64,000 bases of DNA, from positions 1-64,000 of the IMG/VR virus record IMGVR_UViG_3300042545_001167; one strand, written 5' to 3'. This DNA comes from a virus. The position numbers and the translations under genes are program-made. The notes under the pieces are model-generated. The model made no database searches. It worked only from the letters and a program-made list of their open reading frames with translations, and had not been told where the DNA came from. Shown here piece after piece: positions 1 to 64,000 of this stretch. Numbering within the stretch: the first letter of the stretch is position 1; the number at the start of each line of letters is the position of its first letter.

Positions 1-82
1 AAGTCTCAAAAACTTCTTTTGCTTCAGAAGTCTTTGGAGATACACAGATAAATTCAGGTTTCTGAGCTTTCATAGAGATCAT
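1..82 (-). CDS. Hypothetical early protein, 5' part only (MISMKAQKPEFICVSPKTSEAKEVFET...), runs off the window
   Basis: Manual translation; ATG at 80-82, GAGG SD upstream, consensus sigma70 promoter at 107-134. Confidence 0.7.
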   Translation of the reverse strand, partial: MISMKAQKPEFICVSPKTSEAKEVFET

Positions 83-106
83 AGTTTGTTTAACCTCGAC
101 AAAGGT

Positions 107-134
107 ATTATAGTGAGTTTTGAGAGTTTGTCAA
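107..134 (-). promoter_or_regulatory. Sigma70-type early promoter TTGACA-N16-TATAAT
   Basis: Minus strand reads TTGACA aactctcaaaactcac TATAAT; both hexamers are perfect consensus. Confidence 0.75.
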
Positions 135-545
135 GTGCTCTAGATATTCTTCATAGAGCACTTCTTCCATCTGTCTTGCTTGTACTTCCCAAGGTTGCTC
201 TGAATAGTCTGTCTCCGTGTGGTCTATGCCCCTCCAGAGACGTTTACCGTACTTATCCTTAAGAGCACCCTTAACGTGTTGATAGACGTGCCAGAGTTCG
301 TGTAGAAGCGTCTTAGTGTAGTGCTCTGGTGTCATCCGATTGTGCATTTCAATCTCAAATGAACGAGGACGATAATCACAATCAGAAACCCATACCCAAC
401 CATAAACACTCTCACGACTTAAACCACGATGGTTTACAGAAATCTCTAGTTTATGCCTAGGAAAGTGTTTGGAAATAAACCAGTCTACAATGCGTTTACA
501 TCTACGCTTGCTATAATTGTATCCACTGGTGTATAATGTAAGCAT
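108..545 (-). CDS. Putative zinc metallopeptidase-like protein (HExxH)
   Basis: LLHELWH motif plus downstream PWE motif typical of phage zincin-like proteins. Confidence 0.6.
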   Translation of the reverse strand: MLTLYTSGYNYSKRRCKRIVDWFISKHFPRHKLEISVNHRGLSRESVYGWVWVSDCDYRPRSFEIEMHNRMTPEHYTKTLLHELWHVYQHVKGALKDKYGKRLWRGIDHTETDYSEQPWEVQARQMEEVLYEEYLEHLTNSQNSL

Positions 546-649
546 CAGAACAGTGCGTTCAAAGTAACATCAGTAAGACGAACTCCCCAGTTCATCAGCA
601 CCATAAAACTACCAATAAAAATCAATCGGTCTAGGTTGGAGAACCGCAT
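545..649 (-). CDS. Small hydrophobic hypothetical protein, 34 aa (MRFSNLDRLIFIGSFMVLMNWGVRLTDVTLNALF)
   Basis: Manual translation; stop overlaps next start (TGATG); below ORF-track size cutoff. Confidence 0.55.
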   Translation of the reverse strand: MRFSNLDRLIFIGSFMVLMNWGVRLTDVTLNALF

Positions 650-676
650 AGGGTCTTTGTGTGTCTCCACCTACTA

Positions 677-705
677 TAAAACCTCCCAAGTCGGTTTTGG
701 GAGGT
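677..705 (-). terminator. Rho-independent terminator ending the tail-fibre/lectin block
   Basis: Stem ACCTCCCAA/TTGGGAGGT (681-689, 697-705) followed by T-run on the minus strand. Confidence 0.6.
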
Positions 706-728
706 CAGTGGACAGTTTTTAAAGTGGA

Positions 729-1916
729 TCAGAGCCCGTATCTGGATTTAGTTGCTATGTAATTTTGTTGGATTTCTGATGCTGTGAGGACACGATTATG
801 CGCTATAAAATTAGATATTCTACCATTCCAATTTCTACCACCACCTCCCCAAGTTCCTAATCTTAAATATTGAGATGAATAATTAATTGGATTTGCTGCT
901 GCTCCACTGGAGTGAAATACTCCATTAATATAAGCACTTGCAACACTATTATTCCAAGTAAATGTAAGAAATGTCCAAGTATTTGCGGTCAAATTAAATA
1001 CTGATGTACCACTACCATTTGTTGCATTAATACAAGAAAAACTGTATTGATTAGTAGTTGTACTGTTTTGTTGACAAACAAAATTTTGACCTCCGGTATG
1101 ATTATTATCAAAAATATCCGCGTATTGAACTTGAGTTGAACCTGGATATACCCACAAAGAAATAGTAAAATTGGTATAATTAAAAAATGACCCCAAATTT
1201 ACATAATCATTCACACCATCAAAAACCAAAGAACCTCCATTAGACCCATTATAAGTTGGATAATTTACTAAAGTTCCATTATTAGAACCAACCAAATCTT
1301 TATAAACACTTCCACCATAATAAGATGAAGTAAATGGCGTTGGTGTTGTAGTTCCTGAAGGTACTCTTTCTACTTGTAGTCCATCCCACCAAATATTTTG
1401 ACCAGTTCCTCCACTATCTGGACCGTCTAATCTTGTATGAATATAAGCAATATCTGCGTTTGCCATAGTAATATAATGACTTACTCTGGTCCATTCAGTC
1501 GTTATATTAAAACCAACTGCAGATATTGCTAACCAAGCACCACCAACAAATCCAGTTCCAGCACTATTTGCACCAAAAATAAAAATCTGTCCTGTAGTAG
1601 CAACATCTGCTTTCACATATACACTTACAACCCAAGTTTGTCCATTTGCAGCAGGTGCAATATTCCAAACACCAGAGTTATAGCTTCCCAGATGTGGATC
1701 ATTTCCAGTTACTGCCATTTTCAATGGAGTATTGCCAACTGGAGAACTTATAGTATCTCTTGATATTGTTGATGCGTTTCCTGAACTACTATTATACCAA
1801 GCAAAAATATCAGTAGAATACTGAAACTCATTTTGAGAGTATGATTTCTTATTTGCAGCGTCTAATGCAAGAACTAGTCCACTTTCTAAAATGTCTGGAC
1901 CGGAGAACGCACCCAT
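729..1916 (-). CDS. LamG/concanavalin A-like lectin virion protein with inserted carbohydrate-binding-module-like domain
   Basis: GLVLALDAAN N-terminus, FDGVNDYV, W.F...TW, NRVLTASEIQQNY...KSRYGL C-terminus; insert with ITTEWTRV...WWDGLQVE resembles CBM4_9. Confidence 0.7.
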   Translation of the reverse strand: MGAFSGPDILESGLVLALDAANKKSYSQNEFQYSTDIFAWYNSSSGNASTISRDTISSPVGNTPLKMAVTGNDPHLGSYNSGVWNIAPAANGQTWVVSVYVKADVATTGQIFIFGANSAGTGFVGGAWLAISAVGFNITTEWTRVSHYITMANADIAYIHTRLDGPDSGGTGQNIWWDGLQVERVPSGTTTPTPFTSSYYGGSVYKDLVGSNNGTLVNYPTYNGSNGGSLVFDGVNDYVNLGSFFNYTNFTISLWVYPGSTQVQYADIFDNNHTGGQNFVCQQNSTTTNQYSFSCINATNGSGTSVFNLTANTWTFLTFTWNNSVASAYINGVFHSSGAAANPINYSSQYLRLGTWGGGGRNWNGRISNFIAHNRVLTASEIQQNYIATKSRYGL

Positions 1917-1936
1917 TTTTAAGATTTTATTAGTAT

Positions 1937-2590
1937 TTAGGTAAGACCAAACCTCCCTCTTAATGCATTATAGTTTTGTGTTAATTCAGTTGTAGATAAA
2001 ATTCTATTATAAACATAGATGAATGAAACTTCGCAAGTTGAATATTCTGATGCTCCTCCTCCCCACCTACCAACACTCAATCCATTAAATCCTGCTGACC
2101 CTGAAGTTGAGTTTGAAACTTTAACAGCATTATTTACATATAAACTTCTTAAGTCTGAACCATAGTTTTCTGTTGCAGCAAGTATTCTCCAGTTTGTATC
2201 ATTAGCACCAGCACCAACAGCACTTATCCAACCTTCGGCATAATAATTTTCTGTAGTAGAACCCCAATGACCTAATAACCAGTTATTAGTATTTGAAGTT
2301 ATTATCCTTCCTCTAGTTGCACCAGAATATCTTGCTGCTGCAATAATAGTGAAAGTAGATCCAGAATAATTCAAAGAACTTAAAGTTCCATACTGTGTTG
2401 AACCATTAAACTGAAGAACACCTCCATTTGTTGATGTAAATGTTGGACTGCCTGTTAAAGTCATATTATATCCATTACCACTCAAATCAGTCCAAGTGGT
2501 TCCAGAACCAGGATAAGACTTTGTATTGCCCGCATCAAGACACAGAACTAATCCATCAGTAACTGTGCGTGGATTATAAGCAATTCCCAT
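1937..2590 (-). CDS. LamG/ConA-like lectin domain protein
   Basis: GLVLCLDAGNTKSYPGSGTTWTDLSGNG ... YNRILSTTELTQNYNALRGRFG. Confidence 0.7.
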   Translation of the reverse strand: MGIAYNPRTVTDGLVLCLDAGNTKSYPGSGTTWTDLSGNGYNMTLTGSPTFTSTNGGVLQFNGSTQYGTLSSLNYSGSTFTIIAAARYSGATRGRIITSNTNNWLLGHWGSTTENYYAEGWISAVGAGANDTNWRILAATENYGSDLRSLYVNNAVKVSNSTSGSAGFNGLSVGRWGGGASEYSTCEVSFIYVYNRILSTTELTQNYNALRGRFGLT

Positions 2591-2624
2591 TCTCTCTCAA
2601 TACCTCTTCGTTTTTGTATTTAGG

Positions 2625-3287
2625 TTAAATTGAGAAACGACCTCGGAGTGCGTTGAAGTTTTGTTGGATTTCTGATGCTGTGAGTGCTCTGTTGTATATC
2701 ATATAGTTACAAACAGTTCCGTTATTATATGAACCACTATAATAAAGTCCAGGATAAAATGAAGTGCTAACTGATGCTTTTTTTGTCACTTGATTCATAA
2801 CTTTAACAGCATTAAAATAAACATCATATTTTTCTGCTGCTGTTTTAACGATTACAATGTTATTAATGGAAAATGGAGAAACTGTGGTAGTATCATCTAT
2901 TTCTCCAGCGGCACCGCCGTAATAAGATACTCGATAAGTTAAAGTTGTTCCACTTAAAGATGCTCGCAAATGATTCTGACCTATTCCGCTCGCATTACTT
3001 CCAAATAATGCTCCATCACCCACCAACCATCCACTAAAAGTCTGTAAGTTTGAATTTGTTGCTGATTCAACAACTGCGGAAGTGGTAACATAGTCTGTAC
3101 TATCAAATATAATACTTCCTTTATTAGAACTACTATAAGTTGGTGTATTTACAAAAGTTCCATTATTACCATTACCACTCAAATCAGTCCAAGTGGTTCC
3201 AGAACCAGGATAAGACTTTGTGTTTCCTGCATCTAAACAAAGGACTAATCCTGATGTAGTTATAGAGGGTGAGTGAGCAAGTGCCAT
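2625..3287 (-). CDS. LamG/ConA-like lectin domain protein
   Basis: Same N- and C-terminal signatures as the neighbouring paralogues. Confidence 0.7.
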   Translation of the reverse strand: MALAHSPSITTSGLVLCLDAGNTKSYPGSGTTWTDLSGNGNNGTFVNTPTYSSSNKGSIIFDSTDYVTTSAVVESATNSNLQTFSGWLVGDGALFGSNASGIGQNHLRASLSGTTLTYRVSYYGGAAGEIDDTTTVSPFSINNIVIVKTAAEKYDVYFNAVKVMNQVTKKASVSTSFYPGLYYSGSYNNGTVCNYMIYNRALTASEIQQNFNALRGRFSI

Positions 3288-3301
3288 CTTTTATTTCCTT
3301 A

Positions 3302-3913
3302 TTAAAATTCCGTATCAAAAAAGAACAAATGAAACAATCTTGAAGTTTCTTTAGTGAATCCAAAATATTTAGATGCAGCGTGAGGACAATGACCATCCCA
3401 AATCACCAAGCGATTATAAACATTCGCAATTTTATCAATCTCTTCCCAAGGTGTTGCATCCAAATGTACTCCAGTTGGTGCTGCTTCTGCCCATACATTC
3501 ATAATGTCGGGATGGTCACAATGTCTTACTCCAGTTTTCTTATGTGCAAGTAATGATGTACCAGATTCATAAGGAGCATCTGGAGTTAGATAAACGACTC
3601 CAGCCCACTTCTGACTATCTGCGTGATAAACAAGTGCATCCTCTGCGGTACAATACTGAAATCTTCCGCACATTCCATAAGTTTCTCCCCAAGCACTAAT
3701 CTTTTTACCAATAATTCTTTCAAATGCTTCTTTAGTTTCTGGAATAAAATATTGGTCTTGAGTTCTTCTACCTCTGTGGTAATCAGAAAACTCATAATCT
3801 AACGATAATGCAAATCTACGAACGATATCTGGGTCATTGTAGAAATTATCCACCACAAATACTGATGGTTTTGGATTCTCTGCAAGTTTTTGTTCGTGAA
3901 GAGAATACATCAT
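3302..3913 (-). CDS. 2OG-Fe(II) oxygenase superfamily protein (DUF6445-like)
   Basis: VVDNFYNDPD N-terminus, HAD (HxD), distal H in HCPHA, YNRLVIW, R..HLFFF. Confidence 0.7.
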   Translation of the reverse strand: MMYSLHEQKLAENPKPSVFVVDNFYNDPDIVRRFALSLDYEFSDYHRGRRTQDQYFIPETKEAFERIIGKKISAWGETYGMCGRFQYCTAEDALVYHADSQKWAGVVYLTPDAPYESGTSLLAHKKTGVRHCDHPDIMNVWAEAAPTGVHLDATPWEEIDKIANVYNRLVIWDGHCPHAASKYFGFTKETSRLFHLFFFDTEF

Positions 3914-6006
3914 TTGTGCTTTACTCCATTTTCACAGAAACGACACATATCAAAACAAGTATTTGGTTGAGGTGCAATGTCTTTATACTCTTGGTCCAAT
4001 AGGTTTCCGATAATAAACTTCAAACTATAATCCATACAGCATAGAGATACATCACCATTAGGAAGAACAATATTGTGATATAGGTGTTCATCACAACCAC
4101 AAGTTCTTGGTTCCTCTCCGTGATAGACTGATTTATAGCGGTCTTGAAGATTGAGAAGTTCTGGTTTTAGCATTGCTTCACCAACAAGATTTCCTGCACG
4201 ATTCCAGAAAGCAGGAACAATTGCTTCGGGGAATATGTGCTTAACATCGGGATGTACTTCACCCATTGCCATTGTATAGAAACCTCGAATATCCTTATGA
4301 ACTTCTTTGAATGCTTCTAGAACTTTAATGTAATTGTCTGTGATTGGATGTTTTGCAATTCTTTCTGCATCAGGTAGGTGTAGGACGAACTTACCATTTG
4401 GTCCCAAATCATAAGGTACATCTTTAATTCTATAAACATCATCAACTTTCATTCCAATTCCAGTTGTAAAGACTGCTATTCTGTGCCCCTTTTCGTGAGC
4501 ATATAGAAGCATATCAGTACAATCTTTATTCAACCAAGGTTCAGTAAATCCTGCGAAGGTTACACGAATTTCTTGTGGTAGTTTATCTACCATTTTTTTG
4601 AAGTTGTCTAGAGTTAGAAATCTAGTCTCATCCACATAAGATTTCTCAAGAATTCTCTGAGGGCAGAATGCACAATCTACTACACATCCTTTCTTGGGAA
4701 TTGATGTAGTAAATTCCATCGTAGCCCAAGGAGTGATGTTCCAGAAGTTTTCTAGTACTTCTGTATTATCAATATAAATTATGATTTCATTATATCGTTC
4801 TACTGCCCAGTCATCCCACATACTCCATTTAATATCAACATCATCGCAAGAATAGATTTCAACTTTATTAAAATCATTGAGATAAGTATCTCTAAATTCA
4901 ACAAATCTTTTCTTTTGGTCTGGTGTTGCTAGATGAAACTCTCCAGCAATCTTACGAACATTTTTTACAATCCAAGGACGATTCTCTTCATTGAAAATAT
5001 CATACTCACCACCTTCACAATCTACCTTAAGAAAATCAATTTTTTCAATATCATTTTCTTTTAGGAAAGTATCAAATCTAAGTCCATTTGTTGTTTGAAT
5101 CTTTTCCCAAGTTTCTGTACAGTCTTTATCATAAAGACCACCAGTTTCAAACTCACCATTTACTGATGCAATTCCTTTATTGATAAGAGTTACATTTTGA
5201 TGCTTTTCTAAATTCTGACTGAGTGTTTTGAACAAAGAACTCTGAGGTTCAAAACAATAAACTTGCTTTGGATTTTGTGTTAAAATTTTATATGTAAATG
5301 GTCCAACACTTGCACCAATATCTACAACCAAATCATCCTCATCCACTTTAAAGAATTTTTGATAGACATCTCTGGTAAAGACTTCATCGATTATAACCTT
5401 TTTGAACCATTTGTTTTGTTCAATTTCTCCCCAATCAAATTCTTTTTTGAAGAGTTTTAAATTATTCAAAACTGCTTGCTTATGCGATTCATTTAATTGA
5501 TTCCAATAATTTGTTTTGAGATCCAAAAACATTAAATGGCTGTCATCACAAAGTCCACACCACCAAGCAGATACTGCTCTTTCAAATAAAATTCCACAAT
5601 ATCCAAAATAATCAACCTTGAGTGGTAGTGGTTTTGCATTAAAATCAGAAACTTTTTCCCCAATAGATGCAATCAAATATGAATCGTGATAATTCTTTTC
5701 TCTTTCATAAAATCTTGAGAGTAGATAATATCCTTCAGGTCTCTTTGGATCTACTGCAATTGCACTTTGAAGAAGTCCTTTGACAGAATTGCTCCTACAT
5801 CCCTGAGAATCAAAGCATTCTGATGCAGAAAGCAGGCAAGCATACATTAAAGTTTTATCTTCTGTTCTTTCTGCGGTTCGGATATAATAAGAAATAGCAG
5901 ATGCAGTTTGCCCAATAGAATGATAATAAATTGCTAATTTGAAATTAATCTCTGGTTCTTCAGTATGATGTACATAATAATCTAGAAGTTCTTGTAGTTC
6001 ATTCAT
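3910..6006 (-). CDS. TPR + FkbM-family methyltransferase + radical SAM/SPASM-like fusion protein
   Basis: TPR-like N-terminus (PKRPEGYYLLSRFY); VVDIGASVG, CFEP, IDFLKVDCEGGE (FkbM); CVVDCAFC (CxxxCxxC); C-terminal LPNGDVSLCCMD...CRFC. Confidence 0.8.
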   Translation of the reverse strand: MNELQELLDYYVHHTEEPEINFKLAIYYHSIGQTASAISYYIRTAERTEDKTLMYACLLSASECFDSQGCRSNSVKGLLQSAIAVDPKRPEGYYLLSRFYEREKNYHDSYLIASIGEKVSDFNAKPLPLKVDYFGYCGILFERAVSAWWCGLCDDSHLMFLDLKTNYWNQLNESHKQAVLNNLKLFKKEFDWGEIEQNKWFKKVIIDEVFTRDVYQKFFKVDEDDLVVDIGASVGPFTYKILTQNPKQVYCFEPQSSLFKTLSQNLEKHQNVTLINKGIASVNGEFETGGLYDKDCTETWEKIQTTNGLRFDTFLKENDIEKIDFLKVDCEGGEYDIFNEENRPWIVKNVRKIAGEFHLATPDQKKRFVEFRDTYLNDFNKVEIYSCDDVDIKWSMWDDWAVERYNEIIIYIDNTEVLENFWNITPWATMEFTTSIPKKGCVVDCAFCPQRILEKSYVDETRFLTLDNFKKMVDKLPQEIRVTFAGFTEPWLNKDCTDMLLYAHEKGHRIAVFTTGIGMKVDDVYRIKDVPYDLGPNGKFVLHLPDAERIAKHPITDNYIKVLEAFKEVHKDIRGFYTMAMGEVHPDVKHIFPEAIVPAFWNRAGNLVGEAMLKPELLNLQDRYKSVYHGEEPRTCGCDEHLYHNIVLPNGDVSLCCMDYSLKFIIGNLLDQEYKDIAPQPNTCFDMCRFCENGVKHK

Positions 6007-6974
6007 TTGATAAAATCCTCAAACACTTTTTCTGGAAACTTAATAAGATATGCTGCATTGTCTTGAAATCCATAAGTCATTAGGAAATCAGAACCTTGTT
6101 GAATTAATCCAACACAAAATTCAACATCCCCTCCCATAATGGAAAAGTCATTTGTCCATTTAACTAGGTTAAAATTTTTATCCCAGAATACTACTCTATG
6201 GCGATATATTGCATCTTTTCTTCCAGTTCCACTTTTGAACAAATCAACTTCATGAGTAATTGCAACATAATAATCTCTCCAAGGAATGACCTGAGAACCT
6301 CCTCTAAGATCTCTTGGAATTGATTTATATTCTCCAGTGAACACTGTTTCGCAGGTTTTATCTTCTGGATTTACTTTAACAATTTCTGTTGGATTACTCC
6401 ACTTTATAAAATGATATGGTTTGTCTAGAATTGGCATCCAATTCTTTGAGCAATATTCGTCATCATTTCCTGGAGTTGGAATGCGAAATCTTGATGTTTC
6501 TACGACTTTATTATCAGAAACTTTGATTTCGCAAAGTTCCATTCTGCCAGTTCCAACAGTATCTAAATCTCTTCTAACTCCACAAGTATAAAGTTTCCCT
6601 TCCCATTCAAAGAGTCTTGCATCTTCAAGACCAACAAAGTCCCATTGGGGTTCGTATGTATCAAATTTTGAAGTATCTATTGCATTTATTCTAGTGATTT
6701 CATACTTATCATTGAGTTCCAAATAATAATTTTTAGTTCTCAGGTGCATATCATCTTCTGGATGAAGATATGTCAATGGTCCATATGGATGCTGGAAAAG
6801 TTTCTTTTCCGAATGATAAAATGTGTAATTGACTGCTCTGAGATTAACTAAAACCTTACCTTTATGAATATAAACCGATGGGTTCATAATACCCAACCCA
6901 TCATTTAAATGAGATGGAATTATGATTGGATGAATTGAACCACCATTATCTAAAGCAATTTTTGCAAAATTCAT
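6003..6974 (-). CDS. Five-bladed beta-propeller glycosidase/phosphorylase-like protein (GH130/GH43-like)
   Basis: MNPSV, GLEDARLF, KNWMP, RGGSQ, VEFCVG, YGFQD motifs. Confidence 0.6.
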   Translation of the reverse strand: MNFAKIALDNGGSIHPIIIPSHLNDGLGIMNPSVYIHKGKVLVNLRAVNYTFYHSEKKLFQHPYGPLTYLHPEDDMHLRTKNYYLELNDKYEITRINAIDTSKFDTYEPQWDFVGLEDARLFEWEGKLYTCGVRRDLDTVGTGRMELCEIKVSDNKVVETSRFRIPTPGNDDEYCSKNWMPILDKPYHFIKWSNPTEIVKVNPEDKTCETVFTGEYKSIPRDLRGGSQVIPWRDYYVAITHEVDLFKSGTGRKDAIYRHRVVFWDKNFNLVKWTNDFSIMGGDVEFCVGLIQQGSDFLMTYGFQDNAAYLIKFPEKVFEDFIK

Positions 6975-7022
6975 AATTTAATTATCAATTAAATCCTTTG
7001 ATACTGTATTTATGAGTGAGAT

Positions 7023-7406
7023 TCAACCTAATGAACTGTTCATATTATCCCATTTATATTCCTCTTCATTCCAAAAATATAAGTTTTCTGTATCTTCTGG
7101 ATAAGGAATTGGTGATTCCCATAAACAAGTATCTTCATTTAATATCCAACTTTCATATGGTTTTGGTGAAATAAAAGCATCTTTTTCATCGTCGTAAATA
7201 TATCCAACACCAGCATAATTTTTTCTAAAGGGAGTTCCACCATTATTATGATTCCCTCCTATAGTATTATATGAGGTTCTTTTACAAACCTGACCTCTAA
7301 AGTTTCCATAGTGTTCTTCCCAATTAATTCCATCTTCACCTTCATTTTTGCCAGTGATAACTTCAGTTACAATGTTATTTTCGTCTAAAAATGCATAATG
7401 GGCCAT
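7023..7406 (-). CDS. Hypothetical protein, likely partner of the upstream Gly-rich fibre protein
   Basis: MAHYAFLDENNIVTEVI, RKNYAGVGY.YD...DAFI.PKPY.SW.L, W..P.PYP motifs typical of small phage fibre-associated proteins. Confidence 0.6.
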   Translation of the reverse strand: MAHYAFLDENNIVTEVITGKNEGEDGINWEEHYGNFRGQVCKRTSYNTIGGNHNNGGTPFRKNYAGVGYIYDDEKDAFISPKPYESWILNEDTCLWESPIPYPEDTENLYFWNEEEYKWDNMNSSLG

Positions 7407-7414
7407 AACTTTTC

Positions 7415-9187
7415 TTAATTAAATTGAATGTTTCCAGTTCCTAGAGTGAAAGTAGTTACTTTATTACTTCCTACAGTTTGTGTGGTGAAGGTTAGACCTC
7501 CTCCTGGATTACTTATAGTGTAAGTAGTCGAATAACTAAGAATAACGACACCTGAACCACCATTAGAACCAACTCCATTAGTTCCATCACCTACAGCAGC
7601 ACCACCACCGCCACCGCCAGTATTTGTAGTTCCTGAAATTGATGCTCTTGTTGGTGAAGTTCCGCCACCGCTGCCTCCCTGACCGCCACCGCCACTCCCG
7701 CCAGCACCGCCCTGAGATGTATAACTTGCACCAGCACCACCTCCTGCACGAGTAACTGCAGTTCCTGTTATACTTGAAGATAATCCATCTCCACCATTTC
7801 CACCAGTTCCAGATCCAGATGCTGTTGCACCAACTGTTCCAGCACCACCACCACCACCTGAACCATAGTTTGTTGATGTTGACCCTCTTCCACCATTATT
7901 ACCTTCTCCAGAAGTTCCAGTACCTGCAGTTGCAGCACCGACATATTCTTGAGAAGCACCACCACCAGAACCACCATTCGCACCGTTTAGGGAATATGCA
8001 TTAGCACCTTTTCCTCCACCAGTTGAAGTAATAGTTGAGAAGACGGAATTTCCTCCATTAGTTGCATTAGAGATTGCTTGATTTCCTGGAGTACTAAAGT
8101 TTGCAGAGGATGTACCGCCAGCACCACCTGCACCAACTGTTACAGTGTAGTTTGTTGCAGTACTGAAAGTAAATCCTGTTGCAGTTCTATAACCACCAGC
8201 ACCACCGCCACCTCCAATATATCCTCCCCCACCACCACCGCCAGCAATAACGAGGTACTGAACCACTGGTGATGGTGCTCCTTGGAGAGTTATTTTACAA
8301 TAACCATTACTAGTATTTACTCCACCAGTATTAGATTGATTTGTTCCATTATTGTACGAACCACCACCACCGCCACCCTGCAAGTCGGAGCAAGCACAGC
8401 TATTTAATCCACCGCCGCCGCCGCCACTATATCCACCGCCGGCGCCACCAGTGTAGTTAGCGGTTCCACTTCCTCCACCAAATCCACCATCTGCTCTTGT
8501 CCCTGTCCCTCCGGTTCCTCCGTTTATAAAGGAAAGCCCCGGATTTCCTTGTGCTGTAGTACCATTTCCAGTAAATCCACCGCCACCAGAACTTGCGGGT
8601 ACACATCCAGTTCCAGCACCCCCACCACCACCAGCAGTCCCTCCTGCTCCACCAGAACCACCATCTCCTTGATTTCCTGATGTGGAAGTTGTTCCATTTA
8701 ATCTAGAAGCAGTAATTACTCCTGAAGAAGAACCTCCTCCACCACCTGCTACAATTAATGGGACATTGGAATTTGTTGCAACAAAAGTTCCTCCTCCTCC
8801 ACCACCAAAACCTTGGCCACAATCAGCTGTTCCGTTACGACCTAATTGCCCTACAAGAATTTTAATAACATCTCCTTGAGTTAGTGAAAATGTTCCAATC
8901 ATTTTGGCACCATATCCCGGAGTAGTAGCAGTTCCCCCGCCAGCTGCTCCCGCAACTTCTATAGTATAGGTTCCAGTTCGTGGAACAGTCCATAGTTGAA
9001 TTCCACTTGATGTGGTAAAATATGATGCATTATTTAACCAAGAATTAGATGCAGTATCATATGAAGCTAGGAGATTTGCCGTTGAGGGTCCAATATTTCC
9101 AATTTGAGTTCCATTTGTAAACGTAAAAGTTGTAAATGGATATAATCCCAATTGTATAGAAGTAAAAAATAATTGATGTATTACCAT
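7415..9187 (-). CDS. Glycine-rich fibre/adhesin protein with two tandem Gly-rich domains
   Basis: Domain 1: WTVPRTGTYTIEVAGAAGG...GGGGGTFV...LIVAGGGGG (ALK/LTK-like). Domain 2: VQYLVIAGGGGGG...GGSGVVILSY. Start moved to ATG 9187 to remove overlap with the upstream gene. Confidence 0.7.
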   Translation of the reverse strand: MVIHQLFFTSIQLGLYPFTTFTFTNGTQIGNIGPSTANLLASYDTASNSWLNNASYFTTSSGIQLWTVPRTGTYTIEVAGAAGGGTATTPGYGAKMIGTFSLTQGDVIKILVGQLGRNGTADCGQGFGGGGGGTFVATNSNVPLIVAGGGGGSSSGVITASRLNGTTSTSGNQGDGGSGGAGGTAGGGGGAGTGCVPASSGGGGFTGNGTTAQGNPGLSFINGGTGGTGTRADGGFGGGSGTANYTGGAGGGYSGGGGGGLNSCACSDLQGGGGGGSYNNGTNQSNTGGVNTSNGYCKITLQGAPSPVVQYLVIAGGGGGGGYIGGGGGAGGYRTATGFTFSTATNYTVTVGAGGAGGTSSANFSTPGNQAISNATNGGNSVFSTITSTGGGKGANAYSLNGANGGSGGGASQEYVGAATAGTGTSGEGNNGGRGSTSTNYGSGGGGGAGTVGATASGSGTGGNGGDGLSSSITGTAVTRAGGGAGASYTSQGGAGGSGGGGQGGSGGGTSPTRASISGTTNTGGGGGGAAVGDGTNGVGSNGGSGVVILSYSTTYTISNPGGGLTFTTQTVGSNKVTTFTLGTGNIQFN

Positions 9188-9189
9188 AA

Positions 9190-9699
9190 TTAAGATAACC
9201 CAGCTCCACAAATTACAAAGGTATTTGATGCAACACATAAAATAGTACAAATTCCATATGAGGCAAGTGTTCTATTTCCAGTACTAGTAGTGCCAGCATT
9301 TCTCAAAGTTACGGAACCCTGAGTGATTGTCTGATTTGAACCAGAATCATTATAAACAGAAATTGTGTCACCTACACTAAAAACTGATGCAGGAACGGTT
9401 ACTCCGCCTGTAGTAATTGATATATGTTTTCCAGCATCTGATGCAATTAATGTATACGAAGTAGTTTTTGCATTTTGAGGAACATTTGATGGTCCTTGAG
9501 CACCTGTGGTTCCTTGAGCACCTGTGGTTCCTTGAGCACCTGTGGTTCCTTGAGCACCTGTTGCACCTTGAGCACCTGTTGCACCTTGAGCACCTGTGGT
9601 TCCTTGAGCACCTGTGGTTCCTTGAGCACCTGTGGTTCCTTGAGCACCTGTGGCTCCTTGATAAGTTGTACCTAAAAAACTTGAAAGAGAAGTAGGCAT
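9190..9699 (-). CDS. Short collagen-like fibre protein
   Basis: ([12 protein letters not shown])n Gly-X-Y run followed by [12 protein letters not shown]...GDTISVYN head domain. Confidence 0.75.
9490..9661. repeat. 18-nt tandem repeat (about 9 copies) encoding [12 protein letters not shown]
   Basis: ccttgagcacctgtggtt / ccttgagcacctgttgca units visible directly. Confidence 0.9.
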
Positions 9700-9700
9700 T

Positions 9701-12700
9701 TTATTGATTATTTAGATTACTTAGATGATTTTTAATTTTTTGCATTTCTTTTTGAGATTCTTTAAATGCCTCAATTAAAAGACCAATCAAACCATTATAA
9801 TTAACTGTCTTTTTGCCATTGATATTTAATATCAGTTCTGGTAAAACTTTTTCAACTTGTTGAGCAATAACACCAGATGAAGGAGCATTATTATCTACCC
9901 AGTTAAATGTTACACCGTCAAGTTTATTAATTTTTTCTATAGAATTTTGTATGATTTTAATGTTTGTTTTTTCTGTTTCATCAGATAATGATGTAAAAAT
10001 CGTAGCAGATAAGGTTCCTGTAGATGGATTAAATGTAAATTTTGATGATGAAACATTTGTTGCACTAGGTGTTCCTGTTGTAACATCAACAAATGTAGGA
10101 TATCTTGTTGCATTCGTGGAATTGTCATTTGTAATTGAGGAACTTCCGCTAGTTCCTGCTGTACCTTGAGCACCTGTAGTACCTGCTGTACCTTGAGCAC
10201 CATTGCTACCAACAAAACCAGCACTACCCTGAATACCTTGAGGACCACTTGGACCAGCATTAGCATAAACTTCCCAAGTACTTCCATCATAAACTATATC
10301 TGCAGTAATGCCTTTGATATTAAAAGTAAAATCATCAGTAATACCTTCAATTGTTGAACCATTTCTACCTAATGTTAGATTGGTTGTTGCCCAATCTGCA
10401 CCATCCGCAATTCTAATATTATGACCTATTGATGGTGTTGCTGGAAGTGTAATTGTAAAGGTTCCTCCAGAAGTGTCTGCAATTATGCTATCACCATTTA
10501 CTGCAGTATAGTTTGCAGTTTTTCTTACCCATCTATTAATAATTGCTTGTCCTACTACAACATCACCACCATAAGGTGCAAGAGAAACTGTCCCCGCAGC
10601 ACCTACATCAATACTAGGAATGCCAGAAACATCATTAACAGAGAAAATAGAACCAGTGGTAAGGTTATTAGTAATACTGAATAACTGCCCTGCAGAACCT
10701 TCAAAAGAAAGAGTGCCTGAATTTAAAGCGTCATAATGAACAATATCAATAATAGTACCGATTCCCACAGTACCTACACCAGATACTGCTCCAGTATATG
10801 TAAGACTGGTAGAACCATCTGGATTATTTGAACTATTCTTGTAAACGATTTGATTAGCAGATCCTGCTACTGGGCCTGTGATACCTTGGATACCTTGAGT
10901 TCCTGTGGTTCCTTGAGTTCCAAGAATACCTTGGATGCCCTGTGTTCCTGTAGTTCCTTGAGTTCCAAGAATACCTTGGATACCTTGTGTTCCCGTAGTT
11001 CCTTGAGTTCCAAGAATACCTTGGATACCTTGTGTTCCCGTAGTTCCTTGAGTTCCAAGAATACCTTGGATACCTTGTGTTCCCGTAGTTCCTTGAGTTC
11101 CAAGAATACCTTGGACACCTTGGATTCCTTGAGTTCCTTGGACACCTTGGATTCCTTGAGTTCCTTGGACACCTTGGATTCCTTGGACACCTTGGATTCC
11201 TTGAGTTCCTTGGACACCTTGGATTCCTTGGATTCCTTGAGTTCCTTGGACACCTTGAATTCCGGCAGCAAATGGAGTTGTCCAAGAAACACCAGCACCA
11301 GTAGCAATTAAAACACTACCTGCAGCACCTACATTTCCATAAAAGTCTCTTAAAGAACTATCAAGTTCTACTAATCCAACAAATGTAGAAGCACCAGAAA
11401 CTCTTACATCACCTTGAACCGTAAGTTTTGATGTTGGATTTGTGGTTCCTATTCCAATAGAACCTGCGTGATACATCTGTGAAGATGTATCAGAACTATA
11501 AATGGAATAACGGTTGGTTAGAGTTCCATTTACAATTGGAGTTGCTAGATATACACCATAATAATTTGTAAGTTGTCCTGTAAGTGCTACTGTTGGTGCT
11601 CCATAATATCCATAGTAATTGGTGAGAGTTCCAATACCAGTTCCTGATGCAGCACCAACCTGCATAAGGTTATAATGACCATATGCACTGGTTGATGATG
11701 CAGAGTAGTTTGCTGTTGCACCAATATTTGTTGTAGTAAAATTTCCATAAATGGTAGTTGCAGTTGCTTTTTGGACTCCTACAAGATTACGATTTCCATA
11801 CGCAAATCCAGTTACAACAGATTGGTCTACATTAGATCCTTGAAAAACGATGTTAGAAATTCCATAAAGCAAATTAGATGCATAAGAAGAAACATCAGTG
11901 GTGCTGTTTCTAGCAACATAATTATAAAATCCAATTCCAGTAAGTCTTGCAGCAGATGAAGTTCCTGCAACATTAGTAAGGTTATCAAGTCCATATAGAG
12001 TTGAATTATAACTTCCATTTGCAGAAGTTAATGCAGAACTGAATATTGCTGGTTCATAAGATCTAAAAGCAGTTTGAGAAGCATCAAAACTATATACAGT
12101 TTCTGGTTGAACTAATAAAGAAACATTTTGTGCAGTATAACTCTTACTGTCTAATGTATTGAACCAAACTGATTGAGTGCTTCCTATTGAAGTTTCTACC
12201 TTTGTGGTTCCATTAACTTGTAATTTTGTTGTTGCATTTGTGGTTCCTATTCCAACAGAACCAGAAACATAAGCACCACCAGTAACTTGAAGATCTTGAT
12301 CTGCTGTTCCTGTTGATGTTGCTGAACCTATTAATACAGGTCCGTTAGTGAATGTAGAACTCCCAGAAACACTCAATTGTGGAGTGCTTACTGTAGAATC
12401 AGTAACCTGCATTCCTCCAGCAGCAAGTCTAACTCCTAATGGAATTTGTGTAGAACCAATACCAACACCATAATTAAATATCCAAGCATCAGTATTGAGA
12501 CCAGTAAAGGAACCAGACTTAAACCACATTAACTGCTTATAGGTATCTGGTGTTACTTCTCCAGCAGAACTTAAACTAACTAATGGACTACCTTCTGTGG
12601 ATGCAATTGCAATACCACCCGTGTTAGCTGTTGTATCTGTAGAGGTATCATTACCAAGACCATCGGTAACAATACCAACTACAAGATCCTTATCTTTGAT

Positions 12701-14146
12701 TCTAAGTTCGTTAGATATAATATATGATGATGTACCCCCAATTGTGATATTTCCACCAACATAAAGATTAGAACCATCAAAAGTTAAATTGGTAGACCCG
12801 GTAGGATTATTTGATCCATCTTTATAAACAATTTGATTGGCAGAACCTGCTACTGGACCTGTGACACCTTGAATACCTTGAGTACCTTGGACACCTTGAA
12901 TACCTTGAGTACCTTGAGTACCTTGAGTTCCATCAGTTCCTTGAGTTCCTTGAGTTCCTTGAGTTCCAGTAGTTCCTTGGATACCTTGAGTACCTTGGAC
13001 ACCTTGAATACCTTGAGTTCCTTGAACACCTTGAGTTCCAGTAATTCCTTGGATACCTTGGATACCTTGAGTACCTTGGACACCTTGAGTACCTTGGGTT
13101 CCTTGAGTTCCATCAGTTCCTTGAGTTCCAGTAGTTCCTTGGATACCTTGAGTACCTTGGACACCTTGAGTACCTTGGGTTCCTTGAGTTCCTTGAGTTC
13201 CAGTAGTTCCTTGGATACCTTGAGTTCCTTGGATGCCTTGGGTTCCTTGAGTACCTTGGGTTCCTTGAGTTCCATCAGTTCCTTGAGTTCCAGTAGTTCC
13301 TTGGATACCTTGAGTACCTTGGACACCTTGAGTACCTTGGGTTCCTTGAGTTCCATCAGTTCCTTGAGTTCCAGTAGTTCCTTGGATACCTTGAGTTCCT
13401 TGGATGCCTTGGGTTCCTTGAGTACCTTGAGTGCCTGTGGATCCTTGAATGCCTTGGATACCTTGAGTTCCTTGGATACCTTGAGTTCCTTGGACACCTT
13501 GAGTTCCCTGAGTACCCTGAAGTCCTTGAGTGCCTTGAATACCTTGAGTGCCTTGAGTTCCTTGAATACCTTGCGTTCCTACAGATGCCGGCGCCGCCCA
13601 AGAAACACCAGCTCCAATAGCAATTAAAACACTACCTGCAGCACCTACATTTCCATAAAAGTCTCTTAAAGAACTATCAAGTTCTACTAATCCATTAAAT
13701 GTAGAAATTCCAGAAACCGTCAAACTATTGAATGTTGGAGTATCGGAAACCCTTATCGTTGCAATAGCACCTCCAGTAGTGGAAATAGCAATTATGTTAT
13801 TTCCTCTAAAGTCTAAATTTGTTACGCTACCAGCAGTTCCTACAATATTTCCTTCTTCTCTTACTACAATGCCATCAAGAGTTCCTGCACCTGCTTGAGT
13901 AACTGGTTGCCAACTCCAACCACCACTACCATCTGCAACAGGAACATATGTATTATTTCCGGGACTATTATTATTATCGTAGATTGCACCACGAATTCTA
14001 ACATTTCCATCAACATCTAATTCTTGTGTTGCATTTGTGTTTCCAATACCAACCTTACCAGTAACCTCAAGCACTGTCTGACTTTCGGTATATGAACTAA
14101 TACCAATCTTAAGATTTTTTTGACGATTACTGATGAACTTTGCCAT
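9701..14146 (-). CDS. Collagen-like long tail fibre with C-terminal intramolecular chaperone (peptidase S74)
   Basis: Two long G-X-Q collagen blocks, GIGTTNP fibre repeats, C-terminal [11 protein letters not shown]...GVTFNW...[15 protein letters not shown]...[13 protein letters not shown]. Confidence 0.85.
10871..11263. repeat. Collagen block 2 (about 43 Gly-X-Y triplets) including a 45-nt higher-order repeat ([15 protein letters not shown])
   Basis: ataccttggataccttgtgttcccgtagttccttgagttccaaga units repeated in 10881-11110. Confidence 0.9.
12854..13579. repeat. Collagen block 1 (about 80 Gly-X-Y triplets: [15 protein letters not shown])
   Basis: 9-nt periodic ccttgagtt/ccttggata repeats. 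Confidence 0.9.
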
Positions 14147-14155
14147 TTCTTTATA

Positions 14156-14485
14156 TTAGTTAAGTGTTTCTAGAATACTTGCAATAAACTTCAAAGTAAT
14201 TCCATTACTACCTGATAGAACTAATTTATCTCCACTTTCTAATACTAATTTTCCTGCTAGAAGATTTGCAGTATCATTTGCTGAGATTGGATATTCCCTT
14301 AACATTTCAGTATCAGTAGAACTTCTACGATGAACTAAAGTTACATCTGCAGAAATTACTCCAATATTTGCAACTTGCGCTAAAAGGACGACACCCGTAT
14401 ATCCGACAGGTGCCGAATAAACCTCTGTTGGATTTGTATTTACAACTGTAGTAACTGTCTTGAATACGTTAAGTGCTAGTGCCAT
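14156..14485 (-). CDS. Small virion/fibre-associated protein
   Basis: Clean ORF with LAGKLVLESGDKL motif typical of cyanophage fibre clusters. Confidence 0.6.
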   Translation of the reverse strand: MALALNVFKTVTTVVNTNPTEVYSAPVGYTGVVLLAQVANIGVISADVTLVHRRSSTDTEMLREYPISANDTANLLAGKLVLESGDKLVLSGSNGITLKFIASILETLN

Positions 14486-14489
14486 TTGA

Positions 14490-16352
14490 TTAATCTCCTC
14501 CTAGTGCGAGTATGAATGGTGTCATTGTTGAAAACAAACTCTTAGAATAGAATGTTCCACTAATGGTTCCTGTTTGCTGATTAATTACAACACCATCACC
14601 AATTCTAAAATTACCAGATTGGTCAGTTGAAGTAAATACTACAAGACCACCATTGAGAGAATCAGTTTCATTTCCTTGAATTGGTACACCACCATTTTGT
14701 GGAAGTGCAGCTGCAATGTTTGTTCCCGAACCAATATATTCAAGAGAATGTCCCGATGCTAATACTCTACTTTGCTTAAAGAAAGGAACTGTTGTTCCAA
14801 CGCCAATTGCATAAGGAACATTATCAGTAATAGTTATAGTACAGATTCCAGCAGAAATTGGTGTTGATGATTGTATTACGTAATAAGACGGAACAAGATT
14901 TGCTGTTCCTGTTGCCGAATTTATTCCAACATCGGGAGAATTGAAGGTTAGTACTGGTGCCGTTGTATAACCACGACCATTTGAGACCATTTCAACAGAA
15001 GTTACAGAACCATTTTTAACTTCTCCTACGGCAGTTGCAGGAATTCCCCAAGGCGTAGAAGGATTGTCAAAAGTAATATCAACATTCTGGGAGTAACCTG
15101 TTCCACCAGAACTTACAGTTACTCCACCAACAGTATAATAAAGAGTATCAAAGTAAATCACTTGACCGTCAAAAGGTCTTACTACATTTATTTTTACTAT
15201 TCCGCCTGACTGATAAGTATGTGATAAAGTAGAAACTCCGACATAAACTTCAAAAGAAGTTGGTGAAGGAACTCCTGCAACCTCAAAAATATATCCTTTA
15301 TTTCCTGAGGGATAAGTTACAATTCCTGGACCAGAAGAACAAGTAAATGCAAGTCCAACAATCGAAACTCCCATTCCAACATTGAAGTTATGATTTGAAC
15401 CTACCGTAATGGTGGTTAATCCAGTTACATTATTATAAGAAGCATTTGTTACATTTAAAGTTGGGACATTTAAATCTAGAACAAAAGTATCTGAATTCTC
15501 TGCAGATGCACTGGTAACAATACCAGTATATTTAAGGGGACCTCTTCCATCAGCAACTAGTGCATAATTTCCAAATGAAGAGTTGGAGTTTGTTAAATCA
15601 CAAGCAGCACCAGAACCACAATAAACTGCAGTCTCATTGCAAATTGTAAATAGTGATACTAACTGGGCATAACCTTCATTGGTAATTGAGCAACCAATAC
15701 CACCCTGATTGTATTGTGTATAAGAATCTAGGACCATTGACTTTAATGGTCCTATTGCCTTTGATCCATCAATCTTTAGTCCAATACTGTTTGGAATAAA
15801 GTTAGTGCAGTTCTGTATATAAGGTGACTGATTGAAATATCCTACTTGAGTTGGATTGAATGCAAAGATTGCTTTACCAGAATTCAGAGTGCCTGTATAA
15901 GACATCTCTGCAATATAATTTCCATTAGAAACATAGAACAAGTCTTGATTTGCATTCTGTGGAGATACTGATACTTCTCTTAAACTATCTCCAACAATTG
16001 ATACTTGCTCTGGAATAGTGAGAGGATTATTTTCTAGATAAGATCCAGCACTAATTTTAATAACTGTTCCTGTTGTTGCTGTTGTAAGTGCTGCTCCGAT
16101 TGTTCTTTTTGCGTCTCCAAGTTTTTTTCCTGTATTGGTGTCGCTTCCATCTTGCGTAACATAAAGTATATTAGTAACTGTTGCTCCAGCACCAAGTCTT
16201 ACAATATCGGTGCCGATACCTGCTCTTTCTCTACGGGCATATAACTCTGCATCATATGTATTAAGCCCAAGTTCTCCCAAAGGCAAATCACTTACCTGCG
16301 GCGATTTACCGGGAACTGCTGACCTTTTTATCTTAATATTTGGATCCGCCAT
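14490..16352 (-). CDS. Virion structural/tail fibre protein with pectin-lyase-like beta-helix
   Basis: IKRSAVPGK.P...LPLGELGLN N-terminus, AKRTIGAAL..G.Y.E..P...SIVGDSLR, SPYIQNCT, NGRGYTTAP repeats. Confidence 0.7.
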   Translation of the reverse strand: MADPNIKIKRSAVPGKSPQVSDLPLGELGLNTYDAELYARRERAGIGTDIVRLGAGATVTNILYVTQDGSDTNTGKKLGDAKRTIGAALTTATTGTVIKISAGSYLENNPLTIPEQVSIVGDSLREVSVSPQNANQDLFYVSNGNYIAEMSYTGTLNSGKAIFAFNPTQVGYFNQSPYIQNCTNFIPNSIGLKIDGSKAIGPLKSMVLDSYTQYNQGGIGCSITNEGYAQLVSLFTICNETAVYCGSGAACDLTNSNSSFGNYALVADGRGPLKYTGIVTSASAENSDTFVLDLNVPTLNVTNASYNNVTGLTTITVGSNHNFNVGMGVSIVGLAFTCSSGPGIVTYPSGNKGYIFEVAGVPSPTSFEVYVGVSTLSHTYQSGGIVKINVVRPFDGQVIYFDTLYYTVGGVTVSSGGTGYSQNVDITFDNPSTPWGIPATAVGEVKNGSVTSVEMVSNGRGYTTAPVLTFNSPDVGINSATGTANLVPSYYVIQSSTPISAGICTITITDNVPYAIGVGTTVPFFKQSRVLASGHSLEYIGSGTNIAAALPQNGGVPIQGNETDSLNGGLVVFTSTDQSGNFRIGDGVVINQQTGTISGTFYSKSLFSTMTPFILALGGD

Positions 16353-16412
16353 TCAATCCTCTCATTGATGGTATATACCGTAGAACTCTTATATAAGAGT
16401 TTCTATTATTTA

Positions 16413-16598
16413 TCAAAAATCTTCTTCTGTTTTTGTTCCTCTTTTTGGTTTCTTCAGTTTCTCAATTTCTGCACTCAAATCACTTACTGTAATATTGAGT
16501 TTTTCTACTTGAGTTTCTAATACGATATTTTGATTGAATAACTCAAAAGTTTTTTGTTGATACTTTGAAAGAACCAACTTCAAATCTTCTTCACTCAT
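16413..16598 (-). CDS. Small coiled-coil protein
   Basis: Heptad pattern; preceded by ATAAATA. Confidence 0.6.
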   Translation of the reverse strand: MSEEDLKLVLSKYQQKTFELFNQNIVLETQVEKLNITVSDLSAEIEKLKKPKRGTKTEEDF

Positions 16599-16630
16599 AA
16601 AAAAATAGACCCATCTCTGGGTCTATTTAT
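16599..16630 (-). terminator. Terminator hairpin overlapping a late promoter
   Basis: AAATAGACCCA-GAGA-TGGGTCTATTT followed by T-run; ATAAATA at 16624-16630 overlaps the 5' arm. Confidence 0.7.
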
Positions 16631-16647
16631 TAGTTTTCAGTTAAACT

Positions 16648-18690
16648 TCAAAAAGTTCCAGCATCAATCGTAATGTTCTCAAGATTTCTTGTTGTTCCAG
16701 TGCAAGAAATAACTTGAGATGTTCCTGCACAGTCAGTCACCCACAGAGAACCAATTTCAATAGGAGCAAAGGTAGTTACTGAAAGTTGAGGAGTGTTTAC
16801 ATCAGTACCATCAGTATCAGAACCAAGAACACTTGCAAACTGGAATCTTGTTGCAGAATGTTCCCAAACAACAGCGGACTTCTTGGCACCTGATGCATTA
16901 TAATTAAAGAGAACTCCAAGGTCCCAAGTAGTTGATGACGATGGAACAGCTCCATCAACACGACCAAGTTCAATAGTACGATCTTCTACAGTTAATGCAG
17001 TTGTATTAACTTGAGTCGTGCTTCCATTTACATAAAGATTACCTTGAACAGTTAAGTCATCGGCAATTGTAACATCATTTGCCGCAAGAGTAATAGCTGT
17101 AGCACCGGTGCTTGATTTAATATCATTACCAGTAATTTGCAAATCACCAGCAATAGTTACATCTGCACCACTTAAAGTAATGGCAGTTGTGCCATCACTT
17201 GCCTGGATATCATTACCACCAACTTTAATATCACCATCAACTATCAAATTACCAGTAAAACGTCCATATTGTGTCGTAAAAGTATTTGTACCTGGATTGT
17301 AGTAAACGCCATCATCAGTATAAACAATCTCATTGGTTGAAGAACCATTATTTGAATTTACAAAGGTTAGATAATAATCTGCATTTGCACTACCCGCATC
17401 TACCGTCTTAACTTGGTCTGCAGAAGAAACATTACCAACTACAGAACCGTAGAAGGTTGTAGCAGATACTGAAGTATCACTAACAGTAACACCAGAACCA
17501 ACGGCCAGGCGAACTCCATTCGCCATTGTTGTGGTTCCAATCGCAACACCATAGTTAAAACCAAATGCATCAGTGCTGAATCCAAGAGTTCCACTCTTGA
17601 ACCACATCATTTGCTTGTATGTGCTTGGAAGAGTATTAATTCCAGAAGCATCAAAGTTTGCTAATGGAGTTCCTTCCGTTGATGCAATTGCAACACCTGC
17701 GTGATTTGCAGTTGTGTCATTTGGTGTAGAGGTCGTTGTATAACCAAGAACAATATCTTTGTTCTCGATAAAGACATCAGTTCCGCGAAGAGTAACTGTT
17801 GTTCCGCCAATATAAACATTACCAGTTACATCTAAATCACCAAGAACATCAAGATGTTGTGCGACTTCTACAAGTCCAATTATAGAATTAAGAGTTAATT
17901 TTCCTATTGTAGTATCAATTGTATTGCCATTACTAATACCAATCTGAACAGCATCAACAACTGCTCCCGTAGCAAATGTACCTACTCCGGCAAAGGATGC
18001 ATTATTCCATCTCTTTGATATATTTCCAAGATTATAAGTTGCATCATCACTTGGAATTAAGTTAGACTTAAATTCTCCAGCAACTACAATATCGTCAGTG
18101 TCACTATCACCAAGGTTAATCTGCCCACCATAAAATGTTGCCGTACCAATAAAATGTGATTGTCCAGTAACAGAAAGACCTGCACCAATAGTTACATTTT
18201 TGGCAATTCCTACTCCACCATCAATTTGAACCGCACCAGTATTAACATCACCAAGAGTATTGTCAGTAGTAGTAGTAAAAGCAACATTGTTTGAAAAAGT
18301 TCCAATCCCACTTACAAGATTAGTAATTGCTAATTCATCTAGAGCTGATGTCCAAGAAAGAACACCATTAGCATCTGTTGTGAGAACATCACCATTTACC
18401 GGAGTTGCTGGAAGTGTATAAGTTACAATTCCAGCAAGAGAATCTGGTGACTTTAGTGTGATATATGAAGTGCCATTTGAAGTTCCTTCTACAAGATTTA
18501 CGCCGCTACCTGTAGAAGCAGTTCCTTTGGTCCAATATCTATGAGAACCAAAGAACTTATTATTATTTGCAGAACTATCAATACCTACATAAAGGTCGTA
18601 TGAATCAGTTGTAAAACCAGGTTCACCTACCCTTAAACCGGGAAGATTAGCAAGAAGACCTCTCTTAAACTGTAAAACAGGAGCTGCCAT
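16648..18690 (-). CDS. Tail fibre protein
   Basis: LQFKRG...GEPGFTTD N-terminal anchor motif; GAVQIDGGVGIAKN, GNLYVNGSTTQVNT fibre repeats; shares KDIVLG...GVAIASTEGTPL...YKQMMWFKSG domain with 9701..14146. Confidence 0.75.
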   Translation of the reverse strand: MAAPVLQFKRGLLANLPGLRVGEPGFTTDSYDLYVGIDSSANNNKFFGSHRYWTKGTASTGSGVNLVEGTSNGTSYITLKSPDSLAGIVTYTLPATPVNGDVLTTDANGVLSWTSALDELAITNLVSGIGTFSNNVAFTTTTDNTLGDVNTGAVQIDGGVGIAKNVTIGAGLSVTGQSHFIGTATFYGGQINLGDSDTDDIVVAGEFKSNLIPSDDATYNLGNISKRWNNASFAGVGTFATGAVVDAVQIGISNGNTIDTTIGKLTLNSIIGLVEVAQHLDVLGDLDVTGNVYIGGTTVTLRGTDVFIENKDIVLGYTTTSTPNDTTANHAGVAIASTEGTPLANFDASGINTLPSTYKQMMWFKSGTLGFSTDAFGFNYGVAIGTTTMANGVRLAVGSGVTVSDTSVSATTFYGSVVGNVSSADQVKTVDAGSANADYYLTFVNSNNGSSTNEIVYTDDGVYYNPGTNTFTTQYGRFTGNLIVDGDIKVGGNDIQASDGTTAITLSGADVTIAGDLQITGNDIKSSTGATAITLAANDVTIADDLTVQGNLYVNGSTTQVNTTALTVEDRTIELGRVDGAVPSSSTTWDLGVLFNYNASGAKKSAVVWEHSATRFQFASVLGSDTDGTDVNTPQLSVTTFAPIEIGSLWVTDCAGTSQVISCTGTTRNLENITIDAGTF

Positions 18691-18723
18691 CTTCTTTATA
18701 CTCTTTTTTTATTATTTATTGAT

Positions 18724-19023
18724 TCAAAAACTTCCTGCATCAAGATCAATTTTATCATCTAGGTCTACATCAAGTTCGTCAACAAAATTAGTAGGAAGAC
18801 CCGGTTGAGTCGTCTCAGTTGTTGATGCTGCAGATAAAACTTCATCTGGATTTACCGCAGTCCATTTTTTAGTTGCATTATCATACATTAATACATACTT
18901 GTCACTTTTTCCAACGATATCAACATCCAAAAGTTCGCTTAGGTTTCTTGCCATAATTACCCCCGAAGCTACTGTTGTTTTGATGTTAGTTCCTCTACCT
19001 GCAACTCTTACTTGGTAAGTCAT
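18724..19023 (-). CDS. Hypothetical virion-associated protein
   Basis: LSELLDVD...VLMYD...KW motif and DAGSF C-terminus (cf. DAGTF of the neighbour). Confidence 0.55.
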   Translation of the reverse strand: MTYQVRVAGRGTNIKTTVASGVIMARNLSELLDVDIVGKSDKYVLMYDNATKKWTAVNPDEVLSAASTTETTQPGLPTNFVDELDVDLDDKIDLDAGSF

Positions 19024-19355
19024 ACGGAAGCAGTCTCCTCTACGATTACATTTCCTTCAACTACTTTTGAAATCATTCCACCACTAGTAGTCAAAATTAC
19101 ATCATAATAACATCTACCACTTGGAAGTGCTGCAGTAATTGTAGATCCCATCGAAATTTTTACTGTGCTATCTGCAACAGTAAGAGTTGTACTGAATGTA
19201 TGTGAAGTAGGTGACGACGGATGCTTTCTTAATTTAGCAGTCGCAATATTGTTAGTTAAATTCAATCCACTATTATCTTCAGCAGCTAACTGAAAAGTTT
19301 CCTCAAAATAAGTACCTTTATGTATTGTGAGATTAACTGCACTTACTGCTGCCAT
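19020..19355 (-). CDS. BppU-N-like Ig-fold virion adaptor protein
   Basis: NLTIHKG..F, T..LPSGR.YYDV, KVVEGNVIV pattern. Confidence 0.55.
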   Translation of the reverse strand: MAAVSAVNLTIHKGTYFEETFQLAAEDNSGLNLTNNIATAKLRKHPSSPTSHTFSTTLTVADSTVKISMGSTITAALPSGRCYYDVILTTSGGMISKVVEGNVIVEETASV

Positions 19356-19379
19356 TAGATTGAATATATTTTTAAATAT

Positions 19380-19736
19380 TTAGTATACCTTTACTTCTCT
19401 GTAATCAGAATTACACAACTCATTAACTTCTTTTTTAATTCTTGCTCGTTCATCATTAGTGATATAAACACTACGAGCAAGTTCAATAAATTCATCATCA
19501 AACTGTTGTAATTTTTCTTTTTCTCTGAGTCTATCTTCTATTTTCCAAAGTTTTTTATTTACCTCTCTTAACTGATTCATATTATCCGTAGTATAAGAAG
19601 TTATAGTACTACGGATAACATTCAAATCATTCAGTTCTTTAGATACATATTCATCATTGGTGAACATAGATTTGATTTCTAAGATAGTAATCTTATCTAA
19701 AAGTTCTCCAACTGATATAGGAACTACTAACTTCAT
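19380..19736 (-). CDS. DUF6165-like protein
   Basis: PISVGELLDKITILEIK...VNKKLWKIED...LARSVYITNDERARIK signature. Confidence 0.75.
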   Translation of the reverse strand: MKLVVPISVGELLDKITILEIKSMFTNDEYVSKELNDLNVIRSTITSYTTDNMNQLREVNKKLWKIEDRLREKEKLQQFDDEFIELARSVYITNDERARIKKEVNELCNSDYREVKVY

Positions 19737-21268
19737 AGTGGATTATTCAAATCAAAGTTATTCTTGATAAACTCAATCAGATCCTTATTTTTTGAAGCAA
19801 CTCCAAGACCAAAAGTATGAGTAAATGTTACTTTTGGAAGATCAAGTTCATCAAAGAATTTCTTCACGCCATATTGATTTCCATTCAGTTCTTCAATACA
19901 AGTATCGTGGAATAGTATCACACCATTTTCTTTTACAAATGGACTCCAAGTTTCATAATCGTGCTTTACTGATTCATATGCGTGATCACCATCAATATGA
20001 AGAATGTCAATTTGCTTATCCCAAGTCTTTGCAACCTCATCAAAAAGTCCTTTGATGAAAGTCACATTGTCATTCATAAACAGTTTCTCTTGCTTATTAA
20101 GAACATACTCATAAGATCCGTGATTTCCGCCAGTAAATTGGTCTCCTTCAAAAGTATCAACACCATAAACTTGTCCAATACGAGGCATCGCAAAACAGAA
20201 AGTTGAGAATCCCCAATCAACTCCAAGATCCACAGTTACTTCTGGGTTGACTTGCGTTACTAACCACTCAGCAAATCTACGGTGACCTCTCCAGCAAGAA
20301 GGAATATCTTCAAGATTGGTTAAGAATAGTTTATCAATCGCATCAATTCTTTCTGGTGATGAAAGCATATCTGGATTGAAACCAGTTGCAAAGATTGTAA
20401 GATTGGGATTATTCAATCTCTTAGAAAGTTCAAACAAGTATTGGAATGCTTGAGATAAATGAGAACCTCCCATATTCATTCCTTCACTAACTGCGTGGAA
20501 TGCATAATTCATTCCTCGTTGCATATCACCCGTATTCAGTAGAATTTGACTACAACGAATAAAAGCAAGAATTCTAAAACTATCAAAGTAAGGTTTAGAT
20601 ACGTTTAGAAACTCTTGACCATATTCAAGTGCTTTTTGGAAATTTTGAACATTATAATAATGGTTGAAAATAAACCAAATCCAATACCAATTAGTTGGGT
20701 CTTTTTTATACTCCCTTTCGCAAATATTAAAATAGAATAATTCCTTATCTACAGTCTTATTAATCTTCTTAGTAATCTTAATGGTAGTATCTACACCAAC
20801 TTCATTCGGATATTCTTCTGTTGGAATAAAGTTTGGAACTTCGTGAACAGCATTCACCCAAGTATAATTCTTGGTTCTATGAAGACGAGTATGAACCTCA
20901 TTAGATTGAACAGGTTCATCACCACCATTATCATCATATCTCAAATGTCTGAATGTGGTAAATTCCCCAGCAATAACACCAAAACCTTCTGGATGAAACT
21001 CAGCAACATCCTCATTAAAATCAAGTGCAAATGCCCAATCAGTTTCTACATAAGAAAGTGCCTGATTTCTTGCAACTGAAAAATCAAACTCCTCACGAGT
21101 TTGTGGATGCTCATAAACTTTAACACCAGCATCTTTCAGCAGTTGAACTGTATCATCTGTACTTCCAGTATCAACTACAACTACATCATCAAACTTCTCT
21201 GCATTCTTGAGAAACTTTTCAATATTCTTTTCTTCGTTCTTTGCAATTGCGTATAGTGTAACTTTCAT
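19733..21268 (-). CDS. Glycosyltransferase family 2 + TPR-like + class I SAM methyltransferase fusion
   Basis: AKNEEKNI, VVDTGSTDDT, FSVARNQAL, VHE (GT2); VDLGVDWGFS, DILHIDGDHAYE, FHDT (Methyltransf_24). Start placed at MKVTLY. Confidence 0.85.
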   Translation of the reverse strand: MKVTLYAIAKNEEKNIEKFLKNAEKFDDVVVVDTGSTDDTVQLLKDAGVKVYEHPQTREEFDFSVARNQALSYVETDWAFALDFNEDVAEFHPEGFGVIAGEFTTFRHLRYDDNGGDEPVQSNEVHTRLHRTKNYTWVNAVHEVPNFIPTEEYPNEVGVDTTIKITKKINKTVDKELFYFNICEREYKKDPTNWYWIWFIFNHYYNVQNFQKALEYGQEFLNVSKPYFDSFRILAFIRCSQILLNTGDMQRGMNYAFHAVSEGMNMGGSHLSQAFQYLFELSKRLNNPNLTIFATGFNPDMLSSPERIDAIDKLFLTNLEDIPSCWRGHRRFAEWLVTQVNPEVTVDLGVDWGFSTFCFAMPRIGQVYGVDTFEGDQFTGGNHGSYEYVLNKQEKLFMNDNVTFIKGLFDEVAKTWDKQIDILHIDGDHAYESVKHDYETWSPFVKENGVILFHDTCIEELNGNQYGVKKFFDELDLPKVTFTHTFGLGVASKNKDLIEFIKNNFDLNNPL

Positions 21269-21951
21269 AAGTATGTGCTCCAATCAATACAAGGTGATAA
21301 AAATTGTGAATGACAATGTGTAGAATAACCAGGAATACTTGAGATTAAATTCCTCCCTTTCTTATGTAGTTCTAAAAATTTACCGTGGTCTGCAGAAGGT
21401 TCAAATCCTGTTGAGAAGTGTCTATGAATTTCTTTATCTTCTTTGAGTGTTTTGAATTTTACTGCAAAAGTATTTGTTGTTGAAGGAGTTGGCATCCAAT
21501 GAGAATATTTTGTTGCTAGAACTTTAGTCATAAAGTCCTTATACATCTCCTGATACTTATCTCCGTGGTCGTACAAGGTTGCGTACTGAACTGGAAGAGT
21601 AAATGCATCTATGAGAGCCCTATCCCATTCTGGACGGTGTACATAGTCATCTTCAAGAAAATAGATGATTGTATCATCATCAAAGTCTTGAGAAAGAATA
21701 TGGTCTAGTGTCTTACAAAAACTAGAACTTTCTTTACCACAGTTAATTGTGATTGAACTTTCATCTTTGAGGAAAGTGTCTTCTTGCTTTCCATAACACT
21801 CATCAAAGATGATTGTGTAGTTGGTGGTTTCTTGGTTGAGTGTATTCTTGAAATTCTGGAATACCTTTTCTTTATCCCACCAATCTGGACGATTTGCTCC
21901 AGAAAGATTAACTTTGGATGTATAACAATGTCTTAAAAATACTTCAATCAT
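21265..21951 (-). CDS. GT-A fold glycosyltransferase-like protein
   Basis: IIYFLEDDYVH motif; PGYSTH. Confidence 0.6.
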   Translation of the reverse strand: MIEVFLRHCYTSKVNLSGANRPDWWDKEKVFQNFKNTLNQETTNYTIIFDECYGKQEDTFLKDESSITINCGKESSSFCKTLDHILSQDFDDDTIIYFLEDDYVHRPEWDRALIDAFTLPVQYATLYDHGDKYQEMYKDFMTKVLATKYSHWMPTPSTTNTFAVKFKTLKEDKEIHRHFSTGFEPSADHGKFLELHKKGRNLISSIPGYSTHCHSQFLSPCIDWSTYL

Positions 21952-22730
21952 ATATTAAATTTATCATAAAGTTTAGTGTTTTCTTCACCAATCACTTCTT
22001 CAGGAGGTGGTGAAGTTCTTTGAAGTTTTGAACGAATTTGATGAAGATTATCAAGACCCCATTCGTGGTCTTTGTCTTCCTTGCAGGTATTTAGAATGTC
22101 CGAAAAATCGTGCGAATGAGATTCTATTCCCAGAAACTCATAGATTTTATTCAGTTCTCTTTCTGGTTTTTGTGTAAGATCATTATAATCTACTAGATGA
22201 ATATTTGATCTGTTATGTGTCAATCCATAAACCAAACTTTCATAAGGATCGCAGACATAATTCTTCCAAAGACATTCAATACGATTATCTGTTGTAATTG
22301 GTTTTCCTTCTCTTCTTAAATGAGCATCTACAAAATTATCTGCTTCATTATTTCTTTGAATGAGTAGAATGTAAGAAGCAAGAACTTCACTTATTCTGCG
22401 ATTGGTTGCTATAATCTTTGGAGTTTGATGTAGAAACTTTTCAATAGAAGGTACATTCTTACACCAACCACGATGCTTATCAAGGATGTAAGGTTTCTCT
22501 ACGTGATTATAAAAGTTTTCTAGAATTGAATTATAAGTATTGTATTGAATTTGTTGCTTATCATAAGTGTGTTGAAGATCTAGTTTAGAGAAACCTTCAT
22601 CAATCCAACAAAGCAAATCCGCAAGTGGCGATGTTGGAGTTGCTTGTAGTTTTGGATGTTGTGAAAGAATTGATCCAAGTAAAGTAGAACCTGATCTTGG
22701 AAGACCAGAAAGAAAAAATAATGTTTTCAT
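21948..22730 (-). CDS. Sulfotransferase family protein
   Basis: PAPS-binding loop GLPRSGSTLL, DKHR, R...EVLAS, VDYNDL..KPE..L..IYEFLG. Confidence 0.85.
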   Translation of the reverse strand: MKTLFFLSGLPRSGSTLLGSILSQHPKLQATPTSPLADLLCWIDEGFSKLDLQHTYDKQQIQYNTYNSILENFYNHVEKPYILDKHRGWCKNVPSIEKFLHQTPKIIATNRRISEVLASYILLIQRNNEADNFVDAHLRREGKPITTDNRIECLWKNYVCDPYESLVYGLTHNRSNIHLVDYNDLTQKPERELNKIYEFLGIESHSHDFSDILNTCKEDKDHEWGLDNLHQIRSKLQRTSPPPEEVIGEENTKLYDKFNI

Positions 22731-22746
22731 AATAAAGAATAATATT

Positions 22747-23934
22747 TTATTGGTAACTATCTATGTATGTGGTTGCTGCTGTATGAGATACACAAGCAAC
22801 TTGTTTCCAGTTGGTTCCTCCTGCGAATGTGGTGACTGGCGTGAGTCTAGTGCTTGTATTATTAATTCCTAGTTGTCCAGCACCATTATTCGCACCCCAA
22901 GTCCATAAAGTTCCATCAGTTTTGATTGCCGCACAATGACCACTACCAGCAGCAACTTGTTTCCAGTTGGTTCCTCCTGCAAATGTGGTGACTGGAGTGA
23001 GTCTTTGGGTTGTTGTATTGTCTCCTAGACTTCCATAATTATACCCCCAAGTCCATAAAGTTCCATCAGTTTTGATTGCCGCACTATGACCACTACCACA
23101 AGCAACTTGTTTCCAGTTGGTTCCTCCTGCAAATGTGGTGACTGGAGTGAGTCTTTGGGTTGTTGTATTGTCTCCTAGTTGTCCATTAGAATTATCTCCC
23201 CAAGTCCATAAAGTTCCATCATTCTTGATTGCCGCATTATAAAACGTATAAGACGCTTTAGCAGCAACTTGTTTCCAGTTGGTTCCTCCTGCAAATGTAG
23301 TAACTGGAGTGGATCTAGTGGTTGTTGTATTGTTTCCTAGTTGTCCACTACTATTATTACCCCAAGTCCATAGGGTTCCATCAGTTTTGACTGCTATTGT
23401 ATGATCATATCCACAAGCAACTTGTTTCCAGTTGGTTCCTCCTGTAAATGTTGTGACTGGAGTGTTTATTTGGGTTGGTGTATTGATTCCTAGTTCTCCA
23501 TAAGCATTGCGTCCCCAAGTCCATAAGGTTCCATCAGTCTTGATTGCTGCTGTATGTTTAACTCCACAAGAAACTTGTTTCCAGTTGGTTCCTCCGTTGA
23601 ATGTGGTGATTGGAATTTGACTGGATGAACCATCTACTCCTAGTTGTCCACTATAATTAACTCCCCAAGTCCATAAGGTTCCATCAGTCTTGATTGCTGC
23701 TGTGTGAAAACTTCCAGTAGCAACTTGTTTCCAGTTTGTTCCACCAGCAAATGTGGTGACTGGAGTGCGTCTATTGGTTGAATCATTGGTTCCTAAAAAT
23801 CCATTACCCTCGAAGGGGTCATCATTAGAACCCCAAGTAAATAAAGTCCCTTGCCTAAAAGCCTCAGCAGGTACAAAGACATCATCAAAAGAATATACTT
23901 GACCACCTTCCGTATAGTTGTAAAAAGTAGGCAT
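22747..23934 (-). CDS. RCC1/BLIP-II-type 7-bladed beta-propeller protein (paralogue C)
   Basis: Seven TPVTTFAGGTNWKQV..G..H.AAIKTDGTLWTWG.N..GQLG repeats. Confidence 0.85.
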   Translation of the reverse strand: MPTFYNYTEGGQVYSFDDVFVPAEAFRQGTLFTWGSNDDPFEGNGFLGTNDSTNRRTPVTTFAGGTNWKQVATGSFHTAAIKTDGTLWTWGVNYSGQLGVDGSSSQIPITTFNGGTNWKQVSCGVKHTAAIKTDGTLWTWGRNAYGELGINTPTQINTPVTTFTGGTNWKQVACGYDHTIAVKTDGTLWTWGNNSSGQLGNNTTTTRSTPVTTFAGGTNWKQVAAKASYTFYNAAIKNDGTLWTWGDNSNGQLGDNTTTQRLTPVTTFAGGTNWKQVACGSGHSAAIKTDGTLWTWGYNYGSLGDNTTTQRLTPVTTFAGGTNWKQVAAGSGHCAAIKTDGTLWTWGANNGAGQLGINNTSTRLTPVTTFAGGTNWKQVACVSHTAATTYIDSYQ

Positions 23935-23935
23935 T

Positions 23936-24304
23936 TTAGAGAACTTCCCAGATATGATTGTTTAAATACAAAACTGGAGTGTTCATCTTAATACTCCACT
24001 CCTTAAAATATTCTAATATATCTGTATTTATCTCTTTTCCCATTAAAGTCAATCTCAAATACTGACCATTCTCATTATTTTCAACAGAAGCAAGAACTCC
24101 GCATTTATCAGGTCTCAGTTCTTCTGATATTAATTCTTGAGACCAAGCACAAAAATACCCCTCACATACCTTCGGTCTTGCCTTATGAACACTACATCCA
24201 CTTTCACATAAGAATTTGCAGGACTTTCCACCACCAAACTCATAACCATAAGCACTTCCTTTTAACCAAGTGCAGCAAGCAGTACAGTCTCCACAGGGTC
24301 TCAT
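23936..24304 (-). CDS. Cys-cluster (CxxCxxCC, YkgJ-like) putative Fe-S/Zn protein
   Basis: CGDCTACC, CKFL...GCSVH..RP.VC..YFC. Confidence 0.7.
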   Translation of the reverse strand: MRPCGDCTACCTWLKGSAYGYEFGGGKSCKFLCESGCSVHKARPKVCEGYFCAWSQELISEELRPDKCGVLASVENNENGQYLRLTLMGKEINTDILEYFKEWSIKMNTPVLYLNNHIWEVL

Positions 24305-25005
24305 AAGTATTCTACCTCTTTAAAGTAATAAGTATAAGGTTCATAATCACTCATACCTTTCTTTAATGGAATTGGATGATTGTCTGCAATATAATCATCT
24401 TGTCCATATTCCATAAAAGATTTTGCTTTTGCATTCTTATTAGTTCCTATCCAGAACTCTCTATCAAAACGATAATCAGTATTCAAATAATTATGGTCTA
24501 GTGTTTGAATATAAGATGCATTTGCCCACCAGAAGTTTCCGCAATAACAACTTATACCCTCATTAGAAGTAATAGACCCATCGCCCCATATAGTTGGCCC
24601 TAGTGGTTTAAATGTCTGTCCAACACAATCATAATCATTTAGATACTCTACACATTCTTTCCATTTATCAATTACAAAATATTCCATCATCAATCTCCAA
24701 GAATTGGCAACAAGAGTTTCTTTACTTGTTCCCTTCATATGAAAATATAAAATCTTATAATCTGGATTTTCATATGCAAAGTTCTTGAGTGCAATTAGAG
24801 TTTCTGTTTCTTCTTTCCAGTTACTGTTATAAACAACTTTTGCTTTTTCCGGAACATTAAACATTTCCTGGTCACCATTCACTCCAATATGAATATAATC
24901 GGCAGCATCAATTAATCCAGAACAATACAACCTATGAATTTGAGATTGATAGACAAAAGCACTCATACCAGATTGAAAGGTATGATAGAAGATTGCAATT
25001 TTCAT
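24301..25005 (-). CDS. Putative glycosyltransferase-like protein
   Basis: ILYFHMKG, WR..MEYF, GNFWWA, E.WIG motifs found in phage polysaccharide-tailoring proteins. Confidence 0.5.
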   Translation of the reverse strand: MKIAIFYHTFQSGMSAFVYQSQIHRLYCSGLIDAADYIHIGVNGDQEMFNVPEKAKVVYNSNWKEETETLIALKNFAYENPDYKILYFHMKGTSKETLVANSWRLMMEYFVIDKWKECVEYLNDYDCVGQTFKPLGPTIWGDGSITSNEGISCYCGNFWWANASYIQTLDHNYLNTDYRFDREFWIGTNKNAKAKSFMEYGQDDYIADNHPIPLKKGMSDYEPYTYYFKEVEYL

Positions 25006-25769
25006 AATGAGAACCTATCTCCATCCATACCTTTGATTAAATCTAGACCAAGAACAGGAACATTTAGAATTTTATCCCTATCAATAAAATGATAGAAAGA
25101 GTGTTCAATATCAATTCCAGCAGTCAGTTGAATTGCTCTTTCCATATACTGAAAACTTCTTTGAAGAACACTAAAAATATCATTAAATAAGAATCTATCA
25201 AAGGACCACAACCCAGTCACGACACTTCCTTTGCACCCATAAAGAAGTGAGTAAATGTTTTCAATATCTTCAAATCTTTCCTCATAATCATAATACTTCA
25301 TCACATACTTATTTGTTAAAAACCTAGTCTTATAGTCATTAATATCAAAGTATTCGTTCAGTTTATATCTACCACTTAACTTGAATACTCTGGTTACATC
25401 ACTAAAGACATTATGTTCTACCATATGTTGAAGAACAAGTTCTAAACATCTACACTCAAGCATAGACTTTACAAATGTAAATTTATCTGGGTCTCTATGA
25501 ACATTTTCATAGAGTGACTTCATATATGGGTCATTTCCACACTCAAGAAATAAATCAGACTTTTCTCTTAAGATGTCTTTGTATTCTTCTTTAATAGAAG
25601 TTTCTGATGCTTCATAGATTAAAACATAAGCATCAGGAGATTTATCTCTAATAGATTGAATGGTGTCTAATGTCTGCTGAAATCTTTCTTCTGCTTTGAA
25701 AGCACTTATATGTTCTTCGTTGAAATGATTGATTGCAGACCCAACTAAAAACAAAAACTTATAGTTCAT
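25002..25769 (-). CDS. Hypothetical protein, possibly glycosyltransferase-related
   Basis: ERFQQTL.TI.SIR, FKLSGRY, DIEH motifs; position within the GT cluster. Confidence 0.45.
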   Translation of the reverse strand: MNYKFLFLVGSAINHFNEEHISAFKAEERFQQTLDTIQSIRDKSPDAYVLIYEASETSIKEEYKDILREKSDLFLECGNDPYMKSLYENVHRDPDKFTFVKSMLECRCLELVLQHMVEHNVFSDVTRVFKLSGRYKLNEYFDINDYKTRFLTNKYVMKYYDYEERFEDIENIYSLLYGCKGSVVTGLWSFDRFLFNDIFSVLQRSFQYMERAIQLTAGIDIEHSFYHFIDRDKILNVPVLGLDLIKGMDGDRFSL

Positions 25770-26439
25770 AAAAACACGATGAATGATGTGGAATGATTTT
25801 TTGGTCTTCTAATATATTATTTACACGAGTTGTCCAAAGGTCTGGAATTGAATCTTTAAATCTACTAATTCTAAAATAATGCCAGGTTGCTGGATATAAA
25901 GTTCCTGTTCCATACATTCCATAACCAGAAAGTTTATATTCTTCAGGACCATCATAACCAACTGGATACATTAACTGATAAGACATTCCAATTTGGTCTG
26001 CTCTTAAAGTTAAAAGTTGTGCAGTATCTATCTGTACTCCATTTTGCATAAACCAAGAAAAGTCTGGATTACCTAATGTATTCCAAGCATCTTTTGTTAC
26101 AATCAAACAAGAAGCAGCCGCATAGATGTGATTTCTCATTTGTGTATGAGAAATATTTTGAGCATTGCCCACAAATGATTGATTTTCTACTGCCCAGGAA
26201 TATGCTTTCTCCAGAAGTTCTTTGTTGTGAGGAAGACAATCAATATCCAAAAAACAAGCAACCTCTTCCTTTTCCATCACAGAAGTCATAAACTTTCCGT
26301 GAGCAGTATAAACACCCTCATAATCAGTAAATTCTTCACTATGATATTGAACTTCAATACCTATATGATTACAAACTTTTTTATGGTCTTCTATCAGTTG
26401 CTTAGGAAGGTTATCTGTATAAAATGTATGAAATTTCAT
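25759..26439 (-). CDS. Putative nucleotide-diphospho-sugar transferase (DxD)
   Basis: CFLDIDCLP DxD motif; cluster context. Confidence 0.5.
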   Translation of the reverse strand: MKFHTFYTDNLPKQLIEDHKKVCNHIGIEVQYHSEEFTDYEGVYTAHGKFMTSVMEKEEVACFLDIDCLPHNKELLEKAYSWAVENQSFVGNAQNISHTQMRNHIYAAASCLIVTKDAWNTLGNPDFSWFMQNGVQIDTAQLLTLRADQIGMSYQLMYPVGYDGPEEYKLSGYGMYGTGTLYPATWHYFRISRFKDSIPDLWTTRVNNILEDQKIIPHHSSCFYEL

Positions 26440-26894
26440 AGGTAATCTGTATTAAAACTAATAATAATTCGTTCTTCTGTTTCTTCTTCTGTATAATGAA
26501 CCAAATCACTTGAGAAGATGACTAATAATCCTGGATAAGGATTGATTGATGTATCTGGAAATATTAAAGGAGTTTTTCCAGAAATATAAAATGCTCCACT
26601 TACAATACTTTCTTCGTGCTTATGTGCTTTGAGTTTATTTCCTGGTTGTGAAATATTGAACCAACTGTTGATAAACTTGAGTGGAGGAATCTCATACTTA
26701 TTGCAATACAATCTCACATATTGTTTGATTGTATTTTTTAATCCAGTTAATTCTGGATACATTAGAACAGGCATTCCGTGATTATAAGTAGAAGCACCTT
26801 TGCTTACAAGTCCGTGAGAATTGGTTTCTATCTGTAAAAGTTTACTCTTAATAGTATTGAGATTCAGAAAAGATAAATCATACTCCTCTATCAT
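26436..26894 (-). CDS. 2OG-Fe(II) oxygenase-like protein (TIGR02466 type)
   Basis: SWFN, HKH, VSGAFY, GLLVIFSSDLVH, RIIISFN. Confidence 0.7.
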   Translation of the reverse strand: MIEEYDLSFLNLNTIKSKLLQIETNSHGLVSKGASTYNHGMPVLMYPELTGLKNTIKQYVRLYCNKYEIPPLKFINSWFNISQPGNKLKAHKHEESIVSGAFYISGKTPLIFPDTSINPYPGLLVIFSSDLVHYTEEETEERIIISFNTDYL

Positions 26895-28227
26895 TCATAA
26901 ACTCTCCAAACTCTTTAATTGGTGCATCCCAGGTTCTTGGTTTCTTTTGTCTGAATAGATGAACATTATCCCCATACCACATAGATTTTCCTGTTGAACT
27001 TGTCCAAACATAATATTCCATAATAGGAACAAAGACACAGACTTCTTTACCTAATGATGCTGCAACGTGAGATACAAAACTACAAGAAGTCACAACCATA
27101 TCAAGGTTCTTAATGATAGAGAATGTATCAGCAAATTCTCTACCTTGAACTGATAGTGATTGTTTGATTTCTGGATACTCATTAGCATCCTTATTATCAC
27201 TATGAGTTTGTAATGAATATAACGAGTATCCTTTATTTCCAAGAACACTCATATAGTCTTTAAGTTCTACACTTCTAAATGAGTTCTGTTCAAATCCAGA
27301 ACTAGATGCCCAGAACATTCCAATTTTGTATTCAGTATCTTCCTGCATCCATTTCCATTTCTCATCATACTTTGGAATGGTTTGAAGATAAGGTTCTTGT
27401 CCCAAATCTTCTATTGTTAGATTGAGATAATAAGGAAGTGCAAGTCCATAAACCCAACAGGAATCTTTAGGAAACTCTGGATTGTCATAAACACAAACAG
27501 CATCATATCCATTATGTTGAAAGAGTTCTACAAGTTCTCTTCTGGTTGAACTCCAGATAGGTTTCATTCCAAGTTCTTTGAGATGCTTCATAAACCTGAT
27601 ATGAATCACTTCATCACCAGCACCACATTCATTATCTACAATAATAGTTCTTCCAGGTGTGATGGTTCCATCCCATTTCTCATATTCAGGAAGTTTTCTA
27701 TTCTTATATGCTTCTACTTCTCCTGCTTTGAGAAAATGTTGAAGTCCTGTACGAATATCATTCTTGCGGAAATAATGTCCAGATAAGTTGTGATATGCTT
27801 TTCTTTCAATTTCTTCTGGTAGTTTCTTTTGAAGAAGATTGAATAAAAGTTTTTCTGATTTTTCTTTTTGATTAATTGCAGAATAAGCAAAAGTTTCCTC
27901 AAGAAGAAGTTCAGTATCTTGAGGATTTTGTGATTTGATTTTTGAAATTTGTGTTATTGCTTTTTCTGGATAGTTGTTTTGATTATAAGCATTAATCAAA
28001 TTCTTTGTAGTGATATAAAGTTCTTCTTTTGACTTTGCTAATTTAAGACCTTTTTCTCCATACTCAATTGCTTTGGAGAAGTTCTTGAGTTCAAAGAAGC
28101 ACTTTGCAATCTCATCATATTGTGAGAATACTTGTGCTCTTTTACCAAAAGCATCTAGAAGTTCAAATGTAAGTTGATGTTCTTGAAAGGAATATAATGT
28201 TTTTGCAACTAACTCAATGGGGTTCAT
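26878..28227 (-). CDS. TPR-containing glycosyltransferase family 9-like protein
   Basis: N-terminal TPRs; W.G, ECGAGDEVIHIRF, LYSLQ, FADT..II.NLDMVVT, HVAASLG, WY..V.LFRQ. Confidence 0.75.
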   Translation of the reverse strand: MNPIELVAKTLYSFQEHQLTFELLDAFGKRAQVFSQYDEIAKCFFELKNFSKAIEYGEKGLKLAKSKEELYITTKNLINAYNQNNYPEKAITQISKIKSQNPQDTELLLEETFAYSAINQKEKSEKLLFNLLQKKLPEEIERKAYHNLSGHYFRKNDIRTGLQHFLKAGEVEAYKNRKLPEYEKWDGTITPGRTIIVDNECGAGDEVIHIRFMKHLKELGMKPIWSSTRRELVELFQHNGYDAVCVYDNPEFPKDSCWVYGLALPYYLNLTIEDLGQEPYLQTIPKYDEKWKWMQEDTEYKIGMFWASSSGFEQNSFRSVELKDYMSVLGNKGYSLYSLQTHSDNKDANEYPEIKQSLSVQGREFADTFSIIKNLDMVVTSCSFVSHVAASLGKEVCVFVPIMEYYVWTSSTGKSMWYGDNVHLFRQKKPRTWDAPIKEFGEFMNDRGV

Positions 28228-28251
28228 ATAAAATAATGTATTTGAAGGTAT

Positions 28252-29499
28252 TTAGATACCTTGTAAATCATCTGAAGTTCTTATTGCCGACATGTTCACT
28301 GCATTAGAAGAAATTTGTTTCCAATTAGTTCCTCCGAATATTATGACTGGTGAACATATTGGGGTTATTGCGCTACTAGTTCCTAACTGACCATAAGCAT
28401 TGCGACCCCAACCCCACAAAGTTCCATCAGTTTTGATTGCTGCCGTAGTCCCTTCTCCCATAGAAACTTGTTTCCAGTTCGTTCCTCCAGCAAATGTAGT
28501 TACTGGAGTAAGTTTAATACTTACATCACTGCCAGTCCCCAAAGTTCCGGAATTAACTCCCCAAACCCATAAAGTTCCATCAGTTTTGATTGCAGATGAA
28601 GAAAATCCACCTTCGCAAGAAACTTGTTTCCAGTTGGTTCCTCCTGCAAATGTTGTGCCTGGTGTAGGTCTATTAGTTGTATTATTGGTTCCCAGTTGCC
28701 CTAAATTATTATACCCCCAACCCCACAAAGTTCCATCGGTTTTGATTGCTGAAACAAATTGTCCTCCACAAGAAACTTGTTTCCAGTTGTTTCCTCCTGC
28801 AAATGTGGTGACTGGAGTCACTCTATTGGTTGTTGTATTGTCTCCGAGTTGCCCATAAGCATTGCGACCCCAAGTCCATAAAGTTCCATCAGTCTTGATT
28901 GCTGCAGTGCATCCCATGAATACATCATATGGATTACATCCACAAGAAACTTGTTTCCAGTTGGTTCCTCCTGCAAATGTGGTGACTGGAGTGAGTCTAG
29001 TGGATGATGTATTGTCTCCTAGCCGACCATTACTATTAAGTCCCCAAGTCCATAAGGTTCCATCAGTTTTGATTGCTGCAGAATGACTACGAGAAACAGA
29101 AACTTGTTTCCAATTGGTTCCTCCAGCAAATGTTGTGGATGGTGAGGGCCATGAAAAAGACCCACCGTTATTATTCCCCAGAATCCCGTCTTGTCCCCAA
29201 CCCCAAGTCCATAGTGTTCCATCAAGTTTGATTGCTCCAGTGATGGCATTACCGACACCTGAACAAGAAACTTGTCTCCAATTTGCTCCTCCCCCAATAG
29301 TTGTAACTGGAGTCACTCTATTGGTTGTTGTATTGTCTCCGAGTTGTCCAGCACTGTTACGACCCCAACTCCATAATTCTGGAGTAATCAACTGATTTGC
29401 AATCTGCGGATACACAGTCATCAAGTATTCTTTGGTAATTAATACATTACCTAAATCAAGACCACTACTGTTTTTAAAGTTGGTATTAGGATTAGGCAT
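28252..29499 (-). CDS. RCC1/BLIP-II-type 7-bladed beta-propeller protein (paralogue B)
   Basis: Seven GGTNWKQV...AIKTDGTLW.WG repeats; start placed at ATG 29499. Confidence 0.85.
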   Translation of the reverse strand: MPNPNTNFKNSSGLDLGNVLITKEYLMTVYPQIANQLITPELWSWGRNSAGQLGDNTTTNRVTPVTTIGGGANWRQVSCSGVGNAITGAIKLDGTLWTWGWGQDGILGNNNGGSFSWPSPSTTFAGGTNWKQVSVSRSHSAAIKTDGTLWTWGLNSNGRLGDNTSSTRLTPVTTFAGGTNWKQVSCGCNPYDVFMGCTAAIKTDGTLWTWGRNAYGQLGDNTTTNRVTPVTTFAGGNNWKQVSCGGQFVSAIKTDGTLWGWGYNNLGQLGTNNTTNRPTPGTTFAGGTNWKQVSCEGGFSSSAIKTDGTLWVWGVNSGTLGTGSDVSIKLTPVTTFAGGTNWKQVSMGEGTTAAIKTDGTLWGWGRNAYGQLGTSSAITPICSPVIIFGGTNWKQISSNAVNMSAIRTSDDLQGI

Positions 29500-30145
29500 C
29501 TCCAACTACTCCAGGTCTTTTTATAGCAGGAACAATCTCTACTTCATAAACTTCTTCTTTAGTTTCACAAGCATCAATCTCTTGAAGTTTTGCAAGTTCC
29601 CAATCATATGCTTCTTGGACTTTTGTATCCACTGCTTGAATAATGGTTTGTAAATCTTCTGTTGTAATTTGCAACCAAGTTCCATTATCAAACTTAAAGT
29701 TATGAGGTCCAGGTCCAGCAATATATTTTGCAATAAGTGCTAGACGATTTTCTCTATCTGTTGATACTGTAATTCCAGAATTATTAATAGTAACTTCAAT
29801 TGATGTATTTTCTCTTCTTTGTCTTTCTGGTTTTACACCTAATTTATATTCTTCTTTAATTTGCCCAAGTGTTTTATCTTCAACAGTATAAACAAAGACT
29901 ACTTCATCATCTGCAATTGTATGACTTGTTTGAGATGCTGTTTGAAATCTTGGATTATACTCTGGGATCTCATTTCTTGCAGGAAGAATCTTAATATCCT
30001 CTGTGATCACAATAGGAACATTTTGATAATCTTGTGAAGTCACTCTATAATCTACTTCAAGTTCTTCTAGTTCATCATTAATCATTCTATAGTTGAATGC
30101 GATTGGTCCTAAAAGTAATTCCTGACCATTAACGAGTGCGTACAT
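29492..30145 (-). CDS. DUF4376-like tail fibre assembly/associated protein
   Basis: R..RENTSI.V, STDRE, (W/F)KF, L..I...V...VQ.A..WE pattern. Confidence 0.55.
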   Translation of the reverse strand: MYALVNGQELLLGPIAFNYRMINDELEELEVDYRVTSQDYQNVPIVITEDIKILPARNEIPEYNPRFQTASQTSHTIADDEVVFVYTVEDKTLGQIKEEYKLGVKPERQRRENTSIEVTINNSGITVSTDRENRLALIAKYIAGPGPHNFKFDNGTWLQITTEDLQTIIQAVDTKVQEAYDWELAKLQEIDACETKEEVYEVEIVPAIKRPGVVGDA

Positions 30146-30162
30146 ATGACTTTTTTAATTAT

Positions 30163-31377
30163 TTATGCGATGAAGTAGGTAGGATCAGTGCCTGATGTGA
30201 TTGCGCCTTTAGAGGTCCTGCCAGATGTAGCCTGTTTCCAGTTGGTTCCTCCTGCGAATGTGGTTACTGGTGTGTTTCTTTGTGTTGCATCATTAGTTCC
30301 CAACATCCCCGTGCCTAAATCTGCGCCCCATGTCCATAGAGTTCCATCAGTTTTAATTGATATCATACTAAATGTCGTTGATGATCCACCAATTCCAACA
30401 GCAACTTGTTTCCAGTTAGTTCCTCCTGCGAATGTAGTGACTGGAGTGCATCTTGCAGTTGTGTTATTGATTCCTAGTTGCCCATAAAGATTACGGCCCC
30501 AAGTCCATAAAGTTCCATCGGTTTTGATTGCTGCCATATTGCCCGGACTAACATCAACTTGTTTCCAGTTGGTTCCTCCTGCGAATGTTGTGACTGGAGT
30601 TGATCTTTTATTTGTGTCATTGGTTCCTAGTCCTCCATAAGAATTATCTCCCCAAACCCATAAAGTTCCATCAGTTTTAATTGCTGCACTGCAACCAAGA
30701 AATGAAGCGCCGGAAGAAACTTGTTTCCAGTTGGTTCCTCCTGCGAATGTTGTGACTGGAGTGTATCTGAATATTGCATCATTAGTTCCCAAAGTTGCAT
30801 CATTACCACCCCAAACCCACAAAGTTCCGTCAGTTTTGATTGCTGCCATACTACTACCATATCCTAAAGAAACCTGTTTCCAGTTGGTTCCTCCTGCGAA
30901 TGTGGTTACTGGTGTGTTTCTTTGTGTTGTATCATTGGTTCCTAATACTCCTGCAGTATTGTCTCCCCACACCCACAAAGTTCCATCTGTCTTAATTGCT
31001 GCTGTTCTTTTATAACCACAAGAAACTTGTTTCCAGTTGGTTCCTCCTGCGAATGTTTGAACGGGAACTAATCTATTGGAAGCTAAATCGTTTGTTCCCA
31101 GTGCTCCACCAAAACGTCCTCCCCATACCCACAAAGTTCCATCAGTTTTCACTGCTGCTGCATGTCCATATCCATAAGAAACCTGTTTCCAGTTGGTTCC
31201 TCCCTCAAATGTAGTGACTGGAGTGGATCTATTGGATGTTGCATTATTTCCTAACCGTCCATTAAATCCTTCTCCCCAAGTCCATAAAGTATCACCAACC
31301 CATTGGTCAATTAACCAATACTCACTCACAAAGTAATTTTCTAAATCTCCTTCTGGAGAATTAAACTGATTAGGCAT
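30163..31377 (-). CDS. RCC1/BLIP-II-type 7-bladed beta-propeller protein (paralogue A)
   Basis: Seven GGTNWKQ...AIKTDGTLW.WG repeats; start overlaps the stop of the upstream fibre gene. Confidence 0.85.
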   Translation of the reverse strand: MPNQFNSPEGDLENYFVSEYWLIDQWVGDTLWTWGEGFNGRLGNNATSNRSTPVTTFEGGTNWKQVSYGYGHAAAVKTDGTLWVWGGRFGGALGTNDLASNRLVPVQTFAGGTNWKQVSCGYKRTAAIKTDGTLWVWGDNTAGVLGTNDTTQRNTPVTTFAGGTNWKQVSLGYGSSMAAIKTDGTLWVWGGNDATLGTNDAIFRYTPVTTFAGGTNWKQVSSGASFLGCSAAIKTDGTLWVWGDNSYGGLGTNDTNKRSTPVTTFAGGTNWKQVDVSPGNMAAIKTDGTLWTWGRNLYGQLGINNTTARCTPVTTFAGGTNWKQVAVGIGGSSTTFSMISIKTDGTLWTWGADLGTGMLGTNDATQRNTPVTTFAGGTNWKQATSGRTSKGAITSGTDPTYFIA

Positions 31378-32986
31378 CTAATTTTCTCTCCAGTTCTTCA
31401 ATACGAACTTGTTGTTCTTTGATTGCTTCAATTAAAAGTCCAACCATATTGGAATAACTTACTGACTTAATGCCATCGCTATTGGTCTCAACGAGTTCAG
31501 GAAGTACTTTTTCTACTTCCTGAGCAATCAAACCAAGTGAAGGTTTATTGTTATTTATCCAATCAAACCTAACTCCATCAAGTTGTTTCGTAATTTCAAT
31601 CGGATTTTCTATAGGTCTTACGTTAGTTTTTTGAGTTGCGTCTGATAGTGATGTAAATTGAGTTGCTGCTAGGTTTCCAGATAGTGGATTAAATTGGAGA
31701 TTTGTTGAAGAAACATTTGCTGCAGAAATAGATCCTGATGTAGAGTCAGTAAATGTAAGATACCTAGTTGCATTTGTTGAGATATCATCGCTTATTGTTA
31801 CTCCACCTCCACCACCTCCACTAATATTAATAGTTGCGATTCCAGAACTAACTGTTACAGTAGAAATTCCCGAACCTCTAAAGTCTAAGAATGTTGCTCC
31901 AGTTCCTACTGTTCCTCCAGCAGTTGCAATTCCGACACCAGCAACAAGTCCAGTTAAGTTTGCGCCAGAGCCAGAGAATGATAATGCGGTAACAACGCCA
32001 GTAAAACTTGCGGTAGTTCCAAATAAGGATGCTGTATAAGTTGTTATTCCAGAGAAGGTAGAAACACCAGAAACATTTAATTGTGCAACAGATGCAATAC
32101 CACCCATAACTGATGTAGCAATACCACTAGAAGTAGCATAAGTTGCTGTACCACTAGAGGTTGCATAAGTAGCAATACCACTTATAGGAACATTTGTTAA
32201 TCCAGAACCATTTCCAACAAATGATGCTGCGGTTATGATACCAGTAGTATTAACTGATGCTGCTGCCGTAAGTGCAGAAGAAATTCCAGCACTAGTTGCA
32301 TAAGTTGCAATACCACTAGAGGTTGCATAAGTTGCTATACCAGCACTAGTCGCATAAGTTGCAGCAGTAGAAATTCCTGCAGTTAATGCATAAGTAGCAG
32401 TACTAGAAATACCACTAGAGGTTGCATAAGTTGCTATACCAGAATTTATGGCATAGACAGCAGAAGAAGCAGAAATATTAGTAAGTTTAGAACCATCACC
32501 ATAATAAGTTACAACACCACTTGTACTTGTGGCAGTTACAATACCAGAAAATATTTTTACCGTCCCAATTGTTGCAATACCAGTGATATTGGCATTAAGT
32601 GCAGTAAACCCACTAAAGGATATACTACCCCCAATATCCAACTTTCCAGTAACACTTGTATCGCCTTGAACATAAAGTGCTGTTTGTCCTGTAGAGACTG
32701 AAGAACGAACATCTAATAAGTAGTTTGGCAGTGCTGTTCCTACACCAACAGAACCACTACCTAATGCTGTAAGAACCGTTCCATTCGTTCCGACGTTTAG
32801 TTCGTTTATAACAGTTGAGATTCCTGTTAGATAAGAATCTGTTGCAATAAACCTACCACGTAGATCTAATTCCACTCTTGGAATAGTAGAACCTATGCCA
32901 ACATTTTTAGTTTGACCGCTTACAATAAGAACGTCAGAATTAACTTCTAATCCGTCTTTTATAACAAACGCTTTTTTAATTGCCAT
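31370..32986 (-). CDS. Tail fibre protein with C-terminal intramolecular chaperone (peptidase S74)
   Basis: F.IKDGLEV N-terminus, GDGSKLTNI, SSGIATYAT repeats, SLSDATQKTNV...[15 protein letters not shown]...VSYSNMVGLLIEAIKE. Confidence 0.85.
   Translation of the reverse strand: MAIKKAFVIKDGLEVNSDVLIVSGQTKNVGIGSTIPRVELDLRGRFIATDSYLTGISTVINELNVGTNGTVLTALGSGSVGVGTALPNYLLDVRSSVSTGQTALYVQGDTSVTGKLDIGGSISFSGFTALNANITGIATIGTVKIFSGIVTATSTSGVVTYYGDGSKLTNISASSAVYAINSGIATYATSSGISSTATYALTAGISTAATYATSAGIATYATSSGIATYATSAGISSALTAAASVNTTGIITAASFVGNGSGLTNVPISGIATYATSSGTATYATSSGIATSVMGGIASVAQLNVSGVSTFSGITTYTASLFGTTASFTGVVTALSFSGSGANLTGLVAGVGIATAGGTVGTGATFLDFRGSGISTVTVSSGIATINISGGGGGGVTISDDISTNATRYLTFTDSTSGSISAANVSSTNLQFNPLSGNLAATQFTSLSDATQKTNVRPIENPIEITKQLDGVRFDWINNNKPSLGLIAQEVEKVLPELVETNSDGIKSVSYSNMVGLLIEAIKEQQVRIEELERKLDA
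32110..32452. repeat. Degenerate 27-nt repeats encoding S(S/A)GIATYAT
   Basis: ataccactagaggttgcataagttgc-type units in two clusters. Confidence 0.75.
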
Positions 32987-33014
32987 AGGTGGAGAACGCC
33001 AACCTTATTTTAAG

Positions 33015-33037
33015 TATTTATAATAAAGAAATAAATA
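33015..33037. promoter_or_regulatory. Back-to-back T4-type late promoters: TATAAATA (minus, 33015-33022) and ATAAATA (plus, 33031-33037)
   Basis: Exact motifs upstream of the divergent genes 31370..32986 and 33068..33637. Confidence 0.7.
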
Positions 33038-33067
33038 CGAATATGAACAATTTTAAAATTCACATTT

Positions 33068-33637
33068 ATGTCTTATCCATTGGTAATTAGAAATTTTATT
33101 ACAGAAGAAGAAAATGATTATTTTTTAAACTGGATAGAAGAAAATAAATCTTCATATGATCAACATATAAGTTCAGAAGATTACTGGTCCAAAAGATGCA
33201 TATATTATTCTTCAATTAAGGAAGAAGAAGTTAGAGAAAAATTAATTAAGTTAATTGTATCAATTAGAAGTGTTGTAGAGAAAACTTCTATATCTGACCA
33301 AAAACTTTTTATAGAATATCCACAATTTGTTAGGTGGGAAAATAAAGTAGAACTTACTCCACATGCAGATAATATTGAGCAAGATGGAGTTACTCCAAAC
33401 TCATCTCCTTGGAGATCGCACGGAAGTGTTCTTTATTTTAATAGTTCTTTTGTTGGTGGAGAATTATATTATCCAAATTTGAATATAGAAGTTAAACCAG
33501 AACCAAGAATGCTAGTTGTTCATCCAGCAGATTTAAAATTCACACATGGAGTTAAAAAAGTTGAGAGCGGCGTTAGGCAGACATTAAGCGTTTTTTTGAC
33601 TTATGATCCACATGCCGCTCCCGTTTATAACGATTGA
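33068..33637 (+). CDS. Prolyl 4-hydroxylase-like 2OG-Fe(II) oxygenase
   Basis: VIRNFITEEE N-terminus, HAD (HxD), SVLYFN..FVGGELYYP, HGVKKVESGVR (distal His and 2OG-binding Arg). Confidence 0.75.
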   Translation: MSYPLVIRNFITEEENDYFLNWIEENKSSYDQHISSEDYWSKRCIYYSSIKEEEVREKLIKLIVSIRSVVEKTSISDQKLFIEYPQFVRWENKVELTPHADNIEQDGVTPNSSPWRSHGSVLYFNSSFVGGELYYPNLNIEVKPEPRMLVVHPADLKFTHGVKKVESGVRQTLSVFLTYDPHAAPVYND

Positions 33638-33641
33638 ATTT

Positions 33642-36600
33642 TTATTTGCCTGTTGGTGGTGGTGAGACTAGTTTATTGTGAGATAATAAGTTTTCTGAGA
33701 TATAGGTGTGACCACCATCAACTTGAATTGCAACAACCTTTCCAGGTTCTGCACTTTCAATTTTTATAATTGTATGCCCAGAAATAATATCACCAACTTT
33801 TAAACTACAAGCTAAAACCCAACCACTTTCTTCACTATAAAATGTATGAGTAGGTGAGCAGGTAAATTCAACATGATCAAAGATAATTTTCAATCTTTCA
33901 GAATCAACTTGCTTAACATAATCAATTAAGTATTCACCCCATTCTAAAGTATGTTCATGTCGAGTTGTAATTAAATCACCAACTTTTAGATCACCTGCAT
34001 TCTTTTGAGTTCCATCTGCCATTAAGATCTTTGTCCATGGAGCAGGACAGGATGTAATTGGTGGTGATGGATTCGTTACAGGTGGATTCGTTACTGGTGG
34101 AGTAACTATCTTTAAATTGTGAGATAATAATCCTTCACAGATATAAGTGTGAGCACCCTTAATTTGAATTGCAACGACATCTCCATATTCATAATCATCA
34201 ATTTCAAGTAAGGTATGTCCACTTATAATATCCCCAATTACCATATCACAAACTCTAGTCCAACCTTTATTTTCAACATACATTTTATGAGATGTTGAGC
34301 AGACCAAATCTTTGTGGTCAAATTTCATTTTAAATCTATCTTCTTGAACGATAGAAACTTTTAATACAGAGTATTCACCCCATTCTAAAGTGTGTTCATC
34401 TTGAGTTTTTATTAAATCACCAACTTTTAGATCACCCGCATTCTTAAGAGTCCCGTCAGACATTAATATCTTTGCCCATGGTGCAGGACAAGATGGTGCC
34501 AGTGATGGTGGCGCAACTGGTGGCGCAACTGGTGGCGCAACTGGTGGCGCAACTGGTGCGGGTGGCTTTGGCGCTTTTGGTGGTGGTGCTTTTGGTGGTG
34601 GCGGTGGCGGTGGTGGTGACACAAATGCTAACAAGGGGTCTTGCTGTGTTCGTGGGAGAACAAATGGAGGTGGTGGCGGTGATTTTGGCGGTGGTGGCGG
34701 TGGTGGAGGAGGATTTCTTCTGTTGTGCGATAATAATCCGTCACTAATAAAAGTATGTGCATCATCAACTTCAATTGAAACAACATCACCATATTCAACA
34801 CTCTCCACACTTATTAATTTTTGATTACTTACAACATCACCAATTGCCATATCACAAACTCTAGTCCAACCTTTATTTTCAACATACATTTTATGAGTTG
34901 GAGAAAAAATAACCTTAGCATTATCAAAAGTAAGTTTTAATCTTTCCGACTGTAAGGTTGAATTATGTGTAATTGGATACTCTCCCCATTCTAAAGTATG
35001 TTCATGTTGAGTTTTAATTAAATCACCAACTTTCAAATCTCTAGCATTTTTTTGAGTCTTATCTGACATCAAAATCTTTGGAAATGGATTAAAAATTGGC
35101 AGTGGAGATTCTGTTAATTCAATCTTCACTGTACGCGATAACAATCCTTCACCAATAAAAGTATATGCCTCATCAACTTCAATAACAATAACATCTCCAC
35201 TTTCAGCAGGTTCTACTGACAATAGTTTTTGATTACTTATAACATCACCAATTACCATATCGGTAACTAATATCCAACCTTTACCATCAACATACATTTT
35301 ATGAGTTGGAGAGCAAGTAAAGTTAGACTCTTCAAAAGTGAGTTTTAATCTTTCTGAAGGACTTACTTTTTTATAAGTAATTGGATACTCTCCCCATTCT
35401 AAAGTATTTTTATGCTGCGTTTTAAGAATATCTCCAACCACTAAATCGCCTGCATTCTTAAGAGTTCCATCTGCCATTAAGATCTTTGTCCATGGAGCAG
35501 GACAAGATGGTGGTGGTGGCGGCGGTGGTGGAGGAGGTGGTGGGGGTGGTACATATTCGCGAATTACAACTTTTCCAAGACCGGCATTACCACCTTGTTG
35601 CGTAGAAGTAATTATTACAGACCCATCACTATATCCACTTCCACCTCCACCACCTCCACCGTTACCACCATTGCCGCCAGTTGCACCACTGCCGCCATTG
35701 CCTCCAGAATTTATTCCTTGTCCTGCAGTGCCATTAATTCCATATCCTGGTTTATATCCTCTTGCAATTGTTGCCGTATTTGTACTTACTCCTGCAGTAG
35801 GTGTATAGTACTTTGTATTTCCAACATCAGCACATGCAGAAAATCCTAGAGTGGCCCAATATTCACCTTTAGTGCAAGGTAGTACTCTACCTCCGTTGGG
35901 AGCAATTGCTAAAGTATCTCCAGATTTAAGTGTTACGAATTGAACACTAGAACCAAATATACCATTTGAGGGTAATGTTCCTGCAGCATAAAGACTTCCA
36001 CCAGACCCACTGGCAGTAAGACCTGCTACGTTAACGCCACCACCGTCACCGCCACTACCATTTTTTCCTGCATTTCCTCCTCCACCAGCAACAGCAATTA
36101 ATTTTGCTTTTTTATATAGAAAAACACCTCCACCATTTTTAGTTAGAGAAAGAGGCGTGACAGCATATTCTTCATTTTTATTTAATGTTAATCTGATTGT
36201 AGATACTCCACCTCTTCCTCCAACAAAAGTTCCATAATCTGCTCCAGCAGTTCCGTACATATCAATATATGCCTCAATACTTAGTTCTGGTGCATAAAAT
36301 GTAAGAATACTTCCAGGTGGTATTTGATCTGGATTTATTGTATATGGACCTTGAGTAACAATATTCCAAGAATATAATAGTGCCTCAGTACTGTTATCAT
36401 CCGGAATTACTTCAACGTTAAGTATTTTTCTAGGAGCAACTACATCAAGATTGGCATTATTTGTATATAATGGAGAGTTTGAAGCAGTGGGATGAGTAAT
36501 TTTTGCTCTAACAGTATTAATCCCAATATTTGGTAAAGAAATTAAAAGTTCATTTGTTTTAGAACCTTGTATAGTTGCACTGTCCGAAAGATCAGAACCA

Positions 36601-37145
36601 TTTAATTGCCATTGATAAGAAATATTTCCTTGACTAGTATCTGTAATTGATGCATTAGTAACAAATCTTGTATATGAGTTTTGTCCAATAGTACTAATGC
36701 CAGGTTGTTTTGTTACCGATAATGTTGGATAGACTGTTAAAACTGCACTACTAGATGAAATTGGATCATTTATTGCATTTCCAGTTGATCTGGCAGTACC
36801 AACTGTAATTGGATTTTCTCCATATGCAGATGGTATATAATCTGCATTTAAATAAAACTGTTTATTATGATCAGTTGGACTAACGACATTAGAAATAGTT
36901 AATGTCGTAGTTGCAGATCCAGTTACATTTGCACCATCAGTTAATGGTCCATTTTGATCATACCATCGATAAGAAATATATCCAGTGGGTATTGCAGGAT
37001 TTGGTGGAGTTTGTATGGGAAATGTTGCTGTTGCAATACCGATAAAAGTTGCAGATCCACCATTAGTAGTTGCTGCTCCAACTGGATTTGTAGTAAATGA
37101 TAGAATTGGACCGTTTAGATCTAAAGTTGTCTGTTTGTTTAACAT
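33642..37145 (-). CDS. Virion structural protein: Ig-like domains + Gly-rich domain + four tandem Hint domains with polyproline linkers
   Basis: ISYRWY/ISYQWQLNG Ig repeats; AVAGGGG...GGGGGSGY Gly-rich domain; four 125-aa units C-PAPWTKILMADG...SPTH...HT(F/Y)I.EGLLSHN. Confidence 0.8.
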   Translation of the reverse strand: MLNKQTTLDLNGPILSFTTNPVGAATTNGGSATFIGIATATFPIQTPPNPAIPTGYISYRWYDQNGPLTDGANVTGSATTTLTISNVVSPTDHNKQFYLNADYIPSAYGENPITVGTARSTGNAINDPISSSSAVLTVYPTLSVTKQPGISTIGQNSYTRFVTNASITDTSQGNISYQWQLNGSDLSDSATIQGSKTNELLISLPNIGINTVRAKITHPTASNSPLYTNNANLDVVAPRKILNVEVIPDDNSTEALLYSWNIVTQGPYTINPDQIPPGSILTFYAPELSIEAYIDMYGTAGADYGTFVGGRGGVSTIRLTLNKNEEYAVTPLSLTKNGGGVFLYKKAKLIAVAGGGGNAGKNGSGGDGGGVNVAGLTASGSGGSLYAAGTLPSNGIFGSSVQFVTLKSGDTLAIAPNGGRVLPCTKGEYWATLGFSACADVGNTKYYTPTAGVSTNTATIARGYKPGYGINGTAGQGINSGGNGGSGATGGNGGNGGGGGGGSGYSDGSVIITSTQQGGNAGLGKVVIREYVPPPPPPPPPPPPPPSCPAPWTKILMADGTLKNAGDLVVGDILKTQHKNTLEWGEYPITYKKVSPSERLKLTFEESNFTCSPTHKMYVDGKGWILVTDMVIGDVISNQKLLSVEPAESGDVIVIEVDEAYTFIGEGLLSRTVKIELTESPLPIFNPFPKILMSDKTQKNARDLKVGDLIKTQHEHTLEWGEYPITHNSTLQSERLKLTFDNAKVIFSPTHKMYVENKGWTRVCDMAIGDVVSNQKLISVESVEYGDVVSIEVDDAHTFISDGLLSHNRRNPPPPPPPPPKSPPPPPFVLPRTQQDPLLAFVSPPPPPPPPKAPPPKAPKPPAPVAPPVAPPVAPPVAPPSLAPSCPAPWAKILMSDGTLKNAGDLKVGDLIKTQDEHTLEWGEYSVLKVSIVQEDRFKMKFDHKDLVCSTSHKMYVENKGWTRVCDMVIGDIISGHTLLEIDDYEYGDVVAIQIKGAHTYICEGLLSHNLKIVTPPVTNPPVTNPSPPITSCPAPWTKILMADGTQKNAGDLKVGDLITTRHEHTLEWGEYLIDYVKQVDSERLKIIFDHVEFTCSPTHTFYSEESGWVLACSLKVGDIISGHTIIKIESAEPGKVVAIQVDGGHTYISENLLSHNKLVSPPPTGK
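33675..34049 (-). other. Hint domain 4 (Cys1, SPTH, terminal His-Asn, +1 Lys)
   Basis: CPAPWTKILMADGTQK...TCSPTHTFY...GHTYISENLLSHN|K. Confidence 0.8.
34116..34490 (-). other. Hint domain 3 (Cys1, STSH, terminal His-Asn, +1 Leu)
   Basis: CPAPWAKILMSDGTLK...VCSTSHKMY...AHTYICEGLLSHN|L. Confidence 0.8.
34506..34553. repeat. 12-nt tandem repeat x4 encoding VAPP within the Pro-rich linker
   Basis: tggtggcgcaac x4. Confidence 0.9.
34722..35096 (-). other. Hint domain 2 (no Cys1; terminal His-Asn kept, +1 Arg)
   Basis: IFNPFPKILMSDKTQK...FSPTHKMY...AHTFISDGLLSHN|R. Confidence 0.75.
35130..35504 (-). other. Hint domain 1 (Cys1 kept; terminal His-Asn replaced by Arg-Thr)
   Basis: CPAPWTKILMADGTLK...TCSPTHKMY...AYTFIGEGLLSRT. 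Confidence 0.75.
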
Positions 37146-37156
37146 ATCAATCTCCT

Positions 37157-40100
37157 TTAGTTAACAAAGTTTTGTCCGTCAACGAAACCGTACCAAGATA
37201 CTCCACCATCAAAAGTCTTGAATGAATATATATCCGCTCTATTTGCAGTTGGTGTTATGGTTGGCAGAACACCACCACCAGGCCAATAAACCGGTAAAAT
37301 TCCTCCACTAGAATTTCTAAAGTCATCAATATCAACCAGATATCCACCAATTGCATTTTGTGCAATTTTAATAACAAATGAACTTGCTCCAGATGGTGCA
37401 TTAATAATCGTAAATTGATTAACTGTTTCCGATAATGTAAAATCGAATGACTGTGCCTGAGACAGATCAATTGTGACAATATTAGACGAACTTGAGATTG
37501 TTTGAACAACTTCGGAATATGTCTTAAATCTTGTATGCCCCTCAATGTCAAGTTTTGCTCTTGGTACTGCTGTTCCAATACCAATTAATGGACCATTAGT
37601 TGTGAGCGTAGTTCCAGCACTACCAACTATAAGATTTGTTGTAGTAACAATACCTGCTCTAATTTGACCCGATGTTGACTTTAGATCAAATGCCGTTGCG
37701 GTTAGCATTCCGCTTACAAATACATTATTTGCGGTGATAATTCCAGCAAATACTGCCTCTCCATTAACATAAAGTGTCGTTGCAGATGTTCCAACAGGAC
37801 CAACTTCAAGATTAAATCTAGGAACTGATGTACCAATACCAACAGTACCCAATAATGTATTATAAATTCCACCACTAATTTGAGACCACCCGGCAGCACT
37901 TACATTTATATTTGTTAATCCACTTCCATCGCCAGAGAAGTAAGAACCGTAGCAAGTGCCGATGAAATTTGTACTGCCATTTATCTGAAGTTTAAATTGA
38001 TTTGCACTGGTTCCAATGCCAACACCACCACTTGAATTAATGGAAACAATTGAAGATCCACCACCAACCTGAAGAAGATTGGAACCGGGACTTGTGGTTG
38101 CAATACCAACCTGATCAAAGAGAGCAATATTTAAATCTTTGGAAAGGCTGACAGCACCAAAACGATACCATTCATTGTCAGTAGTATAAACCCATCCAAG
38201 ATATCCACCCTTCGTTGGATTTTGATAGTAAATTACATCTCCAGGATTACCCGAAAGTATTGGTGTAGTAACTCCAACGGTATATTTTCTAGAAACTGTA
38301 GCATCGCCCTGCAAGAACAGCGAGAATGCTTCAATACCTTTATTGGAAGTTGATGTTATCTTATTTCCAAATACAACAGGTCCATTAAACTCAGAAATTG
38401 ATTTGCCATCACTACCACCATCAACACGAATTGAACGACTAAATGTTCCTTGAACTGGAGTAATAACATTTAATCCAGGAAGTCCTCCAATATCTTCACC
38501 AGTTACAGTTTGGACAGGAGTATCAAAGATTTCTTCTTGACCTGTAACTGAACTCAATCTCTTATTTCCTGAGTATGAAATACCCTTATCATTCATACCA
38601 GTATAGAAGTTAATACCACCATCTTTTCTGGTTGATTGTGCAAGGAGTTCCTCTATTGAAGAAATCTGACGATCTTGTTTATCTGGGAATGCAGTTGAAT
38701 AGTTACCAGGACCAAATCCAACATATTCAAATGTATGACCAGATGCACGAATGATTGAATGCCTACGGAACTCAATTGGATTGGCATAAATTCTTCTTAC
38801 AACAGAGTTGACTGAATGACTAACTGCTTTTGTTCCAAGAACTCCACGGAAAACATAAATTGGATTTGTTGGAGTACTTGGAATAGTTGTTTTTACTCTC
38901 ACGATTTCTTCGTCAATTACCAAATAATCACCAATTTTAATATCAAGATTTTCAATATTTTGAATGTTAATCTGGTCCGTAAGTGCATCTGGAATAAGTG
39001 CTGATAAAGTAGTTGTAATTCCAGCATAAGTTGGAATCATTCTGCCATTTAAATTTTCATTATCAACTGTAATTGTACCACCATTTGATGTTACACCTTC
39101 GCGATATGCATAAAGAGTTCCTGCTGCTGAAGGAGAAAATGTTCCAACACCAATCGTAACGGAGAATGAATTTAGATTGAGATTTTCTTTGACAACAAAA
39201 TCTCCGTTATATATTTCTTCAGTAGATCCTATTAAACGAATCTTATTATCAACCTTTAACCCATGACGGTTAGAAGTTGTAATAGTTGCAATTCCAGAAT
39301 TATTATCATATGCCAATGAACTAACTCTAATTGCTTCTCCAGTTAGGTCAGCAAATGCATTTAATGTAAATTGCGTTCCAATACCAAGTGTTGAACCAAC
39401 TGAAATTGAAGATGCAGAAGAAACTGCAAATCTATACCCAGCTCCAACAGTAACATTTGTAATTCTATAAAGATCATTAAATGTAGAATAACCTTCGGAG
39501 GATACTCCAGAAATTCTGATAGTATCTCCAACATTATTATAGATTTGAGTAACTGTTACTACTGCCGGAGAATATCCTGTGGTTGTTGCAACACCTACAA
39601 CAGAAAGAGTATTTCCAATTCCATAAGAAGACCCACCATCCATGATTACAATATCAGAAATAGATCCTGATCCATCTACTGATATTTTGGCAGTAGCGAA
39701 GGCACCTGTAGCAGATCCAGCAAATCCAACAAGACTTGCATTATATAAACTTGTAGCACTTCCATACCCATATCCAGATCCAGCATTAGTAATACTGACT
39801 TGTGTGATACGATTTAATCCATGATCAATAGCAGTATGTACAGTATGTGTAGATGCATCTGTTGAAGTAATATCTGTAATAGCAATGCCTACATTACTAT
39901 CCGATAGAACTTTGGAGATTGTTTCTTTTGTAATACTCTTACGGACATCATTAACTACAACTTCACCAATTACTGATGAAGATGCAAACGATTGAGTCTC
40001 ATCTGGATCTGATTCTGGATTATCACGATTTGTTTGCGGATAAAGTTCTTTTACTGGTTGAGAATATTTTTCCTCAGTAAAAGGATCAACACTTGGGGAA

Positions 40101-42991
40101 TTGGAGGAATTTAGAACAGTTAAGTAATAGACACCATCTTGTTGCCCTGCAATATATTTTTGTGCTTCTTGAGTTTTGAGATTATAATAGGTATTCTTAT
40201 ACTTACTTCTTTTAAAATATGGAAGAGAAGAATCTCTTGCTGAAATATCATTTGTTAATGCACCTGGATCAGTGTCTAAAGCAAATGTAAATACTTTAGC
40301 ATTTGTAATTGTACTTACTACATAAGTTCCATTATATCCAGAATTACTTGCACCAATTACATTATTTGAACTTTTAATATTAAAAAATGTGACTTCAGAT
40401 CCTACTGATAAATTATGAGGAAGTTCTGTAGTGATATATGCAATACCTGCTTGCCACTGGGCATCAGCAACGAATCTAAAGTTTCTTTGCTGATTTACAT
40501 TTGAAATAGAACCAGCACCAAAATAAGTTTGAATTTCTCCGCTAGTTGCTCCAATAGTGGTATTAGATTCTTGAATAACAAATCCATCACTTGGTGGTCT
40601 TGCATACAATCCAGAAGATGCGGGAATTACATATCTTAGACGATAAATCGTATCATTTGCATTTCTTGAATCTTGCTTACGATTGATATATGTTCTAGGA
40701 GTTGCTGCACCAAGAATAGTTGAACCAAAACTTACGATTGCTGGATAAATCTTATTATCAGTTTCACTGTTTGATACCTGAATATACCATTGTGAATTAT
40801 TGTAATCAAACTGAACTGGGTGTCCAATGTCCCCAGAATTCTTATCAGATACTCTACTTACAACACTTAAAATACCACCTTTGTTGTTAATTAAAATCTC
40901 ACTTGCACTGATGGCATCGTTTTGAGTTTTTGCAAGTTTCAGTTGCGTAGTTGTTGTAAGTCCACTGCTTGCATTACTACTCGTAATTGCATAATAAACT
41001 GTATTTGGCAACAAACCATCAGGAAGTTGTCCATTATCACTCAATATGCGAACTGATTCTCCATTTATAAATGTATGATTTTGTGTTAATGAAAGTGTAT
41101 TGCTGGAAATATTATTAATACCAGAAATACTACGACTTACATAGAATTTCTTCTCAGAAGTTGTCTGAGATCCAGGCATTACAATACGAGCACTATATTC
41201 TGATGCAGTGCTTCCTGCTGAAATTATAACTTTTAGAGTATCATTTTCTCTAGCACCAATACGATATCCTTCTAGAACATTTTCTGGTGCAACATCAGAG
41301 TTTGTTTGATTATAAAGATAGAGATATCCTGTTGAAGCAACCCCAACGGTCTTACTTACGTCAATTGAATTAAATTCAATTGCGGTTTCAACCTTTGGAA
41401 TTTCTTTTGGTGGAATAATATGAGTGATATAACCAAGATCATCTTGAGGAAATGCATTTCTTCTAAAACCTGAAGCAACAAGTGCCTTTGCTCCAAAGTT
41501 AGAGTTTGAGTTGGTAACTGAAAAGTCACCACCACTTTCTACAGCAAAATGTTCAGCATAACCAATCGCAAAGATTGAAACATTCTGAACAAATGCATCA
41601 TTAATTGCCTTAATATGGAAATTCCTATATGTGGGTTTAAAGATTGCTCTTGAATTTGTACTAATTGTCTCATTTCCAGGAACTGTAGTATCATCATAAG
41701 TTCCCGTAGATGAATTGTACAATACAAACGCATTATCATCTTTCTGCAATCCAATACCCGTGAATTGGGCAATAACCATTGATTTAAATCCTGATGCCTT
41801 ATCACCATCAGCAAGAACTCCGCACATTCCATAAACAGAACGTAAAGAGATGTTAAAGATGTATGGAGATGCTGAAGTTACAGTATCGGAAGTAAGTGAT
41901 AAAGTTGACCCAGTTGATGATGGGAAAGCAACCAATGGGGCATTTTGAACTTGATATTTAATTACAGTGTCACTTAATTTTTCAGTTACAACAAATTGTC
42001 CGTTATAACCTTCTGCAATAATACCAGAAATTCTGAATGGAGTATCTACATCAAGGCCAGATACGCCAGATTCAGTAGTAACTGTAATTATTTTTGATGG
42101 AGTAATTCCATTACCAGAAATAATACTTGAAATACCAACAGATGCTCCAGTAGAACCTACAATACGATATTCATCAATCTTGGGTTGAATATCAATGCTA
42201 GATGAAGGATAATCTGGTTCAATTGCACGACCAGATGATTGTCCATATGCAAGTCCAACTTTCTCATAATACATATCCAGGTCAGTACGATCTGTTGAAT
42301 ATGTTTGAAAAACATCATCAATATTTACATCATTTACTCCATCAGCATATTCAAAGCAAGATAATTTGTGATGAGAGAAGTTAGGTACAAAAAGATTTTC
42401 AGTGTAATCAAGATAGCACTGTCCATTTGGATCGGCATCAAATAAAGAAAACTGCCATATATAACATCCGCCGGTTACACGGAAAATAGTCGATCTTTCA
42501 ATATTATCGTTAGTTGGATTGGGAACATACTTTGGACGAATTTTAGTCTTTCTTAAATCGAGTCCAACAATTGAAGTACCACGAGGAATAATAACTCCTC
42601 CATGAATACTATTCATTTTATAAAGTACGTTATCTGATGTAGTGAGATCAAAGTTTGATGTTAAATCCCAAGCAGGAAAATTATTACTTGTAGAACCATT
42701 CCTAAGTCTAAAATTATTTGAACCATCAGGAATCCATCCTGGACGATTATCTATAACGTGATCGCCTGGATATAGAAGAATTGTTGTTTTACCAAATCTA
42801 TCATTATTCAGTCCTCTTTGGTAAGAGAATCTTGATGCCTCAATTAGTGCTCTTTGAATCGTTTTAAATGGACGAGTCAGTGAGTTTCCTTGATTCTCAA
42901 TACTATCCGTAGAATCAAGACTGTTTGGATCAACATATATGATTGTACCACGAACAGACTTTAGAAAATTATCTAAACGAGAGAGACCCAT
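37157..42991 (-). CDS. Large virion structural/tail fibre protein (1944 aa) of cyanomyoviruses
   Basis: MGLSRLDNFLK...PFKTIQRALIE N-terminus, beta-helix segment (PRGTSIVGLDLRKT), HGL/HNL repeats, GIGT fibre repeats, C-terminal DIYSFKTFDGG..W. Confidence 0.75.
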   Translation of the reverse strand: MGLSRLDNFLKSVRGTIIYVDPNSLDSTDSIENQGNSLTRPFKTIQRALIEASRFSYQRGLNNDRFGKTTILLYPGDHVIDNRPGWIPDGSNNFRLRNGSTSNNFPAWDLTSNFDLTTSDNVLYKMNSIHGGVIIPRGTSIVGLDLRKTKIRPKYVPNPTNDNIERSTIFRVTGGCYIWQFSLFDADPNGQCYLDYTENLFVPNFSHHKLSCFEYADGVNDVNIDDVFQTYSTDRTDLDMYYEKVGLAYGQSSGRAIEPDYPSSSIDIQPKIDEYRIVGSTGASVGISSIISGNGITPSKIITVTTESGVSGLDVDTPFRISGIIAEGYNGQFVVTEKLSDTVIKYQVQNAPLVAFPSSTGSTLSLTSDTVTSASPYIFNISLRSVYGMCGVLADGDKASGFKSMVIAQFTGIGLQKDDNAFVLYNSSTGTYDDTTVPGNETISTNSRAIFKPTYRNFHIKAINDAFVQNVSIFAIGYAEHFAVESGGDFSVTNSNSNFGAKALVASGFRRNAFPQDDLGYITHIIPPKEIPKVETAIEFNSIDVSKTVGVASTGYLYLYNQTNSDVAPENVLEGYRIGARENDTLKVIISAGSTASEYSARIVMPGSQTTSEKKFYVSRSISGINNISSNTLSLTQNHTFINGESVRILSDNGQLPDGLLPNTVYYAITSSNASSGLTTTTQLKLAKTQNDAISASEILINNKGGILSVVSRVSDKNSGDIGHPVQFDYNNSQWYIQVSNSETDNKIYPAIVSFGSTILGAATPRTYINRKQDSRNANDTIYRLRYVIPASSGLYARPPSDGFVIQESNTTIGATSGEIQTYFGAGSISNVNQQRNFRFVADAQWQAGIAYITTELPHNLSVGSEVTFFNIKSSNNVIGASNSGYNGTYVVSTITNAKVFTFALDTDPGALTNDISARDSSLPYFKRSKYKNTYYNLKTQEAQKYIAGQQDGVYYLTVLNSSNSPSVDPFTEEKYSQPVKELYPQTNRDNPESDPDETQSFASSSVIGEVVVNDVRKSITKETISKVLSDSNVGIAITDITSTDASTHTVHTAIDHGLNRITQVSITNAGSGYGYGSATSLYNASLVGFAGSATGAFATAKISVDGSGSISDIVIMDGGSSYGIGNTLSVVGVATTTGYSPAVVTVTQIYNNVGDTIRISGVSSEGYSTFNDLYRITNVTVGAGYRFAVSSASSISVGSTLGIGTQFTLNAFADLTGEAIRVSSLAYDNNSGIATITTSNRHGLKVDNKIRLIGSTEEIYNGDFVVKENLNLNSFSVTIGVGTFSPSAAGTLYAYREGVTSNGGTITVDNENLNGRMIPTYAGITTTLSALIPDALTDQINIQNIENLDIKIGDYLVIDEEIVRVKTTIPSTPTNPIYVFRGVLGTKAVSHSVNSVVRRIYANPIEFRRHSIIRASGHTFEYVGFGPGNYSTAFPDKQDRQISSIEELLAQSTRKDGGINFYTGMNDKGISYSGNKRLSSVTGQEEIFDTPVQTVTGEDIGGLPGLNVITPVQGTFSRSIRVDGGSDGKSISEFNGPVVFGNKITSTSNKGIEAFSLFLQGDATVSRKYTVGVTTPILSGNPGDVIYYQNPTKGGYLGWVYTTDNEWYRFGAVSLSKDLNIALFDQVGIATTSPGSNLLQVGGGSSIVSINSSGGVGIGTSANQFKLQINGSTNFIGTCYGSYFSGDGSGLTNINVSAAGWSQISGGIYNTLLGTVGIGTSVPRFNLEVGPVGTSATTLYVNGEAVFAGIITANNVFVSGMLTATAFDLKSTSGQIRAGIVTTTNLIVGSAGTTLTTNGPLIGIGTAVPRAKLDIEGHTRFKTYSEVVQTISSSSNIVTIDLSQAQSFDFTLSETVNQFTIINAPSGASSFVIKIAQNAIGGYLVDIDDFRNSSGGILPVYWPGGGVLPTITPTANRADIYSFKTFDGGVSWYGFVDGQNFVN

Positions 42992-43034
42992 CTTATTTTA
43001 TTATAAGTTCCGTTATGGATTATTTATCATACAA

Positions 43035-43056
43035 CAAAACCTCCACAAGGGAGGTT
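43035..43056 (-). terminator. Terminator hairpin AACCTCC/GGAGGTT before the late promoter at 43021-43027
   Basis: Stem 43038-43044/43050-43056 followed by TTGTT on the minus strand. Confidence 0.55.
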
Positions 43057-43080
43057 CTGAAGCACACGGAAGGGATTTGG

Positions 43081-43710
43081 TTAAGTATCGCCTTTAATAT
43101 TATACCATTCTTGTTCTTTCCAAGTCAACTGTTGTTTAAGTTTTTTGTCGAAAACCATAAGATACCGATGTTTACGACTCCTATCACGCCACTCACCATC
43201 AGCACCTTTGACACTACCTCGTGAATGTTTAGTTCCATCAGCATAGTAGAAATCTTTTTTAGCGTCAGTTAAACCGTAGTACTGAAAATTACAAGCTCTG
43301 TATATAATTCCAGAGTGGTGATTAGAGTCAGCGTAACTAAGAACAGCACGAACCGTGGCATCTTTTCTAAACCTCTTAATACATCTACTTACAAACCAAG
43401 ATGTGATATTATATTCTTCTTTCTGAACTTCTGGATGAATACAGAGACGGGAAAGTTCAAATAAACCTTCTTGCTCATCTCTCTTCAATCCAAAAGCACC
43501 TACGGCAATTTCTGGAACTGGGAGACCAGTAAAAATGCAAACACCAAGGCAGTTGCCAATCCTAAGGACATCTGTGAAACAATTGCGGTAAAGTCCATAA
43601 TTGAAACCTGATTTAAAATCTTTGGATTTGTCTTTTAGATAATGGTGAGTATAAAGTAAGTTTTTTACTTCATCCTTTCCAACTTTATCTATATAAAAAT
43701 CCGATTTCAT
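43081..43710 (-). CDS. Mom-like (GNAT-fold) DNA modification protein
   Basis: HHYL, ELSRLC, SWFVSRC, VLSYADS..H.G.IYRACNF.Y.G, K.RY motifs as in phage Mu Mom family. Confidence 0.7.
   Translation of the reverse strand: MKSDFYIDKVGKDEVKNLLYTHHYLKDKSKDFKSGFNYGLYRNCFTDVLRIGNCLGVCIFTGLPVPEIAVGAFGLKRDEQEGLFELSRLCIHPEVQKEEYNITSWFVSRCIKRFRKDATVRAVLSYADSNHHSGIIYRACNFQYYGLTDAKKDFYYADGTKHSRGSVKGADGEWRDRSRKHRYLMVFDKKLKQQLTWKEQEWYNIKGDT
43099..43128 (-). promoter_or_regulatory. Sigma70-type promoter TTGACT-N18-TATAAT with extended -10 TG
   Basis: Minus strand TTGACT tggaaagaacaagaatgg TATAAT inside the 3' end of the Mom-like gene. Confidence 0.55.
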
Positions 43711-43720
43711 TTAAGTATTA

Positions 43721-43894
43721 TTACTCATTTTGTTTGCATTCTAACATATATTCTACAGTATTTGCTACATCATTCATAGCATCACGAAGAAATGGTTGTT
43801 GTCCTGATTCTTGTCTGCGAATAGGACGCGAACTGTCAGTAAGAGTCCAACGCCATTGTTTCATGGACTCGCAATACCAAAGATTAATGTTCAT
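43721..43894 (-). CDS. Hypothetical protein, 57 aa (MNINLWYCESMKQWRWTLTD...)
   Basis: Manual translation; fills the gap between tRNA-Thr and the Mom-like gene. Confidence 0.65.
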   Translation of the reverse strand: MNINLWYCESMKQWRWTLTDSSRPIRRQESGQQPFLRDAMNDVANTVEYMLECKQNE

Positions 43895-43916
43895 TTTGGA
43901 GTTATAAAGAACTCAA

Positions 43917-43988
43917 AGCCCCCGATCTGATTCGAACAGACGACCAACGGTTTACAAAACCGTTGCTCTACCACTGAGCTACAAGGGC
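43917..43988 (-). tRNA. trnT: tRNA-Thr(UGU)
   Basis: GCCCTTG TA GCTC AGTGGTA GAGC A ACGGT TT-TGT-AA ACCGT TGGTC GTCTG TTCGAAT CAGAT CGGGGGC T; CCA not encoded. Confidence 0.92.
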
Positions 43989-43990
43989 AT

Positions 43991-44260
43991 TTAATCAACA
44001 GGCAACATTTCTGGATTTTCCAGTTCAAGTTCAAACAACATTGGATGACACTCTTCATCAATCAAATAGAATGATGTTCTGTATAAATCCTCTGGTTCAA
44101 ATCTTCTTTCTGTATCTGCTAATTTGATTAGTTCCAGATCATAAATTGAGTCGTCTGGAAGTTCGTCAAAAGTAAAAGGAACTTGATTTATAAAGTACAT
44201 CAGAACAATTTGTGCTCCTTGATTATACCAACAATACCTGGCATCAATTCTGTACTTCAT
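43991..44260 (-). CDS. Hypothetical acidic protein
   Basis: Clean ORF between tRNAs, preceded by CTAAATA at 44283-44289. Confidence 0.65.
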   Translation of the reverse strand: MKYRIDARYCWYNQGAQIVLMYFINQVPFTFDELPDDSIYDLELIKLADTERRFEPEDLYRTSFYLIDEECHPMLFELELENPEMLPVD

Positions 44261-44309
44261 AGGAACTTTTCCTACTTTTGTTTATTTAGAGGAAGTTTAT
44301 ATCCTCTAA

Positions 44310-44382
44310 TACCCGTGGTCAGATTCGAACTGACGCTGGAACGATTTTAAGTCGTTTGTCTCTTCCGCTGGACTACACGGGC
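44310..44382 (-). tRNA. trnL: tRNA-Leu(UAA), short variable loop
   Basis: GCCCGTG TA GTCCAGCGGAAGAGAC A AACGA CT-TAA-AA TCGTT CCAGC GTCAG TTCGAAT CTGAC CACGGGT A. Confidence 0.85.
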
Positions 44383-44391
44383 ATAAAAAAC

Positions 44392-44571
44392 TCAGAGAAG
44401 ACTGAGTTGATTGCTACATTCTACCATATAAGTAGCAGGATGTAAACGGCAGTATTCATTAAAGGTAATCTTCATTTCTTTATTTGTAAGATTACAGTTT
44501 TCTGCTGCCTTTGGAATGTTCCACTTTGCTGTGAAAAGCATTTCCATTGATTCTCTTGTTTCTGGACGCAT
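44392..44571 (-). CDS. Hypothetical protein, 59 aa (MRPETRESMEMLFTAKWNIPKAAENCNLT...)
   Basis: Manual translation; possible HTH-like small protein. Confidence 0.65.
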   Translation of the reverse strand: MRPETRESMEMLFTAKWNIPKAAENCNLTNKEMKITFNEYCRLHPATYMVECSNQLSLL

Positions 44572-44630
44572 TTTAAAAAAAGTATCGTGTGAGAATTTTT
44601 ACCGGGTTTTTTTACCCCCAAAAATGAAAC

Positions 44631-44813
44631 TTAAAGTGGATTTGCGTATGAGAGAGTACTTTCATCAAGTGTTGAACGAACAAATTCTAGCACATTCATA
44701 AACTCATCAACAGTATCACAGGACACTTGCTTTTCTGTCCCTTCACTAGAATAAAGATACACGGTACGCTTAATAGGGTCTACGACACAGCGGGTCAGGT
44801 ACTCGCCTTGCAT
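44631..44813 (-). CDS. Hypothetical early protein, 60 aa
   Basis: ORF directly downstream of a sigma70 promoter. Confidence 0.7.
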   Translation of the reverse strand: MQGEYLTRCVVDPIKRTVYLYSSEGTEKQVSCDTVDEFMNVLEFVRSTLDESTLSYANPL

Positions 44814-44839
44814 TCGGTTCGTTTCGTGATTACCTAGGT

Positions 44840-44869
44840 ATCATAGCAGGTCCTGGAGAGGCGTGTCAA
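44840..44869 (-). promoter_or_regulatory. Sigma70-type early promoter TTGACA-N18-TATGAT with extended -10 TG
   Basis: Minus strand TTGACA cgcctctccaggacctgc TATGAT. Confidence 0.65.
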
Positions 44870-45609
44870 GCCCTTATACCATTAATCACATATTGAGAAT
44901 TGTCACCAGGATAATCGGCAGGACTTGTTCCTTGATATTCTGAAATATTCTTATCAACATCCTTTCTTTCTCCATAGACAACATAAGAACAATTAACAGC
45001 ACCACCTGCATTATTTTTTACAATAATCTTGGTCCCCCACTCAATTTTTTCCACGAAGAGTTCTTGATAGCACCCAATAGGGGTTAGAGTTACGCCCACA
45101 GTTTCAATATCAACCAAATCTTTCCAATAATCTGGAAGTTCTATAACATTTCCATTAGAAAGTTTTCCCCTAAAATAAACTTCTGCCTCTGGACCTTCTA
45201 CGCAGATATATCTGAGTCTATATCCTTCCTTTGAGGGATGAGAAATATCAAAAGACTTTTTGCTATTTACATCACTAACTAAACTTGACCAAGCAGCACC
45301 TGCAAATGAAGGGGCAGATATTGTTCCAGTGGCAGTAATATTGCCATTAAAATTAGTTTGTGTTGCATTAAAATTGAAAACAGGAATGTTCCCATAACTT
45401 GCTTCAAGCGTTACATTAGCAGTGCTTGTTCCTGCAAGATGCATATACACATAATCATTCGGAGAAGATAATGTGTTTACAAGAATCATTCCAACATCGT
45501 CTGGAAAAGTTAAGTCAGTAAATTGTAAAGAAAAATCATCATTATCTCTATATTCAAAATCAAATCCTGGTCCCGTAAAGGAACCTGATTTTTGGAATGT
45601 AATTGCCAT
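44866..45609 (-). CDS. Virion fibre/spike-associated protein with C-terminal autocleaving-chaperone-like domain
   Basis: KSFDISHPS..G.RLRY.CVEGPEAEVY.RG...IELPDYWKDLVD...V.LTPIG..Q; paralogous to the next gene. Confidence 0.55.
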   Translation of the reverse strand: MAITFQKSGSFTGPGFDFEYRDNDDFSLQFTDLTFPDDVGMILVNTLSSPNDYVYMHLAGTSTANVTLEASYGNIPVFNFNATQTNFNGNITATGTISAPSFAGAAWSSLVSDVNSKKSFDISHPSKEGYRLRYICVEGPEAEVYFRGKLSNGNVIELPDYWKDLVDIETVGVTLTPIGCYQELFVEKIEWGTKIIVKNNAGGAVNCSYVVYGERKDVDKNISEYQGTSPADYPGDNSQYVINGIRA

Positions 45610-46268
45610 TATTCTTGAACCTCTACTTCTAATCTAGGAATATCTTTTCTTGTAGCAAAAATATGATAAAAACAATGAATTGGCATACCAGGTTTTGCTT
45701 GCAAGTATACCTTACTCTCATCGATTCTTTTTACAATAACGTCTTGATGAGAACCAATCGGAGTTAATGAAACCGTAATTGTAGTTTCATCCACCAAATC
45801 TTTCCAATAACGAGGAAGTTCAATATAATCTCTATTTAAAACTTTTCCTCGAACATAAACACCATTCTCTGGTCCTTCCAAACATCCATAAATTAATTTC
45901 TTTCCTTGTTCTGAAGGGTGATCAATTAAGAAATGTTTGTCTGGACAATAAAAGTGTTTGCAATAAATTGTTTCTGCTTCTATGTATTTTGATTTCAATA
46001 AAACATCAACGCGAACAAAATTTTGAAACCTTGAATAAAGTCTTGCCCATAAAGAATATAGTGGAGACTTAGATTCAGAATTAAAAGTTTGACCAACCAT
46101 TAAAGTTGCATCAACTTTTCCAAATTGCTGAGCTGCACCAACCTGCATTGGTCCTTCAACAAATGCAGAACCATTAATTTTAGAGGGACCAACTCCAAGT
46201 GAAGGAGGTAATCCTGCACCTACCATTAATTGACCGCCAACTGCAACATCGTCTTGACAAGATGACAT
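45609..46268 (-). CDS. Paralogue of 44866..45609, virion-associated
   Basis: KHFLIDHPS...CLEGPENGVYVRG...IELPRYWKDLVD...SLTPIG. Confidence 0.55.
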   Translation of the reverse strand: MSSCQDDVAVGGQLMVGAGLPPSLGVGPSKINGSAFVEGPMQVGAAQQFGKVDATLMVGQTFNSESKSPLYSLWARLYSRFQNFVRVDVLLKSKYIEAETIYCKHFYCPDKHFLIDHPSEQGKKLIYGCLEGPENGVYVRGKVLNRDYIELPRYWKDLVDETTITVSLTPIGSHQDVIVKRIDESKVYLQAKPGMPIHCFYHIFATRKDIPRLEVEVQE

Positions 46269-46279
46269 TTATTTTCTCC

Positions 46280-46906
46280 TTAAAAAATTTCTTGACTTAC
46301 TTGGAATCTTCTTCCACCAACTTTAGAATCTTTTACTGCACAAGCGTCAGTAACTCCTCTAATTATTGAACCGTACATACTTAAGCAACTATTTGCTGCA
46401 ACTTCAACCTTTCCACTAGATGCTATTTTACAGAAACTTGAGGCATTTATCAAGACCTTTTTGGCGTCCATTTCAATAGAACCGCCTTTTGCATTCATAC
46501 GAATATTTCCTTTACTTCCACCCTCCCCAATTGCAACTAATTCAATATCAGTACCCTGAAGTCTCAGTTTTCCATTACTAGCAATGATACAAACATTACC
46601 ATTCACAGCATTTATAAACAGAGTATCTTCTGCTTCATTCTTATCAAGACCACATTGAATTTGAAAATTACCAGGAGATGTTATTGAGGTACATCCTTTT
46701 CTTGGGCCATCTTTATCTAAAGTGATTTGATGACGACCATCAGATGCTTGAAGTTGTACGTCAGCAGTCACATCCCCTTGTTTCGAAACATGACCAAAGT
46801 TAATTGAACCATGGTCATTTCCATAACTAATTTCAGTATAATTTTGTTTTGATGTAGTGTTATTTACTCTCGTATTATTTGGTTTACTATTTGGAGGAAT
46901 TGCCAT
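46280..46906 (-). CDS. Probable gp5 C-terminal-like beta-helical spike protein
   Basis: Short beta-strand repeats (INAVNGNVCIIASNGKLRLQGTDIEL); located downstream of the gp5 N-domain gene. Confidence 0.45.
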   Translation of the reverse strand: MAIPPNSKPNNTRVNNTTSKQNYTEISYGNDHGSINFGHVSKQGDVTADVQLQASDGRHQITLDKDGPRKGCTSITSPGNFQIQCGLDKNEAEDTLFINAVNGNVCIIASNGKLRLQGTDIELVAIGEGGSKGNIRMNAKGGSIEMDAKKVLINASSFCKIASSGKVEVAANSCLSMYGSIIRGVTDACAVKDSKVGGRRFQVSQEIF

Positions 46907-46943
46907 CAGAAATGTGAATTCAATGTAGTACTATTTAATAGAG

Positions 46944-49900
46944 TTAAATTAGATTCTCTGGAGTTCCTGGAATATTGAGACGTGGATCATTACTTGTAAC
47001 ATCCGTACCAGATCTTTCAATTGCACTTGCAGGAGTAGTTACCTTAGTAGTAATACTCTCCTGAAGAGTATTATAGACACGAATTGGTGTACCAATTGTC
47101 TTATAGTATCCCGCATACTTAACACCTCCATCATAATATACTGCACCATAATATGCACGACCATCGACATATCCAGTTTGCTTGAGACCAACCAAATCAG
47201 TAACTTGAATAATATTATTTGGAGATATTGCCGGATCTAAAGGATCTCTTATTACTTCAAAGACTGGTGTAAACTTTGCATTTACTCCGGTTTCTGATGG
47301 AAGAGTGATTCTTGGGTAACTTGTAAAAGGTGTGCCAGAATCATCAACAGTCACTGTATTAATAACACCAAAGGCATTGCAGGTATAACTCAATTTTGCA
47401 CCATTATCTGGTGTAATTTTAAGTTGATCGCCACCACAATTATAATTGATTCCACCATTATCAACAAGTACTTCTTTCAATTTAACAATAACTGGATATC
47501 CAATTGTAGGATCTTGTGGTGCAAGATATCCGTTACCAGGTTCATCTATAATAATTTTTTCTACTACGCCCTTACCACTAATTTTCTTTGGACAGGGTGG
47601 AGAAATTAAAACCGCAGAAACTCCAATCGGATTTTCTGTCCAAGATTTTGATGAACTATCTCTTACAGATATATCCTTTTCAATAACCAAGGAAGTTCCT
47701 GTTGGATTATTTGAAAACTTATTGGTTCTATCTTTGATATTCGTCAGTTCAATTACAATATCATATGTTCCTGCAGTTATATTTGTTTGAATTGTTGCAG
47801 GATCTCCATAAAAATCTGTGGTCTTTTGAACTTGTTTATCACCAATTTTAAGAACACCAATATTATCTGCCTGAAATCTAACTCTGTAATCCCCATCTTC
47901 AGGAAATTTTACGTTTTTCCAAGTTAAAGTAAACGTTCCATTTATTCTTTCGTCAGGTTCGGATATACTCTTAAATACTTTTGGAGAGACTGAATACTTA
48001 TTCATAAAGTCTCCCCAGCCCTTACCTGTTGAACCACCTGTGGTTTGAATGTGATGAAAAATTTCTGGACCCTGATATATTACACCATCCTTTGATGTAC
48101 CAGAAGAAACAGAACTTGACGTAACTGAATTTTTTGCAGTTTGTTCTATTTTAGAAATTTCAAGTTTGATATTTTCATCAGTTCCAGCAGCATCAAATAG
48201 AGATAACTTATTATTGAAAACTTTTGGAGTTCCTGCACCAACTGTAGCACCTAATATTTGTATTGGTCCATAAATTTTACCTCCAGTAAATTTACCAGAC
48301 TTTTTAATGGTCTCTTCTTTTGGGATACTAAAATATGCAATAGAATCTCTTTGAGATATACCAGTTCTAGTAAACATTAACTTACCACCGTCTGAAGGAA
48401 TAATAACTTCCTTCGCAGCAAGACCAGCGATGTAAGGTGCGTCATTGACATCCATCACAAAAGAAATTTCGCCAGATCCAAATCCAGATACATCCAAATA
48501 ATAATCTTTTCCTTTCTGAATAAACTTTGCCTTTATATTAGAAGATGTAGATGCCAGAGGAGATTGCCAGTCAAGAGTACTAAAGATTTTTTGATTTATT
48601 GTTGAGAAAGATTCGGAAGAATAATTTTCAACCTCAACTTTTATCGTATGATTACCTTCTTCCAATAAAACTTTTTCCGAACCACTAGTTTTCCCAACTC
48701 TTCTTGATAGATCCAGAACTAAATTTCCATCAACATAAATTTTTGCAATATCATCAACCTCTCCACGAACCTTATAATATCCTCTAAAAGGAGCATTGAC
48801 ATTCCAAGAATTTGAATAAGATATTCCACCACTATCACTTCCAGGAGTGTCTAATGGTTTTACTGGAGATAGTGCATATCTATTCAAAAATTTAGACCAT
48901 TTGGGAAAACGAACTGGATACCAATTTTCCTTTGCACTTGGAAATCTTGTAGACCAAATAGGATTTGGTGGACATCTACCTTCTTGTACAGGAGGTTTTT
49001 CTTGAGGAACAGGTTGTGGTGGAGCATCAATTGTTACTGAAATGCCCATTGGATTTTGATTCCAAGATTTTGATGATACAACTGTACCTGTAGCAATATT
49101 TGAAACTGTAGATTTTTGTGGTTCTACGTTATCAATTTCAAACTTAATATTTGCATCATCTCCTTCAGCATCTCTGAGTTCAAGTTTTTTTGAACCAGAT
49201 AGTTTTGGAGGAAGACCTGTTGGATTTTGGTTGATTATTTCAATAGGACCATAAGTTTTACCTCCAGCAAATTTACCAGACTTTTTAATGGTCTCTTCTT
49301 TTTCATATGCATTTGGAAAATATTGTCCGTTGATACTTACAGTTGACTTTCTTTTTAATGAAATAGTACCACTTTCAGAAGGAACTCTAATTTCTGATGC
49401 TGCTATTCCTGCAATATAGTAGGCATCATTCACATCCATTTTAAATGTTATATTTACTACACCTGTTCCACCAACTTGAATATAATATTGACCTTTCTTC
49501 TCAATAATTTTTGCTTCTGGTAGTACATAATCTTTAGGATTCTGAGTAGTAATTGATGCAACACTTGCGGTAGATGCTGACGTATTAATTGAAGTTGTGG
49601 TTGCATTTCCTTTCACATTTGTAATAAGAAACTTGATATTTTCATCAGTTCCAGCAGCATCATATAAAGCAATTTTGTTGCTATTTACAGTTGGTTTTGC
49701 AACTCCAATAGTTGCTCCTAATATTTGTATTGGACCATAAGATTGACCTCCAGTAACATTAATAGTCTTCTTAATGTTTTCTACTTTAGGTGTGCCAGTT
49801 GCCCTTGTAAATTTTACTTTGCCCTTATCCGAAGGAATAATAATTTCTCTCGCAGCAAGTCCTGCAATATAAGATGAATCATCAATTTCCATTAATAAAT

Positions 49901-51047
49901 CTACTTCACCAGTGCCACTTCCAGTAACATCGAGATAAAAATCATTTCCTCTCTTTGCAAATTTAGCATTTATTTTAGAAGTGACTGAAGTTGTTGTTGA
50001 AGTATTTGTTGTTATTGGAATATTCAATAAGTCAATTCTAATAAGATAAACACCAGATTTTAATGTTTTTTGAATTGGCTGCACCGAATCATTAAATCCT
50101 TTTAAATCGGAGATTAAATCACCATCAATATACAGTTTTGCAAGATTATCACATAGTCCTCTAAAAACATATTCGCCATCATACGGAAAATTTTCTTCCC
50201 ATTCAAATGTAAATATTCTTCCTGCAAAATCACTACCAGCAACATTTGAAGGAGCAACTGGAGAAATTGCATAAGAATTCATAAAGTCATTCCAAGTAGG
50301 AAATGTCACCTCATAAGAAGAAAAATCTTTGCCTAAAGAACTAATTCTTACTGGTAGTTTTTTTCTTGTTGTCCAAAAAGGATTTTTATATTTTGTAAGT
50401 GACTCTTGATACTTTTCAATCTCATTTTGAATGGGATCTTTTGCCGTGCTTGTGTATGAATCTGGGTCCCAATCACCTAAATTTTCTCCATTGGGTCCGT
50501 ATTTTATACCATATCCAACATCAGTATCCTCACATAATTCATATTCTTCAAAGTCTTCTTCTCCCTCAAAGGTTTCATATTCTTCTACAGTTTCGCCAAG
50601 AATTGCTCTTAATACTGAACCAGTTCCATATTGACATTCATCTTTTGCTTGAGTAATTGGAGGGAACTGATATCCAAATCCACCGCTTACCAAATCTACT
50701 GCAAGAATCGCACCATCTTCTCCTACAACTGGATTTCCTACAGCACCTACTCCACCGCCACCAAAAATTTGAATCTTTGGTGGACCGCATTCTTTTATTT
50801 CTTGATATCCACCACAAGTGCTTGTTGTAGATACAATGTCATTTGTAGTTAATAAATTAACTTCATTAATAGTTAAGTACTTAATATTATTGCTACCATC
50901 CCTAAAAACAAATACTGTTCCAGGATTTTTGTACGCATAATCATTTGCTTGACAGACTGTAATGCCATCAACAAACCCAAGAGATGGATCAACATATCCA
51001 ACTCTAATAGAATCTATACTAATTGGTGTATTAAAACTATTTGGCAT
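46944..51047 (-). CDS. PA14-domain-containing virion structural protein with internal repeats
   Basis: Three PA14-like motifs (FPYDGEYVFRGLCDNLAKLYIDG; APFRGYYKVRGEVDDIAKIYVDG; FPEDGDYRVRFQADNIGVLKIG), GGFGYQFPP/PGNGY repeats. Confidence 0.65.
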   Translation of the reverse strand: MPNSFNTPISIDSIRVGYVDPSLGFVDGITVCQANDYAYKNPGTVFVFRDGSNNIKYLTINEVNLLTTNDIVSTTSTCGGYQEIKECGPPKIQIFGGGGVGAVGNPVVGEDGAILAVDLVSGGFGYQFPPITQAKDECQYGTGSVLRAILGETVEEYETFEGEEDFEEYELCEDTDVGYGIKYGPNGENLGDWDPDSYTSTAKDPIQNEIEKYQESLTKYKNPFWTTRKKLPVRISSLGKDFSSYEVTFPTWNDFMNSYAISPVAPSNVAGSDFAGRIFTFEWEENFPYDGEYVFRGLCDNLAKLYIDGDLISDLKGFNDSVQPIQKTLKSGVYLIRIDLLNIPITTNTSTTTSVTSKINAKFAKRGNDFYLDVTGSGTGEVDLLMEIDDSSYIAGLAAREIIIPSDKGKVKFTRATGTPKVENIKKTINVTGGQSYGPIQILGATIGVAKPTVNSNKIALYDAAGTDENIKFLITNVKGNATTTSINTSASTASVASITTQNPKDYVLPEAKIIEKKGQYYIQVGGTGVVNITFKMDVNDAYYIAGIAASEIRVPSESGTISLKRKSTVSINGQYFPNAYEKEETIKKSGKFAGGKTYGPIEIINQNPTGLPPKLSGSKKLELRDAEGDDANIKFEIDNVEPQKSTVSNIATGTVVSSKSWNQNPMGISVTIDAPPQPVPQEKPPVQEGRCPPNPIWSTRFPSAKENWYPVRFPKWSKFLNRYALSPVKPLDTPGSDSGGISYSNSWNVNAPFRGYYKVRGEVDDIAKIYVDGNLVLDLSRRVGKTSGSEKVLLEEGNHTIKVEVENYSSESFSTINQKIFSTLDWQSPLASTSSNIKAKFIQKGKDYYLDVSGFGSGEISFVMDVNDAPYIAGLAAKEVIIPSDGGKLMFTRTGISQRDSIAYFSIPKEETIKKSGKFTGGKIYGPIQILGATVGAGTPKVFNNKLSLFDAAGTDENIKLEISKIEQTAKNSVTSSSVSSGTSKDGVIYQGPEIFHHIQTTGGSTGKGWGDFMNKYSVSPKVFKSISEPDERINGTFTLTWKNVKFPEDGDYRVRFQADNIGVLKIGDKQVQKTTDFYGDPATIQTNITAGTYDIVIELTNIKDRTNKFSNNPTGTSLVIEKDISVRDSSSKSWTENPIGVSAVLISPPCPKKISGKGVVEKIIIDEPGNGYLAPQDPTIGYPVIVKLKEVLVDNGGINYNCGGDQLKITPDNGAKLSYTCNAFGVINTVTVDDSGTPFTSYPRITLPSETGVNAKFTPVFEVIRDPLDPAISPNNIIQVTDLVGLKQTGYVDGRAYYGAVYYDGGVKYAGYYKTIGTPIRVYNTLQESITTKVTTPASAIERSGTDVTSNDPRLNIPGTPENLI

Positions 51048-51095
51048 TTTTAGTAGTATTATATTTCAAAGTCTTTCCATTAACCTTATTTATCA

Positions 51096-52802
51096 TCAAC
51101 ATCCTAATTGGACATTTACATCCTGAACATTTGTGGATGGAGTTGCAAATTGAACATTACCAATTTTTGGTGCCTTAAAGGAAATTTGTGCCTGATAGTC
51201 AACATTCGGGAATTTGGGAATCTGACAATCTTTAGCGTCACCACTTCCAATTTGAAGTGTATAATAGGATGATGCTGCACAATTTGGAGTTATATCACAC
51301 CCAAAAATAGAGATACTTATATTTTGAAAACTTAGTGCGGAGGTTAAACTTGAACTTATAGAATTAATCAATTCATTAACGCTACCTATTACCGATGATA
51401 CTTCGTTTAGTTCCCCAACAATATCGCCCAAGAATCCATTAATGCTTGCTAAGACATCATCAATTCCCTGATTCATAGCATCCATATTTGCAGAAATTAC
51501 CTTACCAGTTAAAGATTCAACAGAACATATAGGTGTTGTAGGTGAAGAAGTTTCTGGTGGAATTGTTTTTGTATCGAGTTCGCCATCAAGAATTCCTTGG
51601 ATTAATGCACAAAGGTTATTAGTAATTTTTTGATATAGGCAGTATATTAATTGAGTAATCTTTTCTTTGATGTCTAAGTACCTATGTCTCTGATTTGGAT
51701 ACATCAAACTGACAGTTGGAGACATTGCTTTATTAATTTTCTTCAAAACATATTCCATAATTTTATCAAAGATTGTTTTCATATACTTTGCAATTTCGCA
51801 AGCAGCATTTGAAATTAATGTTTGAATTTGTGAAAGGATATCAGTAGCAGCATCGATATAACTTACTAAAGCATTTAATTTTTTATTAATATCATTTGTT
51901 AGATTTTCAATCACAACTTGCATTGCTTTTAATGCAGAATTTGTAACATCACAAGGCGACATTAGAACAACCTTTCTATGATAAAGATCATTCTTCTTTA
52001 CGTCAGCAACACTTTGTTGATGAGGATTATCGGGTTGCTCTATTGTTGCTCCAGGTCTTGCTGAAGATGTTGAAGAGTTTGCCTGCTCACAACGATTTTT
52101 GATTCCGTTTTGAACCGCATTCTTGACAAACTCATCAAAAGCATTACCAGTTAAATTTCTTGCGTTTGCTTCCGCAGATGCACTTTGAATATCTTGCAAC
52201 TGTGCTTTCGTTGCTTTTCCATACGGAAGTCCATACTTATCCAGAGTAACCCCAGATACTATGGGCGAACATTCCTGTGATTGTTCAGAACCTTTTGGTT
52301 TAGTAATTGCAAGATTTTTATCTGCAACTGAAATGTTTGGATCAGGATTAGGATCATCTACACGATTATATCCAGTTAAAGGAACAAATCCCTTATCGCC
52401 AGTTTTAACACCAAGTTGAGTTTGGGCGTTGTTACCAAGAACTCCCATAATAACTGGAACTTGTTGGTCAGGTCCATCCAAGAAAAATCCAAATACAAAA
52501 TTTCCTTGTCTTAATGCAGAAGTTGCAGAAGAACCTGACTGACCACCACCAGCAGTCACAGGATACATTACCTGTGCCCAAGGAAGTTGTTCCGAAGGAA
52601 GTATGGTACTCTCTTGGTCGTGAAGACCAATGATTCTTACTTTATACCTACGACCCCACCCAACAATTTGATCTTTATTTTCAAACTTTCCAGGAAGAAT
52701 ATTATCTCTCCAAGTGGAATCCTCAGCAATTTGGCCAATCCACCAATTGAAATCTGCACCCAAAAATCCAGAATTAAATAATGTTCCTTCAGACATAATC
52801 AA
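51096..52802 (-). CDS. gp5: Baseplate hub gp5 N-terminal (OB-fold) protein with helical extension, no T4 lysozyme domain evident
   Basis: WWIGQI, GRRYKVRIIGLH, LPWAQV, G.FVFGFFLDG...QVPVIMG. Confidence 0.8.
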   Translation of the reverse strand: MIMSEGTLFNSGFLGADFNWWIGQIAEDSTWRDNILPGKFENKDQIVGWGRRYKVRIIGLHDQESTILPSEQLPWAQVMYPVTAGGGQSGSSATSALRQGNFVFGFFLDGPDQQVPVIMGVLGNNAQTQLGVKTGDKGFVPLTGYNRVDDPNPDPNISVADKNLAITKPKGSEQSQECSPIVSGVTLDKYGLPYGKATKAQLQDIQSASAEANARNLTGNAFDEFVKNAVQNGIKNRCEQANSSTSSARPGATIEQPDNPHQQSVADVKKNDLYHRKVVLMSPCDVTNSALKAMQVVIENLTNDINKKLNALVSYIDAATDILSQIQTLISNAACEIAKYMKTIFDKIMEYVLKKINKAMSPTVSLMYPNQRHRYLDIKEKITQLIYCLYQKITNNLCALIQGILDGELDTKTIPPETSSPTTPICSVESLTGKVISANMDAMNQGIDDVLASINGFLGDIVGELNEVSSVIGSVNELINSISSSLTSALSFQNISISIFGCDITPNCAASSYYTLQIGSGDAKDCQIPKFPNVDYQAQISFKAPKIGNVQFATPSTNVQDVNVQLGC

Positions 52803-53011
52803 TAATCATATACTCTACATTCCAGTGCTTCAGGATTTGAATCACAATAAAGTTCCAAAGAAGATGGATCGTGATGATCTTCTGGATGGTTCTTAACCCA
52901 CTTTTCTAATGCTTCCAATTCCTCTTCAGTATGACGACGAGATTGTGGAGAAATTAAAGGATCGTCAAGAAGTTTTTTATCATACTCTATATGCTTTTCT
53001 ACACTATCCAT
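52799..53011 (-). CDS. cp12: CP12 Calvin-cycle regulator (auxiliary metabolic gene)
   Basis: EEL core and C-terminal LELYCDSNPEALECRVYD signature. Confidence 0.88.
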   Translation of the reverse strand: MDSVEKHIEYDKKLLDDPLISPQSRRHTEEELEALEKWVKNHPEDHHDPSSLELYCDSNPEALECRVYDY

Positions 53012-53045
53012 TTTAGTGATTGTATTGTACTACTATTTAACAAAC

Positions 53046-54395
53046 TTAAATTGCATTATAAGTTGGAGATCCCTTTTTACCTACAGAATCCCTTACTAAT
53101 GTAAGTTTTGTATACCCACCCTGAGCCTTATTAATATAATGACATAAATCTGCAATAAGATATGAACCACTATGAAGAGTTCCTAACTCTTGTCCAGGAA
53201 CACCAGCATCAATGAAAACCAAATCTCCTGCGTGCAAACTAAAATCAGCAACTATTGTAATCGTTGTTCTTGTACTAAACAACTGATTATATCTCATTGT
53301 CGATTGATTCAAGATATTTTTGGGGTCAAAGTTTTTTAATTTTGATTTTTCTATTTGCTGTTTTGTATCACCTGTAGGAAGAGCACCAGTATCAATCAAC
53401 ATATATTGAGTTCTTGTAAAATTGGTTTTAAACTCTGGATTAAACTTTGGAAGTTCTTTCCCAGCAAGTTTAAGATTTCCTTCAGTAATCTCAGTTTTTG
53501 GTAACACTACCTCATAGTAACAGTTAAATGGATCAAACAGTATTGTTTTTGTTGAGTATGTTCCTATTTCAAGTTTTGTTTGAACATTTCCACTTACGTC
53601 ATCAACATTATGCTCCAATATTTTTGCACTATATCCAGGTGGAATATTTTGCCCAGAACCATCTGGAGTCTGATTGTAAATTAAACTTTTAATGTCCTTT
53701 TTATTACCAGTTTTTGAATCTGTAGTAGATAAAAGATTATCAACAGATTTGAATTTAAATCCATCAGATGTCTCATAGAAAAAATAACCTGCAGTATTTC
53801 CTGGTTGAATTCCTTTTGGTACTGCTTTTTTTGACAACCAGATGGCAGCATAAAAAGGTTTCTTATTATTGCCTATAAAATTATAAGTATTATTAGTTTC
53901 TTCAATATCAATATTTTTTTGAGTGTTCAAATATTTTGAATCAGTCAAAATTCTTGAAATATGATCAGATATTTTTCCATCAAATCTAGTATTAATTCTT
54001 ATTTGATGATTTAAGATTCCTTCTTTAGAAATTAAATCAAGTCCTACAAAAGACTTTGTGGTGTCTTGTTTTACTGGGGTTATTTTATTAACATACAAAG
54101 TTAGTTTTAATTCAACATTATTAGCATCTTTTATTGCCAAAGATACTTTTTCTTGTCCAACAATAGGCAATCCCTCAAGAATTGTCTTTTGTTTGCCATC
54201 CTTTTCAATAGATGTACCAGCATCAACATACATTACAGATGCTCTGATCGTTTCCTGCAAGACACTTTCATAGTAGTAGATGTCAGTCCAAACATCTCTA
54301 ATATCTGCATTTGTTTTTTGATCATTTGAAATCACATTGATGGTTGGAACATCAATACTTCTAACGTCTCTTGTAGTTAATACTTGATTATTCAT
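53046..54395 (-). CDS. Baseplate hub protein (gp27-like)
   Basis: IYYYESVL, LPIVGQEKV, YFFYET.DGFKFKSVD, L.AGD.V, SG.YLIADLCH, L.LVRDS. Confidence 0.65.
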   Translation of the reverse strand: MNNQVLTTRDVRSIDVPTINVISNDQKTNADIRDVWTDIYYYESVLQETIRASVMYVDAGTSIEKDGKQKTILEGLPIVGQEKVSLAIKDANNVELKLTLYVNKITPVKQDTTKSFVGLDLISKEGILNHQIRINTRFDGKISDHISRILTDSKYLNTQKNIDIEETNNTYNFIGNNKKPFYAAIWLSKKAVPKGIQPGNTAGYFFYETSDGFKFKSVDNLLSTTDSKTGNKKDIKSLIYNQTPDGSGQNIPPGYSAKILEHNVDDVSGNVQTKLEIGTYSTKTILFDPFNCYYEVVLPKTEITEGNLKLAGKELPKFNPEFKTNFTRTQYMLIDTGALPTGDTKQQIEKSKLKNFDPKNILNQSTMRYNQLFSTRTTITIVADFSLHAGDLVFIDAGVPGQELGTLHSGSYLIADLCHYINKAQGGYTKLTLVRDSVGKKGSPTYNAI

Positions 54396-54417
54396 AAGAC
54401 TTTATTTCCTACACTAT

Positions 54418-57147
54418 TTAATGGCCCATATAAGTTGAATCATAATCAGAATCTACTGCAGAAGACCCTCCTGGCAGCATTCCACCACCAACAGGAACTG
54501 GTACAGGAACATATGATACTTGTGGTGCAGGAACTTTGACTTTAATTCTTTGTCTTCCACCTGCCTCATATCCTGCATAGAACTGAAGAATACTCATCAG
54601 TTGTTTTGCTGAATTTTTTCTTTGTGCAACACTTTCAGTTTGGTTGATTATATCAAAGAAATCAATTCCAAAAGCATCTACAGAATCTTTATCAATAATA
54701 TATTCGCCGGGGTGTGTTCTTACAATTCCACCCTTTCCAGTCGAACCACCACCAAAGAATGCTACGTGGACATGATTGTAGTGTGTGCTAGCAGCAATTG
54801 GAGGAACTTTCTTTCCATCCTTTATACTAAATCCAAGTGGAGTATAAAAAATTTCTTTTGCTGTGGCACCATATCTCTTGATTAGTTCTTTAGCCAGAGA
54901 AAGTTGTTGTGGTGTTCCATTACCAACACTGTCATTTGAAAAATCCATTGCTCTTCCATCATAATGATAACTATCCGGATTATCTTTCCTTACATGAGAA
55001 TATAAAGGAACTCCCATACTTTCAGCAAGACTTTTTACTACAGAAAGATTTCCTGCACCAGCACCAAGAGCAACACCGGTTGGAATATTATAACCACTCT
55101 TAGTTTTATATTTTTCCAAACTAGCAAGATATTCTCTGTGTATTCTTGGACCTTCTGTATTTTGAATATATTCTGCAGGTCTTTCCCATTTTCTCATAAA
55201 CCAATCTGCTGCTTCTTGTGGAGAAGAAAATTTTGTAGAGAGATATTGTTGTCCAGGTTCACCCGGTTCTCTCAGTGCATAATCTATTTGCCCCTTCCAG
55301 TTTGTTGCATAATCAGGAACTGCCTTTAGGAAAGCATCTTTTCTTCCACCACTTGAATATTGGAATAGACCAACTCCAGGTCCTCCAGCTTCAGAAACTC
55401 CAGGTCTAAATCCACTTTCTCTGGATATGTTTGCCATAAGACCTAATGCATGAGTGTCACTCATTCCCTTTGAGAGAAGGTATTGATATATTTCGCCCTG
55501 AAGTCCTTCTGGAGAATATTGTCCACCAACATCTGGAGTGGTAGATGGAACATTTTCTTTCTTTTCACCTTCAGCAGGTTTTAGCATCATCTGCTTCATC
55601 AAATCTTGGATACTTCCTTCAAGTTGTGATGAAATATTATCTTGCAGAGACTTGGCAATTACTTGAGTTAAGTCTTCACCCCGTAAAAACATATCGGCAT
55701 TTACTTCACCACCACTAGCAAATGCACCACCTCTCAATACACCAGAACTGAATGTCATATTCATCCAGGCATTAAGTCCTTGTGCAGCAATACTATAGTC
55801 TAATGGTGTTGGTTTTTGACCAACTAATGCCTTGTCCCTGAGAGATAATAGTGCTCCAAAGAATGGTGCATTCTTAATTTTTTCATTGGATTTTTTAATA
55901 TATCCAAGAGGATTTACTTGCTTATTTTTATCTTTACCTTGAGGAGATGGAAAAACTTTTTCAACATTTTTTTGACCACCAATGTCAGCACCTGGTTTTA
56001 ATTTTGTTGGTTGTGCAGTTACTCCTCTCTTTTTAGTTTTGGAAACTCCTCTTTTTGCAGGACCACCAGTAAACTTTCCACCTCTTGTTATTGCTCCACC
56101 TTGAGCACGACCTTGAACTTTTGGTTTTTGTGGGGTTTTATTTCCAAAAAAAGTATCGTATAAAAGTCCACCTAACCAATCACCAACACTACCACCGGCA
56201 ATACCACCAACAATATTTCCAAAGAAAGGAATTGCAGAACCAAGTGTTACACCAAGAACCGCTCCAAGTGTAGCACCAATAGATTTAAATGCTGCTCTTC
56301 CAAGTGGTTCTTTAAAAATAAAATAATTTATTGCAAAATCAATAAGACCTCCAATTATAGGAATTGCTTTTAAAAGTGGTCTTGCGGCCCTGAGTGCTAC
56401 TTTTGCACCGCCCCTACCAAGTGTTCTTATTAATGTTCTTTTGCCGAATCTTGATGCTGTTTGACCAGATCCTGATGAGGGAACACCGCCAGATGGTTCA
56501 GTTTTAGGCCTATCAAATGAGGGTAATTGTGTTGCGGCAATTGCAGCAATAATAACTGCATTAACAGCATTATTAAATCCATCAAAAATTTTAACTGCAT
56601 TATCCCCACCCACGGTCTTTAGAAATCCACGAGTTTGTTTTGATGCTTCATCTGTTTTTTGAATAAAAGTTCCCAGTGCATCAATCAATCCTACAGAAAA
56701 ATCTGCAGCAAATTCAACACCAGTACTAACTACTTTTACTACTCCAAGTAACTTTGGAAGATTTGGAAGCATCTTAACAACAAATCTTCCAAGTAAAACT
56801 GCGAAGATAATATTTTTAATTCTTTCTAAAAATCCCAATTTGGGAACCCCAGGAACTTTAACTTTTTCTGTTCCTGGTTGTTCTTTTTTTGTTTCAAGTT
56901 CTGCTTCTTTTTTTGAAAATTTATCCCTCTCTTCTTGTTTTCTTTTTTTGGTTATTTCTACTTGCTTTAATAAAGTAGAACTTTTGATCAAGTTTTTTAC
57001 TTCTATAACTTGAGTTTTAATAACTACCAAATCACCTTTTTGAGGTCCAATATTGTTTGATACACTAATTTTTTTAATTGCAAAGGAGGAACCACCTAGA
57101 AGTTTTGTTGGATTGATTTTTGCAGGTGCTAGTGCTTTTGGTTCCAT
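54418..57147 (-). CDS. Tape-measure-like tail protein with phage tail lysozyme and Zn-peptidase-like domains
   Basis: Helical/Gly-Ala hydrophobic N half; GLMANISRESG, GVGLFQY, QIDYAL, WERP (Phage_lysozyme2-like); SYHYDGRAMDF...HYNHVHV (M15/LAS-type). Confidence 0.65.
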   Translation of the reverse strand: MEPKALAPAKINPTKLLGGSSFAIKKISVSNNIGPQKGDLVVIKTQVIEVKNLIKSSTLLKQVEITKKRKQEERDKFSKKEAELETKKEQPGTEKVKVPGVPKLGFLERIKNIIFAVLLGRFVVKMLPNLPKLLGVVKVVSTGVEFAADFSVGLIDALGTFIQKTDEASKQTRGFLKTVGGDNAVKIFDGFNNAVNAVIIAAIAATQLPSFDRPKTEPSGGVPSSGSGQTASRFGKRTLIRTLGRGGAKVALRAARPLLKAIPIIGGLIDFAINYFIFKEPLGRAAFKSIGATLGAVLGVTLGSAIPFFGNIVGGIAGGSVGDWLGGLLYDTFFGNKTPQKPKVQGRAQGGAITRGGKFTGGPAKRGVSKTKKRGVTAQPTKLKPGADIGGQKNVEKVFPSPQGKDKNKQVNPLGYIKKSNEKIKNAPFFGALLSLRDKALVGQKPTPLDYSIAAQGLNAWMNMTFSSGVLRGGAFASGGEVNADMFLRGEDLTQVIAKSLQDNISSQLEGSIQDLMKQMMLKPAEGEKKENVPSTTPDVGGQYSPEGLQGEIYQYLLSKGMSDTHALGLMANISRESGFRPGVSEAGGPGVGLFQYSSGGRKDAFLKAVPDYATNWKGQIDYALREPGEPGQQYLSTKFSSPQEAADWFMRKWERPAEYIQNTEGPRIHREYLASLEKYKTKSGYNIPTGVALGAGAGNLSVVKSLAESMGVPLYSHVRKDNPDSYHYDGRAMDFSNDSVGNGTPQQLSLAKELIKRYGATAKEIFYTPLGFSIKDGKKVPPIAASTHYNHVHVAFFGGGSTGKGGIVRTHPGEYIIDKDSVDAFGIDFFDIINQTESVAQRKNSAKQLMSILQFYAGYEAGGRQRIKVKVPAPQVSYVPVPVPVGGGMLPGGSSAVDSDYDSTYMGH

Positions 57148-57151
57148 TTAC

Positions 57152-59293
57152 TTATCTTACTCCATATATCTTTGCATTTCTGACTGCATTATTAGATGCA
57201 TGAACATTACTAAATGATGGTACTTGAGGAGAACCACCAAGACCACCTACAGATGGTTTTGTTGAACTTGGAACAGCAACTTCATAAACTATTTCTGGCA
57301 TAAAATTAGTTGGTGCAGAAATATTTCTTTGAGATGATCTAGATTTTGAAGCAGAGAAAGTCATTGTTGGAATTGATGATGACTTTCTCTGAGAAGAATC
57401 TGGAGAAAGTCCACCTGCAAATCTTGGTTTAGGTTTGGAAACTGGTTCTGCTTTTGCTGGTTGATTTAATCCAAACATAGATGCAATACCAGTTCCAACT
57501 TTCTGCAGAATATTTGGTTGCTGACCTTTTGGTTTTGGTTTTGATGCAATATTTGCAGATGAACTTGAATTTAATATTCTTTTAGCCGCTGCCATTCTTG
57601 CAGATTCGTGCGGTACGCTTGGTGCTTCATATCCAAGCATAAAATTCTTGGTTGCTTCACTTAAATTTTTTGAACCTAACCAAGCACTCTTCGTTTCTCT
57701 TCCCCAAGGAAGTTGAGGTCTTCCTTGAGAGTCTGGATTGCCAGTATCCATTTCATACTTAACATAATCCATTTGTTGCTTCAGGTTATTAAAAACTCCA
57801 GGACCATATCTCTTTACTGCAGTATCCCATCTTCCAGGAGTTTCCCATTGTGCCACTCCTCTACCAGGACCTCCACCGTCTTGAGCAGTATTTGGTTTTA
57901 ATCCAGGTGCCTCAATTGAGAAATTGCCAAGAGCAGCAGCAATATGATAAGGTTTTGCTGATGGGAAATTTAATTTGAGTTGATTGTATGCAATTTTTTC
58001 ATTTCCGCCCAATGGAGGATCAACACTACGAGTTCCAATCTGCCCACCACCTGCAGCATAAGTTGTTCCAGTAATCATTCTTGGTCTGTTTGTTCCTCCA
58101 CCAGAAGCATTCATTGCCTCTAAAGTGCTTGTACCGTACTTCTGGACAGCACCACGCGACATAACAAATTCACCATCACTCAACATTGCGGGAATTTTAT
58201 CTACACCCTTTTGTCCACTGATGTATCCAGGTCTTGTACCACCACCAAAAAATCCAAATAATTTTTTAAAGTTTGCAAGTCCACCACCAGCAAATTTAAC
58301 TCCACCAAAATCTTCAATGCCTTTACTCAGTGCCATAGTACCGGCAACTGCTGTACCAATTTCTAATCCAGCACCTAATAGTTTCCCACCTCTACCGCCA
58401 AGGAATCCTGCAACCTTACCAGCACCTCTCAATCCTGCTCTTGCTGCCAATCCTGCTGCTGCTTGAACAAGTCTTAAAGTTCCCCTGATTAGAAGTGAAG
58501 ATAAACCTCCAATAAATTTACCAAGACCTGTTCCAAATCTTAGATACAGTGCAAGTAGTTTTGGCCAATGTTCACCAAGAAACTTAAAGATGCTCTTGAC
58601 TTTTTCTTGATTATCTTTATTACCAAACCATTCAATTAGTTTTACAATAGACCTTCCAATAAAAATAGCAATGATTGCATCAATAATTTTATCAAGTAAT
58701 GACTTGATAGGTGCCAACATCTTTTGTGCTGCACCAAGTGCCTTAGTAAATCCTTTTTCTAAAAGTGCTTCTGCTCCTGCTCTTTTTTCCTTTTCACTCT
58801 GTATTCTTTCTCTTTCTAATATCTTTTTCTGAATTTTATTCTGTTCTGTTAAATTGGCAATGATTTGAGATAGAGCATTTTTAATATTATTAATATCATT
58901 TGCCCCAGACATATTATCAATCGCTGAAGGCAATGCCAATCTTTTAGTTGATATTCCCTTAAGTAATTTTTGTTTTCCTAATTGGATTCCTACAGCACTT
59001 CCTTTTTTAAAACTTTCTACACTAATTTTTTTTGGTTTAAATCTACCTTTCTTTGATTTTACTCTCTTCCATTCATTTGTGATTAATTCTGTTTCCAAGG
59101 TTGAATATCTAGTTTTAGACATTCTGGAAGCAACCATTGCTTCTTTTAAATGTCCAGAATATTCATCATAGGACAATTCATATTCATCCTGAAGACCAAG
59201 CAGTTCTAAAATCCTTTCATCAATTTTTTCAGTAGATACCTTCTTCCCATTAGAGAGAACTAGAGAACTAATTTTAGAAGGATTGACCGCCAT
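57152..59293 (-). CDS. Tape-measure-like tail protein with phage tail lysozyme domain
   Basis: Coiled-coil, DKIPAMLSDGEFVM motif, AALGNFSIE...GRGVAQW...QQMDYV..E...YEAP. Confidence 0.65.
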   Translation of the reverse strand: MAVNPSKISSLVLSNGKKVSTEKIDERILELLGLQDEYELSYDEYSGHLKEAMVASRMSKTRYSTLETELITNEWKRVKSKKGRFKPKKISVESFKKGSAVGIQLGKQKLLKGISTKRLALPSAIDNMSGANDINNIKNALSQIIANLTEQNKIQKKILERERIQSEKEKRAGAEALLEKGFTKALGAAQKMLAPIKSLLDKIIDAIIAIFIGRSIVKLIEWFGNKDNQEKVKSIFKFLGEHWPKLLALYLRFGTGLGKFIGGLSSLLIRGTLRLVQAAAGLAARAGLRGAGKVAGFLGGRGGKLLGAGLEIGTAVAGTMALSKGIEDFGGVKFAGGGLANFKKLFGFFGGGTRPGYISGQKGVDKIPAMLSDGEFVMSRGAVQKYGTSTLEAMNASGGGTNRPRMITGTTYAAGGGQIGTRSVDPPLGGNEKIAYNQLKLNFPSAKPYHIAAALGNFSIEAPGLKPNTAQDGGGPGRGVAQWETPGRWDTAVKRYGPGVFNNLKQQMDYVKYEMDTGNPDSQGRPQLPWGRETKSAWLGSKNLSEATKNFMLGYEAPSVPHESARMAAAKRILNSSSSANIASKPKPKGQQPNILQKVGTGIASMFGLNQPAKAEPVSKPKPRFAGGLSPDSSQRKSSSIPTMTFSASKSRSSQRNISAPTNFMPEIVYEVAVPSSTKPSVGGLGGSPQVPSFSNVHASNNAVRNAKIYGVR

Positions 59294-59450
59294 TTGCTTG
59301 TTGTTTGAGTTTCTCTTCTTCCAGATGTTGCTTCAATAATTCAACATAAACATCCCTTTCCCAAGGAATCATATTTTCAATCTCTGTTAATGAGTATTTA
59401 TGATACTGCATTAAAGCAAAGTTAAGTCTGAAGTAGTTCTCAAGGTCCAT
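59274..59450 (-). CDS. gp51: Baseplate hub assembly protein gp51-like, 58 aa (MDLENYFRLNFALMQYHKYSLTEIENMIPWERDVYV...)
   Basis: Manual translation; NFALMQYHKYSL.EIE.M.PWER..Y signature, directly after gp26. Confidence 0.8.
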   Translation of the reverse strand: MDLENYFRLNFALMQYHKYSLTEIENMIPWERDVYVELLKQHLEEEKLKQQANGGQSF

Positions 59451-59461
59451 ATGGACCAGTG

Positions 59462-60181
59462 CTATGCGAAAAAAGATGCTAACCCTTCTAGAACTACTTC
59501 ACTCTCTACTTTAGTTTTTGGATTTGTAACTGTAATTTTATGAGAAAGTCTTGGCATTGTTTCAAAGAATTTTTCAATTTCTTTGAACTGAGCAGAATTC
59601 ATCTGCTCTAAAAATTCAAGAAGTTCTTTTTTAGTTACATCAGATGCTGCCCACACTTCATCTTCAGTATAAATTTTATCAATACAAGATGCAATCAATT
59701 CAAATGATTGATCCATTGCATTATCATTTTTAAAATCAAAATTAGTCTTAATAAATTGATCCAATGAAGGATACTTCATTTCCATTATAATAGTAGGATC
59801 TACTTTAATTTTATTTGTATGAGTTTCTTCCTTTTGAACTTTAATGTCGTCTAGATTGATACTGACGGCAACATTAGTTTCTTCGTCGTCAGGACAAATA
59901 ACATTAACTTCGATTTCTTCTCCTACCGACTTTCCACGAATATTTAAGAACAAATATTCAATATCAAAAGTAGGAAGAGATTCTACCTTAACACCTTTTG
60001 TGATAATGCAATTTTTAATTACTGTCTTAATAGCAGTAGTAATTTGCTTAGTATCTTCACTCTCTAAAGCAATTACTAGTACCTTTTCTTCTTTTACTAG
60101 AAATGGTCTGTATTGAACTGTTTCCCCTGTTGATGGCAATTCAAGTTGATAAATTGGCGTACTAATCTTTGGTAAAGGCAT
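59462..60181 (-). CDS. gp26: Baseplate hub subunit/assembly chaperone gp26
   Basis: YRPFLVKEEK, FDIEYLFLNIRGKSVGE, MKYP, FFETMP, LEGLASFF. Confidence 0.9.
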   Translation of the reverse strand: MPLPKISTPIYQLELPSTGETVQYRPFLVKEEKVLVIALESEDTKQITTAIKTVIKNCIITKGVKVESLPTFDIEYLFLNIRGKSVGEEIEVNVICPDDEETNVAVSINLDDIKVQKEETHTNKIKVDPTIIMEMKYPSLDQFIKTNFDFKNDNAMDQSFELIASCIDKIYTEDEVWAASDVTKKELLEFLEQMNSAQFKEIEKFFETMPRLSHKITVTNPKTKVESEVVLEGLASFFA

Positions 60182-60225
60182 AATGTCCTATAGAAAATTT
60201 CAGGTATGATTATTTATTCTCAAAA

Positions 60226-61074
60226 TCAAAGATTAAGATTTGCTGCCTGTTGCAAATTAATAGAATTTCCAGATAACTGAGATGCTGACAAAGAAACTCC
60301 ACCAATTGTTTGGTTTGGAATAATCTGTGGATTTGTAAATACAGATTGATTGAATATTAAACTATTTGCTGCCGCAAGTTGTTGTGGACTTGATCCATTT
60401 ACATTAGTATTTGGGGTAATGACAGGATTTACAACATATCTAAGATATGTAAGAGAAACTGTACATTTTAATAAGGAAGCAGTATCGTAAGATACAGGTA
60501 TTGAAGAAACACTGATAGGGAATACTTTTACAAAAGTATACTCCAAAGACCCACCAGTATAGTTTGAGTTTTTACCAGTTCTTTCAAATTTTGTAACTTT
60601 CATTCCATCAGCAACATATCCACCACTTGGATTTTTTCCACCAGTTCCCTCAGGATAGTTCATTCTATAAAAATAATTACTACCAGTTGTTCCCACTCTA
60701 CCACCTTCTTTTTCTGAAATATTTTCCCCAACAATATATTTCATCCAGGTTTCAAAGTATCTGATAGGAAGATAATTTTCTGCATCAACATAAAAACTTA
60801 AATCAATTCTATCATCATATAATCTTCTATATACATGTCTTTCAGTTACTCCTGTAAAATCATTATTGATTTCGTGAGTTGCTAGACTTGACCCAGGAAG
60901 AGAAGCCTCAGAACACAATAAATTTAATTTGATTTGATCATACTTGACTCCATTACTCGACAAATAATCTGACGTTAATCCACCAGGTCTTGGAATACTT
61001 ACCTCAAAATGAGAGGTAAGAGCAGGTTGTAGAAGGTTTGCCTTAATTTGGTCTACTGTCCTATTAGTAGGCAT
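60226..61074 (-). CDS. gp54: Baseplate tail-tube initiator (gp54-like, tube fold)
   Basis: LLCSEASLPG, FYVD, FETW, FP.SV..IPVSY, K.TV...Y; T4-like synteny. Confidence 0.6.
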   Translation of the reverse strand: MPTNRTVDQIKANLLQPALTSHFEVSIPRPGGLTSDYLSSNGVKYDQIKLNLLCSEASLPGSSLATHEINNDFTGVTERHVYRRLYDDRIDLSFYVDAENYLPIRYFETWMKYIVGENISEKEGGRVGTTGSNYFYRMNYPEGTGGKNPSGGYVADGMKVTKFERTGKNSNYTGGSLEYTFVKVFPISVSSIPVSYDTASLLKCTVSLTYLRYVVNPVITPNTNVNGSSPQQLAAANSLIFNQSVFTNPQIIPNQTIGGVSLSASQLSGNSINLQQAANLNL

Positions 61075-61075
61075 C

Positions 61076-61083
61076 TATAAATA
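61076..61083 (+). promoter_or_regulatory. T4-type late promoter TATAAATA
   Basis: Exact motif 34 nt upstream of the gp4 ATG. Related (A/C/T)TAAATA motifs precede many minus-strand genes (1934, 2617, 7007, 16407, 43021, 53034 and others). Confidence 0.75.
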
Positions 61084-61116
61084 CTTTTTGATCCGTTATA
61101 TTATGTAGTAAGGATA

Positions 61117-61560
61117 ATGGCAGAAAGTATTAAAAGCAAATACAAACCATCATTTCCACAAAAGTATAAAGGTGATCCTAATAATATCATATGCAGAAGT
61201 AGTTGGGAAAGACGATTTTGTCATTGGTGCGATTTAAACGAAAATATTATTGAATGGGGAAGTGAAGAATTTTGGATTCCATATCTTTCTCCAGTTGATA
61301 ATAGGGTTCATAGATATTTTCCAGACTTTATAATTAAAGTAAAAGAAAGTACTGGACAGATTAAAACATATGTGATTGAAGTCAAACCAAAAAGACAAAC
61401 GGAACCTCCAAAGAAAAAAACAAGAGTGACTAAATCATATCTTTATGAAGCAAAAACATATGCAGTCAACCAGGCAAAGTGGAAAGCTGCAGTTGAATGG
61501 TGCGAAGATAGGAGATTGGAGTTTAAGGTGATAACCGAAAACGAATTAGGCATCAAGTAA
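61117..61560 (+). CDS. gp4: Head completion nuclease gp4
   Basis: KYKGDPNNI.CRSSWER, W.SEE..IPY, HRYFPDF, IEVKP, NQAKW. Confidence 0.9.
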   Translation: MAESIKSKYKPSFPQKYKGDPNNIICRSSWERRFCHWCDLNENIIEWGSEEFWIPYLSPVDNRVHRYFPDFIIKVKESTGQIKTYVIEVKPKRQTEPPKKKTRVTKSYLYEAKTYAVNQAKWKAAVEWCEDRRLEFKVITENELGIK

Positions 61561-61946
61561 TGGCACAAGGATTTGGACAGTATGTTGGATCTACTCCAAG
61601 AGTCAGAGAACTTAAAAAAAGAATTGATAAAGCAAATACAAAAGATCCAGAAGACTTAATGCTCATCATCATGGATGTTCTTAAGGAAGAAGTTTTATAT
61701 CCAGAACCAGGAAAATTCTATACCTTTATATACAATCCAAAAACACCAAATATTAGATATGACCAGCACCCACTAATTGCCTGCATGGAGTTACAAAAAT
61801 GGGGATTTAAGGCAATCAATTTTCATTGGAGAAAATCTAGAAACTATACTTGGGAAGAAATTGCAGGAAAACTTCATGTTGTTAAATATGAAGAACTTGA
61901 TGAATTACTCTCAATACCTTATGCAAAATTTCGTCTAAATAAATAA
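61560..61946 (+). CDS. gp2: DNA end protector gp2-like protein
   Basis: PG.FYTFIY.PKT...YDQHPLI, GF.AINFHW. Confidence 0.7.
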   Translation: MAQGFGQYVGSTPRVRELKKRIDKANTKDPEDLMLIIMDVLKEEVLYPEPGKFYTFIYNPKTPNIRYDQHPLIACMELQKWGFKAINFHWRKSRNYTWEEIAGKLHVVKYEELDELLSIPYAKFRLNK

Positions 61947-62018
61947 AAACTATGTGTCAATGTTTAGAACAATAAGACAACATATTCTAAACATCCTCTC
62001 TTCTGGGGAGGTATCTTA

Positions 62019-63389
62019 ATGCCAGCAACGAGTTATAGTTTTAAAGATGGTTCTTCTCCTGGTGCCAAAGGATATACAAGCGACCCCTTTCGAGTAAAAG
62101 TTGGAAATACTGTAACCAATTACACAGTAAAAACTGATGCGAATGTAGATAAAGATGGTAATATTATTGCGTCAAAATTGACATTACAAGATACTGTAAC
62201 TGCAAGAAGTGGAAAAACAGAAAGGGCTCTTGCAGTTTCTTTTGATGGTGGAAGAAATTGGTACGATCCCTCTTCTGGTGGAAAATCTAATCTAGTTCCA
62301 CTTAAACAGGAAATTTTAACAGCAGAACAAATTAAAGCATTAAAACCTGGAGGATCATTATATACAGGATCTAGACAAGCTGGGCAAACATCTGCACAAA
62401 AAGCAGAAGCAAGCAAACCTCAACAAGAACAATTGGGAGTTGGAAATGTTGCGGAATTGCCGAAAAAAGATGAACAATCAAAAAACTTTGAGGAGACAGA
62501 GAACGAAGTTAATAAAGGTCCTGCGGAAGGAACAAGAGAAAATTACAATGGAACAACTATATTAAAATATCCAGAAAATCTTCAATTAGAACACCAAGAT
62601 TGTATAAAATTTAGCATATTTAAATATGATCCAAGGGGATTGGGTCTTGTAGAAAATAGAGAGAGAAGAAGACTAAACAAAAAAACTCCAATAGGAACAA
62701 TTGTTCTTCCCGTCCCTGCAGGAATTAGTGATTCGAATACTGCCGATTGGCAAAAAGATGATCTAGATCTTGCAACTGCAGGAATTTCAGACTTCATTAC
62801 ACAATTTGTCTCTAAGGGCAAAGATGCGGGTGTTGCATCGGCAAAAGAAACACTTGGTGCATTGAGTGATACTGATTCAAAAACTCTTGCATCAATCGTT
62901 GCAGTAAAAACTGCCCAAGCAGTAACCAATACAAATGTTCTTTCAAGAGCATATGGGCAGGTCTTAAACCCAAACTCAGAACTATTATTCAGTGGACCAT
63001 CATTGAGAACCTTTAGTTTCTCATTTAGGTTATCACCAAGAAGTGAAAGTGAAGCAAAGATAGTTAGAACTATTATCAGATACTTCAAACAGGCAATGTC
63101 AGTTCAAAGAAGTCAATCCATTCTTCTTCTAAGAGCACCAAATACTTTTGGTATAGAATACCTAACTAGTGGTCAAAATTCACACCCATACTTAAATAAA
63201 TTTAAGGAGTGTGCATTAACTCAATGCAATGTTAATTACACTCCTGATGGACAGTACATGACTTATGCTACTGAAAAATCAATGACTTCTTATGAGATGC
63301 AATTACAATTCCAAGAACTTGAGCCAATCTTTAATGATGATTACACTGACGCTGATAATGGTAAATCAGATTCAAACATAGGTTACTAA
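62019..63389 (+). CDS. gp48: Baseplate tail tube cap gp48
   Basis: LKYP, I.LP.P..ISD, NPNSELLF.GP.LR.F.F.F.L.PR...E, KFK.CAL....VNYTPDG, L.FQELEP. Confidence 0.88.
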   Translation: MPATSYSFKDGSSPGAKGYTSDPFRVKVGNTVTNYTVKTDANVDKDGNIIASKLTLQDTVTARSGKTERALAVSFDGGRNWYDPSSGGKSNLVPLKQEILTAEQIKALKPGGSLYTGSRQAGQTSAQKAEASKPQQEQLGVGNVAELPKKDEQSKNFEETENEVNKGPAEGTRENYNGTTILKYPENLQLEHQDCIKFSIFKYDPRGLGLVENRERRRLNKKTPIGTIVLPVPAGISDSNTADWQKDDLDLATAGISDFITQFVSKGKDAGVASAKETLGALSDTDSKTLASIVAVKTAQAVTNTNVLSRAYGQVLNPNSELLFSGPSLRTFSFSFRLSPRSESEAKIVRTIIRYFKQAMSVQRSQSILLLRAPNTFGIEYLTSGQNSHPYLNKFKECALTQCNVNYTPDGQYMTYATEKSMTSYEMQLQFQELEPIFNDDYTDADNGKSDSNIGY

Positions 63390-63390
63390 A

Positions 63391-64000
63391 ATGGCAAATC
63401 CATATTTCCGTCAAGTTCCAAATCTTGATTATGTTAGCAGACTTCCAAATGCTAAGATAGGAGACTATATTCAAGTAAAAAATCTTTTCAAGAAAGGAAA
63501 ATTAAGAGAAGATATTTTTCAGAACTTAGCATTCTTTGAGAAATACAAGATTCTTGGAGATAACAGACCTGATAATGTTGCATTTGAAGTCTATGGAGAT
63601 TCAACATTAGATTGGGTAGTTCTTCTATCAAATAATATTGTAAATATTCAATCAGAATGGCCATTAACACAAAATTCATTTGATGATTGTCTTTTTAACA
63701 AGTATATGCAACAAGATGATTATACTGAAGAAGATGTTTATAATTCAGTCTACAATGGAATACATCACTACGAAACAACCGAAGTAAAAAATAGTCAAGG
63801 AGTAGTCATTGTTCCTGCAGGTCTCCAAGTCTCTTCAGACTATTCAGTAAGTTATTATGATTACTTTATTGACAATCAAGTTGATAGTGGAAATATTGCA
63901 GTGCCTGTCACCAATTATGAGTATGAAGAAAGATTGAATAATGATAAAAGAAATATCTACCTTCTCAAATCTACGTACTTAAATATTATTCTTGATGATA
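63391..64000 (+). CDS. gp53: Baseplate wedge subunit gp53, runs off the window
   Basis: Manual translation MANPYFRQVPNLDY...RPDNVAFEVYGDSTLDWVVLLSNNI..EWP...IHHYET...TNYEYEERLN..KR.I. Confidence 0.88.
   Translation, partial: MANPYFRQVPNLDYVSRLPNAKIGDYIQVKNLFKKGKLREDIFQNLAFFEKYKILGDNRPDNVAFEVYGDSTLDWVVLLSNNIVNIQSEWPLTQNSFDDCLFNKYMQQDDYTEEDVYNSVYNGIHHYETTEVKNSQGVVIVPAGLQVSSDYSVSYYDYFIDNQVDSGNIAVPVTNYEYEERLNNDKRNIYLLKSTYLNIILDD

Follow-up and report, generated by a model that had tools for sequence, protein, structure and literature searches.

The window analysed here comprises the first 64,000 nucleotides of a 116.7-kb IMG/VR record (IMGVR_UViG_3300042545_001167) from an uncultured cyanophage-like virus. 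Within its tail-fibre region, the ORF at 33642..37145 on the minus strand constitutes one gene of 1167 aa, the protein of which (the host protein) carries four Hint units in its C-terminal part. The features of this gene are as follows.

33642..37145, minus strand: whole gene, with Ig-like domains, a Gly-rich domain and Pro-rich linkers bearing the four Hint units
35550..37145, minus strand: conserved portion of the host protein (aa 1-532), in which tandem Ig-like domains are followed by a Gly-rich domain ending in GKVVIREYV
35505..35549, minus strand: run of 14 Pro, then Ser547 at the -1 position of unit 1
35130..35504, minus strand: Hint unit 1 (aa 548-672), Cys1 and S-P-T-H present, terminal His-Asn replaced by Arg-Thr
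35097..35129, minus strand: 11-aa spacer between units 1 and 2 (VKIELTESPLP), with a cleavable junction at neither end
34722..35096, minus strand: Hint unit 2 (aa 684-808), Ile replacing Cys1, His-Asn intact, Arg at +1
34491..34721, minus strand: Pro-rich linker of 77 aa with (VAPP)n-type repeats, varying in length and sequence among close relatives
34617..34664, minus strand: 16-aa non-Pro island FVLPRTQQDPLLAFVS within the 77-aa linker, retained with one change in related contigs
34116..34490, minus strand: Hint unit 3 (aa 886-1010), Cys1, S-T-S-H and His-Asn complete, Leu at +1 and Lys at +2
34050..34115, minus strand: Pro-rich linker of 22 aa, LKIVTPPVTNPPVTNPSPPITS, with a 15-nt repeat and another sequence in relatives
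33675..34049, minus strand: Hint unit 4 (aa 1033-1157), Cys1, S-P-T-H and His-Asn complete, Lys at +1
33642..33674, minus strand: 10-aa tail KLVSPPPTGK and stop codon

The units, each 125 aa long, could be aligned without gaps and showed 55-63% identity to unit 1. Both the ORF and this alignment bore out the layout put forward in the original prediction, i.e., four 125-aa units at these positions, separated by 11, 77 and 22 aa and followed by a 10-aa tail, except that the proline run counts 14 residues (aa 533-546, encoded by a mix of CCA, CCC, CCT and CCG codons) and not 13. An HMM built from the four units retrieved exactly those four sites from the 116.7-kb record and no further ones anywhere in it. 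Tandem Repeats Finder reported a 408-nt period (1.9 copies, 77% matches) across units 1 and 2, as well as short perfect repeats in the linkers. In a phylogenetic tree, the four units formed one clade (98/97) with units 1 and 2 as sisters (96/87), which together with the 408-nt period indicates that the array arose by local tandem duplication. Since six further IMG/VR contigs carry all or part of the array, it is not an assembly artefact: five of them have all four units at 96% identity, and the sixth (L012) has the last two units only, its contig end cutting the array. A plus-strand ORF (34472-34747) that overlaps the Pro-rich linker was rejected as a gene and judged to be a mirror reading of the Pro codons, yielding Val/Ala/Gln/Leu repeats.

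The conserved part of the host protein matches phrog_24848 (aa 189-530, E 1.7e-124) and has homologues in the Kyanoviridae phages P-TIM68, Bellamy and S-SM2. With an AF2 model of the host domain (547 aa, pLDDT 85.5), Foldseek returned only tandem Ig-like matches and none specific to the Gly-rich domain. From the Ig-like domains and the neighbouring tail-fibre genes, we infer that the host is a virion protein. The next gene (31370-32986) encodes a Peptidase_S74 domain (PF13884, 53.5 bits), and a neighbouring 2OG-Fe(II) oxygenase matches PF13640 (31.3 bits). The idea that this oxygenase hydroxylates the poly-Pro linkers gained no support from a conserved pairing: an oxygenase homologue adjoins the gene in only 4 of 54 loci, all near-identical relatives, and L029 and L033, the other two orthologues with poly-Pro, have none within 4 kb.

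These 54 IMG/VR loci with the host domain comprise four with four Hint units, one with two, and 43 complete ORFs devoid of Hint units; of the rest, five run off their contig and one is a wrong ORF. The expectation that cyanophage homologues would stop at the Gly-rich domain held for P-TIM68 and Bellamy, and for 28 of the 43 complete Hint-less orthologues, which end at most 50 residues from the last GSGY-type motif of that domain. Hint-less L029 and two-Hint L033 form a pair with 63% identity over the host domain and 58% over a common C-domain of 65-69 aa. Only L033 has two Hints in the linker between these domains, whereas in L029 the C-domain simply stays covalently attached. From this pair it is evident that the units were inserted into a Pro-rich linker. 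The C-domain matched no Pfam family, and no copy of it was detected in the window's 116.7-kb record (approximately 53% complete). The last Hint of L033 is followed by KLVAP..., reminiscent of the tail KLVSPPPTGK in the window.

That the units are Hint domains, as originally predicted, was confirmed by modelled fold and sequence profile. The AF2 model of unit 3 (pLDDT 98.2, pTM 0.90) had BIL2 of the Tetrahymena BUBL1 locus as its top Foldseek match (TM 0.89), with further matches to the bacterial intein-like (BIL) structure 2LWY (TM 0.88), several mini-inteins (0.82-0.89) and Hedgehog (1AT0, 0.87). There were 60 PDB matches at E <= 1e-3, and the 42 matches listed were all inteins, BIL or Hedgehog domains. 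Likewise, a profile of the four units compared with solved structures matched BIL2 (E 2.5e-6), the C. thermocellum BIL 2LWY (8.4e-5) and the gp41-1 intein (7.3e-4). In Pfam, the whole protein exceeded the cut-offs of Hom_end_hint (46.9 vs. 32.1 bits) and Intein_splicing (41.0 vs. 35.8 bits), and the units taken singly remained under all cut-offs (24.9 vs. 35.8 bits at best). A match of the whole protein to AXH (33.3 bits vs. a cut-off of 33) was judged to be a false positive of summed repeats.

Hint chemistry involves Cys1, a block-B His and a terminal His-Asn, and intein splicing needs Cys, Ser or Thr at +1. The original prediction of Arg, Leu or Lys at this position stands for units 2, 3 and 4, respectively, but not for unit 1, which is without a C-terminal splice-type junction. 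The units do resemble mini-inteins such as gp41-1 and Ssp DnaB in sequence and fold, and the cyanophage-like gp41-1 intein (6QAZ) shares their size (125-128 aa), their fold (TM 0.82) and the catalytic Cys1 and His-Asn. Nevertheless, it is extremely improbable that they are canonical class-1 mini-inteins splicing via a +1 Cys, Ser or Thr. No such residue is present, the sites lie in variable linkers or at the C-terminal end and not where an essential protein has a conserved motif, and four copies occur within one gene.

The units instead appear to resemble type-A BIL domains, a family reportedly defined by Amitai et al. in 2003. Units 2, 3 and 4 combine His-Asn with the absence of a +1 nucleophile, and the array occupies a variable region of a non-conserved protein, the Pro content being 13% upstream and 19% downstream of the units vs. 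2.8% within them. Pfam, NCBIfam and PHROGs, as searched, contain no type-A BIL model, and the nearest proxy is 2LWY (E 8.4e-5); this small Hint domain likewise has Cys1, a block-B His, His-Asn and no +1 Cys, Ser or Thr, and type-A BILs too are located in variable regions of non-conserved proteins. They are bacterial, however, whereas the domains here are viral and belong to a clade distinguished by a Cys-Pro-x-Pro start and by Lys behind His-Asn. While the likeness to BIL domains and not to splicing inteins thus held at the level of residues, the accompanying notion that BIL domains only cleave was too strong. As described in PMC4031507, type-A BILs cleave at both ends and splice weakly, ligating their flanks without a +1 nucleophile, and PMC7664689 likewise reports mainly cleavage with some splicing. 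For this ligation, a route via the alpha-amine that Asn cyclisation releases has been proposed.

Other Hint families fitted less well. Hint_2 (PF13403) reached 13.1 bits vs. a cut-off of 28.4 with unit 3 only, and the units with His-Asn do not conform to type-B BILs. Hedgehog (PF01079) reached 13.4 vs. 29.7 bits, which like the presence of His-Asn does not support Hog membership, and no sterol-recognition-like region was found in the 10 aa beyond unit 4. PT-HINT (PF07591), the Pfam family matched by most relatives in the clade (22 of 38 at E <= 1e-3), scored 22.8 bits with unit 4, under its cut-off of 27.7, and gave no match with the other units. According to PMC3482391, PT-HINT is the pre-toxin Hint of bacterial polymorphic toxins, an autoproteolytic releaser that precedes a C-terminal module; unit 4 is followed by 10 residues and no toxin domain. 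Finally, BIL2 of the T. thermophila BUBL1 polyprotein (6Y75/6TMM) is the best solved match by both profile and fold, and its intein-like domains also alternate with short modules, an alternation that is analogous only. Its identity to the units is 18-19%, it is eukaryotic (ciliate), and it has ubiquitin-like flanks instead of Pro-rich linkers; Pfam detected no ubiquitin-like domain in the host protein, which sets the latter apart from BUBL-type polyproteins.

Although the original prediction described four equal units, which they are in length, both catalytic ends are present only in units 3 and 4. Cys1 occurs in units 1, 3 and 4, and the block-B His in all four (H68 invariant). Unit 1 ends in ...LLSRT, without His-Asn, and in its A-H-T-[FY] block, just ahead of the C-terminus, Tyr takes the place of the His found in the other three units. 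Unit 2 starts with IFNPFPKIL, placing Ile at the Cys1 position, and has no Lys at +1 to +3. In five related contigs the same state was found, with His-Asn absent from unit 1 and each of the first two units lacking one catalytic end. Judging from these residues, units 1 and 2 can at best be excised jointly, as a single stretch of 261 aa, in which case the 11-aa spacer between them would not be a product, and part of the array may be decaying. The array thereby offers a natural dissection within one gene, with one N-end-only, one C-end-only and two complete units.

Comparison with the 96%-identical relative L007 revealed that the units are under purifying selection, with a dN/dS of 0.121 over the four units (32 synonymous and 16 non-synonymous changes; 0.095 for unit 1, 0.06 for unit 3 and 0.088 for unit 4) and of 0.233 for the host domain. 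The Pro-rich linkers are the fastest-changing part of the gene (dN 0.155 plus indels vs. L007). In 96%-identical relatives, the 77-aa linker measures 64 aa and the 22-aa linker has a different core, which speaks against the earlier proposal that the array yields defined Pro-rich peptides. Such fast-changing linkers would fit spacers better than effectors.

The same observations bear on the possibility that the array is a dispensing platform, in which each thioester passes its N-flank, be it the whole structural domain or one of the 77-aa and 22-aa Pro-rich peptides, on to some other molecule or protein, or in which the peptides set free are effectors. Thioester formation is inherent to Cys1 Hint domains, and the 16-aa non-Pro island of the 77-aa linker is conserved between lineages. 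We nevertheless hold a dispensing role to be improbable, given that the candidate peptides vary among such close relatives, that no acceptor or sterol-recognition-like region accompanies the units (with 10 aa after the last one), and that, among distinct viral ORFs with this type of Hint, 58 of 62 have one unit only, in the linker of a large protein, so peptides between Hints are no family trait.

The latter count stems from a large clade with the signature Cys-Pro-x-Pro ... His-Asn, into which the units fall. A protein cluster search yielded 449 clusters at E <= 1e-10, and at least 140 sites were located on IMG/VR contigs. Of two pattern-limited scans across 185,579 prokaryote genomes, the first found no locus and the second five. 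These counts suggest a large, mostly virus-borne branch of the Hint family. The GenBank phage records searched contained no close member: the gene had no megablast match, and with the Hint region tblastn recovered a single distant hit, a gut-phage contig at 31.8% identity. Eight Hint-bearing viral ORFs matched only PHROGs families of unknown function (phrog_358, 877 and others) or none, and the position of the unit differs among homologous phrog_358 proteins. In a literature search covering few subscription papers, we found no publication dealing with arrays of Hints in structural proteins of phages or with the Cys-Pro-x-Pro ... His-Asn clade, in keeping with the original statement that no phage system of this architecture was known. 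The architecture is not unique, however: the same Hints occur singly or doubled in many viral proteins, and PMC8616854 describes multi-BIL polyproteins in ciliate BUBL loci.

Residues were tabulated for the best 150 of 2138 clusters, giving 126 full-length units including the four of the window. All 122 non-window units start with Cys1 and end with His-Asn, the sole exceptions among the 126 being units 2 (Cys1) and 1 (His-Asn) of the window. Ser or Thr occupies +1 in five of the 126 and Cys in none. Lys, on the other hand, is found at +1 in 117 of 159 units, at +1 or +2 in 151 and at +1 to +3 in 155, a count not selected by the search since the profile stops at the Asn. His-Asn is also retained in units with 12 or fewer residues after it (25 of 159). 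The clade thus combines a location in linkers of phage structural proteins with invariant Cys1 and His-Asn and a near-universal Lys after the domain, without a classical +1 nucleophile. This invariance weighs against catalytically silent units that would merely be folded beads on a Pro-rich string, serving as spacer or decoration or persisting as decaying remnants: structural beads would not need these residues, and units 3 and 4 have kept every one of them. The stable loss of one catalytic end in units 1 and 2 would fit silent units, and purifying selection could act on folding alone, yet on balance there seems little chance that the whole array is silent.

The conserved Lys raises the question of splicing without Cys, Ser or Thr, in which intein-like elements excise themselves and re-join their flanks, either by way of the alpha-amine that Asn cyclisation releases or by way of the +1/+2 Lys side chain, the latter giving an isopeptide junction. 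The mature protein would then end in an uninterrupted Pro-rich stretch of about 124 aa. Apart from the Lys frequency, this would account for Cys1 and His-Asn being kept together even with tails of 1-12 aa, for the resemblance of L029 and L033 to one linker site without and with an insert, behind which the same domain is retained, and for the differing places of the unit in phrog_358 homologues. Moreover, type-A BILs can splice (PMC4031507), and BIL2, the nearest solved relative, is described in PMC8616854 as splicing by transfer of the N-flank to a Lys, forming an isopeptide bond with its epsilon-amino group. Still, cleavage products prevail in type-A BILs according to PMC4031507, and unit 2 has no Lys within +3. 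The active ends of units 1 and 2 are in separate domains, making coupled splicing of this pair unlikely unless halves swap. In addition, the flanks are hypervariable and of low complexity, with no obvious need for re-joining, and there is no homing endonuclease, which leaves duplication and recombination as the only means of spread. Altogether, we regard such splicing as possible but somewhat unlikely.

It is very probable that some Hint autoprocessing occurs. As to its outcome, our best explanation, to which we assign roughly an even chance, is that cleavage dominates and that the units are type-A-BIL-like modules that remove themselves. The C-terminal 620 aa would then be an accessory array of four such domains that expanded within the Pro-rich linker at the C-terminal end of a tail-fibre-module protein in a relative of T4-like cyanophages. 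After translation, each Cys1 would undergo an N-S acyl shift, converting the peptide bond before it to a thioester, and the cyclisation of each terminal Asn would cut the bond behind it. The thioesters would mostly be hydrolysed, as in type-A BILs, leaving a structural protein of aa 1-547 with the C-terminus ...PPPPPS and setting free units 1 and 2 as one 261-aa piece, the single units 3 and 4 and, as by-products, the spacer peptides. On this view, the array would be a C-terminal pro-region that removes itself, or an inserted element that is tolerated, and not a maker of defined peptides.

Pure hydrolysis would, however, offer no explanation for the Lys at +1 or +2 (151 of 159 units) or for His-Asn in short-tailed units, which points to coupled chemistry. 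Similarly, since the C-domain is attached in Hint-less L029, cutting in L033 would alter the product. A more speculative proposal is that the Cys-Pro-x-Pro ... His-Asn-Lys units form a virus-borne clade performing lysine-directed protein ligation, and that the array is a multi-shot covalent coupler on a fibre protein and no mere series of self-cutting domains; we rate this as unlikely. The +1/+2 Lys would resolve the Cys1 thioester, giving a peptide or isopeptide junction, or else a Lys on a different protein of the virion or host surface would do so, and units 1 and 2 might build one active site by half-swapping. Hint domains underlie inteins, Hedgehog signalling and many protein-engineering tools, and should the Lys participate in the reaction, the 125-aa domains described here would amount to natural ligases independent of Cys, Ser or Thr and of practical interest.

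If, according to the cleavage-dominant explanation, the units only cut, they would provide fibre proteins with a second, unrelated way to shed their C-terminus besides the S74 chaperone domains. The Peptidase_S74 intramolecular chaperone of phage tail fibres is a functional analogue, being a C-terminal domain that cuts itself off the fibre protein, with a fold unrelated to Hint and a different chemistry. In one member of the Hint clade (P0004), two Hints are followed by what we take to be the start of an S74 domain.

The array lies in a single gene, and the following features of the window bear on it:

33642-37145, minus strand: Hint gene, a single ORF of 1167 aa
37157-42991: phrog_529 tail fibre gene, directly preceding the Hint gene in the same order as in the cyanomyoviruses P-TIM68 and Bellamy
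31370-32986, minus strand: fibre gene downstream of the Hint gene, with a C-terminal Peptidase_S74 chaperone domain (53.5 bits)
33068-33637, plus strand: 2OG-Fe(II) oxygenase of 189 aa (PF13640, 31.3 bits), tail-to-tail with the Hint gene
34472-34747, plus strand: 91-aa ORF with Val/Ala/Gln/Leu repeats, overlapping the Pro-rich linker

The conserved part of the Hint gene product is its host domain (aa 1-532), which matches phrog_24848 (unknown function; E 1.7e-124). At 33-40% identity, tblastn relates it to proteins of the Kyanoviridae cyanomyoviruses P-TIM68, Bellamy and S-SM2; in the first two of these, the homologous gene is located immediately after a ~2000-aa tail-fibre gene. A model of aa 1-547 (AF2, pLDDT 85.5) displayed tandem Ig-like domains, and no fold match was obtained for its Gly-rich part. 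Because of this gene neighbourhood and domain type, the product is probably a virion or tail-fibre-module protein. The downstream fibre gene contains numerous Y-A-T-S-[AS]-G-I-type repeats, and the two adjacent fibre-module genes hold different self-processing solutions (i.e., Hint and Peptidase_S74). The host domain was recovered at 54 IMG/VR loci. An oxygenase homologue adjoins the Hint gene orthologue in only four of them, all near-identical relatives, and it is not found beside the poly-Pro-bearing orthologues L029 and L033. The 91-aa ORF is most likely not a gene, since its repeats are the expected antisense of Pro codons.

The four 125-aa units claimed in the original prediction were recovered at exactly the predicted positions on the minus strand (35130-35504, 34722-35096, 34116-34490 and 33675-34049 for units 1 to 4), together with the 11-, 77- and 22-aa linkers and the 10-aa tail. 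The run proposed as 13 Pro has in fact 14 Pro; it comes after GKVVIREYV and is followed by one Ser. The profile searches and structure prediction proposed there as a check show that the units are Hint domains. Summed over the whole protein, Pfam scores reached 46.9 bits for Hom_end_hint (cut-off 32.1) and 41.0 bits for Intein_splicing (cut-off 35.8); no single unit passed a Pfam cut-off (best 24.9 bits). Against solved Hint domains, a four-unit profile matched BIL2, the intein-like domain of the Tetrahymena BUBL1 locus (2.5e-6), 8W20 (3.9e-6), the Clostridium thermocellum bacterial intein-like domain (BIL) 2LWY (8.4e-5) and the gp41-1 intein (7.3e-4). Foldseek of a unit 3 model (AF2, 38-row alignment, pLDDT 98.2) placed BIL2 on top (TM 0.89), followed by mini-inteins, with 2LWY at TM 0.88 and the Hedgehog autoprocessing domain at 0.87.

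Units 2-4 align to unit 1 without gaps (55-63% identity), a 408-nt period spans units 1-2, and the linkers carry short perfect repeats (TRF). The four-unit reading thus stood, but it had missed that only units 3 and 4 retain both catalytic ends. At its C-terminus, unit 1 has ...LLSRT in place of ...LLSHN; in the A-H-T-[FY] block shortly before, it carries Tyr where units 2, 3 and 4 have His, leaving the N-terminal end only. Unit 2 starts with IFNPFPKIL instead of the CPAPW.KIL of units 1, 3 and 4, leaving the C-terminal end only. The same gene occurs on five other IMG/VR contigs (96% unit identity), with identical losses in all five, and the last two units are visible on a sixth contig that is cut at its end. 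As read from sequence, the array therefore holds two full sets and two half-sets of the residues for N-S acyl shift and Asn cyclisation.

When 1.84 billion cluster representatives were searched with the four-unit profile, 2138 clusters matched with E <= 1e-3, including 449 with E <= 1e-10 and 80 with E <= 1e-30. The best 150 of these plus the window yielded 126 full-length units, 125 of which start with Cys and 125 of which end in His-Asn, the exceptions being the window's units 2 and 1, respectively. Within the same best 150 clusters, the catalytic ends are conserved in 122/122 full-length units outside the window, which makes it improbable that the units are silent structural beads. The -1 residue is Gly/Ser/Thr in 92 of the 126 units, and the +1 residue is Lys in 88, Ser/Thr in five and Cys in none. 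The +1 residues of the array itself (Arg, Leu and Lys after units 2, 3 and 4) rule out canonical inteins. Of the 159 units in this set that extend to the final profile position, 117 have Lys at +1; the number rises to 151 when +2 is counted as well, and to 155 when +3 is included. Since the profile ends at the Asn, this Lys played no part in how the units were picked out. Pro and Gly are abundant in the flanks (Pro content 13% and 19%, vs. 2.8% inside units), and His-Asn is followed by at most 12 residues in 25/159 units and by more than 100 in 80/159.

In inteins and type-A BILs, these residues drive the N-S acyl shift at Cys1 and the cyclisation of the C-terminal Asn. Domains with His-Asn but no +1 nucleophile are mainly cleaved at both termini and to some extent ligated via the freed amino group (PMC4031507; PMC7664689). 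On that basis, self-removal of the array by cleavage is the best reading, with roughly an even chance of being correct. Cleavage would leave aa 1-547 with the end ...PPPPPS, release a 261-aa unit 1-unit 2 piece, free units 3 and 4, and shed the spacer peptides as by-products. The main rival, in which the Hints ligate their flanks, seems rather unlikely, yet it would account for the near-universal Lys after His-Asn and would explain why units located at the extreme C-terminus still keep His-Asn. Moreover, BIL2, the closest solved relative, is reported to form a Lys isopeptide bond (PMC8616854, section 2.4). The pair L029 and L033 also speaks for ligation. Both have a poly-Pro run and a Ser/Pro linker, and they match each other in the host domain (63% identity) and in a C-domain of 65-69 aa (58% identity), with two Hints inserted in the linker of L033 and none in that of L029. 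This C-domain (L029:5657-5896, L033:6500-6754) starts with GVAGGFNQN..., matches no Pfam family and is absent from the 116.7-kb record (completeness rating ~53%), whose first 64 kb make up the window.

The original prediction had favoured BILs over splicing inteins, and the units indeed keep His-Asn, lack a +1 nucleophile and sit in variable host regions. Judged by these features, they probably work like type-A BILs. Unlike type-A BILs, the units are viral and form their own clade; they fall outside PT-HINT by score and by context, and belong to none of Hint_2, Hog or BUBL. Ciliate BUBL loci offer a precedent for multi-Hint polyproteins, and the array does not constitute a novel type of system. 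In line with the original prediction, a literature consisting largely of non-subscription journals held no description of phage structural proteins with Hint arrays. Clade and architecture are real, well supported and apparently undescribed, and they offer a testable chemical question.

A pattern-based IMG/VR scan gave at least 140 relatives; 72 new loci were read, comprising 62 distinct ORFs with one unit in 58 and two in four. Two pattern-limited scans of prokaryotes (185,579 species, one genome each) gave zero and then five loci, the best at 44% identity on a 9-kb MAG contig. With a typical member as query, the nearest matches in 50,697 GenBank phage records were true inteins in terminase and RecA genes, as well as Lak megaphages, all of them with <=38% identity. 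These scans and the junction residues indicate a distinct, largely virus-borne and so far metagenome-only Hint clade. Among 38 aligned members, PT-HINT matches 22 and Intein_splicing 16, and the phage receptor-binding-type domains Mtd_N and BACON are present.

In a maximum-likelihood tree of 60 full-length units from the database proteins P0001-P0060 (bootstrap not fully settled), the window's four units are monophyletic (UFBoot 98/SH-aLRT 97), with units 1 and 2 as sisters (96/87), which indicates array growth by local duplication. Its four-unit clade has as sister group the respective first units of P0004 and P0005 (95/75). The 54 host-domain loci comprise four with four Hints (the near-identical relatives), one with two (L033, like P0005), 43 complete ORFs with none, five running off the contig and one (L066) where the script took the wrong ORF. 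The homologues in P-TIM68 and Bellamy stop at the Gly-rich domain, as had been proposed for checking, and 28 of the 43 Hint-less ORFs likewise end within 50 residues of its last GSGY-type motif; the other 15 carry other C-terminal modules.

Compared with the relative L007, dN/dS was 0.121 for units 1-4 taken together, from 32 synonymous and 16 non-synonymous changes (0.095, 0.358, 0.06 and 0.088 individually, from small counts), and 0.233 for the host domain, while the linkers showed a dN of 0.155 and 19 gapped alignment columns. The Hint domains are conserved and the spacers are not. Such hypervariable linkers do not support the release of defined peptides, and because of them the earlier effector-peptide or Hedgehog-style idea is very doubtful, even though the 77-aa linker holds a conserved 16-aa non-Pro island, FVLPRTQQDPLLAFVS (34617-34664, minus strand). 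This island is retained with one change in related contigs, and has no other occurrence among the fetched database proteins and loci.

Among the matches listed, P0044 alone equals the window's lineage, with its four full units, in number, but its own four stretches are incomplete and have a more distant Cys-Phe-Leu-type start. More distant Hint types reach four stretches, as in P0102, which has four in the junction table and five in the cluster search. A very Arg/Lys-rich family (P0006, P0007, P0008, P0010, P0033, P0034 and P0038) with one to three clade units each and a common C-terminal ...[FY]-[IV]-[ST]-T-[LI]-[RG] motif looks like a set of polyproteins in which Hints lie between short basic segments. 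In P0008, P0010, P0054, P0063, P0066, P0071, P0075, P0078, P0084 and P0098, the Hint match is interrupted at profile position ~36/37, which is not the usual homing-endonuclease insertion site, by about 25-35 residues that look helical in P0008 and P0010. In P0004 (586 aa), two Hints occur together with a Gly-rich region and Pro-Pro-Tyr-Tyr linkers; the sequence SDIRLKTNI... after them resembles the opening of an S74 chaperone domain, and the end of the protein soon afterwards is probably the contig end. Finally, the ~1700-aa phrog_358 (unknown-function) proteins of the IMG/VR loci L073 and L099 carry a Hint at residues 103-231 and 1316-1444, respectively, and these differing positions fit insertion-like behaviour.

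Follow-up and report, generated by a model that had tools for sequence, protein, structure and literature searches.

Two neighbouring Hint domains of a viral protein were found to have lost catalytic residues in a complementary manner, and the pair probably (with a probability of roughly 0.6) forms a fused unit of 261 aa and 29 kDa that, judged from its residues, would be processed only at Ser547|Cys548 and Asn808|Arg809. The two domains belong to an array of four BIL-type Hint domains that makes up the C-terminal half of a protein of 1167 aa (123.7 kDa), in which they follow an N-terminal domain and have linkers between them. The ORF was identified at 33642-37145 on the minus strand of the window, which is the whole 64,000 nucleotide stretch analysed (positions 1 to 64,000 of IMG/VR record IMGVR_UViG_3300042545_001167). 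All features of the protein described below are likewise on the minus strand.

Genomic context of the Hint-array gene

The N-terminal domain (aa 1-530; 35556-37145) consists of Ig-like repeats and a Gly-rich region and was matched to phrog_24848 (E 1.7e-124). Homologues of aa 1-470 were identified using tblastn in Synechococcus phages Bellamy and S-SM2 and in Prochlorococcus phage P-TIM68. The Hint part was found to be unmatched (E <= 1e-5) in the phage records that cover aa 1-470 of the N-terminal domain (H1-H8 and H10), and the match to a separate phage record (H9) was restricted to aa 691-1157. Tail-fibre genes flank the ORF, namely phrog_529 at 37157-42991 and Peptidase_S74 at 31370-32986. 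The best explanation of the gene product is that it is a structural protein of the tail-fibre module of a T4-like cyanophage, the IMG/VR record being cyanomyovirus-like. In the whole record of 116,709 bases, estimated to be 53% complete, the only Hint copies are these four. A prolyl-hydroxylase-like oxygenase was also identified as a neighbour of the Hint-array gene.

Catalytic residues of the Hint domains and their linkers

Hint1 to Hint4 are each 125 aa in length and align without gaps, with pairwise identities of 55-63%. Hint1 (aa 548-672; 35130-35504) is preceded by a poly-proline stretch (aa 531-547; 35505-35555) that has Pro at 14 of 17 positions and runs up to Ser547, ahead of the predicted cleavage site. 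The domain starts with CPAPW, its Cys1 being encoded at 35502-35504, and retains the block B residues S65 and H68 within CSPTH. It contains AYTF and a C-terminal LLSRT, with the changes His114Tyr (35163-35165), His124Arg (35133-35135) and Asn125Thr (35130-35132), to which E32K and Y116F are added. In Hint2 (aa 684-808; 34722-35096) the first six residues are IFNPFP, not CPAPWT, with Ile684 (35094-35096) at position 1, and S65 and H68 (FSPTH), H114 (AHTF) and the C-terminal His-Asn of LLSHN (34722-34727) are retained; Y116F is also found in this domain. These mixed motifs had been reported by the initial annotation and were confirmed for both domains by translation and an alignment of the four Hints.

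The catalytic positions of Hint3 (aa 886-1010; 34116-34490) and Hint4 (aa 1033-1157; 33675-34049) are all intact, with the motifs CPAPW, SxxH, (A/G)HTY and LLSHN. Cys therefore occupies position 1 of Hint1, Hint3 and Hint4, LLSHN is C-terminal in Hint2, Hint3 and Hint4, and both S65 and H68 (block B (S/T)xxH) are present in all four. The residues at +1 of Hint1 to Hint4 are Val, Arg, Leu and Lys, none of them Cys, Ser or Thr.

Hint1 and Hint2 are joined by the 11-aa linker L12 (VKIELTESPLP; aa 673-683; 35097-35129), the three forming one open frame of 261 aa at 34722-35504. The Pro content of this linker (2 of 11 residues, 18%) had been thought to set it apart, and it is indeed the lowest of all linkers, the other segments having 30-82%. 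These are the stretch before Hint1 (82%), linker L23 (77 aa, 52%; aa 809-885; 34491-34721), linker L34 (22 aa, 32%; aa 1011-1032; 34050-34115) and the C-terminal tail KLVSPPPTGK (30%; aa 1158-1167; 33645-33674), which is followed by the stop codon (33642-33644). L23 starts with the Arg at +1 of Hint2 and shows indels between the two strains.

The changes at the degenerate junction are base substitutions (CAY to TAT, CAC AAY to CGT ACA, and 9 of 18 nt at the start of Hint2). An origin by frameshift was rejected, as the other two frames over aa 655-705 contain stops. C64F in Hint2 was rejected as a coupled loss, position 64 being Cys in just 128 of 192 family units.

Assignment to the HINT superfamily

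The four domains belong to the HINT (Hedgehog/intein) superfamily by fold, profile and block B. Pfam matches were obtained to Hom_end_hint (PF05203; 46.9 bits, cut-off 32.1) and Intein_splicing (PF14890; 41 bits, cut-off 35.8), and sequence matches in PDB were to BIL2, the BIL domain 2lwy and the gp41-1 intein. An AF2 model of aa 548-808 had a mean pLDDT of 88.2 and displayed an all-beta pattern twice over, with L12 below 50. Foldseek comparison to PDB gave 45 matches (E <= 0.001), those listed all being BIL, intein or Hedgehog structures, with a target-normalised TM of 0.71-0.81 for BIL2 and inteins. In the features compared, namely the conserved His-Asn end, the missing +1 nucleophile and a location in variable regions of non-conserved proteins, the domains fit A-type BIL domains. 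The host proteins of homologous Hints were found to be very diverse.

A canonical splicing intein was rejected due to the lack of Cys, Ser or Thr at +1 and to the flanks, which are not a conserved insertion site but low-complexity linkers rich in Pro and a tail of 10 aa. A Pretoxin HINT was rejected, with PF07591 absent from the Pfam matches (E <= 1) and just short linkers and the 10-aa tail downstream of the Hints, as was a Hedgehog Hog domain (PF01079 at 13.4 bits against a cut-off of 29.7; no sterol-recognition region). The same applied to a BUBL-type BIL, as Pfam ubiquitin-like families are absent from the Hint-array protein and the flanks are Pro-rich.

Conservation of catalytic residues in the family

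The family survey comprised 234 homologous proteins with 269 Hint units among the matches listed, drawn from the best 150 of 2138 cluster representatives (E <= 0.001) and from matches of further searches. Among these 234 proteins, 246 of the 248 Hint units assessable for Cys1 had this residue, and 260 of the 261 assessable for the C-terminal His-Asn had that motif. This near-invariance indicates that the reciprocal loss in Hint1 and Hint2 is real, derived and very unusual, and two lost ends within a single protein greatly exceed what the family rate would give. All 192 of 192 family units have His at position 68 and 182 of 192 have Ser at position 65, whereas His114 admits exceptions (176 of 192 have His, the others including Arg and Lys). 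At +1, Lys predominates (152 of 202 units), with Thr in 5 and Ser in 3. Of the positions with at least 90% conservation across the family, Hint1 departs at five, Hint2 at two, Hint3 at none and Hint4 at one; three of the five in Hint1 are the Asn-cyclisation residues, and the two in Hint2 include Cys1. A fully dead relative, P0106, has Gly1, ARTY and SHD. Several homologues of the Hint-array protein have a precomputed match to PF07591.

It had been suggested that homologues be compared for the same reciprocal losses. No second independent case was identified, as the inner junctions listed for 27 other multi-Hint proteins are all intact; nor was there random loss of catalytic residues, which the initial annotation had set against its own reading, since homologues show almost no loss. 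The closest two-Hint orthologue among the matches listed, P0194, has the inner junction SHN|LKIISGGTNTSSTPSW|CPAPW. Fully intact Hints are joined by short non-Pro linkers (KLDS, LVGKGS, LKIISGGTNTSSTPSW) in other proteins, and a non-Pro linker alone therefore does not go with loss of cleavage. If two of the eight ends are lost, they would by chance face each other across a linker with a probability of 3/28 (0.11), so that the facing pattern by itself is only suggestive.

A search of viral contigs with the four-Hint alignment for further lineages with a fused pair returned the same strain only. With a degenerate C-terminal motif pattern, 34 IMG/VR stretches were identified, 28 of them from other phages with one Hint each; Cys1 was found in 26 of the 26 of these whose N-terminus lies on the contig, HN being present by construction of the pattern. 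Metagenome contigs gave no match to the Hint1-Hint2 pair, and a junction-pattern search of metagenomes gave 4 chance matches, none with a Hint.

Sister strain and selection on the pair

Five further IMG/VR contigs (L005-L009) were found to represent one sister strain with 96% aa identity and the same architecture, and L010 is a fragment of this strain that begins at Hint3. The recurrence of the architecture in L005-L009 rules out an assembly or sequencing artefact. AYTF, LLSRT and an identical L12 are shared by the sister strain, with IFNQFP at the start of its Hint2. The fused-pair state is known from these two close strains only (dS about 0.12).

Comparison with L006 gave a dN/dS of 0.15 for the Hint1-Hint2 pair (18 synonymous and 11 non-synonymous differences), which is under purifying selection. 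Values for the single domains were 0.095 for Hint1 and 0.36 for Hint2, the latter based on only 4 synonymous and 6 non-synonymous changes. In the tree, the four Hints group as a single clade (support 0.85), within which Hint1 and Hint2 are sister duplicates, a grouping that makes the loss derived; the longest branch in this clade is that of Hint1. The 5’ end of Hint1 shares an identical tract of 43 nt with that of Hint4.

The reciprocal pattern had been taken as the outcome of selection on the choice of peptides produced, as opposed to random decay. This was not established, as the data are explained equally well if a dispensable inner junction was lost neutrally and selection acted on the outer ends only, and relaxed selection on a redundant junction was judged at least as likely as positive selection. 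Since the fused pair is restricted to a single lineage and could be neutral, its general importance is limited.

Predicted processing of the pair and alternative explanations

Cys1 of inteins is required for the N-S acyl shift, and Asn cyclisation requires His F:13, His G:6 and Asn G:7, as described in PMC4031507; for BIL domains without a +1 nucleophile, PMC7664689 describes mainly cleaved products. As the Hints of the array have no Cys, Ser or Thr at +1, they would be expected mainly to cleave, not to splice. Hint1 is without the three Asn-cyclisation residues and Hint2 without the Cys1 nucleophile, complementary losses that would leave neither bond flanking the 11-aa linker breakable. At the outer ends, Hint1 would form a thioester at Ser547|Cys548, followed by release or transfer of the 55-kDa N-terminal part, and Hint2 would cleave at Asn808|Arg809. 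The precursor would thus yield one di-Hint from the pair, and Hint3 and Hint4 as single 14-kDa domains. We infer both that the outer reactions run and that the inner junction is dispensable. The claim of the initial annotation that the pair is cut only at its outer ends thus follows from established intein chemistry, as applied to the sequence alone. The changes at E32 and Y116 in Hint1 and at Y116 in Hint2 could impair the remaining half-reactions.

The AF2 pTM was 0.51 for the Hint1-Hint2 pair and 0.48 for the Hint3-Hint4 control pair, with a pLDDT below 50 at residues 128-138 of the former. The pTM, which is about the same as that of the control, and the disordered linker fit two independent beads, and rigid packing of Hint1 against Hint2 was rejected, as AF2 gave no sign of it.

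It is unlikely that Hint1 and Hint2 are instead wholly inactive relics that serve as a passive spacer, the N-terminal domain staying attached and the outer motifs surviving through recency or gene conversion. The additional departures from conserved positions (E32K and Y116F in Hint1, Y116F in Hint2) and the long branch of Hint1 are in keeping with this, and the 43-nt tract shared with Hint4 points to gene conversion as a possible means of renewing the Cys1 motif. In addition, PMC4031507 describes some inteins in which the C-terminal reaction is absolutely coupled to the preceding N-terminal steps, so that a Cys1-less Hint2 might not cleave at all. However, the dN/dS values of the pair and of Hint1 argue against relics, as do the confident folding of both domains in AF2 and the fact that the residues of the Hint1 N-side and the Hint2 C-side are all intact. 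P0106 shows that a fully dead Hint can exist, but it decayed at both ends together, unlike Hint1 and Hint2.

A composite site formed by domain swapping, in which the N-half of Hint1 (Cys1, SxxH) and the C-half of Hint2 (His114, His-Asn) make up a complete Hint that cleaves or splices as a double-sized element, is very unlikely. The dead halves would then constitute an inert inner Hint, resembling the insertions that interrupt inteins. In its favour, the residues that survive complement each other exactly, and the pseudo-two-fold symmetry of the Hint fold, whose origin PMC7664689 discusses with reference to duplication, fusion and domain swapping, is compatible with it. A Hint has its N- and C-termini next to each other, and the 11-aa linker could conceivably close an inner permuted domain. 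Against this stand the pTM of the pair, close to that of the control, the linker pLDDT below 50 and the lack of any precedent in the literature searched.

Ser is the nucleophile in many inteins, and in an alternative MAFFT alignment the linker SPLP is paired with CPAP/CPDP, leaving IFNP as a 4-residue insertion and Ser680 of ESPLP at the nucleophile position of Hint2. Cleavage of the inner junction by such substitute residues, which would mean that the pair is not fused, is nevertheless most improbable, since Ser is at position 1 in 0 of 248 assessable family units, the insertion would shift the register against the first strand, the segment has a pLDDT below 50 and is without the strand contact found at residue 2 of the other Hints, the DNA comparison gives no preference for this alignment (8 vs 9 changes over 18 nt by manual count) and the C-terminus of Hint1 has neither Asn nor Gln.

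Comparison with known Hint systems

A-type BIL domains were reportedly described by Amitai et al. in 2003 and Dassa et al. in 2004. They are characterized in PMC7765530 by a conserved C-terminal His-Asn, no +1 nucleophile and a location in variable regions of non-conserved proteins. With them the phage Hints share the mini Hint fold, N-terminal Cys, C-terminal His-Asn, missing +1 nucleophile and variable non-conserved hosts, and the same N- and C-cleaved fragments would be expected as products (PMC7765530, PMC7664689). The BIL domain 2lwy was matched in sequence (E 8.4e-5) and in fold (target-normalised TM 0.80). Unlike A-type BIL domains, those of the phage are four in tandem within a tail-fibre-module protein, are joined by Pro-rich linkers and include two with complementary losses.

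For protein purification, single-site inteins have been engineered that cleave at the N-terminal side (terminal Asn mutated) or at the C-terminal side (Cys1 mutated). Off-pathway single-site cleavage of inteins is also described (PMC4031507). From its residues, Hint1 looks like a natural Asn-less version limited to the N-side and Hint2 like a Cys1-less version limited to the C-side, with the difference that the phage versions are natural, lie side by side in one polypeptide and have an activity that is predicted. Should processing of the pair be limited to its outer ends, the two variants of the engineers would exist in nature next to each other, and the array would be a simple test bed for the independence of N-side and C-side reactions in BIL-type Hints. 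N-side-only use, as proposed for Hint1, is also known from the Hedgehog Hog/Hint domain, described in PMC7664689 as carrying out the N-terminal acyl shift only, with no C-terminal Asn reaction. Hedgehog structures 1at0 and 6tyy were among the fold matches, but the phage Hints are without a sterol-recognition region.

The best PDB match was BIL2 of the Tetrahymena thermophila BUBL1 polyubiquitin-like locus (6y75, 6tmm), with E values of 2.5e-6 in sequence and 3.9e-8 in fold and a target-normalised TM of 0.71-0.76, at a sequence identity of just 16-19%. BIL2 of BUBL1 sits between short cargo domains, as the phage Hints sit between linkers, and is described as activating the upstream domain and passing it to a lysine epsilon-amine without ATP (PMC8616854). 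The two differ in that the phage Hints are flanked by Pro-rich linkers, not ubiquitin-like domains, and that conjugation, as described for BIL2, would be hypothetical for the phage domains. That the array is a phage counterpart of BUBL, an ATP-independent dispensing platform in which the dead junction marks L12 as non-cargo and the pair is a deliberately inert spacer, is speculative and distinctly unlikely. In that case the upstream Hint would free the N-terminus of each Pro-rich segment, and of the fibre-like N-terminal domain, while the downstream Hint would activate the C-terminus as a thioester for isopeptide attachment to a lysine of a virion or host target. The +1 Lys, widely conserved in the family, could be the usual acceptor, and the neighbouring oxygenase might modify the Pro-rich cargo.

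The literature searched contains no description of this marine phage Hint family, and neither tandem nor half-inactivated Hints are described there for structural proteins of phages. The 2138 cluster representatives (E <= 0.001) suggest that BIL-type Hints form a large family in the structural proteins of marine phages, with catalytic residues that are almost invariant and a +1 residue that is usually Lys; cleavage, splicing and covalent attachment are its candidate roles in the virion.

Tandem Hint domains of P0001

Translation of 34722-35504 (minus strand) was found to be free of stop codons, giving 261 residues that comprise two Hint domains of 125 aa joined by an 11-aa linker (VKIELTESPLP). 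This pair forms part of P0001, a protein of 1167 aa encoded by the ORF at 33642-37145 (minus strand), in which an N-terminal domain (aa 1-530) and a poly-proline stretch (aa 531-547, proline at 14 of 17 residues) precede four repeats, namely Hint1 (aa 548-672), Hint2 (aa 684-808), Hint3 (aa 886-1010) and Hint4 (aa 1033-1157). These are separated by linkers L12 (aa 673-683, 11 aa, 18% proline), L23 (aa 809-885, 77 aa, 52% proline) and L34 (aa 1011-1032, 22 aa, 32% proline), with a 10-aa tail (aa 1158-1167) ending the protein. They are the only Hints of the source IMG/VR record (116,709 bases, estimated 53% complete).

The four repeats align without gaps, with identities of 55-63% at the protein and 67-74% at the DNA level. 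Hint1 carries the motifs CPAPW, CSPTH, AYTF and LLSRT, and Hint2 carries IFNPFP, FSPTH, AHTF and LLSHN. The residue details from which the initial annotation had proposed reciprocal catalytic losses were all correct on translation and four-Hint alignment, and L12 does have the lowest proline content of the linkers.

Domain identity and proposed processing

The repeats scored above the curated Pfam cut-offs (Hom_end_hint 46.9 bits, Intein_splicing 41 bits), and a four-repeat profile matched, among PDB sequences, BIL2 from the BUBL1 locus of Tetrahymena (E 2.5e-6), a bacterial intein-like (BIL) domain from Clostridium thermocellum (2lwy, E 8.4e-5) and the gp41-1 intein. Foldseek comparison of an AlphaFold2 model of the Hint1-Hint2 pair (mean pLDDT 88.2) with the PDB placed BIL2 (6y75, 6tmm) at the top, followed by inteins, 2lwy and Hedgehog, with target-normalised TM values of 0.7-0.8. 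The +1 residue after the C-terminal Asn position is Val, Arg, Leu or Lys in Hint1 to Hint4, and in none of them Cys, Ser or Thr. Two reviews describe BIL-type Hints as conserving His-Asn without a +1 nucleophile, as lying in variable regions and as giving mainly N- and C-cleaved rather than spliced products (PMC7765530, PMC7664689), and by these descriptions the sequences of Hint1 to Hint4 can be assigned to the BIL type. Hint3 (P0001 aa 892-964) was also matched by Pfam AXH (PF08517; 33.3 bits, cut-off 33), a domain likewise present in the precomputed matches of homologues P0049 and P0194; on Hint3 this is likely to be a cross-match without much significance.

According to PMC4031507, the N-terminal scissile bond is activated by Thr B:7 and His B:10, and Asn cyclisation is served by His F:13, His G:6 and Asn G:7. 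On the window Hints these map to S65 and H68 (B:7, B:10) and to H114, H124 and N125 (F:13, G:6, G:7). Hint1 has kept Cys1, S65 and H68 and none of the three Asn-cyclisation residues, so the bond between residues 672 and 673 should not be cleavable by Asn cyclisation. In Hint2, Cys1 is the only catalytic residue lost, along with the entire CPAPW motif, so the bond between residues 683 and 684 should not be convertible to a thioester.

From these residues we infer, with a probability of roughly 0.6, that the pair would be processed at its outer ends only, giving one di-Hint of 29.3 kDa in addition to single Hint3 (14.1 kDa) and Hint4 (13.9 kDa). A thioester would form at Ser547-Cys548, after which the N-terminal part (55.5 kDa) would be released or transferred; Asn cyclisation would occur at Asn808-Arg809, and L23, L34 and the tail would be freed as peptides. 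The main risk to outer-end processing is coupling of the N-side and C-side half-reactions, which PMC4031507 describes as absolute in some inteins and which might shut down Hint2 alone or the whole pair. Against a rigid or domain-swapped composite stand the pTM of the pair model (0.51) and a pLDDT under 50 at residues 128-138, with the intact Hint3-Hint4 pair behaving alike (pTM 0.48); AlphaFold2 predicts two independent beads.

Both half-types are already known, as Hedgehog possesses an N-side-only Hint and Cys1-less, C-side-only variants have been made by mutation; cleavage at both ends is likewise known for BIL domains. A literature search found no published description of a natural tandem Hint pair with complementary losses and no published account of this phage Hint family.

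Rarity of the losses among homologues

Scanning of 234 homologous proteins (47, a further 144 from the best 150 of 2138, and 43 others) with an HMM built from Hint1 to Hint4 yielded 269 Hint units; weaker and possibly more decayed members lie outside the resulting counts. Local HMM alignments tend to clip mismatched ends, and clipped ends were checked separately. In this set, including the best 150 of 2138, Cys was found at position 1 in 246 of 248 assessable units (21 were unassessable, mostly in truncated proteins) and His-Asn at the C-terminus in 260 of 261. The exceptions were a partial terminal repeat in P0143 and P0106 (163 aa), whose two ends are both dead (Gly1, ARTY for AHTY, SHD for SHN). 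P0106, the sole clearly dead full-length relative in the set, lost both ends together, whereas the window pair did not.

At least two near-complete Hints were identified in 27 proteins of the same set (best 150 of 2138 included), with linkers of 4 to 478 aa. The upstream His-Asn and downstream Cys are both kept at all inner junctions listed for these proteins, even across linkers of 4-7 aa, and short non-Pro linkers among them include KLDS, LVGKGS, LVGKGGG and LKIISGGTNTSSTPSW. Among two-Hint proteins of the set with its best 150 of 2138, P0194 stands nearest to the pair (58% identity); this orthologue shares the Gly-rich N-terminal region and keeps its inner junction intact. The initial annotation had looked to homologues for the same reciprocal losses, and these 27 other multi-Hint proteins do not bear them out; their intact junctions indicate that each Hint normally requires a full active site, and the window lineage is therefore a real exception.

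At positions with a family conservation of 90% or more, five departures were counted in Hint1 (E32K, H114Y, Y116F, H124R, N125T), two in Hint2 (C1I, Y116F), none in Hint3 and one in Hint4 (A113G). One family subgroup with intact Cys1 and His-Asn (P0053, P0055, P0098, P0107, P0109, P0113, P0117, P0120, P0126, P0139, P0195, P0201 and P0202) carries about 30 additional aa following profile position ~37 (…KDLEKASKK…), an insertion that splits the HMM match in two. More distant are P0143 (700 aa) and P0088 (2780 aa), with four to five tandem Hints of the CF(L/M)xGT type; in several repeats of P0143, His-Asn abuts the Cys of the next repeat without a linker.

Origin, conservation and selection

The family rate of lost ends is about 3 in roughly 500 (set including the best 150 of 2138), at which a single protein would hardly be expected to have two; constraint is locally relaxed. 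For two losses among the eight ends, our own arithmetic puts the probability of their facing one another across the same linker at 3 in 28 (~0.11), and the facing geometry taken alone is only suggestive. A frameshift origin was ruled out, the changes being substitutions: CAY to TAT at His114 of Hint1, CAC AAY to CGT ACA at its His-Asn, and 9 of 18 nt altered at the start of Hint2.

A FastTree phylogeny of 196 Hint units, computed after masking the terminal and catalytic columns, grouped the four window Hints in one clade (support 0.85), whose sole other member is P0057, a fragment grouping with Hint4, and whose sisters are the first Hints of orthologues P0005 and P0050. Hint1 and Hint2 were sisters, Hint1 having the longer branch. 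This grouping indicates that the array grew by duplication inside the P0001 gene and that the inner junction was formerly intact. The repeat DNA (33675-35504, minus strand) is mosaic, with the first 43 nt identical between Hint1 and Hint4, nt 200-250 identical between Hint2 and Hint3, and 53-68% identity elsewhere, which suggests gene conversion between non-adjacent repeats.

Five mutually near-identical IMG/VR contigs of a sister strain (L005-L009; L010 is a fragment from it) encode an orthologue 96% identical over the pair, sharing Cys1, AYTF, LLSRT, the entire L12 sequence, AHTF and LLSHN, with IFNQFP at the start of Hint2. Comparison of the window with L006 (Nei-Gojobori) gave dN/dS values, from small counts of synonymous/non-synonymous changes, of 0.095 for Hint1 (13/5), 0.36 for Hint2 (4/6), 0.06 for Hint3 (4/1), 0.09 for Hint4 (11/4), 0.15 for Hint1-L12-Hint2 (18/11) and 0.23 for the N-terminal domain (52/39). 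Small counts notwithstanding, these values indicate that the half-dead Hint1 and Hint2 are not in unchecked decay. Among the six Hint2 replacements is one at Pro4, the last remnant of CPAPW; in Hint1, Hint3 and Hint4 the two strains do not differ in this motif. Judged from the same alignment, the Pro-rich linkers L23 (34491-34721, minus strand) and L34 (34050-34115, minus strand) evolve fast, showing indels and changed repeat units while the Hints are 95-99% identical; L12 is identical, as expected for 11 residues at that divergence. No further lineages with the fused pair were found in IMG/VR or metagenome contigs.

Purifying selection was thus seen on the domain bodies and outer catalytic residues, with relaxation at the inner junction. 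This pattern is expected if the flanks alone are important and the inner cut, once duplication had occurred, could be dispensed with, and selection against release of L12 is not required. The proposal that selection acted on which peptides are released found no backing, as no independent recurrences were found among the homologues and a relaxed inner junction suffices.

Tetrahymena BUBL BIL2, the nearest solved relative, is described in PMC8616854 as transferring its upstream domain onto the epsilon-amine of a lysine through an isopeptide bond made without ATP. Lys occupies the +1 position in 152 of 202 Hint units of homologues P0003-P0193 (including the best 150 of 2138), and this frequency, together with the closeness to BUBL BIL2, hints that the family +1 Lys may be an acceptor. 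By this analogy the array might act as a dispensing platform that frees and activates Pro-rich segments for covalent attachment, L12 being non-cargo, which we regard as improbable.

Genome context

The N-terminal domain matched phrog_24848 (unknown function, E 1.7e-124), and tblastn identified homologues over aa 1-470 in Synechococcus phages Bellamy and S-SM2 and Prochlorococcus phage P-TIM68, with all of these matches stopping short of the Hint part. A separate uncultured-phage record (H9) was matched by tblastn in the Hint part alone (aa 691-1157). The gene is flanked by those of two tail-fibre proteins, of 1944 aa (phrog_529, E = 0) and 538 aa (Peptidase_S74 chaperone domain). Judging from this homology and its position between tail-fibre genes, P0001 most likely belongs to the virion or tail-fibre module of a T4-like cyanophage.

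Directly adjoining the Hint protein gene on the opposite strand, 33068-33637 (plus strand) encodes a 189-aa 2OG-Fe(II) oxygenase (PF13640, E 4e-7; phrog_61), whose weak prolyl-hydroxylase matches among PDB sequences are led by prolyl 3-hydroxylase 1 (E 4e-4), followed by prolyl 4-hydroxylases (E 0.05). The poly-Pro linkers may be hydroxylated by this enzyme; alternatively, the two genes may be neighbours by coincidence. The 538-aa fibre neighbour (31370-32986, minus strand) carries (G/S)IATYATS repeats in addition to its S74 chaperone domain, and its sister-strain counterpart (L010, 1492-3603) measures 704 aa from stop to stop, with an extra central segment.
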